A program made the translations under genes and the position numbers. From Guillardia theta CCMP2712 (Eukaryota; Protista; Cryptophyta): a DNA stretch of 64,000 nucleotides. This document shows positions 1 through 64,000 of this stretch, in pieces. Position 1 is the first letter of the stretch, and each line of letters begins with the position of its first letter. Under the pieces are notes generated by a model. That model was not told the DNA's origin. It made no database searches and worked only from the letters and a program-made list of their open reading frames with translations. The stretch spans positions 62,001 through 126,000 of the forward strand of contig NW_005434587.1 in assembly GCF_000315625.1 (NCBI RefSeq). Reading direction: 5' to 3'.

Positions 1-1555
1 GGCGCGGTCGCCGTAGGGGTTGAACAAGAGGCAGTCAACAAGGCCTCCATGGCCTTTGGCCTCTCGAACGACTTCCTCTTTCCTCCAGTCGAAGACGAAG
101 ATGGAGTGATCGAGATCCTCTGAAAGAGCGCAGAGGAATTTTCCTGTCCCATTGAAGGACAGCGCTGACACCTGGCGTCGCTTCCTGCCAAGTGAGAGTT
201 TTGCGAGCACTTGATTTGAGAAGTCAAAGTCTCCACGATACAACGGGATCCTCCAAACATAAATCCTCGGGTTGCGGCCCATCTGACCACTTGCAACGAT
301 ACACCTGCTCGCTATCAGCAGGGAACTTCTTCAATCTTCAAATCGTGCATGTATCACCTGTTCGGGATGTCCCATGTCCTCCAATCGTACGGCTTCCCGT
401 CCTCACCCTTGTTGGGGAATTCATCAGTGTGGACAGGCAGGGTCCTCATGTCGGGACTCCAAGATTTCTCAGAGGGGATGTGAATTCCCTTGTTGTAGGT
501 GAACCAATGGCTCCACTCCATCAGGGCGTCTGGTCCCAGCGGCTTGTCCAACTCTATCCAAGACCCGTCTCCCCTTTGATGCATCCTGACAAGAAGAGCC
601 ATGGAGGTCACGTCGTCGCTGTGATAGAAGAAGCGTTGGATGTTGTTGAACACGTCGTAAACCACCACTGTGGCTGCGGTGAAATACACAATCTCACCGC
701 TGTACTTGCAGCGATTGTCGATGGTGTCAAAGTATTCCACAAAGTTGAGATTGTTGAGTCCTGGTCCGATGCCGAACAAGTCCCAATCCCAACTCGAAGC
801 CCCGTGATACCCATAGACGAAATCCAGAGCAAGATGACTAGAAGGCTCTCGCTGCCACTGCGGATCGGTGTAATCATAGCCATGAAACTGAGCTGGCGCA
901 AAGACAGAGTTAACGCAGGGACGGTACTTCTCGAGGCCAGCATTTTGAGAGTTTTCCTACCAAAGGATCAGGACATCGGGTCAGTTTCACACAGATCACT
1001 TCACCCATGATTCGATCTCGTCAATCCTGCTGTAGCCAATCTCCCCTTGCTTTGGGACAGCCTCCTTGTCATCGCCAGTATCCAACCCGAGCATGACTTT
1101 CGTCAGACCTGTTTCTGTGTGCTCCACGGGCTGAAATCGCTTCACGATCCTCTTCTCATATTGGTCACGAATCATGTCCTGCTTCTTTTTGTCTGCTGTT
1201 TGCTCCTCTAAAGACGCTTTGAAAGCCGAGACAAATCTTGAGTTCTTGACATTCTTATCCACTTTCTTGCGAAAGTCGCCGAGCAAGAACACCTAGACAG
1301 CAGGCTGTTAGTATGATCGTTCCCATTTTCACCAATATCAACACACACCGGCTTGCCCTTCACCTTCACTGAGAAGGTAGAACCCGTTAAGTAGTCATAG
1401 TCGATCGGTCTGTGCCTGACCCCAGCGCTGCTCGGCCTTGGGGCAGGAGCCGAGCCGAAAGGTCTGGAGCTAGCTGGTCGAGATATCGGACGTTGGAAAG
1501 TAGGTGTTTGTCTACGGGTTGTGTCTGCCCTTGTCACCGTTTGTGGCCTTTCCAT
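1..1555 (-). CDS. EMAP/EML-like protein (HELP motif + WD40 repeats), multi-exon, runs off the left end of the window
   Basis: Spliced exons give EPSSHLALDFVYGYHG (HELP motif), GEIVYFTAATVVVYD...QRFFYHSDDVTSMAL, IVASGQMGRNPRIYVW and VSALSFNGTGKFLCALSEDLDHSIFVFDW. ATG at 1555; GT-AG introns, one with a TACTAAC branch site. Confidence 0.85.
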
Positions 1556-2004
1556 CTGTAGAGCTTTGTCAGAAACAGTCTGTTCAATGAAGCCTTGCTA
1601 TGTATAGTTCCCTCGCAGGAAAAAAATGAGCTTTGGCAGATGGAGCTGATTGAATTAGAGAGCATGGGCTCAGGGCAACTGGCCTACGGAAGGGCTGGAA
1701 TGCAGTTCCAAGAAAGGAATGAGCAGAACAGCACTGGACAGGAAGGAGAAGCAGTCAGGCAAAGGCAAGGGAGGGAGGCAGAGGAACAAGAACGAGCACA
1801 AGCGCATAGAACAAAGAGCACAGCGAGAGCGGCATTGGCCGAGAGCATCACAGGCTGCCTTGGCCAAGGGCGGACGGTTTGCGCGGTTGGGGTCCACAGC
1901 ATTTTGAAACAATATTGAATCAAAATTTGAAATTCGAGAGAAGAAATTGAACATGCAGAAGAAGAGTAGTGAGCCCCCGATGACTAGCCGTGTCAAATTC
2001 GAGT

Positions 2005-2545
2005 TCAACCCACCCGGGGTGACCGGGCGGCACAGTCACCGGCACCGTGGCACCGTCCGAGCAGTGAGTCAGTCGGACGGCCGGGCCTGCCGCCACCAGG
2101 CTGCGGTGGCCGGGCTGGTCACCCCACCCGGTTCTCTCTGTCCGTCCAAAGATGCCGCAAAGTGTTGCACAGGCCATACGCACCAGACTCTCCGGAGGCT
2201 TGACCCTCGGACACTCCCGTTTTGTGACGAGGACGATCAGGAGAGTCGAGGAGGCTTGCCCCTGACACTGTCGTATGTCGCACAGGCCACACAGCAAGAA
2301 GACCGTGACAAAAGACAGCGAGAACCTGGCAAACTTGAAACCGTTACTCCTGCCAACCGTTGAACGGTTCACCGTCACGGTTGAACGTTGAACTGCCGCG
2401 TGCAGTGCTGAGTCCCCCAAACTTGAACTTAAACTTAACTGCGCGCATCCGCTGCCCGCCGCCGAGCGTTCCACACGCCGAGGCTCTGTTGAGACAGTGC
2501 CCCTGCCTTGTGACTCAGTCACGCGCGGCCCGGCCGGGGCCCTGC
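2005..2545. repeat. CCGG/GTCAC/GACTC-rich GC-rich intergenic element
   Basis: Dense CCGG, CAGTCACC and TGACTCAGTC words plus AACTTGAACTTAAACTTAACT (about 2419-2440). Similar composition recurs at about 26530-26645, 43735-43970 and 54340-54530. Confidence 0.4.
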
Positions 2546-2799
2546 CAGGAGACAGATATTCGCTTAACAATTTGAAATTCTAATTTCCCCTTCGAAAAAT
2601 GGATCCGAGGCTTATCGAACCGCATCCCCACTAAGATCCCACACCCACGAGCGCGGCCGGGTGCGCCATGCGCGGCGATTGAGGAAGGAGTGCGGACAAA
2701 GCAGCAGGAGAGGAAGGGAAGAGGACAGGAAGGAGAGAGGAGCAGGACACAAGCTGGAAGAAGAAGACCTGTTGACCGAGAGAACTTCACGTTTGAAAG

Positions 2800-3255
2800 A
2801 TGAGTTCGGAAGACGAGGCGAAGACAAGCAGCCTCAGTCAGACTGACATGAAAGGGACAGTAGTTATCTACTCCCCATACATCAACAAGTCAAAGACAGT
2901 TCAAGAAGGACGTCGAATCTCTCTCAAGGATGCGTGCGAAGATCCCACAGCATGGGAAATCCTCGAAGTTTGCAAGCGATTGTTTCCCGAAGATTGTGTA
3001 CAGGGTGAGAACAAAGGATATCCAAGGGACTATGAGGCACAATGGCCTCCCATGAGAGGAAGGATTCGAGTTCGTCTATTCAAAGACGGCAAACCCACAA
3101 ATCCAGAGATAACGACCCGCAAGCAACTTTACAAGAAGGTTGCAGAGCTTATCCCCAAGATAGCGTCGAGGCAGCCTGGCTATGTGGATCCATACATGCA
3201 GGCGCTGCAAGCTGCTTCAGCTGCAAAGGCGAAGAAGAAGGGGAAGAAGAAGTGA
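2800..3255 (+). CDS. SRP19: Signal recognition particle 19 kDa protein
   Basis: VIYSPYINKSKTVQEGRRIS...EDPTAWEI...NKGYPRD...RGRIRVRLFKDG...TRKQLYKKVAELIPK with a basic KKKGKKK tail. Intronless; the second Met (MKGT) is an alternative start. Confidence 0.95.
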   Translation: MSSEDEAKTSSLSQTDMKGTVVIYSPYINKSKTVQEGRRISLKDACEDPTAWEILEVCKRLFPEDCVQGENKGYPRDYEAQWPPMRGRIRVRLFKDGKPTNPEITTRKQLYKKVAELIPKIASRQPGYVDPYMQALQAASAAKAKKKGKKK

Positions 3256-3500
3256 TCTAGAAGTGAGGAAAGCATGTGTGAATCGTGCTTTGCGCTGGGT
3301 CACTTTCGAACAAAACTGCAACAAGAGTGCAAGGATTGCCAAGTGTTGTGAGTCGACGATAGAACGTGAATGAACTTGTTTGCTATCTTTTTGTTCTCGA
3401 ATCGACTTGTGTGCGGTAGGATGTCTGATAGAGCTTATCATGCTGATGACTACCAGCGCATTTGCAACGTGATTAGTGTGTTGCCACATCAAGCGACTTG

Positions 3501-6500
3501 CTAGTTAACATGAATATGATAAGAGAGGCCGCTGTCTAACAGATCCCATCCGATCTTCAAGCCTGTCATGGTTCGATCAGCTTGTCTACTTGTTCACATC
3601 ATCCCTTCACCTCGCTCGAAGTTGAGCACGAGTTTCTGTGTGTCAAAGGATGCTGCCTCCCTCCTCCTCGCCTGTCTCGAACGTCACACCACACCAATGT
3701 CGCCGTCCAGGAACATTGAAACCTGCAGTGTCTGACGGAGATTGTGGAGAGCTTTTCTTCCTTCTCCCGCAATCAAACGCCTTGCAAGCGCCTCGTATTC
3801 ATCCCTGAAGCCCGTCAGGCAAGGAGAGCCGACTGGTCATCTACATGTTCCTAGCGATGGTAGTGTCGAGGGGCAGAGAGTGTAGGATGGAGGAAGCCAC
3901 TCTAGAACTCATCGTCTCCTGGATTTCTTCGATTAGAACAAGACAGGATTATGTTTGTGATGTTTCTTGCCTGAGGGAGAGTGAGGAGCGGAACTCCAGA
4001 CCACAAGATGTCAACGGCCGAGGTGTGAGAGTTGAAGACAGGGTTGTCGAGGGAGAGATTTGCGAGAGACTAAGAAAAGAGCGTCAAATGTCGAGAAGGG
4101 GCTGAGGTGCCATGTTGACCTTGATCACAAGGTGTGAACTCCAATCGATCCTGTCAGAGAACAAGATGCGAGATGCAACCTGATGTGAACTCGAATCAGG
4201 ACTGAGCACTGTTCGAATCATCTCAAAACAGTTTCATATCTCTGAACATCAGCATCAACAACAAGAGGCAATCCTCGAAAGCATGCTCATGGACAGTGAA
4301 GCATGCTCTATCACGTCATAGTCGCACCTGCTCGCCATAAACATCCGCTTCTTTGCGCAGGTTGTACTCGGCAGTGGAAGGCAGTCGGAGCAACCACAGG
4401 TAAGCATCTGAATGTTGCGATTACAAACGAGCTCGACTCAGATCCTTTGTCTCTTCCTGGAACTGCAGACAGCAGGCGCATCCATCTGGCAAACGTTGAA
4501 GGATCCACCTGACGAGGTTGTGACGGGAGTGAGGGTGAACAATCAGCTCACTTTGAACAGCTGATTGAAGTTGCAAAGGATCATTCCTGATGACGTATCA
4601 GTTTCCTTCTTGTCAGACCTTCTCGCAGCAGATTTACCTGACGATGGCAGACCATGCGATGTCCGATCTATGTTCCGGTAAGATTCCGACAAGTCGTCAT
4701 CTCTCCTCAGCTTCTCCACATCGGAATAAACAGCGTCGGCAAGGTCTGGTACATGTGCTCTGCTCTGCTTGTACTGTTTGCAGGTGATCACGTGATATTC
4801 GAGGAGTGATTTTCACCTCGTTCATGAAGAAGGTGTCTGGAGTACTAAGAATCCTCTCCTACAAAACACCTCGATCATCGGAAAAGGTTTGCTCAGTATT
4901 CTATCTCACCGTGAAGTGATTGTAGAACTCCGGCGGAGTAGCGACTCTGTCTGAAACGAAAAGGTCGATGTACGTTGCTCCTGTCGAATCATGGCTCCCC
5001 ATGTACTCGACCTGAAGGAGAGGAACAACAAACAGAGTGGTCAACTCGCTCCCAAGATTGACAATCATCATGATGCACAGCACGGGTTTACACCACAGCG
5101 ATCGACCCTCTTCCTCGAGATGTTGTTCAATGTACCTGGATGGGCGCCGGCTTCAAGGACAGCACATCCATCTACCACTTGTGTTCAGCGTCACCTTGGA
5201 CTCTTGTTTATACCTGATGGCCAGATGTCCATCCGTTCAAGGTTATCAACACATGCACACCCAGCTTGTTGATCTTTCACCTTGTCAAAACCTTGACAAA
5301 TTATCAGCATTCTTCACCTTGCGCGTGAGATCGGAACAAGAGATCTCATGGCCAAGTTTCCCAAGTTCAAAAAAGTTTCCGTCCTGATAGCGCATCAGTC
5401 CGACGAGGGAAGAGAAACTGCAAGTTTGAAGGAGCAGAACACGACAAAGTGATGCGAGTAGCCAAGGCAGCGCAGCATTGGGTCGTGAACTGGCAAGCCA
5501 AACTTCATTTACCGGCACCATTGCAGAGTTTTTCCTCCACCATTCACTTCCATCGTTTCTGCTGAGGGCTAAGAGGATGACATCGAAACTGCTCAAATTA
5601 GAATCATCAGATCGGATGACAAAGAAAAAGAATAGAACACAGACCGCTTCTGATCATGTAGCGAGAACCATGCTTGATGCCCAACAGGATGGTCCCCGAG
5701 GTCTGTACTCATGTAGGCAATTCTGAGCTTGCTGCTCTTTCCCTTCCCGGCAGGCTTCAGGAGTTGATGAGAATGATCCAGAGCTCCCAGAATTCTTCTC
5801 AGCGGGTTTGTGTTCTTCTGCTCTTCCTGGGCATGTGCTCGGGCGATGTCGAGGTATAAGGTAGCTGTACAGCTAAGAGGTGAGCGACAGAGTACGGTCA
5901 AGTGGGGAGATCGTACGAGAGATGGGAAAGGCCAGCGCGAGGAAGGGCTTCAGCGATGGAGGCTTGCCTTGCTTGATCTGCATCCTGCTCCCACGGTGAG
6001 CTTGTTGTCCTGTAAGTTAAGAGGGAAACCTGGCCATTTCCTCGATTCTTCTCAAATTTTCCTCCCAATTAGCCCATTCACATGCATACTTCTGTGCCCA
6101 CACCATGTTCAAGAACGCTTGCGCGTCGATGGGATCGAGGACTAGCATTTTCTTGTAGACCTGCAGTGGCTTTACCATCAGGAAGGACGGACGAGGAGCA
6201 GCACGGAGAAAGAAACAGGAACCAGCATGTCAGAAGGACAAGTGAACAAGACAAACCTGGATGCAAGAATTCTGCAGTTCTCTCATCTCCTTACGAGCCT
6301 CGCTGTTCTGATTCGTTACCCGTGCTTCAAGCTGACGATATAAATCCCCGTAGGTGTTCCCAAGATTCAGCAATGTCTGTGCCATAAGAAAAATCAGAAA
6401 CAACAAGACATGCCAGAGAGATGATGTAATGCACAGATCAAATAGTTGAAACAACACTGTGAGGAACTTTCTAGACGAGCAAGGAACAAAGATCGTTTGC

Positions 6501-7798
6501 ATTCTTCTACCTGCTGTGATGTAGGGTCCAGTTTCAACGCTTCTTTGTACCTCTCGATGGCTTCACGCATAAATCCTTTTGCGTAATCGACACTGCAAGC
6601 TCATCAAACCATCTTCTGCGGTCACACGTAGACATCTCTTCACCTGCCACGAAGAATGCTGGCTTCGACAATCCGTGGATTGATCTTGTATGCTGCATCG
6701 GCCACACGTCTTGTTTCATCGAGCATTCCTAAATCTTGAAACACCTGAACAAGACACTTTCAGTGCCGACACAAACTCTAAATCACCTGCTTTCCTGTCC
6801 AAGATTGAGCAGCAGATTACAGTTTGTTGGACTGAGTTGCAAGCCAGTTTCAAACACTTTGCGAGCCTTTCGCACAGGTCAGCGCACACAGTGTAAGAAT
6901 CGTGCGCATACACCTCTCTCAACCATCCAGACTGTCTCAGAGCGTTGCCTAGATTGTTTCGAGCATCTTCCAACGAAGGATCGATGCTTCATGAGCGTCA
7001 GCACGTCAACCAGGAGCTCATGACCTACCGGATCGCGGAGCTGAACATGGCGATCGCCTCATCCATCCTCCTCTCATCGAAGAGCAGGTTCCCGTAGCTG
7101 TACCTGTACCGCGATGACGTCGGATCCAGCCGGATGGCTGCCTTGTAGTTCATCTCCGACTGTTTCCGGAAGTGGCTGCCTTGCTCGCGCAGCAGAAGGC
7201 CGAGGTTGAAAAATCCTTCAGCGCACTCCTCCTGCTCCAGCAGAGCCACGATGCCCTCCTCCCACACCTCGCGGGCCTGCAGAGGCTCTCCGAGGTTGTA
7301 GTATGCCTGCGCAAGGTTGCGATAGACGGCGACAGACGTTGGCTGGAGGCGCTTAGCGACGGCGAAGCTGTACAAGGAGGTCTGAACATGGTTGCTTTCA
7401 AGCTGAATCACCCCGCGGATCAAGGCGCCTTGAAACCACTGCTCTATGGCGTCAGAAGACGCACTCTCGATGTACTTGAGCGCTTGTTGGATGTCTCCCG
7501 CCTGCCTCGTCACGATGGCAAGGTTGTAGAGGACTTGAGCTCGGCTCATGTCGTTAGGAGCCTGCTGCAGAGCTACTTGGAGACAGGATTTCGCTCCTGC
7601 GACGTCAGAGTTCAAGAGCCTTGAAGCATGGAGAAGTAGCTTCTCCAGGTCCGAATGATCTCTCTTGCTCAGTCCCGGGCAGGCCAAGTTAATCTGCTTT
7701 CCCTTGGCCTTGGATTTCTTGGAGACGCCTTGGCTCAGGATATTGGCAAGAAGGATCAGCAGAACAAGTTCCAGCGCCCTCCTCCTTCTGTGCAACAT
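3501..7798 (-). CDS. TPR + GT41 glycosyltransferase (OGT/SEC-like) with N-terminal hydrophobic signal, multi-exon
   Basis: Many TPRs (VYRNLAQAYYNLGE, FFNLGLLLREQG, YSYGNLLFDERRMDEAI, ARNNLGNALRQSG). GT41 motifs KLRIAYMSTDLGDHPVGH, PAPIQV, GSHDSTGATYIDLFVSDRVATPP and LCNFNQLFK. Last exon GLKIGWDLLDSGLSYHIHVN* has its stop at 3501-3503. Confidence 0.9.
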
Positions 7799-8187
7799 GC
7801 TCTCTTCTTCCCTCTTGTCCCTCCCCTCCGCCCACTTCCCGCAGGGCAGGAGCGGAGGTGGCTGCTCTCGCGCGCGGGTGGCGGGGGAGTGGGAGGGGAA
7901 ATCGGGTTTGTGGGATAATATGATTGTACGAGCCGGGCGCGGAGGGGGGGGGGCGCCGCGCGGGACGAGAGGGGAGGGGGGGGTGGAGCCGCGAGGAGGC
8001 CGCGATGTGGCTGGTGGGACGCGATGAGAGGAGAGAAGTAGAGGACAGGTAGAGTGAAGAGAGAAAGTGGTAGGAGGTAGAGGGATCAATCTGATATCCT
8101 CAGCATTCGTGAGTCCGATGGTTTTCATGAAGGGTGCAGGGACGGGATTAGAATTGGCGATATCCGTCAAAGATCGACTGCGAAAGG

Positions 8188-8240
8188 AAGGAGAGGAGAG
8201 GAGAGGAGAGGAGAGGAGAGGAGAGGAGAGGAGAGGGGGG
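8188..8240 (+). repeat. (GAGAG)n pentanucleotide microsatellite
   Basis: Tandem GAGAG units read directly. Confidence 0.9.
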
Positions 8241-8669
8241 CGGTGAGAGAGGAACTAAGGGAATAGCAATCAGGTGGTTGTGAGCGCGGAGGACCAAGTC
8301 AAGTAAAGCTCTGTGTCTACAGGAAGAAGACAGATTTCGATACTTGCAATGAGTTAGAATCATGTGGAAATGCAAGTCGTTGTGTTTTCTTTACAATTCA
8401 AGCACAATAGAGGCCCCAAGAGCCATTCACAGAGATCGTATTCCCCCAGTTAACAACAAAACATACAAGGTTTCTTCTTCCCGCATCCCACGAGTCGGAT
8501 CAACGTCGACAGGATGTCTCAATCAGATACTTAGAATCATCTCAACAACGAAAGCCATTCATGACATCGCATCGCATGCACGTTTCCACCTGGAGTTTGT
8601 GTAGCTTTACTTGAGAAGCCACCTTGATCCGTTGGCGGCCACAGGCCCCACCACGGTCCAGTCACAGTG

Positions 8670-9890
8670 ATGTCGTCGGGGAGCACATGCCTCATCCTTT
8701 ACAGCAGAAAGGGAAGACACATCGTAGCTCCCATAGTCGCTACCTCCAATGGCTGAATCTGATTTCGTTCCCCAGGAGCCAGGCAAGTCGAAAGGAGCAG
8801 CAGCGAGCTGCTTGCAATCGTCAGACCATGCGGAAGAGAACAGAGGCAGGTGAGACCATGGAGATCATGTCGATGTCAGCTTCCTGTTGGTTCTCAACAC
8901 TGATTCAGATGCTTGGGAGGCAACCCCTGCGCCAGGAAAGTTATGAGCGCCATGAGGTAGTTATACTGCAACGATGCTACTTGGAACAACCTCCTCTCTT
9001 TCACGCGCCTGCAGCTACACATACATACCCTTACCCTCTCTCATCATCCCATCCTCCTCCTCGCACCCCGGCGCCCCTCCCTGCCTCCCGCCCTTCCCAC
9101 CCATGGCACCTTCCATACCTCTTCGCTCTACCAACCCGCCTCAGAGCATTCACAGGGAGCGCTAGACATGTAGCAGTAGTGTAGTTGCCGTTGCGACAGC
9201 AAAGGAGAGTGAACTTGGAAACTTGCAACGCGGCGATGAACAGTTGTGGAGAGATGAAATCAAGGTACAGATGTTATTAGATGTCATAGATGCGATTCAT
9301 GTCCAAGAGATGACAGACGACCCTCAGTCATGAATAACGTTCCCGCTGGTTTTGATGCACAGCTTATTGGAGAAGAGCATGTTTGGTAACACCATCCACG
9401 GCCTTGCAGAAACTCGACTATAAATGAGTTGTGTTCTTTTTGTGCCTCTAGTTATGTGCAATTCTATGACATGTAAGACAAACGGCGAACTCTGCCTCAT
9501 GAAGTATGTAAGTTGAGAAATATGAATAAAATATGGACTCAACTTGATGCGCTACAGCAAGAACTCGAAGGTAAGTGTGTCATATCAACAAGTTGCAGAA
9601 GGGGAGGATTGCATAAATGGATGGAAAGTTCAGGGCCATGGTCATGTAGCCGACCATCATCTTCTGATCAACACAATAGAGACATTGCGATCAACTCAGA
9701 AGAAATTACACACAGAGATATCAAATCATACACTACTAACGGACTAAATACTCGGTCGCATGTAGCAACACATTGTCTGAAAAACATGAATAGCACAATT
9801 ACGCGTATTGTTATGAACATGGTTATTGCATCCAAAGAAATAGTATTTGAAATCCATCAACTTTTTATTTTCAGGAGTTGACCACCCATG
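8670..9890 (+). CDS. Possible small multi-exon hypothetical gene
   Basis: Several short open blocks bounded by AG/GT sites (VATAKESELGNLQRGDEQLWRDEIK|gt, NKIWTQLDALQQELE|gtaag). No recognisable domain. Confidence 0.25.
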
Positions 9891-9986
9891 ATCTGCTCCG
9901 GATTCCTTGGAAGGGAGCTGATGAACCAACAGTGCACCATGACGTCTCAGCTTGATCCCTCAGTATCCAACAACCTCGAAACCTCA

Positions 9987-10157
9987 TCACTTAAACTTCT
10001 TGGTCTCGGTGAACAGCACATGCTGCTTGACAACGGGGTCATACTTTCTAAAAGTGAACTTCTCAGGAGTCCTCCTGGGGTTCTTCCTGGTGAGATAGAA
10101 GTACCCTGTTCCAGCCTGGCTCATCAACTTGACAAGAATACTCTTCTGCTTCGCCAT
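9987..10157 (-). CDS. rpl33: Ribosomal protein L33 (bL33, probably mitochondrial), 56 aa
   Basis: [56 protein letters not shown] is the typical zinc-free bL33 pattern. Confidence 0.95.
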
Positions 10158-10544
10158 GACTCTTCTGTCCCGCCCCTCCTCTCCTTCAAGCCTGGTTTCC
10201 TCGCTCGCGCCGTGCCCTATCCCACATCCCCCCTCATACTCCAGATTATATAATTTATAAATAGTTTTAATATCAATTATTTCATTGTGTTTGTACTGAG
10301 GTGATGGTACTGAGGTCAAATTAGTACAGTTTGTGGGATTTAAAAGGGATTTATCAGTTAGCTAGGGAGCCCGGTGACACACGTTCTATCTTTCAATACA
10401 CCCCTAACTTTTCTGGTAAATCATGGGGTCATATAGAGTAAAAGACACAGACCATGCATCTAACATACACACACACAGGCAGCATAACCACAGTAGAAGT
10501 AGAACTGAAAGTAGAAATCCCCTGGCCACGAACTTGGAGTAGCC

Positions 10545-11507
10545 ATGCGAACAAAGCAAGACAAGAGCGAGGAGCTGAAAGTCGGAGATAGTGTCCGCAA
10601 GATCAAGAACGTCGATGCCGGAGAAATGGGCATCGTTCAAAGTGTTGAAAAGTTTGATTCTGGCATCATAAAGGTGAAGGTGCTCAGCCAGAGCGGAAAA
10701 CTTTGGTTTTCTCAGAGCCAGGACAATTATGAGAAGATTCAGGAAGTCGTTGAGGTAAAAGATATTCCTCTGTGGAATGAAGACAAAAAAACCATGAATC
10801 TGCCATTTCCTGTTGAATTCGATCAATGGCTACAAGGCGATAAGATATTCGATGAAATCGAAATAAAACGTCTTGAGGTGTCATGGAGGGTACATAGGAA
10901 ATCTGCACTTCCAAGGCAGTGCTCGAAACCAGATGTCTGGAAATGTTGCTGGGAGCACCAGAGAAATGCAGCCAAGAATGCTGAAGTTGGGCTTCCTGTG
11001 AGGCAATACCCGAGAGCCGTGATGGAAGTTCATTGGATCCCTTCTTGGTTCCACAAGCTCTTCAAAGTGGACATGTGGGGGAATATCATATCAGTCGATG
11101 GCTTGCAAGGAGCCATGTGCTATGCTGAAGAGGATCACTTGTTTCCCTCCAGCAGAGGTGGGAGGACTTCCCTCGCAAACCTCGTGTTGATCCAGTTCGT
11201 CGCCAATAGGAAGAAGAAAGAGAAAATTCTTCCGTTTCTCACCGCAGACGAAGAGGCAGCCCTTTCATGCGGACTCCAGGAGCATCAGTTCCTTGCCATT
11301 ACCAACCACTCCTGGAGAATGTTTGGATGCAAGGAGAGGAACTTTGGACAACTGTATGCTTTCCTCACGCAACCCCTTGGCTGGGAGACTGGCGACTTGG
11401 AGGCTTTGCAAAATCTGAACGAAGGGGATGCTCTATGGGCATATTTCCACCAGAAGTGGTGTGCTCACAACCAAAGAGAGGAAGAAAAACGAAATCCTTT
11501 CATGTAG
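10545..11507 (+). CDS. HNH endonuclease-domain protein with N-terminal SH3/KOW-like beta domain, intronless, 320 aa
   Basis: DMWGNII...EEDHLFPSSRGGRTSLANLVLIQFVANRKK fits DH..P.S.GG.....N.......N. The N-terminus is LKVGDSVRKIK..AGEMGIVQSV..IKVKV. Confidence 0.8.
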   Translation: MRTKQDKSEELKVGDSVRKIKNVDAGEMGIVQSVEKFDSGIIKVKVLSQSGKLWFSQSQDNYEKIQEVVEVKDIPLWNEDKKTMNLPFPVEFDQWLQGDKIFDEIEIKRLEVSWRVHRKSALPRQCSKPDVWKCCWEHQRNAAKNAEVGLPVRQYPRAVMEVHWIPSWFHKLFKVDMWGNIISVDGLQGAMCYAEEDHLFPSSRGGRTSLANLVLIQFVANRKKKEKILPFLTADEEAALSCGLQEHQFLAITNHSWRMFGCKERNFGQLYAFLTQPLGWETGDLEALQNLNEGDALWAYFHQKWCAHNQREEEKRNPFM

Positions 11508-11617
11508 ATGTCAACCACCTGAGTTGGCTGGAACACCTCCCCATAGCAAAAATAAATTTTGGAACATACTACTACTCCTACCTCTCGTTTCACTCAAACC
11601 CAATTCCGTTTAGCGAC

Positions 11618-12595
11618 CTATGCACATCGAGAATCCACGAAGGAAGTCAAAGTGCTGAGCACCAAGTCCATTCCAGTTCCTTCAGTAGCGCTTGCCTGCG
11701 TCATGCTTCAAATGCAGTATGTTGGAAGTGTCAAGGCATGTACTTACCTCTACGACACACAATCTGTTTCCGAGGTCACGCGTCCTGTGCATAAAATATT
11801 TGGTCAAGTTTCGGTCTGCATATCGGGGAGTGTGAGAGAATAGGTTGGAAAGGCTCGTATGCAACGAAAGGAAACATGTCAAGGAGATACTGGAAAATCG
11901 TGTTTGACATACATGTCATTTAGAAGTATCTTCGCATCCAATTCTTTCATCGTCATCTTCATGAAACCTCAGTACGACAATCAAGAAGCATTCAATCTTA
12001 CTGCCACTTCAATGTCCATTTTGTTGAGGATCAACAGCACTGGCTTGTTTCGCATCTGAGGTAAAACTCACTTCAAACGGCTTCTGAAAATGTAAATACC
12101 TTTTCGTGCATCATGACGTTGACAAATTCAACCGCAGCTTCGGAAACTGACACGCGATCCGACATGTCGATCACATAGCACCAAGCATGACAATCACTGA
12201 AGAAATTCGGCCAAACTGCAGTGAAGGATCCACCGACTTCACGTACTGTTGTTTCAAGCCTTTGGAATCTTATTAGATGATGTTTTCATCCATCCCATCC
12301 TTCCCCCTCTGTACCTGCCAATGACAAGTTTGTCCACTTCTACTCCAGTGGTGGGCATGGTGTCTGTCATATCACGTTGTGCAACTTGTTTGACTAGCTA
12401 TCTCTCATGTTTGAGTTGCATCGAAGCAATGTATACTCAGTACCTGCTTCAATCGTCGAATGAGAAGTGTTTTCCCTGCACCCTGACATCACATGACAAA
12501 CATCAATGCACGTACAATTCCGCCCAAGAATCAAGCAGGCATACCGATGCTCCTAGGAACAGAATCTCAAAAGCTTGCTGCTTGTTCGAAGTCAT
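11618..12595 (-). CDS. ARL16: ARF-like GTPase, ARL16 subfamily, multi-exon (absent from the ORF track)
   Basis: Exons read by hand: MTSNKQQAFEILFLGAS, TMPTTGVEVDKL, REVGGSFTAVWPNFFSDCHAWCYVIDMSDR (REvGG in place of WDxGG is ARL16-typical), KPVLLILNKMDI, VVE/ASATEGTGMDLVL...*. Confidence 0.8.
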
Positions 12596-13026
12596 CCTTA
12601 AACATCAAAGACACATCGAGGTGGAATCAATCCCACAGAAGAAGACGTCGGACAACTCCTTGAGCTTACTTCTCTGTATGGAGAGTTTCACACAACGATA
12701 GAAGCTTCCTCCTCCTCCTCCTCCTCGCGTTCCTCTTCTAGGGGATCATAGTACTCCATGCCATCGTCCTGGAAGTAACATCTACATGTTTTACAATGGA
12801 TATAAATAATAAGATATTTTATAATGTACTGATTGAAGTGAAACCATACAGTTTTATATAGTTTTATGAAGGGTTTGGTAGTATGTATATCTTTCGAATA
12901 GTACATTCTAAAACATTTATTAAGTATCCGTGTAGTAGGACACTAGCGGGGGTGGGGGTTCATGGTATGTATACGAGGGTAGGGTGTTTTGCAATATCAA
13001 AGGTAGGGTCCTTGTAACCCCTTCAA

Positions 13027-13648
13027 TCATTGATGGGGGTGGTGCTTCCTCGGCCGCCTGCCCATAAAGCTTTGAAGTTGCGAAGGCTCAGGGCGAGGAG
13101 AGGAGGGGGACGAAGAAAGACGGCACGAAGACGGCACGAAGACGGCAAAGAGCATCCCCAGGAAGAAAACAGGAGAGTTCCTCCGCTCTTCTATTGTGAG
13201 ATTCTCCCTGGGTAGGAGCTTCATCGGAACAACAGCAGTGACGTCTTACATCAGTCAGCGTCCACAAAGTATTTACGATTGCTCTGGCAAAAACACCGGA
13301 TTGAGCAGGAGATGATCTGAAGTATTGTTTATTATACGAATCCTTTGGGGACACGAAACGACAGCAAACGTTTCCCAAAGCCATCCAAGCAAGTACTGGT
13401 ACGACATAGTCTCCTTGTAGGAAATCTGATTGAGAAAATAGAAGGAGATTTACTATTCTGGCGTCAATCAGTGATGACAACTCACGCGATGCTGGACCCT
13501 TCCTTTAAGCAGGTTGGTTGGTTTTTCCTGGAATGTTGAATTCAAACTCGATCAACGTCTCTTCTTCATCACCTTATGTTTCAAAGTTCTGAAGTCTGCT
13601 ATGTTGCAGAAGCGTTAAGTTCGTCAAGACTCACAAGTTTGTTTCCAT
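13027..13648 (-). CDS. Possible small hypothetical gene, divergent from the carrier gene
   Basis: Open blocks GDYVVPVLAWMALGNVCCRF...LWTLTD and MKLLPRENLTIEERRNSPVFFLGMLFAVFV with intron-like spacers. No known domain. Confidence 0.3.
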
Positions 13649-13755
13649 CGTGCCGTTGGAGAAGTAACTCGTGCCAACAACCTTTACACGCTAAATCCGC
13701 TCTGCTTGCTTTCCCTCCCCTGTCAGTGCCAAAGAAAACATTTGCACAGTGAGAG

Positions 13756-15191
13756 ATGAGTGAGAAGGATCCATCCTTCAGGGTTGCCCTGGTTGCCGGT
13801 GGATGTGCTGGTAAGGATGACGCTGAGTTTGCATGCTCTCTGATCCGATGCCCTAGGTACATCGGTGGATGTTGCACTATTTCCCATTGACACGCTGAAG
13901 ACAAGGTAAGGAAGAAGTTAAATTTTGCTACCACTTGTGGTGACGTCGACTAGAATGCAATCACCTCAGGGCTTCTACAAAGCTGGTGGATTCAAGGTAA
14001 TTTTATACTAGCCGAGTAACACACAATGCGTTATTTGCTTCATCCATCAATGCATGCACGAGCTCCAGCAAGCTTGTTTTGACACGCACTTGACTCCTAC
14101 TGTGTTCTGTCTAGGGTGTCTACAATGGAATGTTCGCGGCAGCTGCTGGATCTGCACCTGGTGCAGCTTTATTCTTTTCTACCTATGAAACTGTTAAGGT
14201 GCCAGACTCCATTCAGAACGAATGTATCTTGATCCGATCGGCAGGCGAATCTGCTTTCAAGATTCGATGAAAAGTATCATACAGCATGTTACATGGCGTC
14301 TTCCTCTTGCGGGGAGGTCGCGGCGTGCTGGATACGCGTGCCGACTGAAAATGTAAAGCAAAAAATGCAGGTGTTGCAACCTTACTCTGATTTGCACTGC
14401 GGCTAAACTTGGGTCAGGCTGGTATGTATCCATCAACGAGGATTGCGATCAAAGGCATATTCGAACAAAGAGGTTATCGAGGGTAAGAATGCCATGAAAT
14501 TAGTTTCCTGTGCAATCAAAAACGCTTTTTCGATACCTCACTTTTGTTGGTCCATGGTATAGTTTTTATGTTGGATATTTTGCCTGCGTCCTCCGAGAAA
14601 TACCATTTTCATTCATTCAATTTCCAGTCTACGAGACTTTGAAGAAGAGGTGGTCGGAATGGCAGGGTCGAGATGTGACACCGATACAGTCAGCTTTGTG
14701 CGGATCCATTGGTGGAGGGTAATTTAAGACAGCTTGATCTTGTTCGCCAAGTTGAAGAATTGATGTCCGCAGGTTTTCGGCAGCAACTACAACCCCCTTT
14801 GACGTGGTAAAATCATGAATTGTCTCGTTCCTCCGATGGCCTTGAGGTGGGATGCTTGTTGATAGCTTCTGTTTTTGGCACAGGTCAAGACGCGTCTGAT
14901 GCTCGGAAGAGACAGAGAAGGAACACAGTACAATGGAATGCTCAATGCTATATTCAGAATATACGGTCAGTCAGTCTAGACCTTGGGAAGGTCTCTCGCT
15001 GATTCTTTTGCGCACAGCTGAGGGAGGGGTGAAGAAGTTTTTCACTGGCATTGTTCCAAGAACTGTGTGGATTGGGTGAATGAGCAGCCGTGATATTGAG
15101 ACAGATGGCTAACATCGATGACAGATTGGGAGGATGTGTCTTCTTTGGATCATATGAAAGTGTCAAAGAGCTACTTCTGGACATGATGTGA
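13756..15191 (+). CDS. Mitochondrial carrier, S-adenosylmethionine carrier (SLC25A26/SAMC-like), multi-exon
   Basis: MSEKDPSFRVALVAGGCAG/TSVDVALFPIDTLKTR/MQSPQGFYKAGGFK, RVPTENVKQKMQ, LREIPFSFIQFPVYETLK, TTTPFDV/VKTRLML and GGCVFFGSYESVKELL. Three PxD/ExxK signatures. Confidence 0.92.
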
Positions 15192-15399
15192 CATTTGGTT
15201 TCGTCTTCTGCTTGGCTTGTACATTTATGTATCTCAAGATCTTCTGATTTAAGGCTCACTTGTACTTTGACATCAGCACACTATTATTTGTTTGTAATTG
15301 GATCATACTACATCAACACTGTGAACTTGGTCGCAATTCGAGGATTTCACGCATGTCTATTGGGACAGTCCAATTCTCATCCATGTGGTTGGTCATGAA

Positions 15400-16766
15400 T
15401 CACATTAAACCATTGTTCTTGAAATGATTTCTGCAACCACACTCTGTCATGACAAACTTGTGCATCTGAATGAAAGACGCTTACTCGGGCCCTGTTGTTG
15501 AGGTGGGTTCGTGGACTCAGCCCACCAGGATGACGCACTTTCCATGGCGAGAGGAGATTGCCCTGAAAGGTCTTCAAAGTACCTACAAACAGAGATCAGC
15601 GTTGAGAACAAAGATTGACAAGCCATGGCATCAGAACCTCTGCAGTCTCTTCGAGTGCTGTTGTTCTTCAAACGGGAAGAGAATGGAAGATGTCATGACG
15701 TGGGTCATTTCTCCAAGGTTGCTCTTCTGCGAGCCGGGACGAGTGCCGCCTGTGTATCAACGTCAGATGCTCGCCGCGAAACTTTCGTCGGCATGACCCA
15801 TGGAGGAAGGACGGTTCTGATGACCGCTGTACCATGCTATCGGGGTGTTCCCTGTGTTAGCGCACAGATAGTAGTCGACGTGAGGATCGGGAAAGTCAGC
15901 CTCGTCCTTGTCGTCGGGGGATGAATGACCTGTCAGTGCGTCTCCTGCAAACATGCCCTTTGCGATCGGGTTGTTGAAAGGAGAGATGAGTAGTTCACCC
16001 AACACCTTCATCTCATGACCGTCGTAGGGGGTTCTCCTGATCTTCCTGCGGACATACTGCCCGTGGGACCTTGGTGTGTTTCCCCAGGACCTCACTGCTT
16101 CCGAATGACCTTGGCTCGTCGTCGAGTCCGTCTTGTACCCCGAGGCCATCTGATCATCGGACAGGTGTCAGTTCTTTCAACCTTATGTTTGCATCCGCCA
16201 TTTCCATTCGACGACAAGATCGCTTTCATCGAGTCGATCCCTATCATCGCTCTTGCATGCATCAACCTTCAAGCCCTCACTTGATATAAATGAATGATGC
16301 GTCATCTCTGACTTTGTCCTGTCCTGCTCTTTGTTCTCACTTATCCTATTTCCTGACCGCCGGGAAATAATCTCACCCGACGTCAGGGTCAAAATTCATT
16401 TCTTGCTATCTTTCATGGTTCGCATGTCGCTCATCTACTCCTTGAATCGTTTTCATCGTTTCTACTACCGGCAATCTAAGAATCCCTGATCCTTGCAGCT
16501 TTGCTTCGTATCCGACACGAGTCACAAGTTTGACGTGCCCGACATACCGCCAACACTGCACATACTGGCTATGCAACATCGTGACTGTTGTACCTCCCTC
16601 ATGTTCACAGGCTATCTCATGCCGACCAGGCATTGCTAGCCCATCCCTTCAGCATCGCAACTGCGCCCGCGTCGCCTCGGATGCCATGAGGCCCTACCCC
16701 TGGTCTTGGCACTCCTTTGTTGACTTCCGATAGGGAGGCTAGCTGTTCCACGGTGCTGCCCGACAT
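15400..16766 (-). CDS. Hypothetical multi-exon gene
   Basis: Chains of GT-AG-bounded open blocks on the minus strand (e.g. HSKRLQR/YFEDLSGQSPLAMESASSWW). No domain recognised. Confidence 0.35.
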
Positions 16767-17123
16767 TGTTCTGAGTTCAACTTCACGGTTTGTTCTGAGA
16801 TTGATGACAGTGAATATTTCTGCCCTTATCAGATTTCTAATAAAGCATTGAGGCGAGCTTGATTTAATTATGGTTGTGTTAGTGTAACCTGGCATTTGCA
16901 CAATCAAGGGGGTGAATTGAGGCTTCGGTAGGGGTAGTCTTACAGCAGGGGTGGTTCTGCAATGCGGCCGAGCGAAACTTGAAAGCCAGCGACGATGGAG
17001 CGACGTCATGAAATGATCTTCTGCTTTATGATCATGGAAGATGAGGAAGACTGTGTGAAGAGAAGAGGGTAGGACAGCAAGCACACCGGACAAGCATTCT
17101 TCTGTAGAGTAAGAAGGAACATT

Positions 17124-18846
17124 ATGAGGGCATTCTCGCTATGCTCGCTGCTTGTGAGATTTATCCTCAGCTCAACATGGGCCGACCCACTCCGAGCATC
17201 GCACGGGGTCGACATAGCGCATGGTTACCATCCCAGCAGCCTGAAGCTACGAGGAGGCTCCGGTGTCTACGATGGGCTGCTGCAATCAGCCCCCGGACTT
17301 GGTGAAGTGAGCGAGTACTTGGAGGGTTTAGCTCCACTGGGGGACACCTGCGGAGACCCGGCCAATGTGCCGGCAGACATAACCAGCAACCAGTTCTTGG
17401 ACTCCTTGAACCCACAGTCACTGTACGAGCTGATAGGAAGTGAGAGGCCTGAGTCTGAAGTCGGGATTGATACCCCTGAATTTCAGGCGCAGGGGCGAAA
17501 CTTTATCAAAGCGCATACTATAAGGGGAGCATTGATGTTCCTGGAAGACAGCAAATTCTTCGTTCCCTTTGTCAAGGCCATCTTCAACAAGTTCGATTCT
17601 AACCAAGATGGCTTCTTGTCGTTCGAAGACTTCCAGGAGCTGCAGTTGTGTACCGAGCCCGGTATTGAGCTTGGAGAGAAGAATCTGACGGAATGGGAGG
17701 AATTTTTGAATGAAACAGAGGACAGCCTGGAGACAGGAATGAGCTTCTTCGGGTTGTACAGGCTGTATCAGTCAACAGGGCAAGATGTCATTCAAGACTG
17801 TCAAGTGGTCTTTGGCGACAAGTTTTATGATATGTTTCCCTACGCGAGATGGCTGTTCGATAACCATACCATGAGCAACGACGAGGATCAACCAGCTTGC
17901 AATGGGTACAAACGCTGGCAGCTTGAAGACATTGATGCACCTTTGACAGAAGACGTGTGGGATATAGGGTTAGCAATATGTTCTTCCCCTGGATCGAATG
18001 AGGCTGACGCCTTGCGCAGGGATCTAGAATCTTGTGTTCGGCCCGAAAATTCCTTCTGGCACGAGTGGAATTGGAGTAAGTGATTGTTCCTCTCTTCATA
18101 TATACGTTTTCTCCTATGCTTGCCTGACTCAGATTGTCCTGCTTTCTTATGAACTGATTCTTCGCCAGCAAGCTTCGACAATCGAGCATTGCGAGATTTC
18201 TTCTTTCAGGTGCATTCGACTGTTTTTATCACAAGATGAATTCTTCAGACAGTATTCCCTGGAAGCACAAGTGAAGCAGCGACCTTCACAGGGGATTCCG
18301 TACGATCCTCCTCTGCCTTATGACGGCAAAGTGAGATTATTGTCCTCTCTGCTCACCACGTTGAAAAGTTTTACAATAGACGCTGTTGCGTGTGCCAATG
18401 GACCCCATCCTTCAATTCAACGAGGTATGCAATGGTGCTCATATGGAGGAGGAGAAGAAAGGCAGGGGGTGGGGGGGATGGAGGGCGAGGGCGAGAGCGA
18501 GGAGGGAAGTAAAGAGACGAAAGCGGAGACGAGGATGAGGATGAGGGTATGTAGTTTAGGGTATCTTAACAGTAGGAGATTGTTAGTTGCAGCAGACATA
18601 TTTATGCTGCTATGAGTGGGAGGGAGAAATGTTGTGTGTAAAGTGAAGGAGATGCGATGACTTCGTTTGCACGCAGACTCAAAATGACTTCTTGGAGAGA
18701 TCTCCGATGCCAACGGAGCTATGGGATTATTGTGTGTTTGATCTCTTTGATATACCTGACAAGGTGTTGACGGTTCTGCATTTGAACAGTCCAAAACAAA
18801 TCGAATTATCTTCAATATAATGAACCCAAGTTTGCAAGCCTCATGA
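17124..18846 (+). CDS. Signal peptide + KLRGG motif + EF-hand-containing acidic protein; 3' exons approximate
   Basis: Starts MRAFSLCSLLVRFILSSTWA, with SSLKLRGG at aa 38-45 and the EF-hand IFNKFDSNQDGFLSFEDFQEL. The long first exon ends at a GTAAG donor near 18077; further short exons follow. Confidence 0.7.
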
Positions 18847-21800
18847 CCAATCTGGATAATTCGTCTTCTAGCGAAGTGGACCACCTGCTGTCTAGCCTCT
18901 TCCCAGACGAAGAGAGCAGAAGACGATACAACGAGCAAGGAGACATGTACTATCAGATTGACAGAAATTCGCACAGCACTGGAGCTGATCAGGACAACAC
19001 CCTCGTCATAGAGGTGACTCGTCTCCGCTGCTTGTGATGACGATGTCGTTTGATTGTTGTTGTGAAGGGTGGGGGACATCTGAGCCGCATGGAGATGGCA
19101 CGGAAATACAGCTTGTGCGTTCTGCTCCTGCTCCTGCTCCTGCTCCTGCCCCTGCTCCTGCTCCTGCTACTCACCAGCTTCTGCCGCTTTCACTCACACT
19201 GCTCTTGCTCTTGCTCTTCTACAACGCTCCGTTTGCGTCTCGGTGATGGGAAATTTGTAGTGGAGATTTCGACCCCGAAGTGCTGGAAAAGGAGGGGGTC
19301 AGTGTAACGTGAGTTTGATACCTCAACTATCAACTGACCATCTCGTTCTCCATCTCCGGCTCGCTTCCTCCTTTCCGCCTCCTCTCGCCCTCCTTCCATG
19401 CTCTTCCTCGTTTCCTGCGCTCCTCATCTTCAACTTCTTGATCCTCGTCGTAACTTCCCCCATTCTCCGTCCACATTCCCTTGCCTTCTTCTTGTCTCTC
19501 TTCTCTACATCCTCCTGCTGAACGGGCGTCTTTCTTCAGGGAGCCTCTTCCCATGTGCTGCGATGGAGGCCCTTGGGTCTACGAGCGGTACTCTCTCTTC
19601 CACTTCTGCTCTTCCTCCTCCTCCTCTGCTCTCCTTGTAGTCTCTTCCTCTACTCCAATCTGGTTGCCCTCGTCTTCGTCCTTTGCTCATTGAGCCCCCA
19701 GGAAGCCGAACTCGAGACGCCTTGGTCTTAGTGGAAAGATGGACCCTTGGGACCCTAACTCCCCTGCCGTCTTTCCGCAAGGTGCTCCTATCATACAGTG
19801 TTCTTCTCCTACGTTCCGTTGCTTTTCTCCTCTTTCTTCGAGCCCCCGTCTTCCTCCTCCCTTCGCGCCCCCCCCCCTTCGTGCTCTCCCCTACCTCCTG
19901 CTTCTTCCTGTCCGTTGCTCTTTCCGCTGTCCTCTTGGAATGCATTGCCCTGCTTCCATCTCCTCATGCAGAACAGACACCGGCTCGAGTTGGATGTCGC
20001 GCAAGGGAGGAGGAGGTATCCAGTCATCCTTCGCCAACACCGACAGGAGGATGGCGTTCAAGGTCAGGGCAACGCAGAGGCCATGCAGACACTCAAGGGA
20101 CGCAGATCCTGATGGCGGGGCCTGACGGAGGTGGGAAGAGCTCGTTGCTGTTCGCCTGGAAGGCAAATGAGGTGATAGACGTGCAATGGAAGAGAGTTCG
20201 GAAGACTGCAGGATGAGAGGAAGTGAGGAGAGTAGAGCAGAGGAGGAGGAGGAGAAGGCATTGATGTGATGTGCTGATCAGGCTCTGTCGGAGGCCGGGC
20301 TAATGCCTGCTCCTACTCTCCTGACTTTCAACGTAGAGGAGGTCTGCAATTTCTCCTGTACCTCCTCCATCTTTGCCTCCTACTGGACGAATTTCAGTTT
20401 GACTTGCTCTCAACCATCTTGCCAAAAATGAAAGAAACACGTGCAACAGTTTTCTCCCATCCTAGANNNNNNNNNNNNNNNNNNNNNNNNNNNNNNNNNN
20501 NNNNNNNNNNNNNNNNNNNNNNNNNNNNNNNNNNNNNNNNNNNNNNNNNNNNNNNNNNNNNNNNNNNNNNNNNNNNNNNNNNNNNNNNNNNNNNNNNNNN
20601 NNNNNNNNNNNNNNNNNNNNNNNNNNNNNNNNNNNNNNNNNNNNNNNNNNNNNNNNNNNNNNNNNNNNNNNNNNNNNNNNNNNNNNNNNNNNNNNNNNNN
20701 NNNNNNNNNNNNNNNNNNNNNNNNNNNNNNNNNNNNNNNNNNNNNNNNNNNNNNNNNNNNNNNNNNNNNNNNNNNNNNNNNNNNNNNNNNNNNNNNNNNN
20801 NNNNNNNNNNNNNNNNNNNNNNNNNNNNNNNNNNNNNNNNNNNNNNNNNNNNNNNNNNNNNNNNNNNNNNNNNNNNNNNNNNNNNNNNNNNNNNNNNNNN
20901 NNNNNNNNNNNNNNNNNNNNNNNNNNNNNNNNNNNNNNNNNNNNNNNNNNNNNNNNNNNNNNNNNNNNNNNNNNNNNNNNNNNNNNNNCCATGGCAAACT
21001 TCTTCGAGTTCAAGCTCCCTCCCACGTCAGTCGCTCCTCCCCCTCTCTCCCCTCTTTCTCCTCCTCCCCTCCTCCTTACACAAGCTTCCTCTTCCTTCCT
21101 CCTCTACTCCTCCTCGCCCTCTGCTCGTCCTCCTACCGCTCGCTTCCTCTCCCTCTCCTTCACCTCCTCCACGCCCTCGCCTCCTCCTTCTGCTCGTTCT
21201 GCCAACACAACTTGTTTTGCCCTACCCTCTCTTTCGGGTCCTCTTCCTAGAATCTCCTTTCACCATTATCACCACCGCCCACTCGCAACCTCCTCCTCAT
21301 CTTCTCCTCCTCCTCCCTCCTCCTCCTCCTCCTCCTCCTCCTCCCTCTCCTCCTCCTCCTCCTCCTCCTCCTCCTCCTCCTCCACTACCACCACCACGCT
21401 GCCATCCATTTCATCGTTCCCTCTCACCTCATCTACGGTAACTCGTGTGTAGATTTTTTCTGGCCTAGAGCTCGAAAGGGTTCCGGACGCAAGGATGTTG
21501 AGCCTCGAGTCAGGGCAAAGGTGATGCGGAGCCTGAAACTTGCTCCTCTTGCTTCTTCTGCTTCTTCTGCTCCTGCTGCTTCTTCTGTTCCTCCTGCTTC
21601 TCCTGCTTCTTCTGCTTCTTCTGTTCCTCCTGCTTCTCCTGCTTCTTCTGCTTCTTCTGTTCCTCCTGCTTCTCCTGCTTCTTCTGCTTCTTCTGTTCCT
21701 GCTGCTCCTCCTGCTTCTCCTGCTTCTTCTGCTCCTTCTGTTCCTCCTGCTCCTCTTGCTCATCCCCTGACTCACACCACTCTCTCCATTTCCATGTTCT

Positions 21801-22559
21801 CATGCTGCTCCCCTTTTTGCTCCCTTTCTCCCTGGTACTCCGTTCCTCCTCTCCGTTCCTCCTCTCCGTCCCTCCTCTGCCTTCTTCCTCTGCCTTCCTC
21901 CTCTGCCTTCCTCCTCTGCGTTCCTCCCTCTTGGCACTCCTTCCTGTTCCACGCTGTCACTTGTTAATTGACGCTTCTTTCTTCTTATTATCTTCGTCTT
22001 TTTGTCTTTCCATTCTCGTCCTTTCAGTCCTGTCAGTCTATTCGACCCTCATGTGCGGGTACCTCGACTTGTTCAGCTCCAAGCAGGTTCGCTGATCCCT
22101 TCTTGGCCTCCTCTCCCCCTCCTCTCCTCCTCTCCTCCTCTTTCCTTTCCTCCCTCTCCCTCTCCTCTCCCTCCCTTTCCTCCCCGCTCTCGCTCTCGCT
22201 CTCGCTCTCGCTCTCGCTCTCGCTCTCGCTCCTTCTCGCTCTCCCCCCCTCCTCTCCTCCCCCCCCCTTTCCTTTCCTCTCCTTCCTCCCTCTCCCTCTC
22301 TTTCCTCCCCGCTCTCGCACGCTGGCTCTCGCTCCTTCTCCCTCTCCTCCTCTCCTCTCTTTCCATCTTCCCTTCGCCATCTCTGTATCCCTCCTTCCTC
22401 GCTCTTCCTCTCTCTCCACTCCTCCGCCCCCTCCCTTGCCTGTTCATCTGGTTCTGGACTGAGCAGGTGGCAGCATCGGCATGGACAGGGCATGGAGTGC
22501 TGGACGGGCTGGAGTGGCTCTACCACCGGCTGGAAGGAGATGCTATTAGGAGCGGATGA
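18843..22559 (+). CDS. ARF-family GTPase domain protein with possible N-terminal extension; interrupted by an assembly gap and low-complexity introns
   Basis: RMAFK/ILMAGPDGGGKSSLLFAWKANE (P-loop, about 20050-20170), PAPTLLTFNVEE, IFSGLELERV and AASAWTGHGVLDGLEWLYHRL...*. The 5' end is uncertain. Confidence 0.65.
20467..20988. other. Assembly gap (N run)
   Basis: Run of N. Confidence 1.
21540..21770 (+). repeat. Pyrimidine-rich minisatellite (36-nt unit built from 9-nt subunits), intronic
   Basis: CTTCTTCTGTTCCTCCTGCTTCTCCTGCTTCTTCTG repeated in tandem. Neighbouring (CCT)n at about 21290-21385 and (CTCTCG)n at about 22186-22230. Confidence 0.85.
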
Positions 22560-22823
22560 TCATATCGACGAGTGAGCGAGTGCGGGAGAGCGGAGGGAGT
22601 AGAAGAAGGGTCAGAAGGATGTATTCTACAAATTCTTACAGGAATGAGAAGATAGTTGCTAACCATGATGGTTGAGATCAAGAAAGGATGAATTGAGCTA
22701 TGTTGATGGAGAGGACAGAGAGGCGGGAAGAGGAGAAAGGAGGAGGAGGGGGATGGGAAGGAGAGGAGCAAGGACAAGGAGCTGCGGGAAGGGGGGGAAG
22801 TTGACAACAATGAGCAGAATAGA

Positions 22824-25774
22824 TCATGTAGGCTGGGAGCTTGACTTGAGATGAATCAGCTCTTGCTCGCACATGGCTTTCTGCTCCTCAACGATCTGGA
22901 AGGACGATTGTCATGATAGAGAAGATGATGGTAGAAAGAGGACGGGACCTCGAGTTTGTGAGCGAAGTTTGAAAGTTTCTTGTTGGTTGCCTCCAGTTCT
23001 TCTTCTTTTGTCCTCAACGTTCGTGATAGTTGGTGACTGCTGTCCTCTATCTCCCTTTAACAGCAGGAGTCATGTCACAAGTTCGAACAATAATCACCAT
23101 CACCACGATCATCATCATCACTGCAATCATAACCATCAACCATCATCATCACCACCACCACCGCCGCCACCAACAACAACAACATCTTCATCGTAATCAC
23201 CTCCATCACGAACAAATACAAGAATACTATCTCCATCGTATACATCATCGTGATCATCAACATCGTCGTCTTCATCACCTCAGTTTGTTGAACAGGATCA
23301 GGTTTTGTGCTTCGACTTCCCTCAACTTCTCCTGCGAGCTATTCCTCTTGATCATCTTCAGCTTCCTCTTCCCTTTGCTGCTCCCTTCGCTCTTCTCTCG
23401 CTCCTCCTCCTCCAGCCTCTCAGACAGCATCAGCATCTTCTCCTGCGCCGCCACCCGAGCTGCCTCTTCCTCCTCAAGTCGCCTCTGCAGCTTTGCTATG
23501 CTTGACAAAAGTCTCTCAACCTCCTTGCTCGACGTTCCTTGTGGCAGTATCTCCTCCTCCTCCTCCTCCTCCTCTTCCGCATCTCGCAGCCCCATCCCTC
23601 CATCCCACAAGTCTCTCTGGTTGGCAGACGCTGGACGAGAAGGGGCGCGCTTGCCCGGCTTGGAGGAGAACTGCGAGGCCGATGCAGGACGAGAAGCATG
23701 GGGTGCCGTCGCGCGGGAGGAGGCGATGGAGGCAGTTGTGACGGCAGAGACTGGACGAGAGGAGGGAGCATGGAAAGTGGGAGAGGCCGGAGGACGCAGG
23801 GCAGAGGGAGGGCGGAAGGAGGCGGAGGGGGGGCGGAGGGATGCAGAGGGAGGTCGTAGGGAGGAGGAGGGACGGAAGGAGGAGGCTCGTGAGAGGGAGA
23901 AAAGACTGTCGATTGCTTCCTCCGTCCTGACGTCCTCTCGGAATTGAAACTTTCCCATGTTGACCTGAAAGTGAACTTTGAGGAAGAGCAGAAGGCAGGA
24001 GGGAAGGGTTGGACATCGGAGGGGAGACAAAGCGGAAGACGCAACTGATTGGGAGGAAAGAAGGGAGAGCAAGCGACTATCATCGACCAGCGTCCAGATA
24101 CTGGGAAGGAGGTGGAAGCGAGGGAGAGAGAGGGAGAGGGGTACGGGAGGGGGAAGAGAGAAAAGGGAATGGAAGGAGAAAGCGAGGGAGATGTAGGGAG
24201 GGAGGTAGCAAGGGAAGAAACGATCCCAGGGGGAGGAGGAGGGATATTGCACCTTTTGAAGCGAGGAAAGCATGTCGACTTTCTCCTGTAGAGATCGCGC
24301 TCGACTGTTAGCATCTTGTGCTGCCTTCTCTGCAATCATCTTGGACTCTTCGAGCTTGTTCAGCTGGCCCATGAGCTCAACGTTCCTCTTCTTCAAGCTG
24401 ACGATCTCCTTCTCGAACGACTTCTTGGTCATCTTCTCCGACATCAATTGGCTGGCTTCTCCCTCCAGCCTCTGGGAGTACTCTGCATTCTTCTGCAGGA
24501 GCGCTTTCCCTCGGTTGGCCAGCAGGCGGTTTTCTACTTCGAGCTTCTTCTCCACGTTCTCCTTCTCTGCACGCAACTTGTCCATCCTGTCGTTCAACAC
24601 CTTGTTCTCCAACATGACATCATGTAGCTGCTTCACCAAGTCCTTCAGGCTCGCCGCCTCTTCGCTGTCTCCTCCCCCCTCAAGCTTCTCCACCTTCTCC
24701 TTCAGCTGCCTGTTGGCCCTCTCCAGCTCCTCTACCCTGCCGCAAACTCTCCTGAACTCTTCAGGCATCTGATGCGCAAAGTTTCGCTTCGCAACCCGCC
24801 GCTCCGTCTTCAGCCTCTCGCACTCCTCCTCCAACTCTCCTCTCGCCGAGCACTCCCGGCGCAGCTGAGCCTTCAGCTCCACCCCCTCGGAGTAGAGGGC
24901 GTCCCTCTCAGTGATCATCTTTCTCAGCTCAGAGCTGCAGGCGTCCAGCGACTTCTTGGCTTGCAGGATTTCTACCTCTTTCCTTCTCACCTTGTCCTCC
25001 AACGTCGACTTCTCATCCAACAACTCCTCCATCTCCCTGCGATACCTCTCTACCTCCTGCTTGAGCTCCTTCACCTCCGATTCCTTCGCCTGCAGCAGGT
25101 GCGACTGCTGCTGTTCTACTTCCTTCATCCGCTCCAAGTGTACTCGGAGCTGCGTGTTCTCGCCGTCGAGACTTTTCTTCTCCTCCTCCAACGACTTGAT
25201 CATGTCCTGCCCATTGAAGGTATCAACCTCCTGAAATCCGCTGCCGCAACGTCAAGCTCACCTTGTTTTCAGCATTCTTCTTGGTTTCTCGCTCGAGATC
25301 TCCCATGACGTCCTTGAAATCTTGAGCTTCATTCATCTTCTTCATTTCACTTCGCTCTGCTGCCCTAGAGATACGGCAAACTTGCGTCATCTCCGCATGC
25401 ACGGCGGCAGAAAGCATCTTCATCCCGTCCAGCCCGATCAGTTGCGCCATGGCCTCCAGCCGCTGCTTCAAATCCTCCGACATTGACACGATCATGCCGT
25501 CAACGACTGGAAGGTGATGGAAGTGAACGTCGACAGATGTCAAGAATGTGCCGTCTGACTCCATGCTGGCTGGCTCTCCCCTCAGCCCAGCTCTCAACCT
25601 GTCGCTCCTCCGCTCCCTGCCCACGAGCTTGCTCGTAGAGAAGTTCCTCTGTGCAGCATGGGAAGCAGCAATGGTCGATTGGATGCCCCTTGCTGGAGGT
25701 GTGAAATTTTTCTCTGCTATTGTCTTCAACCCGCTTTTCCTGAAACCTTGTTTGTCGAGGGATTGCGACGACAT
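22824..25774 (-). CDS. Long coiled-coil protein with RP(S/A)SA low-complexity region, multi-exon
   Basis: E/K/L/R heptad-rich ORFs 25223-25774 and 23275-25203, RPPSAS repeats, and terminal exons LSRTLRTKEEELEATNKKL and IVEEQKAMCEQELIHLKSSSQPT*. Confidence 0.7.
23085..23278 (+). repeat. (CAT/CAC)n degenerate trinucleotide tract inside an intron
   Basis: Read directly; lies between exons of the coiled-coil gene. Confidence 0.8.
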
Positions 25775-26057
25775 CTTTGGAGCCCCTGTTTGCCTTTCTT
25801 CAGGGAGTTCTTATTTACTGAACACTTGATCTCATATCAGATCATCCTGACTCTCTCGTTCTGGTGTCCTGAAATAATCAGCAAAATAAATAGACGCTTT
25901 GAAAGTAAAACAAGAGACTTGAAATGTATGTGAATGATGTTTTCATCGCACTGAACTGCCTTCCCCTCTCATGTCCTCTGGTTTTCTTCATCTCATCTAG
26001 TCTACATTCACCCCCTGTCCTCTCGTCTACCACTCTCTCTCTGCTCTCCTCTCGCTT

Positions 26058-26220
26058 CATCTCATCTCATCTCATCTCATCTCATCTCATCTCATCTCAT
26101 CTCATCTCATCTCGTCTCATCTCATCTCATCTCATCTCATCTCATCTCATCTCATCTCATCTCTCATCTCATCTCATCTCATCTCATCTCATCTCATCTC
26201 ATCTCATCTCATCTCATCTC
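26058..26220 (+). repeat. (ATCTC)n microsatellite
   Basis: About 30 tandem CATCT units. Confidence 0.95.
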
Positions 26221-26701
26221 CTACCCTCTCTCGCCCACATGCGCCGGGCGCCTCACGTCAATGCCTACCAGGATTCACTGCATGTCAGTTGAAATTGTTT
26301 GACGACTGACCCCACCCCCTAGGGACCTTGACCCCTTCATTCCTCACCTACTACCCCCTTTAATTCCCCATTTGAATCAATCAACCACCCACCCACTACA
26401 CTCACCCTCGTATGCCCCCCTCGTCCCCGCCCTTGTCTAGGGTCCCTTCCGTTCACTCATCAAAGTTGACTTCTGCCCTGGAGGGGTACTTACAGTGGTA
26501 TGAAGGGGGGGTAGTTGACTACAAAGTTGACGGGTCACCCGGGAGACTCAGTGTTCAGTGGACTCCGGGAGGGTGGGCCCAACGAGTCCGACAGTCGAAC
26601 GGTCCGGGTGAAGAACCCGCGGCCGATGGCAGCTGCGTGTGACTCTGAGAGTTGAACAAGTGCTGAGTGTTTCTATGAGTACAAAAGAATAAGAACATAC
26701 A

Positions 26702-29700
26702 CTACATGCTGTCCTTGCGGAGCCCTCCCTGCAAGAGAAGTAGACAGCAAATACTGGCAAGCGTCAAGATCCAGGCATGCTCTCGTGTTCGAGCCCCCGT
26801 CGAAGGTTGATAGTAGGAGGGGACGATGAAGTTCAGCCTGTGCGCGATCACGTCACGAAGGTCCAAGGAGTTGGGGATCTCAGCGAAGTCTTCGGCGTAG
26901 CAGTAGACCGTCAGGTTGGCCGCTGCCGGCAGAGGGCCCAGCAGGATGTACGAGCTGATGTTCCCGTCGGCAAGACGAGGAGCGTTGCTGATGCCGGCCT
27001 TCAACGTGTTCTTGGCGTATCGATAGTCGATGACGGGAGCTCCAGTCCCCTTGAGAGACTCGAGGGTCGGAGGGACAGCAGAGGCCAGCTGGTAGACGCA
27101 AACTGCCTTGGACGGTCTGCTGAACTGCAGCGTGAGGTTGAGCACAAAGTCCCTCGAGAAGTCCAACGGGAGGAGGAAGAAGAAGTCAGGCTTGTCAAGC
27201 TCCACATACAGAACCTTCCCTCCTACCAGACTCCTTCCCACCTCGAAGTAGAGGGAGGTGGCGCTGACGTATGGAACTGCCGCCTGCTGGGTCCTGCTGG
27301 GGTTCTGCAGGGTGAGGGTGACGCTCAGCTCAGCTGGGGACTCCCAGGAGCGGACGAGGGTGAAGATGACATCTCCTCTGTTGTACCACTCGCATCGAGA
27401 GCCGACGAGGGAGGCAGAGCTTCCGCTGACCGAGAGGATGCCGTCTGGCGTCAAGGAGCCCACGAGCCCCTGGACGGTGATCCTCGTGCCCGGGGGAAGG
27501 ATGCCGTTGGTCTTGAGGAGGAGGGAGACGTTGTTGGGGGAGCCTTGGATGGCAGTCGACTGCGAGATGAGAGTGCTGGTGAAGAGCACCTGACAATCAC
27601 AGTGAGGAGAGATACTGGAGAAGGATAGGAGCTCTTACTGGCTCGATAGAAGAGAAGAAGTCGGGTTGGACGAGCTCAGGGCCGAAGATGAGAGGAGTGA
27701 TGTGGCCAAGGACTGTAACCTACAGGGCAGGTCATTCAGAGGAAGGGAAGTGACGATGGGGGGGGGGANNNNNNNNNNNNNNNNNNNNNNNNNNNNNNNN
27801 NNNNNNNNNNNNNNNNNNNNNNNNNNNNNNNNNNNNNNNNNNNNNNNNNNNNNNNNNNNNNNNNNNNNAGGGAGGGAGGAGCAGTGTCTTGGAGCGAGTC
27901 ACTCACCTGCGTGCACTGCTTCCTCGTGGCTGGACACCAAGGGCGGTAGGAGAGCTCCCTGGGGTTGAGGATAGTGAACATGACGGTGACCCATGTGTCC
28001 TGAGGGATCAGAGTGGTGGAGAGGTAGGCCTTGCCCGAACAGTGGTCCCGCGTCATCTTGTAGAACCGGAAGCTGTCCGGCCCGAAGAGCTGGATCTCCC
28101 TCTGAGAGAACGGGAGCTGATTGGGAGGAAAGTTCTCGATGAAGACTGTTCCCTGGTTCACGGTCTGCGCGTTGATCTTGAAGGAGAGCGTGATGTTGTT
28201 CCAGTGCCCTGCGAGCCTCGTCGACTGATTCATCTGCACCTCCACCTTAGGTGAGCTGGAAGCTGTCAGCAGTGCAGCTGGAGAGCCTGTTGGCAGCAGC
28301 AGCTGAGTGGGAGGGATGATCTCGGTGCTGACGTAGGCGACGATGGTAGGGCGGGGAGTGAAGGAATTCCTGAGGACGACGATGACCTGCGAGGGGTAGA
28401 GGAATGTGATCTGCAAAGAGCGTTAGATAGCGGGCAGCATGCGCAAAGTTGTCAGTTCACCTGGGAAGCAGCTGTGAAGATGAGCCTTCCCAGGTCACGG
28501 GAGAAATTCCCGACGTTGGAGAAGAAGCCTGCAGCGTTACCCGTCAGGGGCAGGTTGGCGTTGTCCGGAGTCAGCGAGCCGCGCAGGCCGTCGACAGTGA
28601 TCGAGGTGCCTCCAGGGAGGCTGAGCGTCGGCTGGAGGAGGAGGGTTATGAAATTGTAAGCTCCTTGCACAGATGTCGACTCGGTGATCGAGGCTACTTG
28701 AAACCTGACGGGCAGGAGGGAGCGACCGACTGGGGAGTTCGGGAAGCGAGTGCTGGGGAGAAAGAAGCCTCTGCTGTGAGTGGCCTGTGCGAACTGCGGG
28801 AGGAGCTCAGGGTGGCTTCTGTCGCTGTTCACCAAGTTGATGACGAATGTCATCACGACGTTGCTGGTCCACATGTCCCCTAGAGTGTAGGTCAGCTCGC
28901 CCGAGCACTGGTTCCAGACCCCTCCGTAGGTGAGAACCCCGTTGATGATGGAGGAGAAGTTAGAGGAACTCGGAGTCTGTGAGTGCAGTAGCCCCCCGAT
29001 GGTGACGACCGACCCGGCAGGGATGTTGCAGTTGCTACTGAGGGAGACCAGGATAGAGTTAATCTGCTTCTGCCCTGCAAAATCCTCCTTGATCGTCATG
29101 GACGTGAAGGCAGGACGCAACGTGGCTGCGAGGATGGGCTTGGAGAACTTGATGCGGCTGAATGGCAAGCTGACGCAACCTGCAGTGCTGCACTTGTTGA
29201 CTTCAAGATCCACGAATGAAACACCTTCTGCTGCGATCGCGCTGTTTGACAAGGTGACGGAGAAGGCGGAGGCGGTGTCGGGAGAGAGTCCGTTACCGGT
29301 GATGGTGACGGTCAGGGTTCCTGTTTGCTGCTTCCAGTCTGCGGTGGTTGGCAGGCCCTGACTGCTGCTGGTTACAGCGAGAGCAGCATTGTTTGCCGTG
29401 ATGCTGCCCAATAGCCTGTGAATGTGATGGTAGTTCCTGCAACAAGGTTCGTGTTGGGCTGAATGTTGAAGGATATTTTGTTATCGCCAGTCATCACCTG
29501 GCTGCTATCAAGGATCGTTACAGTTTTCCATGCTGTGGCCTCACAAGCAGCAGAAAGAGTAGTTGTCGTCGACTTCCATCCTTGTATGCTCAGGGTGACC
29601 GGGTCCATCAAGGTGCAGACGGAGGGGTTGGTCACCGCAACGGAAAAGTGAAGGGTGGGAGTCCCAACGTTCGGGCCGACGTCCTCCACCAGCGTCATGG

Positions 29701-32700
29701 TCAGCGATCCATCGCAGCTGCTCCATGACGCCCTCTGAGCTGTTCCGCTACTCGCCAGCTTCTGGGCCTCGGATCCTGTCAGCACGACGTTGCCGTCCAG
29801 CCCCCCGTTGAGGAAAAACGCTGTTAGCCCCCCTACCACGACTGAGGACCCAGCAAGCAGATCGGCAGGAAGAGGCCCGATGGTGAAATCTAACGAGCCG
29901 ACGGCAAGAGGGACCGTGGAGGAGGCAGCCACGACGATGTTGCTCTTGAGCTCCTGATCGCTCCGCAAGACGATGCCGAGCATGGAAGTGGGGAGGATCG
30001 AGAGCCCTGGGATGGAGGAGGAGGCGGAGATGAGGGGGCTTGCGATCAGCTGCTTGTCCTTGGGGTTCACGAGCCTCACGCTGAAGGTTATGGAGGAGCA
30101 GGAGGAGTCGCTGCAGCCAGGTAGAACTCCTGTGGTGGTCAGGGCCAGGATACCCTGGGCTCTCCTCCACGTGGCGGAGGAGGCAGGGAAGAGGGAGGCG
30201 TTGAGGCCGTAGAGGGGAAAAGAATCGCTGTCGTCCGACTGCGTCCCTATCAACCCGGAGATGGTGATGTTGGAACCACTCGGCAGATTCACACTTGGTC
30301 TGATGGTGAAGGTCAAGACGTTCTTCTGCGATGCGACGCGAACTTGTTCTGTGATAGTCAGCTCGACCCACGTCGGAGAGACGGAGGTGGAGAATGTGGC
30401 TGGAGTTGCGACAGCTTGCTTGGGGAGCTGGAGGCTGCCCTTGGTGGCTGTGACGTAGACCTGAGCGCTCTGACTTTGGTTGGCGAAGAAATTCCTCGTG
30501 GAGAAGTTGAAGACGGAGGTTGTGCCTGCGAGGATGAGGGAGCTTGTGGGAAAGAGGAGTCTGCCATCGCAGGAGCTCCACACGCCATCCACTGGGGATG
30601 AATCTTGCTGCATCCTGACCTGCTGGCTCATCTGAAAGCCCCTCAACCCATCGATGGTGATCATCGTCCCCGCCGGCACCGGACAGGTAGGAGACAGAGA
30701 GATCCTGAACAAAGTCACCTCTCCTTGCAGCCTGTTGGTCCTGGAAATGGTTGCCAGGTTCCAGTAGGGATCGGTAGTTCCCATGAGGATCGGTCCTTCT
30801 CCTATCATGGGGACAGGAGCTACTGCAGGGTTGCCATCCAGGGAGATCATGGGAGCGAGCACGCGATCAGAAGCAAGAGAGTTGGTGAGCTGGAAGGAGA
30901 AGGTCAGGAGCTTGTTCTGAGGAATGTCCGCCTGCACGGTGAAGGTGACTTGCGCGCTCCGCCAGGAGTAGGAGGACAGCGGTTGCAGGTGACTTGTGCT
31001 GAGTTCAGTGACGGTCAGAGTCAAGTCTTGCTTCTCTAGTGCAGTGTCAAGGCCTGAGATGATTATCTTGGAGCCGGCGGCCACTTCAAAGTTTGCTGCA
31101 AACTTGACAGCTAAATTTGAAGCGCAGCCCCTGAAAGTTGAATCTGACGAGATGTTTCGGACTATGATCAGAGGAGCGAGGGATGGCCCAAAGACTGACG
31201 TGTTGGAGATGACAAGTGGAAATCCTTCTATGCCCACGGTGACATTGACGGGCCGCTGAGGAAACTTTGAGTTGAGCAGAACGAATCCAAAGGAGAAGTG
31301 GAGGTACGCGTCGATGGTTGTGTTCACCACAGCAGTGATTACTCCCGCACAAGGATCATATGACGCAACACGAACGAATTGAGAAAAGTCCCCAAAGACA
31401 GAAAGAGATCCTGTTGAGGGAGACCCCAGGAGGGTAGTGATGTTGATCTTGGTGCCAGGGAGTATCGTGAGGGTGGAGCTGAAATTGAAGACAAGCCGGT
31501 TCCTCGCGCCGAGAACAAGGCTGCTCTCAGAGACAGAGAGGTTGAACATGGGGAGCATACAAGCTCGATTCAGTTGGAGGGGGACAGCGTCCTTTGTGAT
31601 CATAGTGAAGGAAATGTTGGAGAACAAAGTTTCTGTTGGCCTGATGATGAAGATGGAAGCAGTTTGCAGTTGGGCTGAGTTGTACGACGGCACCTCTAGG
31701 AGCACCGTCATTCCTGGGAGAATCTCCATACCACTCGCCACCTCCGCTATCATCAGCCCGTTCACGTACGTGCCGCTGCCGTTCACAAAGTAACTTCTGA
31801 AGTTCCCAAGGATAGGAAACGACGAGTTGGGAGACGTCCGGATGTTGAGGCCTGAGACTTGGACGAGGCTCCCGGCGGCAATGCGAACGTTTGTCTGGAA
31901 GAAGATGGTGACGTCGAACGAGTCCCCAACGGTCCCAGAGGAGGAGAAGATCCAGGCGGCAAGGACTGCAGGGCTGGTCTGAACTGACAGAGATTGAGGG
32001 ATATCTTGAACAGTGACCTTCGCCTTGGGGATGGTTGAAGCAGCTGAGCTCGAAGATGCTTCCAGGTAGACGTTGGCGATCGGGGGGTAAGGGTTTCCGT
32101 TCCTCAGATCGAAAGAGACAATGACGGGCACGTTTGCCTTGAGTGTGATGTTAGGAGCTACCAGGATAATCAGACTGCCCTGATCCTGGTTCCACGAGGC
32201 GCAAGATTGGTTGAACAGCTTGGCATGCGCAGAAGACAAGGGCAGGCAGTCACTTGAAGGCGATGCAAAGTTCTGTAACCCAGAGAGAGTAATCCTCGTG
32301 TCCGGTAGGAGGTCGCTGTTGGCAACCATGGTAAGAGATAGCCTGTTCATCTCCGTTATTACGCGTGTAGACTCGGAGATGATGGTCCCGCTAGTCCAGG
32401 AGACGGCGGAAAGTTGGGTCTGGGGGACTTGAACCTGCTGTGTGGAGGTGTTTCTAGGAAGACCGTTGCAGCACGTGCAGCCAACACTGGAAAGGGTCGC
32501 GAAGACGTTGAGGGAGGCTAGAGGAGAGATGTCACTGCTGGGGTTGGTCATGCGGAACTTGAAACGTGACAGGCAGGTGGAGGGCATGGGAGCAGTGAGA
32601 TCGATTCTCATGGTTCCCTGTGATATCACGGCAGAGCTCGGAAAGATGTTTGAGCTGAAATCGTACAGCGAGAATGTTTGCGGACTGATCGCGAAACCAG

Positions 32701-35700
32701 ACAGGAAAATTGTTGATTGTGAAGGCAAATTGTAAGATGGTTGCAAAACAATTGTCACTTCATTCTCAACTCCTTTGATCTGCGAGCTCTGAACCACTTC
32801 TGCAACGAGGAAATAAACGTCGGACACAGTCTGGTCGGCAAGGCTGCCGATCAATGTGAAGTTTTCCGGGACAGGAAAAAGTCGAGATGTTGAGATTGTG
32901 AAGGGAGCAGACTTGATTCTGAAAGTCTGAAAGAAGCAGAGGGAGAAGGACAAAGTTGCGTTACCGATGAGTTTCTGCACCAGAGACAACTTCATCCACC
33001 CCTCTGTCAGATTCCAACTATTGATCGTCACCCTGTCTGTATTGACAGAAGTCACAGTCCCATCGCCATACAGTCCATTGATAAAGAAGACCTCTCCAGC
33101 CGAAATGTCCCCTGTCGACGAAAGAGTAAACACAACTTGGTTGTCCAAAGTTCCAACAGCACTCCTTGCTTCCATCGTCTTGATGTTCCATGACGCGTTG
33201 ATACCTGCAGTGAGTATCGAGCAGGAGAATTGAGTGGCTGCGATCGGATAAGAAGAACCCCCAATGCTAATCGAAGGTTTTCTTGCGGGGACAGGAACGA
33301 GCCGCTGACAAGTTCTTGTTACAGACACATTGGTACCAGCGCTGGAGTTCGAAACATTGACAAACTCGAAAGTCGTACAAGGATAATCCTCATACATGTA
33401 GCAAGGACATGAAGGATTCTTGAACGTGACAACAATCGTGTTTATCCCAATCACCAAACTCCCGGTGAACTCCAAAACTCCAGCAGAATTATCCCAAGTC
33501 ATGGGATTGATACTAGTTGCCCCAATAGTCACTGTTGGCTTCGCAGGGTCGAGATTGTCCAGCCCAGTGATCTTGATCAGAGCTGACGTAACTGCGTTCT
33601 TGGGAACAACACGGAAGGTTATCGGGTTTGTGTTGCCGTTGATCTGATTCGATTCCGCACACTCGTACTTGAGGAAGACGTTGGTGGAGTTAGCGAGAAG
33701 AACCCCATCAGGGTTGCTCGACACTTGCAACGCGGATCGATCGGAGCTCTTGGACGGGAACCAACACTGACCTGTGCCATCTTGACCAGCACACGAGTCC
33801 CCGCTGACGTAGAGGCACTTGGTCGTGCTCGTCTCGTTGCTTGCGATGACGCCAAGGTTGGTAGAGTTACCGAGGCCGCACCATGACAGGGCTGTACCGC
33901 TGACTCTCGCCTCGATGTTTGTCCGCAGTGCAGGGTTGGAAGGGTTGGTGACATCCAGGCGGAGCATCAGGTTGCAACCGTTACCAATCGCCATGACTGC
34001 TTTCAACGTGAGTGTTCCTCCGATCCATGAAACCTTCGAGACGAAACTTGAACTTGACACCGACCCCGGCGCTACGTTTGACAGCCCTACAATGGTAAGA
34101 AGGCTATCTACCGGGATCTCGTGGTTGGGCTTCAGTGACAGGTAGAGGGAATTTGCTGCACTTGCAATTTCCGTGCTCTCGACAATCTTGGAAGAGACCG
34201 TGAAATCATCGCTTGCGCTCAAAACCTCTCCACTGCAAGCAAGGGGGCCCAAAGTTGTGCTGCCGTCAGTGATCGCGATGGTGGGCGAGACAGCCGAGGA
34301 GCTTGTCTCGCTGTTTCTGAGCCTGAAGGAGATGGAGATCGACGCCTTTGAAGCCATGGCCTGGCTGAAACGAGCAATGAACTCACCGGTGGTGAAGTTC
34401 ATGGAAGTGTTGGCGAGGAAAGAAGATCCCGCAACCAAGAGATCTAGATTACTCTGCTGAAGGCTCTTCAGGAACGAGATTTTGAGCTGTGCTCCCTGGC
34501 TGATAGCAGCAGTTGAGATCAGCTGAAAGGTCACGATGTTCAACAAGCCTCTTGCTTTGCTCGTCTCCGTTACAGTGTTGGTCAAGAAGCGAGGAGCATC
34601 GACAGATTGCAGGACCGAGCCAAACATGAGCTGGGGCAGGATGGTCAGCGCCGGGTATGGGCAAGTGCCACTCGAGCATGAGTACGATAGTGAGATGTAA
34701 ATCTGCTTGCCAGGGTCATACTGGCTCGGATTGAGAAGCTGGAACGAGAGATAGATAGGGTCCTTATCATATGTCGTTCCTGACTTCTTCTTGATAATCA
34801 GAGTCCCCTCCTCTTGGCTCCAGTCCCCCGTCCCGCTGAACACTGCAGACGAATTGCCAGTCAGAGGCAGCGACTTAGTGGATGGAGTAGTTGAGTTGAA
34901 AAGCCCTGAGATGGTCAGGATTGTACCAGGAGGCAGCTCAACGTTAGTTTGCAATTGTACAGTGATGAAGTTGACTGTCAGAGCCGAGGTAACGTTATCC
35001 GATATGGTGCGGGTTGTAAACGCCGGTGCCTCCCAAGATGAAGGAGCGTTCCTGAAGGGGAGAGGCGTTGCGACTGCCGATCGAGTTCCTGAGGAGCTGA
35101 AGGTGTACGTGTCAAAGACGGACGACTCGTTGCCGTTGATGAACTCGAGATTGAACTCTGTCATGCAGTACTGAGAGAGAGAACCGTTGACGCGAAGTTT
35201 GACTGCGTTTGACTCGAGAGTCCAGCCCTCGAAGACTGACGGGTCCAGACTGGAAACGGAGAAGAGGGCCGAAGACGATTGATATCGATTCATCATCCCA
35301 GTGATAATCAGAACGCTGCCCGCGGTCAGGCTGACGGTGGGTAAGAGGCGAACTCGAACTATGTTCTTTGCATTCAAGATCGCGTTGCTCATTGTGATCT
35401 CCCAAGAGTTCCATGTGATGACCTGACCTGATCCCAACACAGTCCCGACCAAGGGAGTGGAAGGAATGTAGACGCTGCCTCGAGCTATAAAGAAAGCAGT
35501 GCGCGGAAGAATGCGATACTCTGCGTTCTTGAGTGAGAAACCGAACTTCACTCGTGTGTTTGCACTGATGTCTTCTTGTAGAGAGGCTGAGAAGGTGCCA
35601 TAGCTGGACGACCATGCGCCCCCGCCGTTCAAAAGCATGCTGCTGCTATCCCCCGTTACAGCAAGAGTCCCGTCTGCCGACTGGGATCCCGTTAGACCAT

Positions 35701-37207
35701 GTATCTCTATTGTAGAAGACTTTCCGAGCTTGTGATTGAGAATGAAGGAGAATTGAAGCAGGTTGTCTGCATTGACTATGGCGTTGTCTTCACTCACTTC
35801 ACCGCTCAAGGCAAGCTTCAAAGATGAGCTCAGTATCGACGGATAGTAATTTTGCTTGTCGATAATCATGTTTTGCAGATCGTAGATGATAGAATCCGAA
35901 GTAGCTGCGATCAACGGAATAACCCCAGACGACGCAGTGGCTGCGTTCTGAACTTTGATGTAAAAGTGATACTCAAACGCGGCATCCATACAGTTGTCAG
36001 AGGTGTTCCATTTCAACGCCCCCGTTGCGGGAGTAGAGCAAGTGAGGAAAAGCTGTCCTTCGTTCGACCAGAAGGATGATTTGTTGAGGAAGGTGGTAGA
36101 CGCAGGTCCATATAGCTCCATCTGATAGAAACTTTGAACCAAAAATCACTGCGTCGGTCAAGGTAAATCTGCAATGCTACAAACCTGCACACTGGGGTGG
36201 AAGTCTTGAAACAATCAGCGTTTGGATCTCTCACTTGGCATTTCATGGCTGATGCAACCCATCGCCCTGTCTCAATTCTCAACGTCGCAACGTATCACGA
36301 GCCATCAAGACCAACCTGCGGCGGATTGACATGTTGTTGGATCGCTCACGGTTGTGTTGTACCAGAAGCTCGTTGGACTCTGATGCATCCGACTCTTGTC
36401 AGTTGCATAGAAGAAGAAGAGGTAGGACACTCACATCTGTTCCCTTCAAGCCCGATATGGTGATAACACTCCCAATTGGGACATAGTAGTCCGGCTTCAA
36501 CACAAAATGAATCTCGTTGACTTCGCCGCTGAAGCGAGAAAGCTCCCACGTGTTCCTTCACTTAGTGTAAGACTGCAAACTAGCATAGGAACAAGAAGTC
36601 AGCAAGAATCGTTACCTAATGATAAAGGAGTTAGGCTCCATTGCTGTCAAAACGACTGCCGTATACGAAAGGGCAGGATCTTCATAGATCATTTCAGGGC
36701 CCCAAGGACTCCCCGTAGGCGGAATAACGTTGATTGTAAGAGGGTTCAGCTGAGGTTGATAATTTGGAGGATTGCGCAGTTTCAGTGAGAAGCTAAAACC
36801 GCATGTAGCTTGTATCTGTTGAGTTAGCGAGCCAACCAGCATCGACGTTGAGGCGTTCCAACTCATTGAAGTTTTTTCAAAGTAAGCACTGGAAATGCCC
36901 TCAACCTGCCCACCAAACAGTGATGAGAAACTTTGTATCTTATCTCTAGCAAGACTGCTCTCACCTGCAAGGTAGAAGTCGGCATATGTTTAAGGTTCAA
37001 CCCCCCAATCTCGATTCGAGAACCGTTTCCGATGGAGCAAGTAGGAGATGCACTGAAAGTGAGAACATTTTCGAGGTTTCGGACCTTGCTGGATTCGATC
37101 ACCCATGTGTTTGTTCTGCAAGAACTCGTCGGCGAATCAAGGGCTGCTGCTGGGATGAATCCGATTGCTGCAATGTACATAAACACCCTGATCGTTCTAA
37201 AAGACAT
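26702..37207 (-). CDS. Giant (>3000 aa) secreted/surface protein of about 20 tandem beta-rich repeats with a C-terminal hydrophobic anchor; apparent frameshift near 29414
   Basis: Signal peptide MSFRTIRVFMYIAAIGFIPAAA. The motif N.l.f.l.p...LPxG(T/S)xIxIxGLxGSxT...W....G.L.......F...L.NP recurs about every 125 aa. C-terminus HAWILTLASICCLLLLQGGLRKDSM. Confidence 0.85.
27769..27868. other. Assembly gap (100 N)
   Basis: Run of N, probably inside an intron of the giant gene. Confidence 1.
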
Positions 37208-37689
37208 GGTGGGCTTCGCCCGCCGGTGATAGGTATGAAACGCAGCCAATAGCTTGTCCTCAGATCAATCGCACATTCTCGTCCTCAATGATGCAAACTC
37301 TCCCTGGAACAGTCCCCGGTCCAATTAGCAGTTGTGTCTTTTCCTTCCGGCGACTCCTATCCCCTGCTGGTCTCCTTCCTCCGCCGACTGGCACCTCCTC
37401 CAACGAGCTGTGAAAGGATGATGGCCTTGCTATTATCACTGTCTTCCTCCCCTTCTCCTTCCCCCTCCCCCTCCTTCTCGCGCCCTTCCCGCTGCCGTCC
37501 TCTGCATATCAACGGCTCGGATAGCCGGTTGACTAGCATCCGTTACACCGTGAAACCTGATCCAACAAAATCCGTTACACCGATTTTCGATCGTTACATA
37601 AGTCAATTATTGAGTAAAAATGCCAGTCTGCCTCAGCACGCGCCATGGAGGGAGAACCAACTAAGGACGATCAAGTAAGCTCCTCTCGT

Positions 37690-37800
37690 CCTCCTCCTCC
37701 TGCCGCCTCCTCCTGCCGCCTCCTCCTGCCGCCTCCTCCTGCCGCCTCCTCCTGCCGCCTCCTCCTGCCGCCTCCTCCTGCCGCCTCCTGCCGCCTCCTG
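37690..37800 (+). repeat. (CCTCCTCCTGCCG)n minisatellite
   Basis: About 8 tandem 10-13-nt units in the divergent promoter region. Confidence 0.85.
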
Positions 37801-38260
37801 ATCCTCCTTCTCCTTCCTCTTGATCATCCTGCTCTCCCCCGTGCCTCTCAATCCACATGATCACTCGCAGTCACCTCCCGTCGCTTCTTATCCTCTTCGT
37901 CTATCCTCTTGACTTCACTTGGCTCTACTCGGTTTTATCCATCCATCATCGACGGCCTCTGCCTCAATCTTCATCCTTCTAAAACCGACAAACCACCCCT
38001 TTGCCCTATCCACCTCTTCTCTAGACGGGTAATCGCCTACCCAACATCTCCATCTCCCTTCAGACGTCATCTTTGTGTGGATCTCGATCGCTCCTGACGG
38101 GTCATGAAGCCAGAGCAGGGAGAGAATCTGATGGCAAAGAAGTACCTGCGGGCAGCCGCGAGGAGCTCATCGAAGCAGGAGGAGGAGGAGAAGAAGCAGA
38201 CAAGCACTAGCAATGAAAGCACGTGACGCGTTCCTCCTCCTTTGCTACCTCGCCACCATA

Positions 38261-39977
38261 ATGCAGCCGAGTACGAGCCTCGACTTCCAGAACGCGGTGG
38301 TTCTGGCGCCCATGGTGAGGGCGAGCACGTTGCCGCTCAGAATGCTGGCGTTGGACTATGGTGCAGACTTCGTGTGGACAGAAGAAATCGTTGCAAGGAA
38401 GATCGCCTTGTGCAGCAGATTCTTGAATGAACGTCTGGGAACCGTTGAGTTCTACTCTCCCGACGCTCCTCACTTCCGCGTCTTCCAGACTTGCGAGGCA
38501 GAGAGAGAGAAGGTTGGCCGTCCTGGGCTCACCTGATGCTGCTGACAGGCAGCAGGTCATCTTTCAGATCGGGACGAATTCAGCGCGTGAGGCACTTGAA
38601 GCTGCCATGGTCGTCGTGAACGTAAACGGCCGTGTTGTCAAGTGCGGTAGATGAGTCTGGATGGGGCAGGACGTTGCCGCAATCGACTTGAACATGGGCT
38701 GTCCCAAGCACTTCTCTGTGTCAGGAATAACCTTCACACCCGTGAGATGAAGAAGTGAATGTGAATGAGCAGGAGGGATGGGAGCGGCTCTCTTGTCCAA
38801 ACCTGAGACTGCCGCCGATATCATCAAGACGTTGAAGAGGAACATCAACCTGCCTGTGACGGCCAAGATCCGGTAAGTCGACTGACGATTGGGAGGAGCA
38901 GAGAGTGACAGGAGCTTTTTCTATCAGACTCCTTAAGACGCGCTCAGAGACAGCAGAATTGATGAAACGACTCGAGAGTGCCGGAGTTGACGCAATCACC
39001 GTCCACTGTCGATATGTCGCGTGAGACGCCATAGCAGGGAGTTGCTGCTGCTCCTGACTTGATCTTAGTACGAGACCGCACGAAAGGGCTCTGTGGGAGG
39101 AGCTTGAGCACTGCGTTAGTGCTGTCTCTGTGCCTGTGATTGGTAAGTAGGAGCGGAGTTTCGAAACCTTCCACTGAGAGGATTTTGACAGGAAACGGAG
39201 ACGTGCTGACGAGGAGCGACGGATTGAAGCTGATGGAGAAGTCGCGTTGTGCTGGCGTCATGATTGCAAGAGGAGTAAGGAATTCATGACCTGTTCAAAG
39301 TCTCATCTTCGCTTCAGGCTGTTGAGAATCCGTCTTGCTTCCGAAAAGAAGGCCTTCTCCCTTGTATGGTGCGCTATTCGAAGCCTTGGCGGTTGAGTGC
39401 TAGTGGTTGAAGTGCTTCAATGCATCAGGACTCGCTCAAGGCTCATTTGAAGCAGTGCATGCTCTATGAAGAAGTGAGATGAAATGCGTCACACAGCCGA
39501 TGCTGACGTTCTTCTCGTCCCTTTCCTTTGCTACAGCCTCACCAGAACATCAAGTACATCTACAACAGATTCTTTTCGGAGGTGAAACTCGGGCCAACCC
39601 CTACAAGATCATCTTCCTTCGCCGCTACTACTTCCCACTTCCATCATCCTCCTCCCTTTCCACTCCTCTGCCCTTTCTCCTCCTCTTCCTCAAGATCGGT
39701 GCAGATCTGTGTGCCTGGCGGCTTGATCTTCAATCAAGTGCAACAATCCAAGTCTCGTCGCGAGATCGCTCAAGTCTTTGACCTCCAAAGCTTCTACGAC
39801 GAGCTGGACGTGAGGCTGAGCTGGGCTCCAGCTGGAGACAATGACTTGCCTTGTCAGAGCCGACGAGGGAAAAGCGGGGAGGTCGAAGCTGAGGGATGGG
39901 GGAAGGGAAACCCCTCACATCATGAGTATGAGAGCGAGTTCCAACGACTTCCAGCAAAGAATGGGAACAAGAGGTGA
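38261..39977 (+). CDS. DUS2: tRNA-dihydrouridine(20) synthase DUS2, multi-exon
   Basis: VLAPMVRASTLPLRMLALDYGADFVWTEEI, VIFQIGT, DVAAIDLNMGCPKHFSVS/GGMGAALL, PVTAKIR, ITVHCR, NGDV and VMIARG. Confidence 0.92.
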
Positions 39978-40200
39978 GAAAGAGAACAGGGAGGGAGGAA
40001 AGACGTTGAGCTCTGGAGTTTCGTAGGATACGGGTGGACGATGAAGGAGAAGTGAAGGAGGTTCAAGAAGTGCCGAAGGTTTATTCTCGTGCTCATGACG
40101 GTGTTCTGGGCCAACCTGATTTGTCTTTCAGAAATTCGAATGCCAAGAATGTGGGGAGGTCTTTGCATCCAGAAACAAACTTTTCAAGCATGTGAGGAGC

Positions 40201-43200
40201 TCAGGGCATGACAACAGCAAGTGATAACTCATTAGTCTGAGCCACGAATGAAGTTTTTGATCCGTTGTAGAAAACAATTGGAACAGAAATAGAAAGCACA
40301 CGAAAACACGAAAACGGGAAGAACTTGTTCAGGTTTTCCTGCTTGAGGAGGGGATACCGTGATCTAGAGTAGAATCATCGTAAAGCTGAAACCGAGTCTC
40401 TTGCCATGAAACGCCAGCTGAAGCCCCACCAAACTTGGCCACCAGCTGTTACAAGCGCATCAGCGTCCAATCTCCCACCTGACGCCCAACTGACCTGGAT
40501 GACAGTTCCCACTGGCATGTCGAGAGCCCAGAACGGCTTCCCCTTTGAATCGCCGCTTCCCAGGAAGTATTCATACAGAATCTGAAAGAAAGTGAGAAGC
40601 AGAGACGGAGGGAGAGAGCGGGCGACTTGGAGGGTGGAGAGGTGAGAAATGACAATCACTGGTGAGACTTGTCGCTCAAGGTAGTCGACTATGAAGGGCT
40701 CCAGTCGTTTGGTCACATCCTGTAGCAGCAAGAGCAGGATAAGAAACAACTCTTCTCATGCAAGCACAAGGCTGTCCACACAGCTCAAGTTCGTCATACC
40801 TGCTGAGACTCGCCACCGGGCAGCCGAGCTCGACAAGGGTCTTTCCTCATCCGCTGTATCGCACTCAGACATTGTTTCCACACAAACACAGAAAGACCTC
40901 AAGCTGTTCCGGCCCCAACATTTGTCGGATTTCTCCCATTGTCATACCGTGACAAGCTCCCACCTAACATGCGACCATGAGCCAACTTCACAGGAGGAAT
41001 CAGATGTATGACATCGACTGGATTGAGGGCACTGCAGAATTCAAGTCTTGAACCTCTGAAGACCTCACTGTGTACATCATGGTAAAGGGCACATTGATTC
41101 AATCGACTAAATTATCTCAAACCTGCAGATCCTTCCAGTCTCCATGGCTCCTACGAATAACCATCAGACTCTCCCGCAGATTAAGACAAAACTTTGGTAG
41201 GTCATACGCGGTAGAGTGCTTGTAAAGATATAAGGTTTTTCATCGCCTCTTTCTTGGCATCTTTTCTTTATAAAGTATCCTAGTCGTTCTGCAAGAAAAT
41301 ATATCAGTTCACATATACAAGCAACAAGCAACAAATCCACCTGCCATTCTCCTCCCTTCATCATTCAAGCTAGCTCCATCTGCAGACGGCTGCAAGTATA
41401 GTTGGACCATGAAAGTTTTGAAACAATCTTCTTCAGCGTACATGAGGTATGACTAGGTTGAGTGAGTCGGGGGAGCAAGGGGCCATGTCTTCGACAAGCG
41501 TTCTTGGAATGGAGGAACTTTGCGGCCAAGAATAATTCCCTGTTATCAAGCTGTCATCGGAAGATAAGCCGTCTGCCACACTTATACCAATAGAATGCTG
41601 TGTCGATCTTTCTGCTCTCTGCCACGAAGCCGTGCCTTTGAATTTTCATCAGCTTTCATTCACAAGCTGATTCCTCATATCAAACCAGCAAAAGAACCCC
41701 AGTAATCGTCCTCGTCTTCCGAGAGAATGAGCTCAGGCGGCTCAGATGAATTCCCTTCCTTTGTTCTGCTCACAAAAAATCAACTCTGAATGCAAGATCC
41801 CACCAACAGGAAAAATAGCAGAAGAGAAAGAAGCAAGATGGGTCATCAAACCCAAACAAAGGTCGTCTACCTGACGTTGTCTACATGATGGCTGGAGACC
41901 TTGTTTGCCGGACTAATGGGTGAAGAAACAGGCCTGTCACGAGGCATACTCTTCGGGGATTGCAACTGATGTGCAACAACTCCTGGATGACAAGATCCCA
42001 TGTAAACATGAGGGTCAACATCCACCTGTACCATGACGCGTCAGGGAGGAGGAGAATCGTAAACACCCATTCAAGTAAGTTACCGGCCCTGGTCGGACAA
42101 GCCAGACTGGTCTCTCGAGAACATGCAAACTCATGAGAAATGCAAGTATACGATGCTGCAAAGAGAGGTACGTTCAGAGTCCACAACCATCCTAACCCTC
42201 GCAACACACGGCAGATAGGAGGGAGAACTTTGGATACAGTAGAGTTTCTTCTACACAAGAAAGCCATTCCTTTACCTGTGTCCTTCCATGTATCTTGTTG
42301 CAAACAACTTTTGATGACAGGTTGATCACCTGATGTTTCTCAGTTTCAACCAACATCAAAACTGGACGTCGAAGAATACCTTAATATACGATAAAGAATC
42401 ATCACCAATTGGGCGATATATCTGCTCGTACTTTCTTATTCTTTCGCTAAACTCAAATCGAGCCTGTGCACATCGTTCAGCCGGACAGCACGTCGAAAAC
42501 ATAGAGATGCCTTTTCGGGATCAATCCCAACAAAGTCCGGGGAGCTGCTGACTTTGTGCTGTAGACAGAAGTCAGCATCCATGCAGAGGAGACATGGCTT
42601 GCAGGAACATCTTCACATTATCATAAAGGAGAAAGGACACGACAAATCACAGGTTCATATCGAACCTTCAGGTTCGCTTCAAGAACTTTAGGATCATCAC
42701 AGATTGACTCGATGAACAGCACTTTGATGTCACTAGAGTATGTCAATGCACACTCCAGGACCATCCTTCTTCGTTCATCTGTCGTATTTGTAGCATCGAA
42801 AATCCCAACGTCTCCCTCTCCCAAAACCAGCCATGAAAGCAATTCGTTCAAGACAGTCCATGCGAGGTTTTCCCGCTTCGCAACAGCGTCCTTGTTATTT
42901 GCATCGAAGAATTCCGCGTCTTCATTCCCGCCAACAGCCCTCCTGTATGCTCCAACATTGAATACCTTGGTTCTCAACCCATACCATGTCAGATAGTTCG
43001 TAAGGCGATGGGAAATGAACGATTTCCCCCTTGCCGGGAGGCCAACCATGACAATGAGCAGTCGCTTCCTATCATCCCCCAGAAGGGACATCCTGTCCGG
43101 ATCAGACTCATGCAGACCGGGGGGGATGAGGAAAGAAGAGGAGGAGGAGGATGCGTTGCCATGTCCTGGGGACGAAGGTGCCAGCAGCTCCCGCAGTATG

Positions 43201-43229
43201 TGCGAAGCCGACAGCCATAGCTCCCCCAT
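40201..43229 (-). CDS. 6-phosphofructo-2-kinase/fructose-2,6-bisphosphatase family protein, multi-exon; 3' end approximate
   Basis: LIVMVGLPARGKSFIS, KVFNVGAYRR, GIFDATNTTDERR, LFIESICDD, IFTSTLPR, DVTKRLEPFIVDYLERQ and VISHLSTLQ. Confidence 0.93.
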
Positions 43230-43976
43230 GTTCGCCCTTGACTACCCCAACCCCCCTCCTTCCCTGAAAATGGACCCACCCTTTCAGCTCCACCCCCACA
43301 ACATTAGATGACTACCCCTACCCTCTAGAGTAAAAGTTGACCCCTACTGCTTCCTCCATCTCGGGGAGTAGTACCCCACAGAGACAGAAGTTCACTTTGT
43401 TGGACCGGTACTCCGGAGAGTGCTTTACTCCAGGTTACTCAATAATAACTAATAATGGTACTAGATTTACTACCCACCCCAGAGAATCTCTGCCTTTTCA
43501 CCCCACCTACAGTCCTATACCCCTACCCTCTGAGAATGGGACGGTACAGGACCCGCCACCACTACCCACCCCTGATCAAACACCCTTCTTGTCCACCCCT
43601 TCTTTTAACACGATTTCCCGTTCTATGGACCCCATTTTCTAACATCCCCACCCCCTCATTTCAGAATTCACTACCCCTATCTCTCCCGTGTCAAGTTCCC
43701 ATCTACACCCGCTTCCCTGTGATAGTATAAAAACTCCGAGTCTCTGCCCGGAGTCACCGGCGGGCCCGGGCTGCCCGGCGGTGGCCCGCGGCGGCCCGGC
43801 CGTATGTGCAGTGCTGGCACTGAAGTAGTACCGTAAACCCTTGACGGACCGTGTAGCGGCTTGCCCGGCCCAAGGAGAAGGCATCCGGCGAGACGGCCGG
43901 GCGCAGGCGCCCGGCTCAGACTGTCGGCTGACTCGGGCGCTTCAAACTCAGTTGGCAGGCTTGACTCCGTGAAGCA

Positions 43977-44096
43977 CCCATAGTGATTTTTCACTCAAAG
44001 TTAAGTTAAAAATCAGCCCATAGTGACTTTTCACTCAAAGTTAAGTAAAACAATGAGCCCATAGTGCCTCGTACTGATTTTAACTTAACTTTGAGT
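43977..44096. repeat. Two 40-bp direct repeats, a partial third copy and an inverted copy
   Basis: CCCATAGTGA(T/C)TTTTCACTCAAAGTTAAGT at 43977 and 44017, CCCATAGTG at 44058, and inverted CTGATTTTAACTTAACTTTGAGT at 44074-44096. Confidence 0.85.
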
Positions 44097-44441
44097 AAAT
44101 GAATGTCTCGCCAAAGTTTTTTTTCGCGTTGGACTCTGGTTGACCTCCGGGTTCCGACTTCGCCGCCGATATGTACCCGAATCCTCCTAGCTCACCCCTC
44201 CTAATCAGAAGTCTGAGTGGTAAATGAGGGGTAGGGGGTCAATAACACCCCCCCCCCTTGACCCAAGGAAGGAGGGACTCGGTGGCTGGTTTGTTTTGAC
44301 GGACGCGGAGTATATCCGATATCCGAGAAACAGAGCTATCAATGCATGCCAAGCGTAAGAGCGGGAAATGGAGAGGGAGGAAGGGAGAAGATGGAGTGTT
44401 TTGACGATAAGGAGACTTCTCCTAGTCATGATGTTCACTAA

Positions 44442-46540
44442 ATGATTTCCACAGGGTGTATGAAGATGACTCAAGACATACGCCAGGATCGCAGCGAATT
44501 TTCACAATTTCTCGTTCCTAAGAACGCTTCTTTACTCGAAGAAGTTTTGTCTCTAAGAGAACAGGTTACCTCACTGAAAAATACCCTTCAGATGATATAC
44601 ACGAGAGAAAACAACCAACTAGCACGAAAAGCAAAGAAGGTTATTGGTTTTTGGATTAGGAACAGTATGATGAAATCTTTCCATTCTTGGAAAAATATTG
44701 CAATTACCAGCAAACGAATGGCGATCATCATGGCCAGAGTGTCAAGGCGATGGGTCTATCACGCGGTAGATCCTGCCTTCCAAGCTTGGCACGCGAATTC
44801 CAAGCAGCAGATGCGCACAAAGCAGCTCGGAGCAAGGATTGTGAAGCATTGGCTCCGACGCTCGCTTGCTACAGCCTTCGATGGGTGGCATGAGCATGCT
44901 GGCCAGCTCAAGCGTCAGGGAGAGCTTTTGACTACGATCACGAGGCGATGGGTCTATCACGCGGTAGATCCTGCCTTCCAAGCTTGGCACGCGAATTCCA
45001 AGCAGCAGATGCGCACAAAGCAGCTCGGAGCAAGGATTGTGAAGCATTGGCTCCGACGCTCGCTTGCTACAGCCTTCGATGGGTGGCATGAGCATGCTGG
45101 CCAGCTCAAGCGTCAGGGAGAGCTTTTGACTACGATCACGAGGCGATGGGTCTATCACGCGGTAGATCCTGCCTTCCAAGCTTGGCACGCGAATTCCAAG
45201 CAGCAGATGCGCACAAAGCAGCTCGGAGCAAGGATTGTGAAGCATTGGCTCCGACGCTCGCTTGCTACAGCCTTCGATGGGTGGCATGAGCATGCTGGCC
45301 AGCTCAAGCGTCAGGGAGAGCTTTTGACTACGATCACGAGGCGATGGGTCTATCACGCGGTAGATCCTGCCTTCCAAGCTTGGCACGCAAATGCAAAGAG
45401 ACAGAAGAGAATGGATCAATTAGGGTTGAAAATAATTTTGAGCTGGAAATTCAAGTCCCTCTCCAAGGTAATGAGAAGGTGGAAAGTTTTCAGGACACAC
45501 ACAAGTATGGTGATGAACAACTCCCGACGAATATTTGCATACATCAGTGGACGAGTGAAGGAGAGTGCTTTCTTCAGTTGGGCAGACCACACACTACAAC
45601 ATTCTAAGTTAGACAAACATCTAGCTATGATCGCAAAAGAACGTCTAAAATCACGTCCGAAGCTCAAACGATCAAAGTCTGTGCCAAGTATGGACCGAAG
45701 GCATGTCGACAGACTTTATGCAGCGCTGGAGACACGATGGTGAGCGATATCAACTTGTCTAGGGATTTACTGAGAGCTCGATCAGGCTAAAAAGAGCAGA
45801 CGAATGTTGGGACAGCATAGAGCTTAAGATTCTGAAGCACATTGAAGCCTATGATCGCAAATACTGCACAAAGAAAAACTCGGAAATGATAGGTCTTCTT
45901 TAGCTACAAGTGTCTACTCTCTTGTTGACTTGGTGTTGCAGGGGGCCATCTCTTCGATCATCGTTACCAGAAGGCAGGGATGGAACCTTTGAAGTACAAG
46001 GGACAAGAGCAGTCTGAATGCTCTCTGACCATCTTTATCTCTTCAGGTTTCCGGAGACCATCCCTTCACTGATGGGATCTGTGGTCGTCGGGTTGCAGCA
46101 TGGGATACAGTCAGACCAGGCTGCAATGTGGAAGACCGAGAAGATGGAGCTTCGGGTGAGAGAGCAGGCTGGTCTTATAACACCTCACCAGTTTCCACAG
46201 AGGTACTGTTCCCATCTAGAAACCATCAACAACAGGCTCATCATCGAAAAGGTATACGAGATGTGCGTTACCTCAACCTTTGTTTCACTTCTGAGCAGAT
46301 TGACTCGTGTAAGCAAGGGCGTTTGTTTTTCTGGTGAGCAGAATGGAGCCTGAAAGGGCTGAGTGCCAAGTTTTCACCGTTGTACACGGCGACATTGTCA
46401 AGTGGTCCGACGTATCCAACAGAGGGATTCAAAGAGATATCAATCAGGTTGGATCGTGGGATGAAAGAAGCCGAAGAGGCTTGCGTTGGCTTCATGACAC
46501 GTGGACTGCTGGAATCATACATGGCCAGTTGTTCTCGTAA
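44442..46540 (+). CDS. Sfi1-like (centrin-binding) repeat protein; continues through short 3' exons
   Basis: FxxW motifs at 33-aa spacing (AVDPAFQAW, SLATAFDGW, MMKSFHSW, KESAFFSW). Donor near 45740 followed by exon LKRADECWDSIELK. The 3' end is tentative. Confidence 0.7.
44745..45388 (+). repeat. Perfect 198-bp coding tandem repeat (3.25 copies)
   Basis: AGGCGATGGGTCTATCACGCGG starts at 44745, 44943, 45141 and 45339. Confidence 0.95.
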
Positions 46541-47104
46541 ATTCGTGTGATCAATAACATGTGAAGTCTAACTCTCGGAGTGCTGGAAGACTGAAAACTT
46601 GATACTCTGTCAGCTCAATTTTCCCAAGTCTCCCCTTCCCACTGGCTACGTTCTCCTCATCCTCTCCTCTGCTTCTCCATCATCTGCTTGCATCTTTTCC
46701 CAGGTTCTTGTTTCCCTGGCTATCTCCTTCCTGTAAAAGAATTTAGCTAAATATTCGTGACATGAAGAAGAGGGGGTAGTAAATACTGGGTAAAAGAGGG
46801 GTGGTCAAAGACATGGGGGGTTTGACAAGTTCGTTGGTCAACCACGGCAGGAGATGGCAGAAAACGAGAAGGCGAAGGAGGAGGAAGAGGAGGAGGCGAA
46901 GGAAGAGGAGGAGGCGAAGGAGGCGAAGGAGGAGGAAGGCAACGATGATGCTGACAACGATCACTTCAAGGAGAGGAACGAGTGGTGGAGCTCGATCTGA
47001 AGGATCAGGAGAAAGTAAACAGCAAAACGGCAAGAAACATACAAGGGGGGATGGCATCGTTGGCTAGTCCGTGAGGAGGGAGAGGAAGGAGTAGCCTTGA
47101 GACG

Positions 47105-50100
47105 ATGTCTTCTCCTGTTGCACATCGGGAGGAGAAGGAGGGTGAGTCTGCCAACGATGATGTGCTCACAGAAGCAAACAATCTCCCAGCAGACGGTATT
47201 GAAGCAACTATGCAAGATCAGGGGGCCCTTGAGCAAGAGGATACGACTGTACAAGGATTTAACCTAGAAGAAGAGCAGGAGAATGTCGATCAGGATGGTC
47301 AAGAAGAACAAGACATCATGGACCATGTAGACAGGGTGGACAAAAAGCGCATTGATTGGAGACAACGGCTGATTTCCGTGCAGAATTCCTGGCAATGGCT
47401 GAGGGAACGGAGCAGGAGATTACGAAAAAAGATACGATATCATGCTTTCTTCCTTCTCGTCTCCATCGCAAGCTCGATCTCTCTGCTTCTTCGCCTCACC
47501 ATGACGACATCATCAATCTACTGGTTGAATCCTTTCTTCCTGTCGGACGTCGTCGCTGCTGTACTATTCACACTAGATGTTCTCATCGGTGTGATTGCAT
47601 ATGGCTTCTGTTCACATCCGGAGTCTTACTTCCGCATGAACCTCTACAACAAGGTCAGAAACTCTCTCTCCTCCCGTTCAAGTCGTTCTCCTGTTCTCGT
47701 CTATCACCGAGTCTTTAATTTCGGTCTCCTTCTTATCCTGCTTGCAGATCGATACACTCGTTGCAATCCTCATATGGCCAGAGATTGTACTCAGGATCTT
47801 TGGCTTCCGCTTGTCTTTCCGTACTCTCAAGATATTCCGCATCTTCTTCATCATCTCCAGAACCCGCGCGCTCCATCGCGTGCAGAGCATCGTCTCCTCC
47901 CTCGCGCAGGCCACGGCATCTCTGGCAGCCACCACCTTGCTCCTTGTCGTCGGGCTGCTCGGATTTGCTGTGGTGAGTGAAGATGTTCTGTTCTGTGTTA
48001 GCGATCTTTGACGGTGCTGAAACGCAACAGATGGGTGTGGAGTTGTACATGGGTTCGGTGAACAGGTTCTGCTACTGGATGGACACCCAAGACTTGGTGG
48101 TCCCAGTGAGGAACTGCAAGGCTGTCCGGGGTCCCTGGAGATCTAGCTGTTCCTTCATGCAGGAGTGCAAGGGGTCGGCTGAGAGCTCCGGGCACATCTC
48201 CTTCGATGACGCGCTCCTGGGATTCGTCACCGTGTTCCAGGTTGCGTCGATGGACAGCGCCTATGCGGTCATCCATACTTTCTTGCAGTCAGAGCCAGCC
48301 TTCAAGTTGTTGACTTGGTTGTTCTTTATCGCAATCAACGCTCTGTTCAGCATCATCGCGTTCAACATGTGAGGCTTTCACGGCCATGACGATGAGTTGC
48401 TTCATGTGGACTATGTTTCTTTGTGTTGGTCGTGGTGTTGACCACGGCGGTGTAACTGTGAAGTGACGTGTGTTCACAGGTTCACCGCGATTATCTCGAG
48501 CTACTTCCTCCTGGGCCTTGGAGGAGACAAGAAGGATCAGGACGAGCAACCGAAGGGGAAGGGGAACGCAGTCTTCCCGCTCAACGGCGACAACCCGTTC
48601 CAGGCAGAGGCTGAACGCGTCAAGACTCAATCCGTCAGGATTCGACGCACCCGCAGCGGGAGGACCCAGTCTCGTCAGGCGTCCAGAGGCTCCAGGAGGA
48701 TGGAAGAGGAGCAGGACGACGGTCTCAGCCTGTCCGACGTCCTTGAGAGTGACATCTGGAAGCTCTCGCTCGACTTCCTTATCATAGTCAACACCCTCAC
48801 CTTCCTCATCTGGAATGACGTGCCCTCAACTAGGGTCCGAGCTGTCTTCGAGTACATCCAGGACGTGACCTCCTCGCTCTTCCTCCTTGAGATCGTCCTT
48901 CGCGTCTACAGCGCGGGGGCAGTCTGGCAGTTTGCCAAGGATCCGACGAATCTCTTTGACGCCCTAGTCACCGTCGTCTCGTCCGTTGGGCTCTTTCTCC
49001 AGCTAGCCTCCGCCTCCTCCGCCTCCGTGCAGACGTGGAAGTCGATCTCAGTTATTCGCCTCCTCCGTACTTTGATGCAGCTCAGCCACACCAGGCAGAT
49101 CCTCATCCTTGCAGCGAAGTCGATCCCCGTTGTCTTCAACCTGATCATCGTCATCGTGGTACGTCTGCAAACCTGGTGAGATGCGATCCTGGTCTGACTC
49201 GTAGAGCTTGACAGGTTGTTCTCATGATGTTCTCGATCGCTGCGATGGACCTGATCGCAGGAGGAAAGAACGGGAGCAACGCCTACTTCGACAACTTCCC
49301 GACTTCAGTGCAGAACCTCGTGGAGATATTTGTGACTGACTCGTGGACGAGTATCATGTGGGGAAGCACCACCGACTCTTGTCTTGAGAGCACCGAGTGT
49401 AACTCCAAGTTCAACGACACGGTCGCGCTGGTCCTGCTGCTGCTCTTCTTCTTCCTCTCTCAGTTCGTCTTGTTGGCCCTGTTCATCGCAGTGATCCTTG
49501 ACAACTTTGGAAGTGACAGCCTTGATGTCAGCGATAGTGACAAGACAGCCTTCGAGAACTTTCTGCAGTTTGCAAGGATGAAGGTTGACGCGATGAGAGG
49601 AAAGTGAGTCGAGTGAACTTTGACGCAGATGAAAGCAGCAAGAGCAGCGCTATGGAGGACAGCAAAGGCTTGCTTCAAGAAGTGAGTGCTCGTTTTCTGT
49701 TGTTCAAATCTCAGCTTTCTTGCTCCCCTCGTTTCACTCCTGCGCTCTTCGAGCTTCTCTCAAAAATCTCCACAGGAAGGACAAGACGAAGATCAGGATC
49801 GAAGCGATGTCGGCAGAGGATTTGCTGCTCAACGAGACGTACCTCAAACAGTACAACCTGTCATGCCGGATAGACACGTGCAAGGATTACTTCGAGACCC
49901 AGATCGCTGACGATTCCTCGGCTCCGAGTTGGCAAGCCAACAATGTTTATGTCTTCAACTATGAGGGAAACTCGATGGTGGTACCTCTGCGCGTCATCAT
50001 ACTCAACAAACATGTGATCGAAAATCATGAGCTGGTGGGAGTTGGTTTCTATGCTCTAGATCTCGAAGCATTGCGCAAAGATGGTTTTGCTATGGAGGAG

Positions 50101-53100
50101 GAGTCAAGCCTGGAAGTGAAGATCGATCTCTACGAGAACGAAGAGCATGCTTGGAACATCTTTACGGAGCAGAATGCTGACGATGACAGTGAAGAAGAAG
50201 TTGAAGCGTGCGGGTCATTCATCTTCAATGTTTCTGTCTCCTCTCAACCTCGCCAGATTGCAAAGGAGGCGGAGATTGCAAGTGCTGAGGACAAGAACAA
50301 AACTGTCGATGATCAAGACAACCAACACGAGGATCCTGTAGATCAGGCAGATTATCCGCACCCGCCAGCAGAGCCTGTTGAGGACAAGGACCAAACTCCT
50401 GCTGCAAACCCTCAGAAGGATGCTTTGCAGGAGATGAGGCCGAAGACTGGTCTCCACAAGCTGATGATGAGGGTAGTCACCTCCAGAGCGAGTAAGTCCT
50501 TCATCTACATGCTCATCTTCTTCGATACTATTCTGTTTTCCCTCCATGCTCCTCCCGGCATGAGCTCAAGCATGTCCAAGGCCCTCTTCACTGTCCTCGA
50601 CTTCATGATCGACTTCTTGTTCTGGCTCGAGTTCGCGCTCAAGGTGGCAGCGTTCGGGCTGTTCGGCCGACGTCTTTCCTTCTCGCAGGACTTGGAGGAC
50701 GGGCAGGTGGTGGTGAAGGTGCACAAGACGCTGATGAGAAGCGGGTCCAACATCTTCGACCTCCTCGTCCTCGTCTCCTCCATCGGAAGGATCTTCAAGG
50801 TGTTTCAGCTCGACAAGGTGGTCGGCTCGGGCCCTATGTTCCTCTTCACGCTGCTGAGGAGCCTCCGACCTGTCCGCCTTGTCCTGGGGAGCAAGTCGAT
50901 GAGGGAGATCGTTTATACCATCGTGACAGGAGCAGCGGAGGTTGTGGAGGTCATCATCATCCTCCTGGTCTTCTTCCTCATCTTCTCGGTCGTCGGCATG
51001 GGGATCTTTGCCGACAAGTTCTTCCGCTGCTCGGATTCCGAGATCGCCCTCCTCCGTACCGTGGGGCCCTTTCTCAGTGATAGGGCCAACTGTGTGGGTT
51101 CCTTCTCCTACTCGTCCTCCTCCTCTCCCTACCTCCTCCCGCGCTCTTGGTGGAACCCACAGCACAGCTTCGATGGCATGACGGAGAGTCTGACGACGCT
51201 ATTCCGCGTCATCACACTCAAGTGGCTCAACCCGCTGACCGACGCCATGGCGGCAACGGAGGTTGACATGCAGCCTGAGCAGAACCACCAGAGTGCGAGG
51301 ATGCTGTTCTTCCTCGCCTTCATCCTGTGCGGCACCTACTTCGGTCTCAACCTCTTCGTCGCCATCATCACCAACTGCTACTTCAAGGCGACGCTGGGGG
51401 GAGCAGGCTCTGAGGAGGAGATCGAGTGGATCGCCGTCAAACGCATGATCCTCGGCGCGAAGCCTGCTCGCGTCTGGCCGCCTCCTCGCAACTTCCTCTC
51501 CAGGTTCTTCCGTCGGGTTCTCCAGCACAGATTCTGGAACCTGCTCATGCTCTTCCTCACCTGCGTCAACTTCGGCCTCATCTGCTTCCACAACCTCTCC
51601 TCCTCCTCCTCCTACCTGCAAGGGCTGGAGGCCTGGTCCGTTCTCTTTCTCGTCTCCATCCTCGTCGAAGATTTCCTCTCCCTCCTCGCCTTTGGGATCC
51701 CAACTTGCCTTAACGACGCGCTGTTCTGGCTAGACGCCGTCGTCCTCACTGCCATCCTCTTTTCTTCCGCCGCTTCTGGCAGCATGAAAATCTCCTTCGG
51801 GGTCCTCCGCCTCCTCCGCCTCCCCCGCCTCCTCAACTACATGCAGGTCAAGAGCTCGTACGCTACAGCTGGGGCAGTGCTGGAGACCTATTTTCTCTCT
51901 CGCGGGGAGTTCATGAAGATCATTATCCTCCTCTCGGTCCTCCTCTGGATCTTTGCGTCCGTCAGCTCGCAGGTGTTTGGGGACATCAAGTTCGGAGCAA
52001 GGATCAGCCAGACCGCAAACTTCGCCTCCTTCCCAGCAGCGTACATGACGCTCTTCCAGATCCTCTTCGGCGACGAGTGGAACCTGATGATGGACGACTG
52101 CCGGGTCGCGTTCCCCTCCTGCACCAGCTGGAAGCTCGGGTACCGCCTTCCTTCCGGGGACACCTTCGACGACTGCGGCTCCTCCATCTCCCCTGCCTTC
52201 TTCATCCTCTTCAAGATCGTCGTCGACTTCGTAGTGATGAAGCTCTTCGTCGGCCTCATCGTAGAGAACTTCTCCTTCTGCAGGAGCCAGGCGCAGGAGG
52301 AGGGCATCCTGTCTAACGACTACATCCGCACCTTCACTGTCGTCTGGCTCAGGTTTGACCCCTCCCGCCTCGGCTGTATCAAGTTGCGAGAGCTGTACTC
52401 CTTCATGCTCCAACTCCCTCCTCCTCTCGGCCTTGCCGGGAGTTCCAAAGGATACAACCTGCAGTACCTACCTGTCAGGACGGAGCTTTCCCTGCTGTCC
52501 TCCCACAGGGTCAAGATCTCTCAGCATGCAGCTGATAGCAGGACAGGCATGCGGCTGCTCGGGCTGCAGGATCGTCTGTTGACTGCCCGTGTGGCATTGA
52601 GCGCGGGGAGGGTAGGGCTGAAGAAGGATGAGAGGATCTTTGAGCTGGTGGACGACTTTGAAGATCCGGAGACGAAGGAGAGGAGGGCGAGCCGAGGAGA
52701 CTTTGTGGTGGTCAGGACAGAGGACTTCTACAAGAGGAGCGAGAAGGCAGGAGAGAAAATCGCTGTCCTCCGAAACGGCAAGAGGATCCGCTTGCCAAGA
52801 GAGCTTCTCCGCTGGACCAGGATGCCAGGGGAGGAGCTGTGGACCTCCACGGTGCAGGACGCGGGGAGGAGGAAGTTTTCAAGGAGGGAGAAGGAGGCGG
52901 CGGTGAAGATTCAGCAGTGGTACAGAAAGGTCATCGAGCACAGGAAGGAGACAGTGCTTCGGAACGTGCACCGAGCTCGAGCACGGGCAAGGCAGATGCG
53001 CCAGAACATGGAGGTAGTAGAAGCAGGAAGCAAGTTTGGCACAGCAGATGAAGAGGATGATGATGATGAGGAGGAGGAGGAGGAGGAGGAGGAGGAGGAG

Positions 53101-54246
53101 GAGGAGAAGAAGGGGAGAGGGAGGAGGAAGGCCAGAGGATCCGAGGAGAACACCAGGGAGGAAGCCGGAAGCACGTTTGTCGGGAGTGAACCTGGTTGGA
53201 AGTTTGCCCGGCGCCTGGAGATCTTGATGCTGAGAGCGATGATCTCTTTCCTCGTCCTCTTCCTGCGACCGGGGACTTCCTTCGAGCCCGAGGTCCCTCC
53301 TGACGCGATCTACTTCGAGGAGATCTGCATGTCGCTGGTCTACTGGCACAACAAGGACAAGTGTCCTCTCAGCCAGAGGAAGAGGCGAGAGAAAATCGAC
53401 GACCAAGTCAAGTCCTTGCAGGCCTTCCACATCATCTCCGCGTGGTACCTGGGGTGGAAGAGGAGGAGGATGCAGAAAGCAGCTGTTAGAGCCGACAGCT
53501 TGCTGGTTGACGACGCCCCTCCCTCGCCCGTGGAGGAGGAGGCGGCTCGCCCGCCGCTGACGGAGGAAGAGCTGCAGGCCGAGATCGATCGAAGAGTCTC
53601 GGAGGTGGTGGGGGAGCTGAAGACTGAGACGGAGAGTCTGAACAGGACGGCGAGGATCATGAAAACTGAGAACGACCTGCTGAACTGGACGATACAGGAT
53701 CAGGAGCGGAAAATCGAGGAGCTCAAGGCGCAGGTCGCTGCGAGGAACGAACAGCTCTGGAGGATGAAGGAAAAGGAGATGAATCGCTCCAGCGATATAC
53801 CCGAGCTGGCCCTCCCTGCTCAGCCCGAACTGCCTCCTCTCCCTGGCCTCGTGGTGAGCGAAGGGACAGGTCTGCAGCTCGGGAGCAGCGAAGGTCGAGG
53901 AGGGAATGAGCAGGGAGCCCGGTCGAAGTTGTACAACGCGGCCAAGGCCACCCAGAGCATGCAGAAGCTCGCGTCGTCCTCCCCTTGGAAGCGGGAGAAG
54001 AAAATCCTGCAGGAGATCGAGGAGCACAAGGAGGCCATCCAGGCGCTCTCCATCCAGGTCAAGCTCGCCAAGCACGAGCAGCAACAGACTGTGAGCTCCG
54101 CTTCCTATCACACCTCGAGCCCTCAGACGTGCCACTAACTTCACTGACCTTGACAGGCTCCAGAGGTCCGAGCTCGAGTCGAGCTGAAGCCGAGGTTGCC
54201 AGCATGCTTGTCAAGTGCCACGAGGCTCGCTGACTCGGAGGCTTGA
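47105..54246 (+). CDS. Four-domain (24-TM) voltage-gated-like cation channel alpha subunit, NALCN/Cch1-like
   Basis: Four S4 segments (FRTLKIFRIF, VIRLLRTL, LLRSLRPVRL, VLRLLRLPRL), four pore loops, S6 motifs (ALFIAVILDNF, LNLFVAIITNCY, KLFVGLIVENFSF), C-terminal WLRFDP...LPPPLG and an IQ motif. The stop is at 54138, or at 54246 if a last intron is used. Confidence 0.92.
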
Positions 54247-56215
54247 GCAGGACGGAACAAGTTCACAAGGTGCAAGGGCTGGACCTGGCGGCATCCCACA
54301 AGCAGCAAGAGGTGAGATGATGATCGGATCGGATCGGACTAAACGGCTGACTCGGACTGTGACGCCGCAGCATTCGGAGAAGAGGAAGCGAACTCAACGG
54401 GAGAGCCCGATGTGGAACTAGTAAGTTCGGCCGCCGGGCCGCCGGGGTCCGGACTCCGGACTCTGGAGGACTCCGGGAATGAAGGAGTCGGTCTTCCAGT
54501 CAGCTGAGGCGGGTCCGTTCGGTTGTACCCACCCCCGATTTTCCCCTGGGGAATGTGCGGCAGGCAAAGGGGGAGACACGGTAGAGAGGTAGGGTTGTAA
54601 CAGGAGAGGGCAGATGGAGTAGAGGGGGTTCGGGGTGGCTGTTCTGGCAGTGCAGGGAGGGGGAGTATCACAATAGGGAGATAGGGGTACTATCACAGGG
54701 TTTTAAAGGGGGTCCTCTGTTAAATTATCAGGAATCACCCCTCAAATTGCACGGTAGTCGACAGACATATGGAGGGTAGACCACACAGTAGGGGTAGCAA
54801 ACTTTGCCAGGCGCAACAGTGGGTCCAAAAAACTGGGTAGGGGTAGTGAAAGGTCGCATCTCGTTAGAAGCATCAGCAACGAAACTAAGTCTTTTCGAAT
54901 TATTTTGAATACCCACCCTCTGAAAATATGCTCAAAATTCAGGATATGAGGAGGGTTGGGGGTCAAGATCGGGTTGTACCATCGAGTCGGTTTAAAAAAA
55001 CATTCGAGGGTAGTAATGACCTTTATAAATATATAGTTGTTGATTTAGGTACAAAATAAACTTCTGGTACAATTGTTAGTACCGTACCTCTGGAACCTTC
55101 CAACCAAACGAGGCCTTGAAATGGTGGGTAGGGTAGTTGTTGTGAAATTAGGGTCTTCTTGCTACCGAACAGTTTGATATTTGAATACCAAAATTTGAAC
55201 AAGAACATAAAAATTGACCAACATTTGTACCATGTCTTTCAATTTTTTCCAAAAGGCTCTTGAATACCCTGGAAGGGAATGGAGGGGTTGTTGTCAGTCT
55301 GACATGGTGTAAGTATCGGGATGGAATCCGGCACGTGGGAGGTGGGGTAGTTCAAATGCTGGGGTAGGGGTACTGAGGTTCAAAATTGACACGACGGATT
55401 GTGTGGGGAATATCAGAGAAATACAAGGGTGGGGTAGTATGAGTGTGGGGTTGCAACGAGCACGGGGGTTGGGGTGGTAGAGGGCGTAGGAATGATGACA
55501 TGAGAGCGCTTCGTGGCGGGATTGTGCATCAGGGAATGTTTGAAAGACGAGAAGGAGGGAAGGATAGTGGAAGAAAGGCAGGGAATGCAGGATCTAGAAA
55601 CTAATGTGGGCAACGAATGAAGTGAACACGAGAAAGGGTTAAAGAGATGAGAAAGGAATGAGATTTGGCGGCAAAGAATTGATTTGGGTTGAAGGAGGGA
55701 GGCTGGATGCATGATTAGTTATGTGGATTCCAGAGCTACGACATAGTTTTTGAGGATTCGAACATCATTCATGCTGGAATAGTATCGTGCAAGAAAAGGA
55801 ATGAAAAAAACCAATACGGAGGAGGATTTCTGGGGTTGTGTCCAATGTAAAGATATGACTGATTCAATGAGAGGGCGAGAGAGGATTTGAATTGAAAGGG
55901 AGTCGGGATATAGACATTATGATGCAGCAAGAATATGTTGATGCAAGTGAATGTTGATGCTAGTGAATGATCGTAAAGGGACAGAAATAGATTAAAAGAT
56001 TCGATGTTATGAATTGATGTACTACTTAGAAATGGTCCTGCGTGATTTACAACTTAGAAATCGGTCCTGCGAAAAGAAAGGAGGATATATGGCAAAACAG
56101 TGCTGTCATTATAAAAAGGTTCAAGAAGCATGATAACAAGACGATCCAATGAAGAAGGTTGTAAATCTGATCACGTGTCTGGTTTTCAGGTTGACAACAA
56201 TTTCTTAGTCCAAAC

Positions 56216-57583
56216 ATGTCGTCCCTTCCTCCTTACCAATATACTCTAGCAGAGAAGACATTCTCAGAATTTGTAGGCTGCTTCATCGTCAGTGCTCTTT
56301 CACTTGGCTTAGTTGTGAACCATCATTTGCCCGGAACGAAAGGGCATGGCTATGAATATGGCTTCATTGCGCTTGGTTTCGGTTTATCTTTCATTTTCCC
56401 CATGGTGATGCTCAATCACATTAGTGCAAGGTTGAATCCTGCCTCCATGGTCGCCTTGTGGGTTGCAGGATTGACTCCTTTTTCGCATGCTGTCGTCATG
56501 TCGATAGCGCAAGTCATTGGTTGGTTTTGTGGCTCCGTTCTGGTGTTTGGCTTATATCTCCCGCATTTCTCCACCGTTCCCAAACCTCCAAAAGAGGAAG
56601 AGGATGATGACTTTGCGATGAGGAGAAGTGCAGGACCCAAGGCACGTCAAATTGCGTCTGCAACGTTGAGAGAAGAAACTGATTTCAAGAGAGCTTGCTC
56701 AAGCCCATTCAAGATGAACAGAAGCGAGAGCATTGAGCAACGCAAGCTGCGATCGCTGGAGACCTTGGCACATAAGCTTGAGGAGAAACTGATGAAGAAG
56801 AATCTGCCTGCAGATATGCTACAGCGGTACCGAAGAGAGAAGACCATTGAGATCGCGGTGACGCAGCAGGCAATCAGGCAGCTTAGCGGATCCTTCCGAG
56901 TTCCCACACTGGAAGAGATTGCAATCCGACTCCCGAGCAATGGAGAATGCAAGTCACAAGCAAGCAGCGAGAGAGAGCTCAAATTTGATCCCAATGGGAA
57001 GAGCTGCAACGACAATGTGGACAATCTTGATGAGAACGAGACGATGAACGAGCGTTTGGTTTTGGACACAAAGATTGATGAAGAGCCTATCAAGAGAAAG
57101 ATAACAGAGAAGATGGCAAAGCTCAATGAGGAATATGCCAAGGCTCTGCATGCAGATAAGAGAATCAAGCTTGCCTCGTTCGGAACGACTCCAGCCATCC
57201 CCAACTTCTTCTTCAATGCCATCCAGGAATTCACTGCCACAGCCTTCTTGACTTGGGGCAACTTGATGATGGCAGAGAAGGCTTACATGATGCCTCCTGA
57301 GGAGCGAACAGTCTACACCAATGTCGTCGTCCCTGCTCTTATCGGCCCGTGGATCTTCGTCCTCATTCTCGCTTTCGGAGGCAACATCAACCCCTCCATG
57401 AACCCAGCACGAGATCTTGGTCCCCGCATTGCGCACACCATCCTTCCTGTTCCCGGCAAGGGACCCAGCGACTGGTGGTACGCTCCGTGCATATATATGG
57501 GAGAGCTTGCTGGAGGCGCGATGGGTGGGTTCCTGTACTTGATGCTGAACAGCATGAACCATAGCCAATGGAATCGTACATGA
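56216..57583 (+). CDS. Major intrinsic protein, GlpF/GIP-type aquaglyceroporin with a long internal insertion, intronless
   Basis: SEFVGCF, ISARLNPAS, AQVIGWFCG, YLPHF, FGTTPAI, QEFTAT and SMNPARDLGPRIAHTILPVPGKGPSDWWY. Confidence 0.93.
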   Translation: MSSLPPYQYTLAEKTFSEFVGCFIVSALSLGLVVNHHLPGTKGHGYEYGFIALGFGLSFIFPMVMLNHISARLNPASMVALWVAGLTPFSHAVVMSIAQVIGWFCGSVLVFGLYLPHFSTVPKPPKEEEDDDFAMRRSAGPKARQIASATLREETDFKRACSSPFKMNRSESIEQRKLRSLETLAHKLEEKLMKKNLPADMLQRYRREKTIEIAVTQQAIRQLSGSFRVPTLEEIAIRLPSNGECKSQASSERELKFDPNGKSCNDNVDNLDENETMNERLVLDTKIDEEPIKRKITEKMAKLNEEYAKALHADKRIKLASFGTTPAIPNFFFNAIQEFTATAFLTWGNLMMAEKAYMMPPEERTVYTNVVVPALIGPWIFVLILAFGGNINPSMNPARDLGPRIAHTILPVPGKGPSDWWYAPCIYMGELAGGAMGGFLYLMLNSMNHSQWNRT

Positions 57584-57722
57584 GAAATTTCGTTGACTCA
57601 CATCTACGATTTCGGGAGACGGGAGGGGTTTGATTGGATTATCTTTCTATTGCATTTTTCCGTAAGATTGATTGAACCGATTAAGAGATTGTAATCATTT
57701 CTCATGATTGAATAATAGACGT

Positions 57723-59190
57723 CTACCTGCTAAGGTAGAGACTCTTGAGCTGCTCCACGATAATGAAGCAGAAAACCGTGTGCCCTCCGCAGCGAAGATA
57801 GTAGGGCCAGAAGCTTCATGCTCGTTAGACATGCTCATCTCACAGACCAGTCAACTCACCCATTCCAAAGTGAAAGAACTCCTTCAGTCTTAGCGATAGT
57901 GCCGATGGTCTACAGAAGTGAACAAGTTAGCAACACTTCTTGTCTCGAATCCTTCGCTCACTTGGACAGTCGAGCGGTAAGGTAGCAACTTGGTCACGGG
58001 GTCGGGTCTCTGAGCAAAAATTAGTAATTCTTGGGGAGGAAATTAAGTAGGAGGGCGAAACCTGCGAAGCCATCCTGTTCTTGGCGGTTTCGAACGGCAT
58101 CGTAACAGACGCATAAAACCTGTTCAAAAAGGTTCATTGCAGGGATAAGAACTGGCACCAACTCACAGTCCAGAAGTCATTGAGGCACAGAACACGTTAG
58201 AGAATTTGCCAGTAACTCCGAGCTGGTTGAAGGTTGATTTCAACTGATCGTACGTTCCAACCTATCCAGCAGGTGAGCTTCCTTATACATATCACCTCAT
58301 GCGCTCTACCTGGCAAGCTCCGACAAGCATAGCACGATTAACAAAAGGCATGCAACCACGCCAGTAGCTAAAATTCCTTCAGTGGCACAGAAAACGAGAT
58401 GGTCGAACATACGCAAAGATTCCTTCCTCGCGGGCGATGCGGACGGCAGCATCAACCACAGACTTGTAGTTGCGACGCTGATGACCGTGAGATTAGTCTG
58501 AATAGCTTGTTGTGACAAGGAAAGAACCAGTTCTGGAGGAAGTGCACTGTCGTTACTCATTCTCACGAGAGAGACCTAGAACCCGAGAGTAAGGGATAAA
58601 GGTGACAATAACTCTCTAAAAGAACCTCAGCTGGGCAAGAAACCACAGCAGCGCATGCGCCAGAGGCGACGCCAACTGCAAGTCTGCTCCAGACATCGAT
58701 TTCTCGATACTTGGCAAGAGCATCTCTCATTACGTCGAACAACCCCAACCTCGAAGTTGCATAGAAGACTTGTCTCATCACACCAGCAGACAAACCCTTG
58801 TACAGCGACATGGCTCCATCCTGCATCATCCAATCACTTCCGTATCCAGCTTCCACCGTGCTCAGACCTTTTTGACGATCTGTTGAAAGAAGGGAACGAA
58901 GCCCAACCCCTCCGAATTTCCTGTCGAAGCAACATCAAGAATCACAAGGTCCTGTCTCCTTTCCTTACCAGAAGCGGTAGCGAGATTCATTCGGACGGCA
59001 ACCTGTAGAAGCACATCAAAGGAAGTGGTCTCGTCATAAACAAAGCTACGGTGTTGAATGGGTGCACAATGACCCATGCGCCGATACCACCGATGCCTGG
59101 AATCATTTCATTACTTGAACACATTAGGAGGTCAAAGTTGTACCTCCGGTGGCAAAATTCACAGCTGCAGGTAGAGTCTTTTTGTTCGCT
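57723..59190 (-). CDS. Mitochondrial carrier, 2-oxoglutarate/malate or di/tricarboxylate type, multi-exon; start codon not resolved
   Basis: NFATGG/IGGIGAWVIVHPFNT/VAVRMNL, SLYKGLSAGVMRQVFYATSRLGLF, CPAEVSLVRMSND, MPFETAKNRM and GFWPYYLRCGGHTVFCFIIVEQLK. Confidence 0.9.
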
Positions 59191-61412
59191 GAAAGCAAAT
59201 CAAATCATCGCGAAGCACAAGCCATCTCAATGCCAAACTTACACATTCTAACGAATCCAGGTCGTTCACGGTTCGATAGTGCTCTGGAAAGAAAGCTTTC
59301 AGGAAAACAGATAACTTTTCAATTCAATTGTACGTCTTGTATCTACACCATTACATGCACTTTAACAAAACATCACCAAGCATTTCTATTCACTGTACTC
59401 TTCTTCGGTCCAACATCTCACATCTATCCCTAGAATCAGGATCTCGTTCTTCCTGCTGTGCTGACTGCACATCTCAAAAAGATTTCATCTTGATGTATGT
59501 TCACTGTCCAGCTTATTGGTTACCACATTACTCTACATCAAGTCGACCTTTCCAACAGCAAATGATCCTGTTGTGCATGAACCTCGTCTCATCGTCCCCC
59601 TTACAGCTTGCCTAGCCTGTTGCTTCCATCTCCTTCTCCTTCATGCTACATCCTTATGTCTTTCTCTCATCATGCCGAACAAAGGTGCTATCTTCTCCCT
59701 GCACTGCCTGCCTGCCTGCCTGCATGTCTGCCTGTCCCTATGCCTGTGGCATCGCGATCCTTCCGCCTGTACTACCCCACCACCTACGCACGATGGGAGG
59801 ATCACCCTACCCTTATAAATTGATCTTTTTCGACCACTTTAGTACCGGTACTAAGAGACCATTCCCCTACATGGTCCGAACCCCTACACAGCGAGCGACT
59901 GTTCCAAATCAACCTGGCGAAAAGGCTTCAACTAGTAACCTCATAATTTCAGGAAAAACTGAATATGCCTTTTATACTTTGAAATCTGCCATGTATTTTT
60001 CCCAACTCTGTACACCTCATCGGCCAACTTTCAATTCCCTGGCCCTACCTCCAAGAAGGAAGGGGCGTATACCACCCTACCCCTCATCAGAGCCAATATT
60101 GTATGATTCGCGGGTAGGGTAGCATGAACGACCAATCTAAACCATAGTCCCCCTCCTTCATCATCATCATCATCTCCTCCTCCTCCTTCTCCTCCTTCTC
60201 CTCCTCCTCTTCGTATCCAACCATGCTGTATCGCTCTTGCTTGTCATTGTCGTATTGCATCCTCTAGAAAATCACCCAAGATCTTTGCGCATTTGCATAG
60301 CAATTCAACATTCAATGCTTTTCTTATCTTATCTGGCTGTAAATCACTCTAAACAAGACCAAGGCAAAACATTACAACCATCCGCTCCTACATTCAAATC
60401 AAAACTACCTTCCTCTATCTTCTTTGTAATTTTTCAATAAACTTTCATCAGCAGGTATAGCAAAACCAATGTCATTCTTGGACGTGCCAGTGTAAAGAAA
60501 TTTCATATTTTTCACCAATAAGCACGAAGTCACATATCATCGGTGAAAGCAAAGAAGAAGGTGGATCGACACAAAGGTAAACTATACACAAATGAAGACC
60601 TCGAAGCTCTGCTAACCTTAGAATTGAGAATGTCAATGCTACCGTTTTTCTATGATAAATCCATACCTCGATCCTCCAAGATTCAAATTCTTCTAAAAAG
60701 TAAAGAAAGCCGAATGAAAAGTGAAAAGCGAAAAGTGAGCAATCTATTTCAATGGACTCTATTTCAATGGACTAAACTCTTGGATACTCGATCCCATTAC
60801 TCTTTGGTGCTAGTAATCCACAAAGAATGACGTTGCAAATAAAAGAAGATGAAAGTTGATTATTTTCGGAATAAACAGTGGAAAGACAGAATGATGAGGA
60901 GAAGATCATCTGTGTTTCAGCTCTTGCAGCGCTTGTGTTTGTGGGGTTGAGAATCGGGAAGGGAGAATCATGAGTGGTATAGAGGAGTAGGAGGACAAAA
61001 GCACAATCCACAACAGACACAACCGTCATAATGAGCAAACAAGTGTGTGCAGCAGGAGTTGGAGCAGCAGCAAAGACAACAGGAACACACTGAATCTCCT
61101 CCTCCCCCCTCCCCTGCTCCTCCTGCAATGAAAAATTGTTACCGTCCCCTTTCTGCGATTTACAGCGAGGGAAACTGGCCATCCATCATACTGGTTCTCC
61201 CACCTCTGGTCGATAATCATCCAGGTTACCATTTATGACCCTCACGGCAGGATCTGTTCCGAAAATGCGCTAGTGAAGGTTGGGAGGCAGAGGAGGCGAG
61301 GAGCGGGGCAGACGGAGAGCTGCTGGGAATGTGGTAGAAGTGAGCTGGGATGAGCTCTGAGACGATCTCCGCATGAGCAGGAGCTGCCGCTGAGACTGCA
61401 GGCCACCTGAGA

Positions 61413-63319
61413 ATGAAGAAGCTGATGCAGCTGCGTGCAAGGGCGAATGGCAACAAATTCATTTTCACGATTGTCATCCGGACTGTACGTGTAGATCCAT
61501 CAGTGAAGCTGGAGGTCATCTAGACATCTGTCAAGCATACCTTGATTGCTAAACCTTCTGTATAGGACTTTGAGGCCTCGGTTTCGATTCATCGTGGCTC
61601 GAACCTCGTCGAAACAAAAATACAGCCCATTATGAACAAAAAGATAACATGGAACGAGACTTTTGAAATTCTATGCACACTTTACAGGTCAGTGATTGTC
61701 CAATCCTTCCTTGCTGTCTGATTCATGTATGCTGTCTGATTCATGAATGCTGTCTAGGACTAAGGAGGGCGACTTCCAAGAAAAGATCGCAAAGATCCAG
61801 CTGAGGGGATCTCATGAATCATACAGCACAGGTGCGTCAAAGGCTACGGGCCCGGTCTTGGCATCGGCAAAGGTTTGATTTCTTTGAATTGCTCCTTAAG
61901 AACCAACTCATCGCACAAGAACAGTTTGATTTGACAAAAGCTGCGAGCACAACCTTCGAAGGGAAGGTGATGGACTTTGACGTGGCGTTGAACTCGAAAG
62001 TACTCCATTCCTCTTCAACGGTGTCAACTTTCGGCACCATGAGCTTACAGATAAGATCAAGGTAGACGTAGGTACAACTCCTGTGACGTAAGCTCATCCT
62101 GGCGTTTCCCTGAAAGATATTTTGGAGCTGGTGTGGAGCAAATCAACGAAATGTCGACGAATCTAGATGATGTTTGGGCCGTGAGATGGTTTTCATTCCA
62201 CTGATTCGAGTTATCAGAGCCTCCATCTTCAGACTCCAGTCAGACACAGCTTGTCCTCAACCCCGAAGGAACCAAAGGAGTACCCCGAGAAACTCCCTTC
62301 TCTCAACCCGGATGTGATATCTCTTTTCCTCCCACTGCTCTCCTCCCCGTGATGCCAGGAGCAGGAGCCTAGCTTTCCGGGACTTCGGGGAACGACGAGA
62401 TACAAGGTCACTTGCATCTACTACATTGAAGTCATCTCATTGCCCAGCAGGCTACAACTGGTAATTCTGTGTCCAGGGACTCACTGGAAATCGAGGAGGT
62501 ACACGGTAAAACTGTTTGCATGGGGGATGATAAGGGTCACAGGAAGAGACAAACTCGCCTTTCACACCCGATGAGTCAGCGATCGAAGTAGTTCAGAACC
62601 TTCGAGAGCCAGTCAAGGTCCTCCTGAATCCCAGAGAGATGAGGGAGCTGAAGAAGTCAGAAACACGTGAATGGCGCTTGTTCGCGAGGCCCCGCACTGA
62701 GAAAGTCAGCAGTTCATGAAGCGGATGAGGCCATCGCGAAAACAAAGATGCATCATCATTATGAAGAGGTGATCCGCTCTGCCCAGAGAAGTGAGCGGTC
62801 AACTCTCATGCAAGAGCGAGAGGTGCTTTGCTGCGTTCTATTCCGATCAGTCTGATAGAGGTGTGTTGGTGAACACAGATAGACCATCTCAAAGGCATGA
62901 TAGAGAAGTGCAAGGCCGAGATCTACCACCGAGACAAGATCATACAGGGCCTTCAACTGAGCGAGTATAACCTCCGATTGCAAGTGGCCTCGCTCAACTC
63001 TCGCATGAGTGAAACGGCGAGGTACCTACGAGTCTAAGGAGGCAAGAGTTTTTATCTTCTCACTGTGTTGCAAGGCAAGAAAACGGGGCATCCGAAACAA
63101 ACCTCTCTCACGACATACAGGAGGTGGCTGATATCTGACATTCTTTCGCCTAATCTGAAAATTCTTAGGCAATTGCAAGTGAGACTGAACGTCTTACACT
63201 TGCGTATCTGCCTGTGATCAGGTCAAAGATGTGATTCTTGCGTAATACTTTAATAATCTCTGCTCAGGGACCTCATGAAAGAGCTTGAGGATACAAGATT
63301 TCACCAGCAGTATCGATGA
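61413..63319 (+). CDS. NT-C2 (EEIG1/EHBP1-type) domain protein with C-terminal coiled coil, multi-exon
   Basis: MKKLMQLRARANGNKFIFTIVIRTV, VSIHRGS...ITWNETFEILCTLYR/TKEGDFQEK, LIAQEQFDLTKAA and GTMSLQIRSR. Last exon DLMKELEDTRFHQQYR*. Confidence 0.7.
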
Positions 63320-63769
63320 TGCATCAGAAAGAACGGTCTACCAAATATTCTTTCTTTGGTTCTCCGTGCCAAACTCGTGTACTATTCTACATTGCCCTGC
63401 GGAAAGAAGCGCCTGTCTGCATGGCAAGATTTCTTGTAGTTGCAAAGCAAATTTGTTGCATTCTCCTCCCCTCCCTCCCTCCCTCCATCGCTCGCTCCCT
63501 CTTCAGTTCTTCCATATCCCCATCATAAACCCCGCTATACCTATCACGTTGACCAACAACCAGAAATCGTTTCTTCCCTCCCTCCCTCCACCCACCCACC
63601 CAACTTTCCCGTTCCTCTCCTCCATTTCATCTCCATTGCCAGTGCCCCCTTTCGTTCTACCCCTGAACTACCCCATATATTGAGGACAAATACACCGGTG
63701 GTAAGTGGTGCCTTGCTTCCATGTAATGCGGGCGTATCGGACAAGGACCTGCAAAGAAGGAGGAGGGAG

Positions 63770-64000
63770 ATGAGAAGGAGAAGTTCGCCGACTGTCCTGC
63801 TCATCATCATGGCAGCAGTTCTCATGTCCCTTCCTTCCCTCCAGGGGAACAGCAAAGTCCTCCTCCTACCCCTCGCTCGACGGGATCATTGTTCCCTTGG
63901 GTTCAGGTTGCGAGGGGGTAAGGACCAGGATGATGGCGAAATGGAGGGTTCGTTCGAGATGGAGGAGGAGGAGTCGATCCCCTTCATCTCTTCTGACAAG
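63770..64000 (+). CDS. 5' end of a protein with signal peptide + RLRGG motif, truncated by the window end (absent from the ORF track)
   Basis: Open from ATG 63770 to the end: MRRRSSPTVLLIIMAAVLMSLPSLQGNSKVLLLPLARRDHCSLGFRLRGGKDQDDGEMEGSFEMEEEESIPFISSDK. Confidence 0.7.
   Translation, partial: MRRRSSPTVLLIIMAAVLMSLPSLQGNSKVLLLPLARRDHCSLGFRLRGGKDQDDGEMEGSFEMEEEESIPFISSDK

Follow-up and report, generated by a model that had tools for sequence, protein, structure and literature searches.

A conserved L-R-G-G end of periplastid-type leaders in Guillardia theta, with a likeness to the ubiquitin tail

Introduction

Two unrelated nuclear genes of the cryptophyte Guillardia theta CCMP2712 encode proteins with a common N-terminal layout, in which a signal peptide and a short linker end in the motif hydrophobic-x-L-R-G-G and an acidic protein follows. 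Both genes lie in the window, the whole stretch of 64,000 nucleotides that was analysed (contig NW_005434587.1, G000:C87:62001-126000). The placement of LRGG behind signal-peptide-like starts is not chance, and the motif recurs at the end of leaders of otherwise unrelated proteins. From sequence comparison it appears rather likely that both window proteins are bound for the periplastid compartment (PPC), the remnant of the red-algal endosymbiont's cytoplasm in which the nucleomorph also lies, and that their leaders are cut after the G-G by a PPC protease that reads the tail of ubiquitin or NEDD8. The parts of this reading differ in strength: the junction is probably a cleavage site, and a ubiquitin-type protease acting on it is plausible.

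The PPC leader class is known; apparently new are its conserved LRGG end and, potentially, its processing mechanism. As cited in PMC12136025 and PMC4494062, Gould et al. (2006) describe the PPC bipartite signal as a signal peptide plus a transit-peptide-like linker whose first residue is non-aromatic. The leaders of the window genes have the same two parts, and their end is common to six published members of the class, whereas the published rule covers the first residue of the linker only. The literature that was searched, to which the original articles by Gould (2006), Curtis (2012) and Stork (2012) did not belong, contains no description of a conserved L-R-G-G at the far end of PPC leaders. 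No paper was found there that combines LRGG with 'periplastid', or LRLRGG with 'plastid', in this sense. The text describing ASAFind 2.0 (2025, PMC12136025) has zero occurrences of RGG. It gives the first linker residue as the clearest known difference, scores a window of 25 residues that mostly ends before the LRGG motif, reports periplastid prediction at 25% sensitivity and asks if several distinct signals exist (PMC12136025).

Two window genes with a common leader layout

The features of the first gene, copy 1, are as follows.

17124..17183, plus strand: signal peptide (residues 1-20), starting at the first ATG after a stop, with a hydrophobic core and a small-x-small end, T-W-A
17184..17240, plus strand: variable linker (residues 21-39), the transit-peptide-like part; predicted first residue Asp, not aromatic
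17241..17258, plus strand: L-K-L-R-G-G junction motif (residues 40-45), with LRGG at 17247-17258
17259..18274, plus strand: mature acidic EF-hand protein; the annotated protein P0001 matches the splicing
17259-17968, 18020-18075 and 18210-18274, plus strand: exons of the annotated model
17969-18019 and 18076-18209, plus strand: two short introns, with GT..AG ends read in the DNA and in agreement with the annotated model
17571-17642, plus strand: EF-hand loop (Pfam)

The second gene, copy 2, starts at ATG 63770.

63770..63847, plus strand: signal peptide (about residues 1-26), hydrophobicity 3.39 over 9 residues
63848..63901, plus strand: linker (residues 27-44; 18 residues), predicted first residue Asn
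63902..63919, plus strand: F-R-L-R-G-G junction motif (residues 45-50), with LRGG at 63908-63919
63920..64000, plus strand: beginning of the acidic mature protein; the gene extends beyond the window

The sequence-only reading had described the signal peptide, spacer, LKLRGG and acidic EF-hand part of copy 1, and an unrelated gene of the same layout at 63770; both descriptions hold, down to the position of the first LRGG. In both copies a hydrophobic core follows the Met, as expected of an N-terminal ER signal peptide by a heuristic rule, and the Asp and Asn predicted to follow the signal-peptide cut are placed by a by-eye -3/-1 rule only. The n-region of copy 1 is MR, followed by the core and by T-W-A before the likely cut. 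Its 5′ end is based on the NCBI model together with the orthologues described below.

The open reading frame from ATG 17124 is 95% identical, over the unspliced length, to GUITHDRAFT_115674 of G. theta CCMP2712, a 321-residue protein annotated as 'EF-hand domain-containing protein'. The part after the G-G has 17 Lys plus Arg against 51 Asp plus Glu and a pI of 4.1. Residues 150-173 form a single EF-hand with a canonical loop, scoring 26.6 bits for PF00036, whose cut-off is 25.4. The linker ahead of the motif is short, His-rich and of net charge -1, and is not a textbook transit peptide. A search of the protein atlas with copy 1 returned generic EF-hand neighbours only and no function beyond the EF-hand. 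The AF2 model of copy 1, built from 12 sequences, is poor (pLDDT 46), the EF-hand being modelled best. If the favoured reading is correct, copy 1 would be a calcium-binding PPC protein limited to cryptophytes, and its mature form, released by a cut after the G-G, would begin SGVY.

The mature parts of the two copies are unrelated to each other. In copy 2 the stretch after the G-G is very acidic, with a net charge of -18 over 50 residues; a mature protein released there would begin KDQDD. Beyond the window (G000:C87 from 126001) the gene runs on in large open reading frames with weak TPR matches. Its exon 1 gave no match in a search for leader orthologues. Exon 2 has one metagenome relative of 92% identity (P0042), whose contig ends short of the leader.

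Conservation of the leader end

Orthologues of copy 1 recovered by a HMMER search comprise one protein of the cryptophyte Baffinella frigidus (KAJ1486299) and others that are metagenomic. L-R-G-G is invariant in all seven that have a leader. The sixth position before the presumed cut is Leu or Trp, and the fifth is free (K, S, P, A or R). The leaders vary in length from 40 to 65 residues, and their signal peptides are clearer than that of copy 1 and in the same place. Compared pairwise, these orthologues share 14% of their leader residues and 61% of the residues in the 60 alignment columns that follow the motif, with LRGG itself 100% identical. As the region after the G-G is conserved as well, the copy 1 family alone cannot assign the motif to the leader or to the domain behind it; it is assigned to the leader because it recurs in unrelated proteins. 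Two metagenome relatives, P0010 and P0013, have neither leader nor LRGG and may be fragments or untargeted versions; the starting Met of P0013 lies five residues past the position of the G-G.

Position of the motif in the genome

The bare [KR]LRGG pattern is not enriched in the DNA of the window, where three matches compare with 2.25 expected. Apart from the two leaders there is one match, on the minus strand at 51481, which was set aside as a chance match; it is antisense to a channel gene and has no open reading frame. What differs from chance is the position. In a six-frame reading of the window, two of seven LRGG lie 20-90 residues after a signal-peptide-like Met; the 11 other arrangements of these four residues occur 48 times, never in such a position. 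As an internal contrast within the window, a 257-residue open reading frame at 7027-7798 on the minus strand has a strong signal-peptide-like start and no RGG in its first 120 residues.

The search was extended to the G. theta assembly (87.1 Mb, 669 contigs), with signal peptides judged heuristically by a hydrophobicity rule and by eye. The LRLRGG-type DNA pattern has 353 matches genome-wide, and the first 30 in genome order were taken as an unselected sample. The sequence-only reading had expected such motifs to be concentrated behind signal peptides, and this was borne out: 16 of the 30 sit 29-60 residues after a Met with a hydrophobic core (about 19 when judged by eye), whereas a control pattern of reversed order (193 matches) follows such a start in two of 30 (Fisher p = 1.4e-4). 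For the LKLRGG-type pattern, the Lys variant seen in copy 1 (60 matches), the count is seven of 30, with one more at 93 residues. Scaled from the sample, the LRLRGG-type pattern alone marks roughly 190 genes.

Cargo and destination

The supplement of PMC12136025 lists reference proteins of the G. theta PPC with their full sequences; for six of them the location comes from GFP fusions credited there to Gould et al. (2006). All six carry LRGG at the leader end, with the presumed cut marked here by a slash.

ugg-t: SLRGG/A
EF-1alpha (identical to L017): RLRGG/G
14-3-3 (gt_96401): RLRGG/V
RRM1: RLRGG/F
CyP: RLRGG/G
Ubc8: PLRGG/A

NTRC, GLRX2, sTLP-1, hemE and iddi, which are placed in the same list only by BLAST or earlier listing, are without the motif. 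One further member of the motif-bearing group is nucleomorph-bound. At G000:C4:99826-102842 (L019) a histone H2A (E about 1e-16) stands behind an LRLRGG leader; the gene spans L019:1354-1988, its leader exon (1354-1563) ends 15 residues past LRLRGG, a phase-0 GT..AG intron follows (1564-1754) and the H2A exon begins at 1755. Of the four H2A genes of G. theta, only one is extended at the N-terminus according to Onuma et al. (2017), who immunolocalised its protein to the nucleomorph (PMC5443833). A link to periplastid proteins had been raised as a possibility from the window alone, and the six GFP-localised proteins together with the nucleomorph H2A now bear it out. The unselected genomic sample, from which L017 (eEF1A) and L019 also come, adds a starch/glycogen phosphorylase (L008, E = 3e-27), a methyltransferase and a RETICULATA-like protein to the cargo.

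Stromal leaders provide the comparison. LRGG is missing from about 20 plastid leaders of cryptophytes whose transit peptide starts with Phe (PMC12136025 set), so that the motif accompanies periplastid-type leaders and not stromal ones. Two entries of the cryptophyte plastid set do have LRGG, a fructose-bisphosphatase (FBPase) paralogue (XP_005839318.1) and a thioredoxin (XP_005829422.1), with Gly or Thr at the first position. Because the first transit-peptide residue is non-aromatic and the leader ends in LRLRGG (Appendix S9, PMC12136025), both are probably periplastid rather than stromal. In the periplastid set of the diatom Thalassiosira pseudonana (Appendix S3, PMC12136025), Der1-1 has DLRGG and TrxH has SLRGG, sSec14 and sCdc48-2 have the relaxed forms IRGG and GRGG, and the others have none; the mark may thus extend beyond cryptophytes.

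These data also bear on the view that LRGG is a coincidence, or part of an ordinary secretory propeptide, and that the window genes encode secreted or ER proteins with no plastid link. The window has as many bare motifs as chance would give, EF-hand proteins occur in the ER and the secretory pathway, and the localisation of both window proteins is only predicted. Yet the positional enrichment against controls, the invariance of LRGG across cryptophyte orthologues, its presence in every GFP-localised PPC protein listed and in the nucleomorph H2A, and a cargo of eEF1A, histone and starch phosphorylase that would be senseless in the secretory pathway make this view very improbable.

The junction between leader and mature protein

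The motif marks the boundary between the leader and the protein that it carries. In the EF-1alpha gene (L017, gt_84077) residue 2 of eEF1A is matched by the residue immediately behind LRLRGG (E = 5e-23), and the leader thus substitutes precisely for the start Met. In three of 31 collected leaders a Met comes immediately after the G-G, as though a leader had been joined in front of a former start codon. The composition changes at the same place: acidic residues make up 5% of the 20 residues before the motif and 17% of the 20 after it. The linkers of the 31 pooled leaders are transit-peptide-like, with 5% acidic, 12% basic and 20% Ser/Thr residues. The commonest form of the junction is exactly LRLRGG. 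Pro follows the G-G in none of the 31, against about 1.5 expected by chance, a difference that is not significant. In the sequence-only reading LRGG was a signal in periplastid leaders; this holds in the sense that it is the conserved end of unrelated leaders, at the leader/mature junction, and its being read by a protease is the conditional part, treated below.

A separate observation concerns L029 (1407-1628 on the minus strand of G000:C6:514938-517954), whose leader has LRLRGG at its end, with a Met immediately behind it and then a short exon. This 31-residue exon has no match in Pfam or PDB searches. Its start is reminiscent of Trm112, an assignment that was dropped as unsupported, both searches being empty.

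Resemblance to the ubiquitin tail and to other motifs

The ubiquitin-tail pattern, L-R-G-G with a hydrophobic residue sixth before the cut, is found in both copies, in the orthologues and in the published PPC proteins. The hexapeptide of most leaders is identical to the ubiquitin C-terminus (L71-R-L-R-G-G76). As in ubiquitin precursors, of which the ubiquitin-ribosomal protein fusions are an example, the presumed cut after the G-G would free a downstream protein. Two differences stand out. The fifth position before the cut is free in the leaders (R, K, S, P or A), as compared with L-A-L-R-G-G in NEDD8, and would fit an enzyme that accepts tails of both ubiquitin type and NEDD8 type. Unlike in ubiquitin, no beta-grasp fold lies upstream; what precedes the motif is a signal peptide with a disordered linker. 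Just 39-44 residues precede the motif in the two copies, of which 20-26 are signal peptide, leaving no beta-grasp fold ahead of the G-G. The search with copy 1 gave no ubiquitin match in Pfam, and its AF2 model has no fold before the motif, with low confidence there (pLDDT about 30).

Recognition of such a tail in the absence of ubiquitin has a viral parallel. The papain-like protease of coronaviruses, an enzyme of the USP fold, cuts L-x-G-G sites in a polyprotein. Here too a protease of deubiquitinase fold acts on a short ubiquitin-tail-like peptide inside a protein that is not ubiquitin, which makes tail-only recognition feasible. The system differs in being viral, in that the third residue before its cut is not fixed as Arg, and in having no role in organelle import.

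Short motifs behind signal peptides are also known from PEXEL (Plasmodium, plasmepsin V), TEXEL (Toxoplasma, ASP5), oomycete RxLR and diatom RXL, where they lie some 20-40 residues after the signal peptide. The likeness is that of a short, conserved and cleaved motif tied to a destination and often followed by acidic residues. However, these motifs read RxLxE/Q/D, RRL or RxLR, their proteases are aspartic proteases of the ER or Golgi, and they lead to export from the cell, not to a plastid compartment. In copy 1 and in most orthologues the position three residues ahead of the Arg is taken by another amino acid, against the PEXEL/RxLR/RXL consensus. A reading of this type was rejected, the fixed residues here being L-R-G-G and the cargo periplastid.

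A further comparison is with the ubiquitin machinery of SELMA, including the diatom periplastid deubiquitinase ptDUP and the Toxoplasma plastid ubiquitin-like protein PUBL, where ubiquitin chemistry drives the import step in the same compartment (PMC5487736, PMC12412216). There the cargo has genuine ubiquitin or PUBL attached to it by conjugation; in the leaders described here the tail is built into the cargo.

Processing of the leader

The favoured reading, import into the PPC followed by a cut at the junction, can be set out in four steps. The protein would enter the ER co-translationally and lose its signal peptide, as in the known pathway. It would then pass through the ERAD-derived SELMA translocon to the PPC, a destination shown for the leader class and predicted for the window proteins. 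The linker would be removed by a cut right after the G-G, a junction whose position is given by homology. Position, conservation and likeness to ubiquitin residues 71-76 make such a cut the simplest reading. Responsible for this cut would be a protease resident in the PPC and able to read the tail of ubiquitin or NEDD8. Tail-reading enzymes are present in the periplastid compartment, since it retains its own ubiquitin system and 26S proteasome (PMC5756292, PMC6559170). A candidate is the nucleomorph-encoded ZUFSP/UFSP-like peptidase (Gt2_270) described by Zauner et al. (2019), a zinc-finger protein whose peptidase domain is of UFSP type and which all four sequenced cryptophyte nucleomorph genomes have kept. 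In nuclear DNA, two matches to ubiquitin C-terminal hydrolase (Peptidase_C12) were noted, at G000:C19:490691-491686 (minus strand, E = 4e-31) and at G000:C274:18757-19555 (minus strand, E = 3e-28).

The motif might instead stay uncut and act as a mimic of the ubiquitin tail, bound by SELMA or PPC factors (an E3, Cdc48-Ufd1-Npl4 or a retention receptor) in translocation or in PPC retention. Ufd1-Npl4 and Cdc48 recognise the ubiquitin fold and ubiquitin chains, not the tail. Moreover, the motif stands exactly where homology to untargeted proteins starts, often with the original start Met next to it, and a removable leader fits this better than a retained tag. That the motif is specific to leaders not starting with Phe, and that SELMA import is ubiquitin-dependent (PMC5756292), would both suit a bound mimic. 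One exchange at the first transit-peptide residue reportedly diverts a PPC protein to the stroma, according to a statement quoted in PMC12136025; this speaks against a dominant retention signal, provided that the diverted protein carried LRGG. On this evidence an uncut tag is improbable.

If the leader is cut, the question becomes by what. Most deubiquitinases bind their substrate via the ubiquitin fold. The deubiquitinase reading is weakened by the lack of such a fold in the leaders and by the reported absence from cryptophytes of ptDUP, otherwise the obvious candidate; the 2025 SELMA phylogeny invokes 'an alternative enzyme' for them (PMC12412216). The same two points would suit a peptidase unrelated to deubiquitinases, for example of M16/SPP-like or subtilisin type, with the ubiquitin-tail likeness convergent or incidental; in addition, a separate 'TPL peptidase' was postulated alongside deubiquitinases by Cavalier-Smith (2017; PMC5756292). 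We regard this as unlikely, though less so than an uncut tag. The fixed positions of the motif match ubiquitin residues 71 and 73-76, with the full hexapeptide as the prevailing form, and the ubiquitin system and proteasome of the PPC would place tail-reading enzymes on the spot. Among the data in the N-terminome supplement of the diatom T. pseudonana (PMC3774753), none of four post-GG peptides that were sought is present.

Under the favoured reading, of a PPC protease that acts on the ubiquitin-like tail, a wider proposal can be put forward tentatively. A deubiquitinase-type enzyme of the PPC could be the sought 'TPL peptidase', in which case the ubiquitin machinery inherited from ERAD would both import the cargo and trim leaders with a built-in tail.

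Implications

The junction motif bears on which enzyme removes periplastid leaders and at which site. A fixed motif would supply a simple candidate cleavage site, and it points toward proteases that read ubiquitin tails as candidate enzymes. Periplastid and nucleomorph proteins of cryptophytes could also be predicted much more sharply, and the sample suggests about 190 genes of the LRLRGG type alone. For the two window genes a PPC location is thereby predicted; one encodes an orphan EF-hand protein of cryptophytes, the other a large TPR-like protein. If the proposal is true, the nucleus-encoded proteins of the cryptophyte PPC and nucleomorph would be defined by a sequence code, L-R-G-G, with x-R-G-G as its relaxed form in diatoms.

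Other features of the window

Pyrimidine-rich tandem arrays occupy 21289-22354 of the window and consist of CCT repeated 32 times, a 36-nt unit repeated 5.4 times, a 9-nt unit repeated 24 times and a 13-nt unit repeated 6.7 times. They account for the GC skew of -0.36 and the low GC at 20-22 kb.

What the first reader, a model, noticed from the sequence alone, without database searches (positions are those of the whole stretch)
48230..52100. NALCN/Cch1-like four-domain channel with an unusual D-D-K-D selectivity filter
Seen: the pore loops are DI FQVASM-D-SA (GAC 48253), DII EIFVT-D-SW (49338), DIII FRVITL-K-W (AAG 51220, with the usual following Gly missing) and DIV FQILFG-D-EW (52072). Established: Cav is EEEE/EEDD, Nav is DEKA and NALCN is EEKE, and the DIII lysine is a key determinant of Na+ preference. 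The flanks (PRSWWNP..FD; MDDC....P.C...DCG; IVENFSF...ILS..IRTF..VW) resemble NALCN/Cch1 most. S4 segments carry only about 3 core basic residues. Inference: an algal channel with an animal-like DIII lysine, possibly an independently derived Na+/leak selectivity.
Basis: partly seen in the sequence, partly recalled or inferred. Interest (0 to 1): 0.75.

Follow-up and report, generated by a model that had tools for sequence, protein, structure and literature searches.

The report
Algal channel with lysine pore ring
This is an intact gene of the alga Guillardia theta for a four-domain cation channel whose pore ring reads Asp/Asp/Lys/Asp, but that filter type was already reported for this species in 2018, so this is a further, unusually divergent copy of a known kind.

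Summary
The four codons sit exactly where stated: GAC 48253, GAC 49338, AAG 51220 and GAC 52072. All lie inside exons of a six-exon, in-frame 2,180-codon gene on the + strand (47105-54138). The domain III loop is one residue short: the usual Gly is missing.

Every alignment I ran puts the Lys in the ring column. An AlphaFold model of domains III-IV puts it three residues after pore helix P1, as for the domain IV Asp.

The genome is Guillardia theta CCMP2712. It holds at least 8 paralogues with the same short T-x-K-[W/Y] loop. So do 19 of 23 cryptophyte and environmental relatives, and Palpitomonas.

This is not new as a kind. Pozdnyakov et al. 2018 (PMC5824947) reported D/D/K/D(G) filters in Guillardia and oomycetes, likened them to NALCN, and proposed sodium permeability. 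This locus is not among their ten sequences, and I found no public protein model for it.

"NALCN/Cch1-like" is only partly right. The family is its own clade outside Cav/Nav. A different Guillardia gene sits next to NALCN/Cch1 in the published tree.

No RNA support was found. Ion selectivity is untested.

The scan has flagged sister genes elsewhere in this genome (D-D-K-D and D/D/K/A notes).

The parts
47105..47653 (+). Exon 1: acidic N-terminus and domain I S1-S2
   Evidence: ORF from ATG 47105. Weak Ion_trans hit. Donor GTCAGA at 47654.
47748..47972 (+). Exon 2: domain I S3-S5, including S4 (LRIFGFRLSFRTLKIFRIFF)
   Evidence: Acceptor TGCAG, donor GTGAGT. The junction gives ...LYNK|IDTLVAIL, matching the relatives' 'YNKID'.
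48031..48368 (+). Exon 3: domain I pore loop and S6. Ring Asp codon GAC at 48253-48255.
   Evidence: Ion_trans positions 146-224. The acceptor at 48030 has an in-frame alternative at 48042.
48480..49158 (+). Exon 4: I-II linker and domain II S1-S5
   Evidence: Ion_trans E=6.6e-12. Intron 48369-48479, GTGAGG..CACAG.
49215..49603 (+). Exon 5: domain II pore loop and S6. Ring Asp codon GAC at 49338-49340.
   Evidence: Ion_trans E=3.6e-12..
49776..54138 (+). Exon 6: II-III linker, domains III and IV, EF-hand-like post-S6 region, and a long acidic/coiled C-terminal tail ending at the stop codon
   Evidence: Single open frame of 1,472 codons, 49720-54138. Ion_trans 2.7e-61; sub-threshold GPHH hit. 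The acceptor at 49775 is the least certain splice site.
49789..50043 (+). Possible degenerate C2 domain in the II-III linker
   Evidence: Pfam C2 E=0.0085, 16.7 bits, below the 22-bit cut-off, covering profile positions 2-84 of 104. Not established.
50830..50889 (+). Domain III S4 with only three Arg in register (R-S-L-R-P-V-R)
   Evidence: Alignment A1: R2 replaced by T and the outer K by F, whereas paralogues keep 5-6 charges.
51220..51222 (+). Domain III ring lysine (AAG), in a loop one residue shorter than in Cav/Nav
   Evidence: alignments; model: P1 helix ends at residue 268, Lys is residue 271, P2 helix starts at 273.
51796..51852 (+). Domain IV S4 with three Arg, then Asn and Gln where relatives have R4 and R5
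52072..52074 (+). Domain IV ring Asp (GAC), followed by Glu at n+1
52240..52242 (+). Domain IV S6: Lys where 43 of 48 aligned channels have the conserved Asn
   Evidence: column at residue 611 of the III-IV piece.

Best explanation
The gene encodes a divergent paralogue of a cryptophyte-wide family of four-domain (Cav/Nav-superfamily) cation channels. The family's selectivity-filter ring is Asp/Asp/Lys/Asp, and its domain III pore loop is one residue shorter than in animal channels. The sequence shows that the gene is intact, has four domains, and places the lysine in the ring column. By inference from Nav DEKA, NALCN EEKE and Cav Glu-to-Lys mutants, a ring of three carboxylates plus one ammonium group should bind Ca2+ poorly. 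The channel would then most likely pass monovalent cations (Na+/K+), perhaps with block by external Ca2+. In this copy the domain III and IV voltage sensors have been trimmed to three Arg each, and the conserved domain IV S6 Asn is replaced by Lys. Gating is therefore probably less steeply voltage-dependent than in its sister genes. The gene is not an orthologue of NALCN or Cch1.
For: The codons and a six-exon in-frame model were verified. Ion_trans hits cover all four domains. The Lys aligns with the ring Glu/Asp/Lys in HMMER alignments to Cav1.1, Cav1.2 and Cav3.2 domain III, in cross-domain alignments, in a 50-sequence MAFFT alignment and in a full-length family alignment. In the AlphaFold2 model of domains III-IV (mean pLDDT 85.5, about 95 at the loop), Lys271 and Asp555 both lie three residues after the end of their P1 helix. 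The Lys is kept in all 8 paralogues of this genome, which are only 27-33% identical to this gene. It is also kept in 19 of 23 relatives from Hanusia, Hemiselmis, MMETSP and environmental contigs, and in Palpitomonas. The family forms a clade with 100/100 support, outside a Cav/Nav/Cav3 grouping supported at 98/96. The species is proven by a 100% match of paralogue L014 to GUITHDRAFT_132377 on a contig of identical length. The gene keeps 34 of 43 highly conserved columns, including the extracellular Cys pairs and the S2/S3 counter-charges. Precedent: PMC5824947.
Against: There is no transcript support. RNA runs gave 7 short, mostly imperfect reads in exon 1 and no splice joints. No public protein model of this locus turned up. 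The branch is long (1.39 against a median of 0.46), and 9 of 43 conserved columns have changed, so relaxed constraint is possible. The shortened loop means the ring geometry cannot be taken from Cav/Nav. I modelled only half the channel and could not measure side-chain positions. No member of this family has been recorded electrophysiologically, so selectivity is pure inference.
Confidence: 0.7

Rival explanations
1. It is a true NALCN/Cch1-type channel: a voltage-insensitive sodium-leak or Mid1-partnered channel orthologous to the animal and fungal ones.
For: The domain IV pore loop plus post-S6 stretch scores best against NALCN (74.9 against 60.2 bits for Cav1.2). The ring has the same charge pattern as EEKE, with an acidic n+1 residue in domain IV. 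S4 charge is reduced. The genome encodes Mid1-domain proteins (PMC12412391). The family lies outside the Cav/Nav/Cav3 group.
Against: The family is its own 100/100 clade and is not joined to the two fungal Cch1 rows with any support (44/12 and 66/90). In the published tree, the cryptophyte clade beside NALCN/Cch1 contains a different Guillardia gene, XP_005828971 (= L009/L020). The domain III loop flank matches Cav, and NALCN is not listed. Sister paralogues carry full 5-6 charge S4 segments. I had no NALCN sequence for my own tree.
Confidence: 0.08
2. The lysine is not a ring residue. Because the loop is one residue short, the ring position (two before the Trp) is the preceding Leu, and the Lys sits at the outer n+1 site. 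The filter would then be D/D/L/D.
For: If the loop is anchored on the conserved Trp instead of on helix P1, the Lys falls at W-1. One pairwise tblastn alignment (to L010) placed the gap before the Lys.
Against: All HMMER and MAFFT alignments place the gap after the Lys. In the model the Lys lies at P1 end +3, like the domain IV Asp. The residue before the Lys varies (L/I/F/V) across the family while the Lys is fixed, which is the pattern expected if the Lys is the functional site.
Confidence: 0.1
3. The copy is a silent, decaying duplicate with no present function.
For: There are almost no RNA reads in the sampled runs and no public gene model. It has the longest branch in the family. It has lost S4 charges and the domain IV S6 Asn.
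Against: An uninterrupted 1,472-codon frame plus five further exons with canonical GT-AG sites and correct phases is not expected of a long-dead gene. It keeps 34 of 43 conserved columns, all ring residues and all pore-loop cysteines. Only about 6% of the one raw RNA run was read.
Confidence: 0.12

Closest known systems
Guillardia/oomycete D/D/K/D(G) four-domain channels (clades WSC VIII and WSC VI of Pozdnyakov et al. 2018, PMC5824947); in G. theta these include XP_005840919 (GUITHDRAFT_132377) and XP_005824876
   Same: Same species, same ring (D/D/K/D with acidic n+1 in domain IV), same short domain III loop, and one clade with 100/100 support.
   Different: This locus is only 27-33% identical to those genes. 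Its S4 strings match none of the ten Guillardia rows in the paper's Table S2. It has fewer S4 charges, a Lys in domain IV S6, five introns (GUITHDRAFT_132377 is a single open frame), and no public model that I could find.
NALCN (animal sodium-leak channel, EEKE ring; PDB 6XIW, 7CU3, 7SX3)
   Same: One Lys in domain III among three acidic ring residues. Acidic n+1 residue in domain IV. The domain IV loop motif DC..PP.C...DCG and the IVENFS stretch align well. Fold TM-score 0.64-0.67.
   Different: Asp replaces Glu. The domain III loop is shorter. It is not an orthologue. Whole III-IV similarity is lower than to Cav1.2. The UNC79/UNC80 partnership was not examined.
Nav1 (DEKA ring)
   Same: The domain III Lys falls in the same alignment column as the Nav 'TFKGW' Lys.
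   Different: Domain IV has Asp, not Ala. There is no IFM-type III-IV linker motif. It falls in a separate clade. The sister gene on contig C191 (XP_005820120) is closer in ring pattern: D/D/K/A.
High-voltage-activated Cav1/Cav2 (EEEE ring)
   Same: Best overall solved-structure match (Cav1.2, 1.5e-55). The domain III turret 'PRSW.N..FD' is shared. Sub-threshold GPHH/EF-hand-like post-S6 region.
   Different: The ring is not EEEE. It lies outside the Cav/Nav grouping in the tree (98/96).

Membership tests
Four-domain voltage-gated cation channel superfamily (Cav/Nav/NALCN/Cch1) | Four tandem 6TM Ion_trans repeats in one polypeptide | tested here: met
   Pfam PF00520 hits on exon pieces covering domains I-IV. 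Domains III-IV align over about 680 residues with solved Cav, Nav and NALCN chains.
Four-domain voltage-gated cation channel superfamily (Cav/Nav/NALCN/Cch1) | P1 helix, turn and P2 helix pore-loop architecture, with one ring residue per domain | tested here: met
   The AF2 model shows P1/turn/P2 in domains III and IV. The domain I and II loops align with paralogues and Cav. Domains I-II were not modelled.
Cryptophyte D/D/K/D family (WSC VIII of PMC5824947) | Ring D/D/K/D(G/A), with Lys in domain III and an acidic residue at n+1 of domain IV | tested here: met
Cryptophyte D/D/K/D family (WSC VIII of PMC5824947) | Falls in one clade with the published Guillardia members | tested here: met
   100/100 support in the careful tree, together with L003 (= GUITHDRAFT_132377) and L004 (= GUITHDRAFT_166006).
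NALCN/Cch1 | Orthology: falls inside, or as sister to, the NALCN/Cch1 clade | tested here: inconclusive
   My tree gives no supported union with the two Cch1 rows, and I had no NALCN sequence to include. In the published tree the neighbour clade of NALCN/Cch1 holds a different Guillardia gene. This family seems to lie in that paper's broad 'clade A'; that is my reading of the Newick text, not a parsed result.
NALCN/Cch1 | EEKE/EKEE (NALCN) or Cch1-type ring | tested here: not met
   The ring is D/D/K/D. The charge pattern matches, but the residues and the loop length differ.
NALCN/Cch1 | Arg/Lys-poor S4 segments and loss of classical voltage gating | tested here: inconclusive
   Each S4 has three in-register charges and the S2/S3 counter-charges are kept. 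This is reduced, but not under the '<3' criterion used in PMC5824947. Function was not testable.
NALCN/Cch1 | Works with FAM155/Mid1 (and UNC79/UNC80) | not testable with these tools
   Mid1-domain genes exist in the genome (PMC12412391). Nothing links them to this channel rather than to XP_005828971.
Nav1 sodium channels | DEKA ring and membership of the Nav clade | tested here: not met
   The ring is D/D/K/D. The Nav rows group with Cav, away from this family.

The most novel reading that the evidence does not exclude
This particular copy could be a convergently evolved, weakly voltage-dependent sodium-leak-type channel of a cryptophyte, that is, a functional analogue of NALCN that arose inside the D/D/K/D family. 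It combines the lysine ring with S4 segments trimmed to three charges in domains III and IV and a Lys in place of the conserved domain IV S6 Asn, none of which its seven sister genes show.
Probability: 0.12. Interest if true: 0.6.

Novelty: new member of a known kind. Interest (0 to 1): 0.3.

Why it matters
Lysine in the pore ring is the classic route to sodium permeability in animal Nav and NALCN channels. A lysine ring conserved across a whole protist family would be an independent origin of sodium-type four-domain channels outside animals. It would also be a natural experiment on how a shortened domain III loop carries that lysine. That idea has been in print since 2018 and is still untested by electrophysiology. 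What this locus adds is modest. It is an eighth Guillardia paralogue, apparently unannotated. It has reduced voltage-sensor charge, which makes it a useful contrast to its fully charged sister genes if the family is ever expressed and recorded.

Tried and rejected
- **RNA support.** The one reads call showed that run X1 is genomic DNA, with contigs running straight through the predicted introns. The RNA runs gave only low-complexity matches and 7 imperfect reads in exon 1. There is therefore no cDNA test of the exon model.
- **Public model of this gene.** Two word searches, covering lengths 810-2576 aa and 374-1190 aa, returned no identical protein. This is a blank, not proof of absence.
- **Pore motifs in the PMC12412391 supplement.** The search found nothing, but that sequence file was cut when stored.
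- **Foldseek against PDB.** It cannot tell Cav, Nav and NALCN apart for this model: TM-scores are 0.64-0.73 for all.
- **Tree building.** One MAFFT run timed out and was redone in fast mode.
- **No NALCN sequence.** None could be obtained by reference, so NALCN is absent from my trees. I used two fungal Cch1-like proteins and the Guillardia gene that the literature places next to NALCN/Cch1 as stand-ins.
- **Spliced protein.** The joined 2,180-residue protein was never sent to any search or fold. Exons were handled one by one, by reference, so domains I-II were not modelled and no four-domain structure was built.
Full report
**What is there**

The + strand between 47105 and 54138 carries a four-domain channel gene. 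Mechanical ORFs and stop-to-stop frames give six coding pieces. Each piece hits Pfam Ion_trans.

I enumerated GT/GC-AG pairs that keep the frame open. This gives five short introns: 47654-47747, 47973-48030, 48369-48479, 49159-49214 and 49604-49775. All have GT donors and CAG acceptors.

The six exons sum to 6,543 nt, or 2,180 codons plus the stop, in frame. The last acceptor and the 48030/48042 choice are the least certain.

I did not send the joined protein to any search or fold. Everything was done exon by exon, by reference. Domains III-IV, the II-III linker and the tail lie in one 1,472-codon frame.

**The observation**

One search confirms the codons at the stated places:

| Domain | Codon | Position | Context |
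|---|---|---|---|
| I | GAC (D) | 48253 | VFQVASM-D-SAY |
| II | GAC (D) | 49338 | EIFVT-D-SW |
| III | AAG (K) | 51220 | FRVITL-K-W |
| IV | GAC (D) | 52072 | FQILFG-D-EW |

All four sit far from splice sites.

**Is the Lys in the ring?**

- HMMER aligns 'tlfrvitlk.wlnpl' with Cav1.1 and Cav1.2 domain III 'lftvstfegwp', so K pairs with E. It aligns the same stretch with Cav3.2 'lfvlsskdgwv', so K pairs with the ring D. In each case there is a one-column gap at the Gly. Cross-domain alignments agree.
- A 50-sequence MAFFT alignment (A1) and a full-length family alignment put the Lys in the same column as Nav 'TFKGW' K and Cav 'TFEGW' E.
- An AlphaFold2 model of the III-IV half has mean pLDDT 85.5, pTM 0.85, and about 95 at the loops. 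In domain III, helix P1 spans 257-268, the turn is T269-L270-K271-W272, and P2 spans 273-281. In domain IV, P1 spans 541-552, the turn is F-G-D555-E, and P2 starts at 557. Lys271 and Asp555 are therefore both the third residue after P1.

One pairwise alignment (to L010) put the gap before the Lys. I had no access to model coordinates, so a residual doubt remains. I put it at about 10%.

**Organism and family**

The assembly is 87.1 Mb in 669 contigs. The intronless paralogue on contig C4 (L014, 1,859-codon frame) is 100% identical to GUITHDRAFT_132377 of Guillardia theta CCMP2712, on a contig of the same length. The species named in earlier scan notes is therefore confirmed.

A six-frame search of the genome finds at least 16 four-domain channel loci. 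Eight of them share the short domain III loop with Lys:

| Contig | Domain III motif |
|---|---|
| C87 (this gene) | TLKW |
| C3 | TLKW |
| C191 | MLKW |
| C4 | TIKY |
| C38 | TIKY |
| C128 | TFKY |
| C104 | TFKY |
| C29 | TLKY |

Where I could read domains I and II, they carry Asp. C191 (= XP_005820120) reads D/D/K/A.

A word search with the C4 gene returned relatives from Hanusia phi, Hemiselmis, MMETSP transcriptomes and many environmental contigs. Of 23 relatives, 19 keep the Lys; the exceptions are E, P and N (twice). Palpitomonas bilix also reads D/D/K/D with 'TLK-W'.

The nearest non-Guillardia relatives of this particular gene are P0001 and P0002 (28-29% identity). They have S or N at the position.

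In a careful LG+G4 tree:
- The family is one side of a branch with 100/100 support.
- This gene groups with C191, C3 and P0001/P0002 (100/99), on the longest end branch (1.39).
- Cav1/2, Cav3, Nav and several protist channels form a 98/96 group that excludes both this family and the Cch1/XP_005828971 set.

**Literature**

Pozdnyakov et al. 2018 (PMC5824947) state that sequences from clade WSC VI (Phytophthora, Saprolegnia) and clade WSC VIII (Guillardia) have D/D/K/D(G) filters that resemble NALCN's E/E/K/E. They note that these carry D/E at n+1 of domain IV, and that they are candidate sodium-selective or sodium-permeable channels.

Their ten Guillardia accessions and S4 strings do not include this locus. 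Motif look-ups tie Guillt7 (XP_005840919) to C4.

The 2025 JGP paper on NALCN/Cch1 origins (PMC12412391) places five Guillardia members of this family in one assemblage with Goniomonas, Palpitomonas and two oomycete sequences. The cryptophyte clade that sits beside NALCN/Cch1 contains a different gene, XP_005828971, which is L009/L020 on C55. Its Geminigera cryophila sister (P000014, labelled 'Cch1' in the supplement) was the one modelled with Mid1.

By my reading of the Newick text, the lysine family lies inside that paper's broad 'clade A', which also holds NALCN/Cch1. I could not parse the tree by program.

**How NALCN-like is it?**

The evidence is mixed.
- Over domains III-IV the best solved match is Cav1.2 (1.5e-55). 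Nav1.7 scores 6e-42 and NALCN 3e-36.
- The domain IV loop plus post-S6 piece scores best on NALCN: 74.9 against 60.2 bits, sharing 'DC.V.PP.C...DCG' and 'IVENFS'.
- The domain III loop piece scores best on Cav3.2 and Cav1, and NALCN is not listed.
- Fold comparison does not discriminate.
- Mid1-domain genes exist in the genome.

**What is special about this copy**

- Against 49 aligned channels it keeps 34 of 43 columns that are at least 85% conserved.
- Among the columns it has lost are domain III S4 R2 (now T), domain IV S4 R4 (now N) and the domain IV S6 Asn (now K).
- Its paralogues keep 5-6 S4 charges.
- The S2 Glu and S3 Asp counter-charges are present.
- No RNA support was found, and no public model was found.

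**Mechanism**

Shown: the gene is an intact four-domain channel with a conserved domain III ring lysine.

Inferred from established work on Nav DEKA, NALCN EEKE and Cav Glu-to-Lys mutants (my own knowledge, and the summary in PMC5824947): three carboxylates plus one lysine should not form the high-affinity Ca2+ site of an EEEE ring. Monovalent permeation is therefore the likeliest outcome. The trimmed S4 segments suggest weaker voltage dependence. None of this has been measured for any family member.

**Verdict**

As a kind it has been known since 2018. This locus is a new, divergent, possibly unannotated member.

Noticed in passing
window 49789-50043 (II-III linker): There is a sub-threshold Pfam C2 hit (E=0.0085, 16.7 bits against a 22-bit cut-off) spanning most of the profile. 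A family relative from Hemiselmis andersenii (P0122) has a significant C2 domain (6.6e-10), but at its N-terminus. A lipid/Ca2+-binding module on these channels may be real.
   Followed up: partly
window 44442-45743 (+): An ORF of 433 aa sits just upstream of the channel gene. It contains near-perfect tandem repeats of about 66 aa (RRWVYHAVDPAFQAWHANSKQQMRTKQLGARIVKHWLRRSLATAFDGWHEHAGQLKRQGELLTTIT) and has a weak Sfi1-like Pfam hit.
   Followed up: no
L008/L019 (G000:C191, about 84965-89000, minus strand): The sister gene XP_005820120 (GUITHDRAFT_148154) reads D/D/K/A. This is the closest ring in this genome to the animal Nav DEKA filter.
   Followed up: partly
P0001 and P0002 (JGI metagenome contigs): These are the nearest relatives of this gene's subclade outside Guillardia. 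They have replaced the ring Lys by Ser or Asn and carry Glu in domain IV (D/D/S/E and D/D/N/E). The Lys has therefore been lost secondarily at least four times in the family.
   Followed up: partly
window 52240-52242: The domain IV S6 Asn, conserved in 43 of 48 aligned channels, is Lys in this gene (VVMKLFVGL). This residue class is tied to gating in Nav/Cav channels.
   Followed up: no
window 53050-53130 and 46800-47000: Long runs of Glu/Asp codons (EEEEEE...) and Arg/Lys-rich low complexity attract spurious contig matches from unrelated RNA assemblies. These inflate the apparent depth in read-laying tables.
   Followed up: no
L021 (G000:C93:242106-242264) and L022 (G000:C5:576970-577086): Two loci match the Pfam Mid1 domain above its cut-off. 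This agrees with the published report of FAM155/Mid1 homologues in Cryptista.
   Followed up: no
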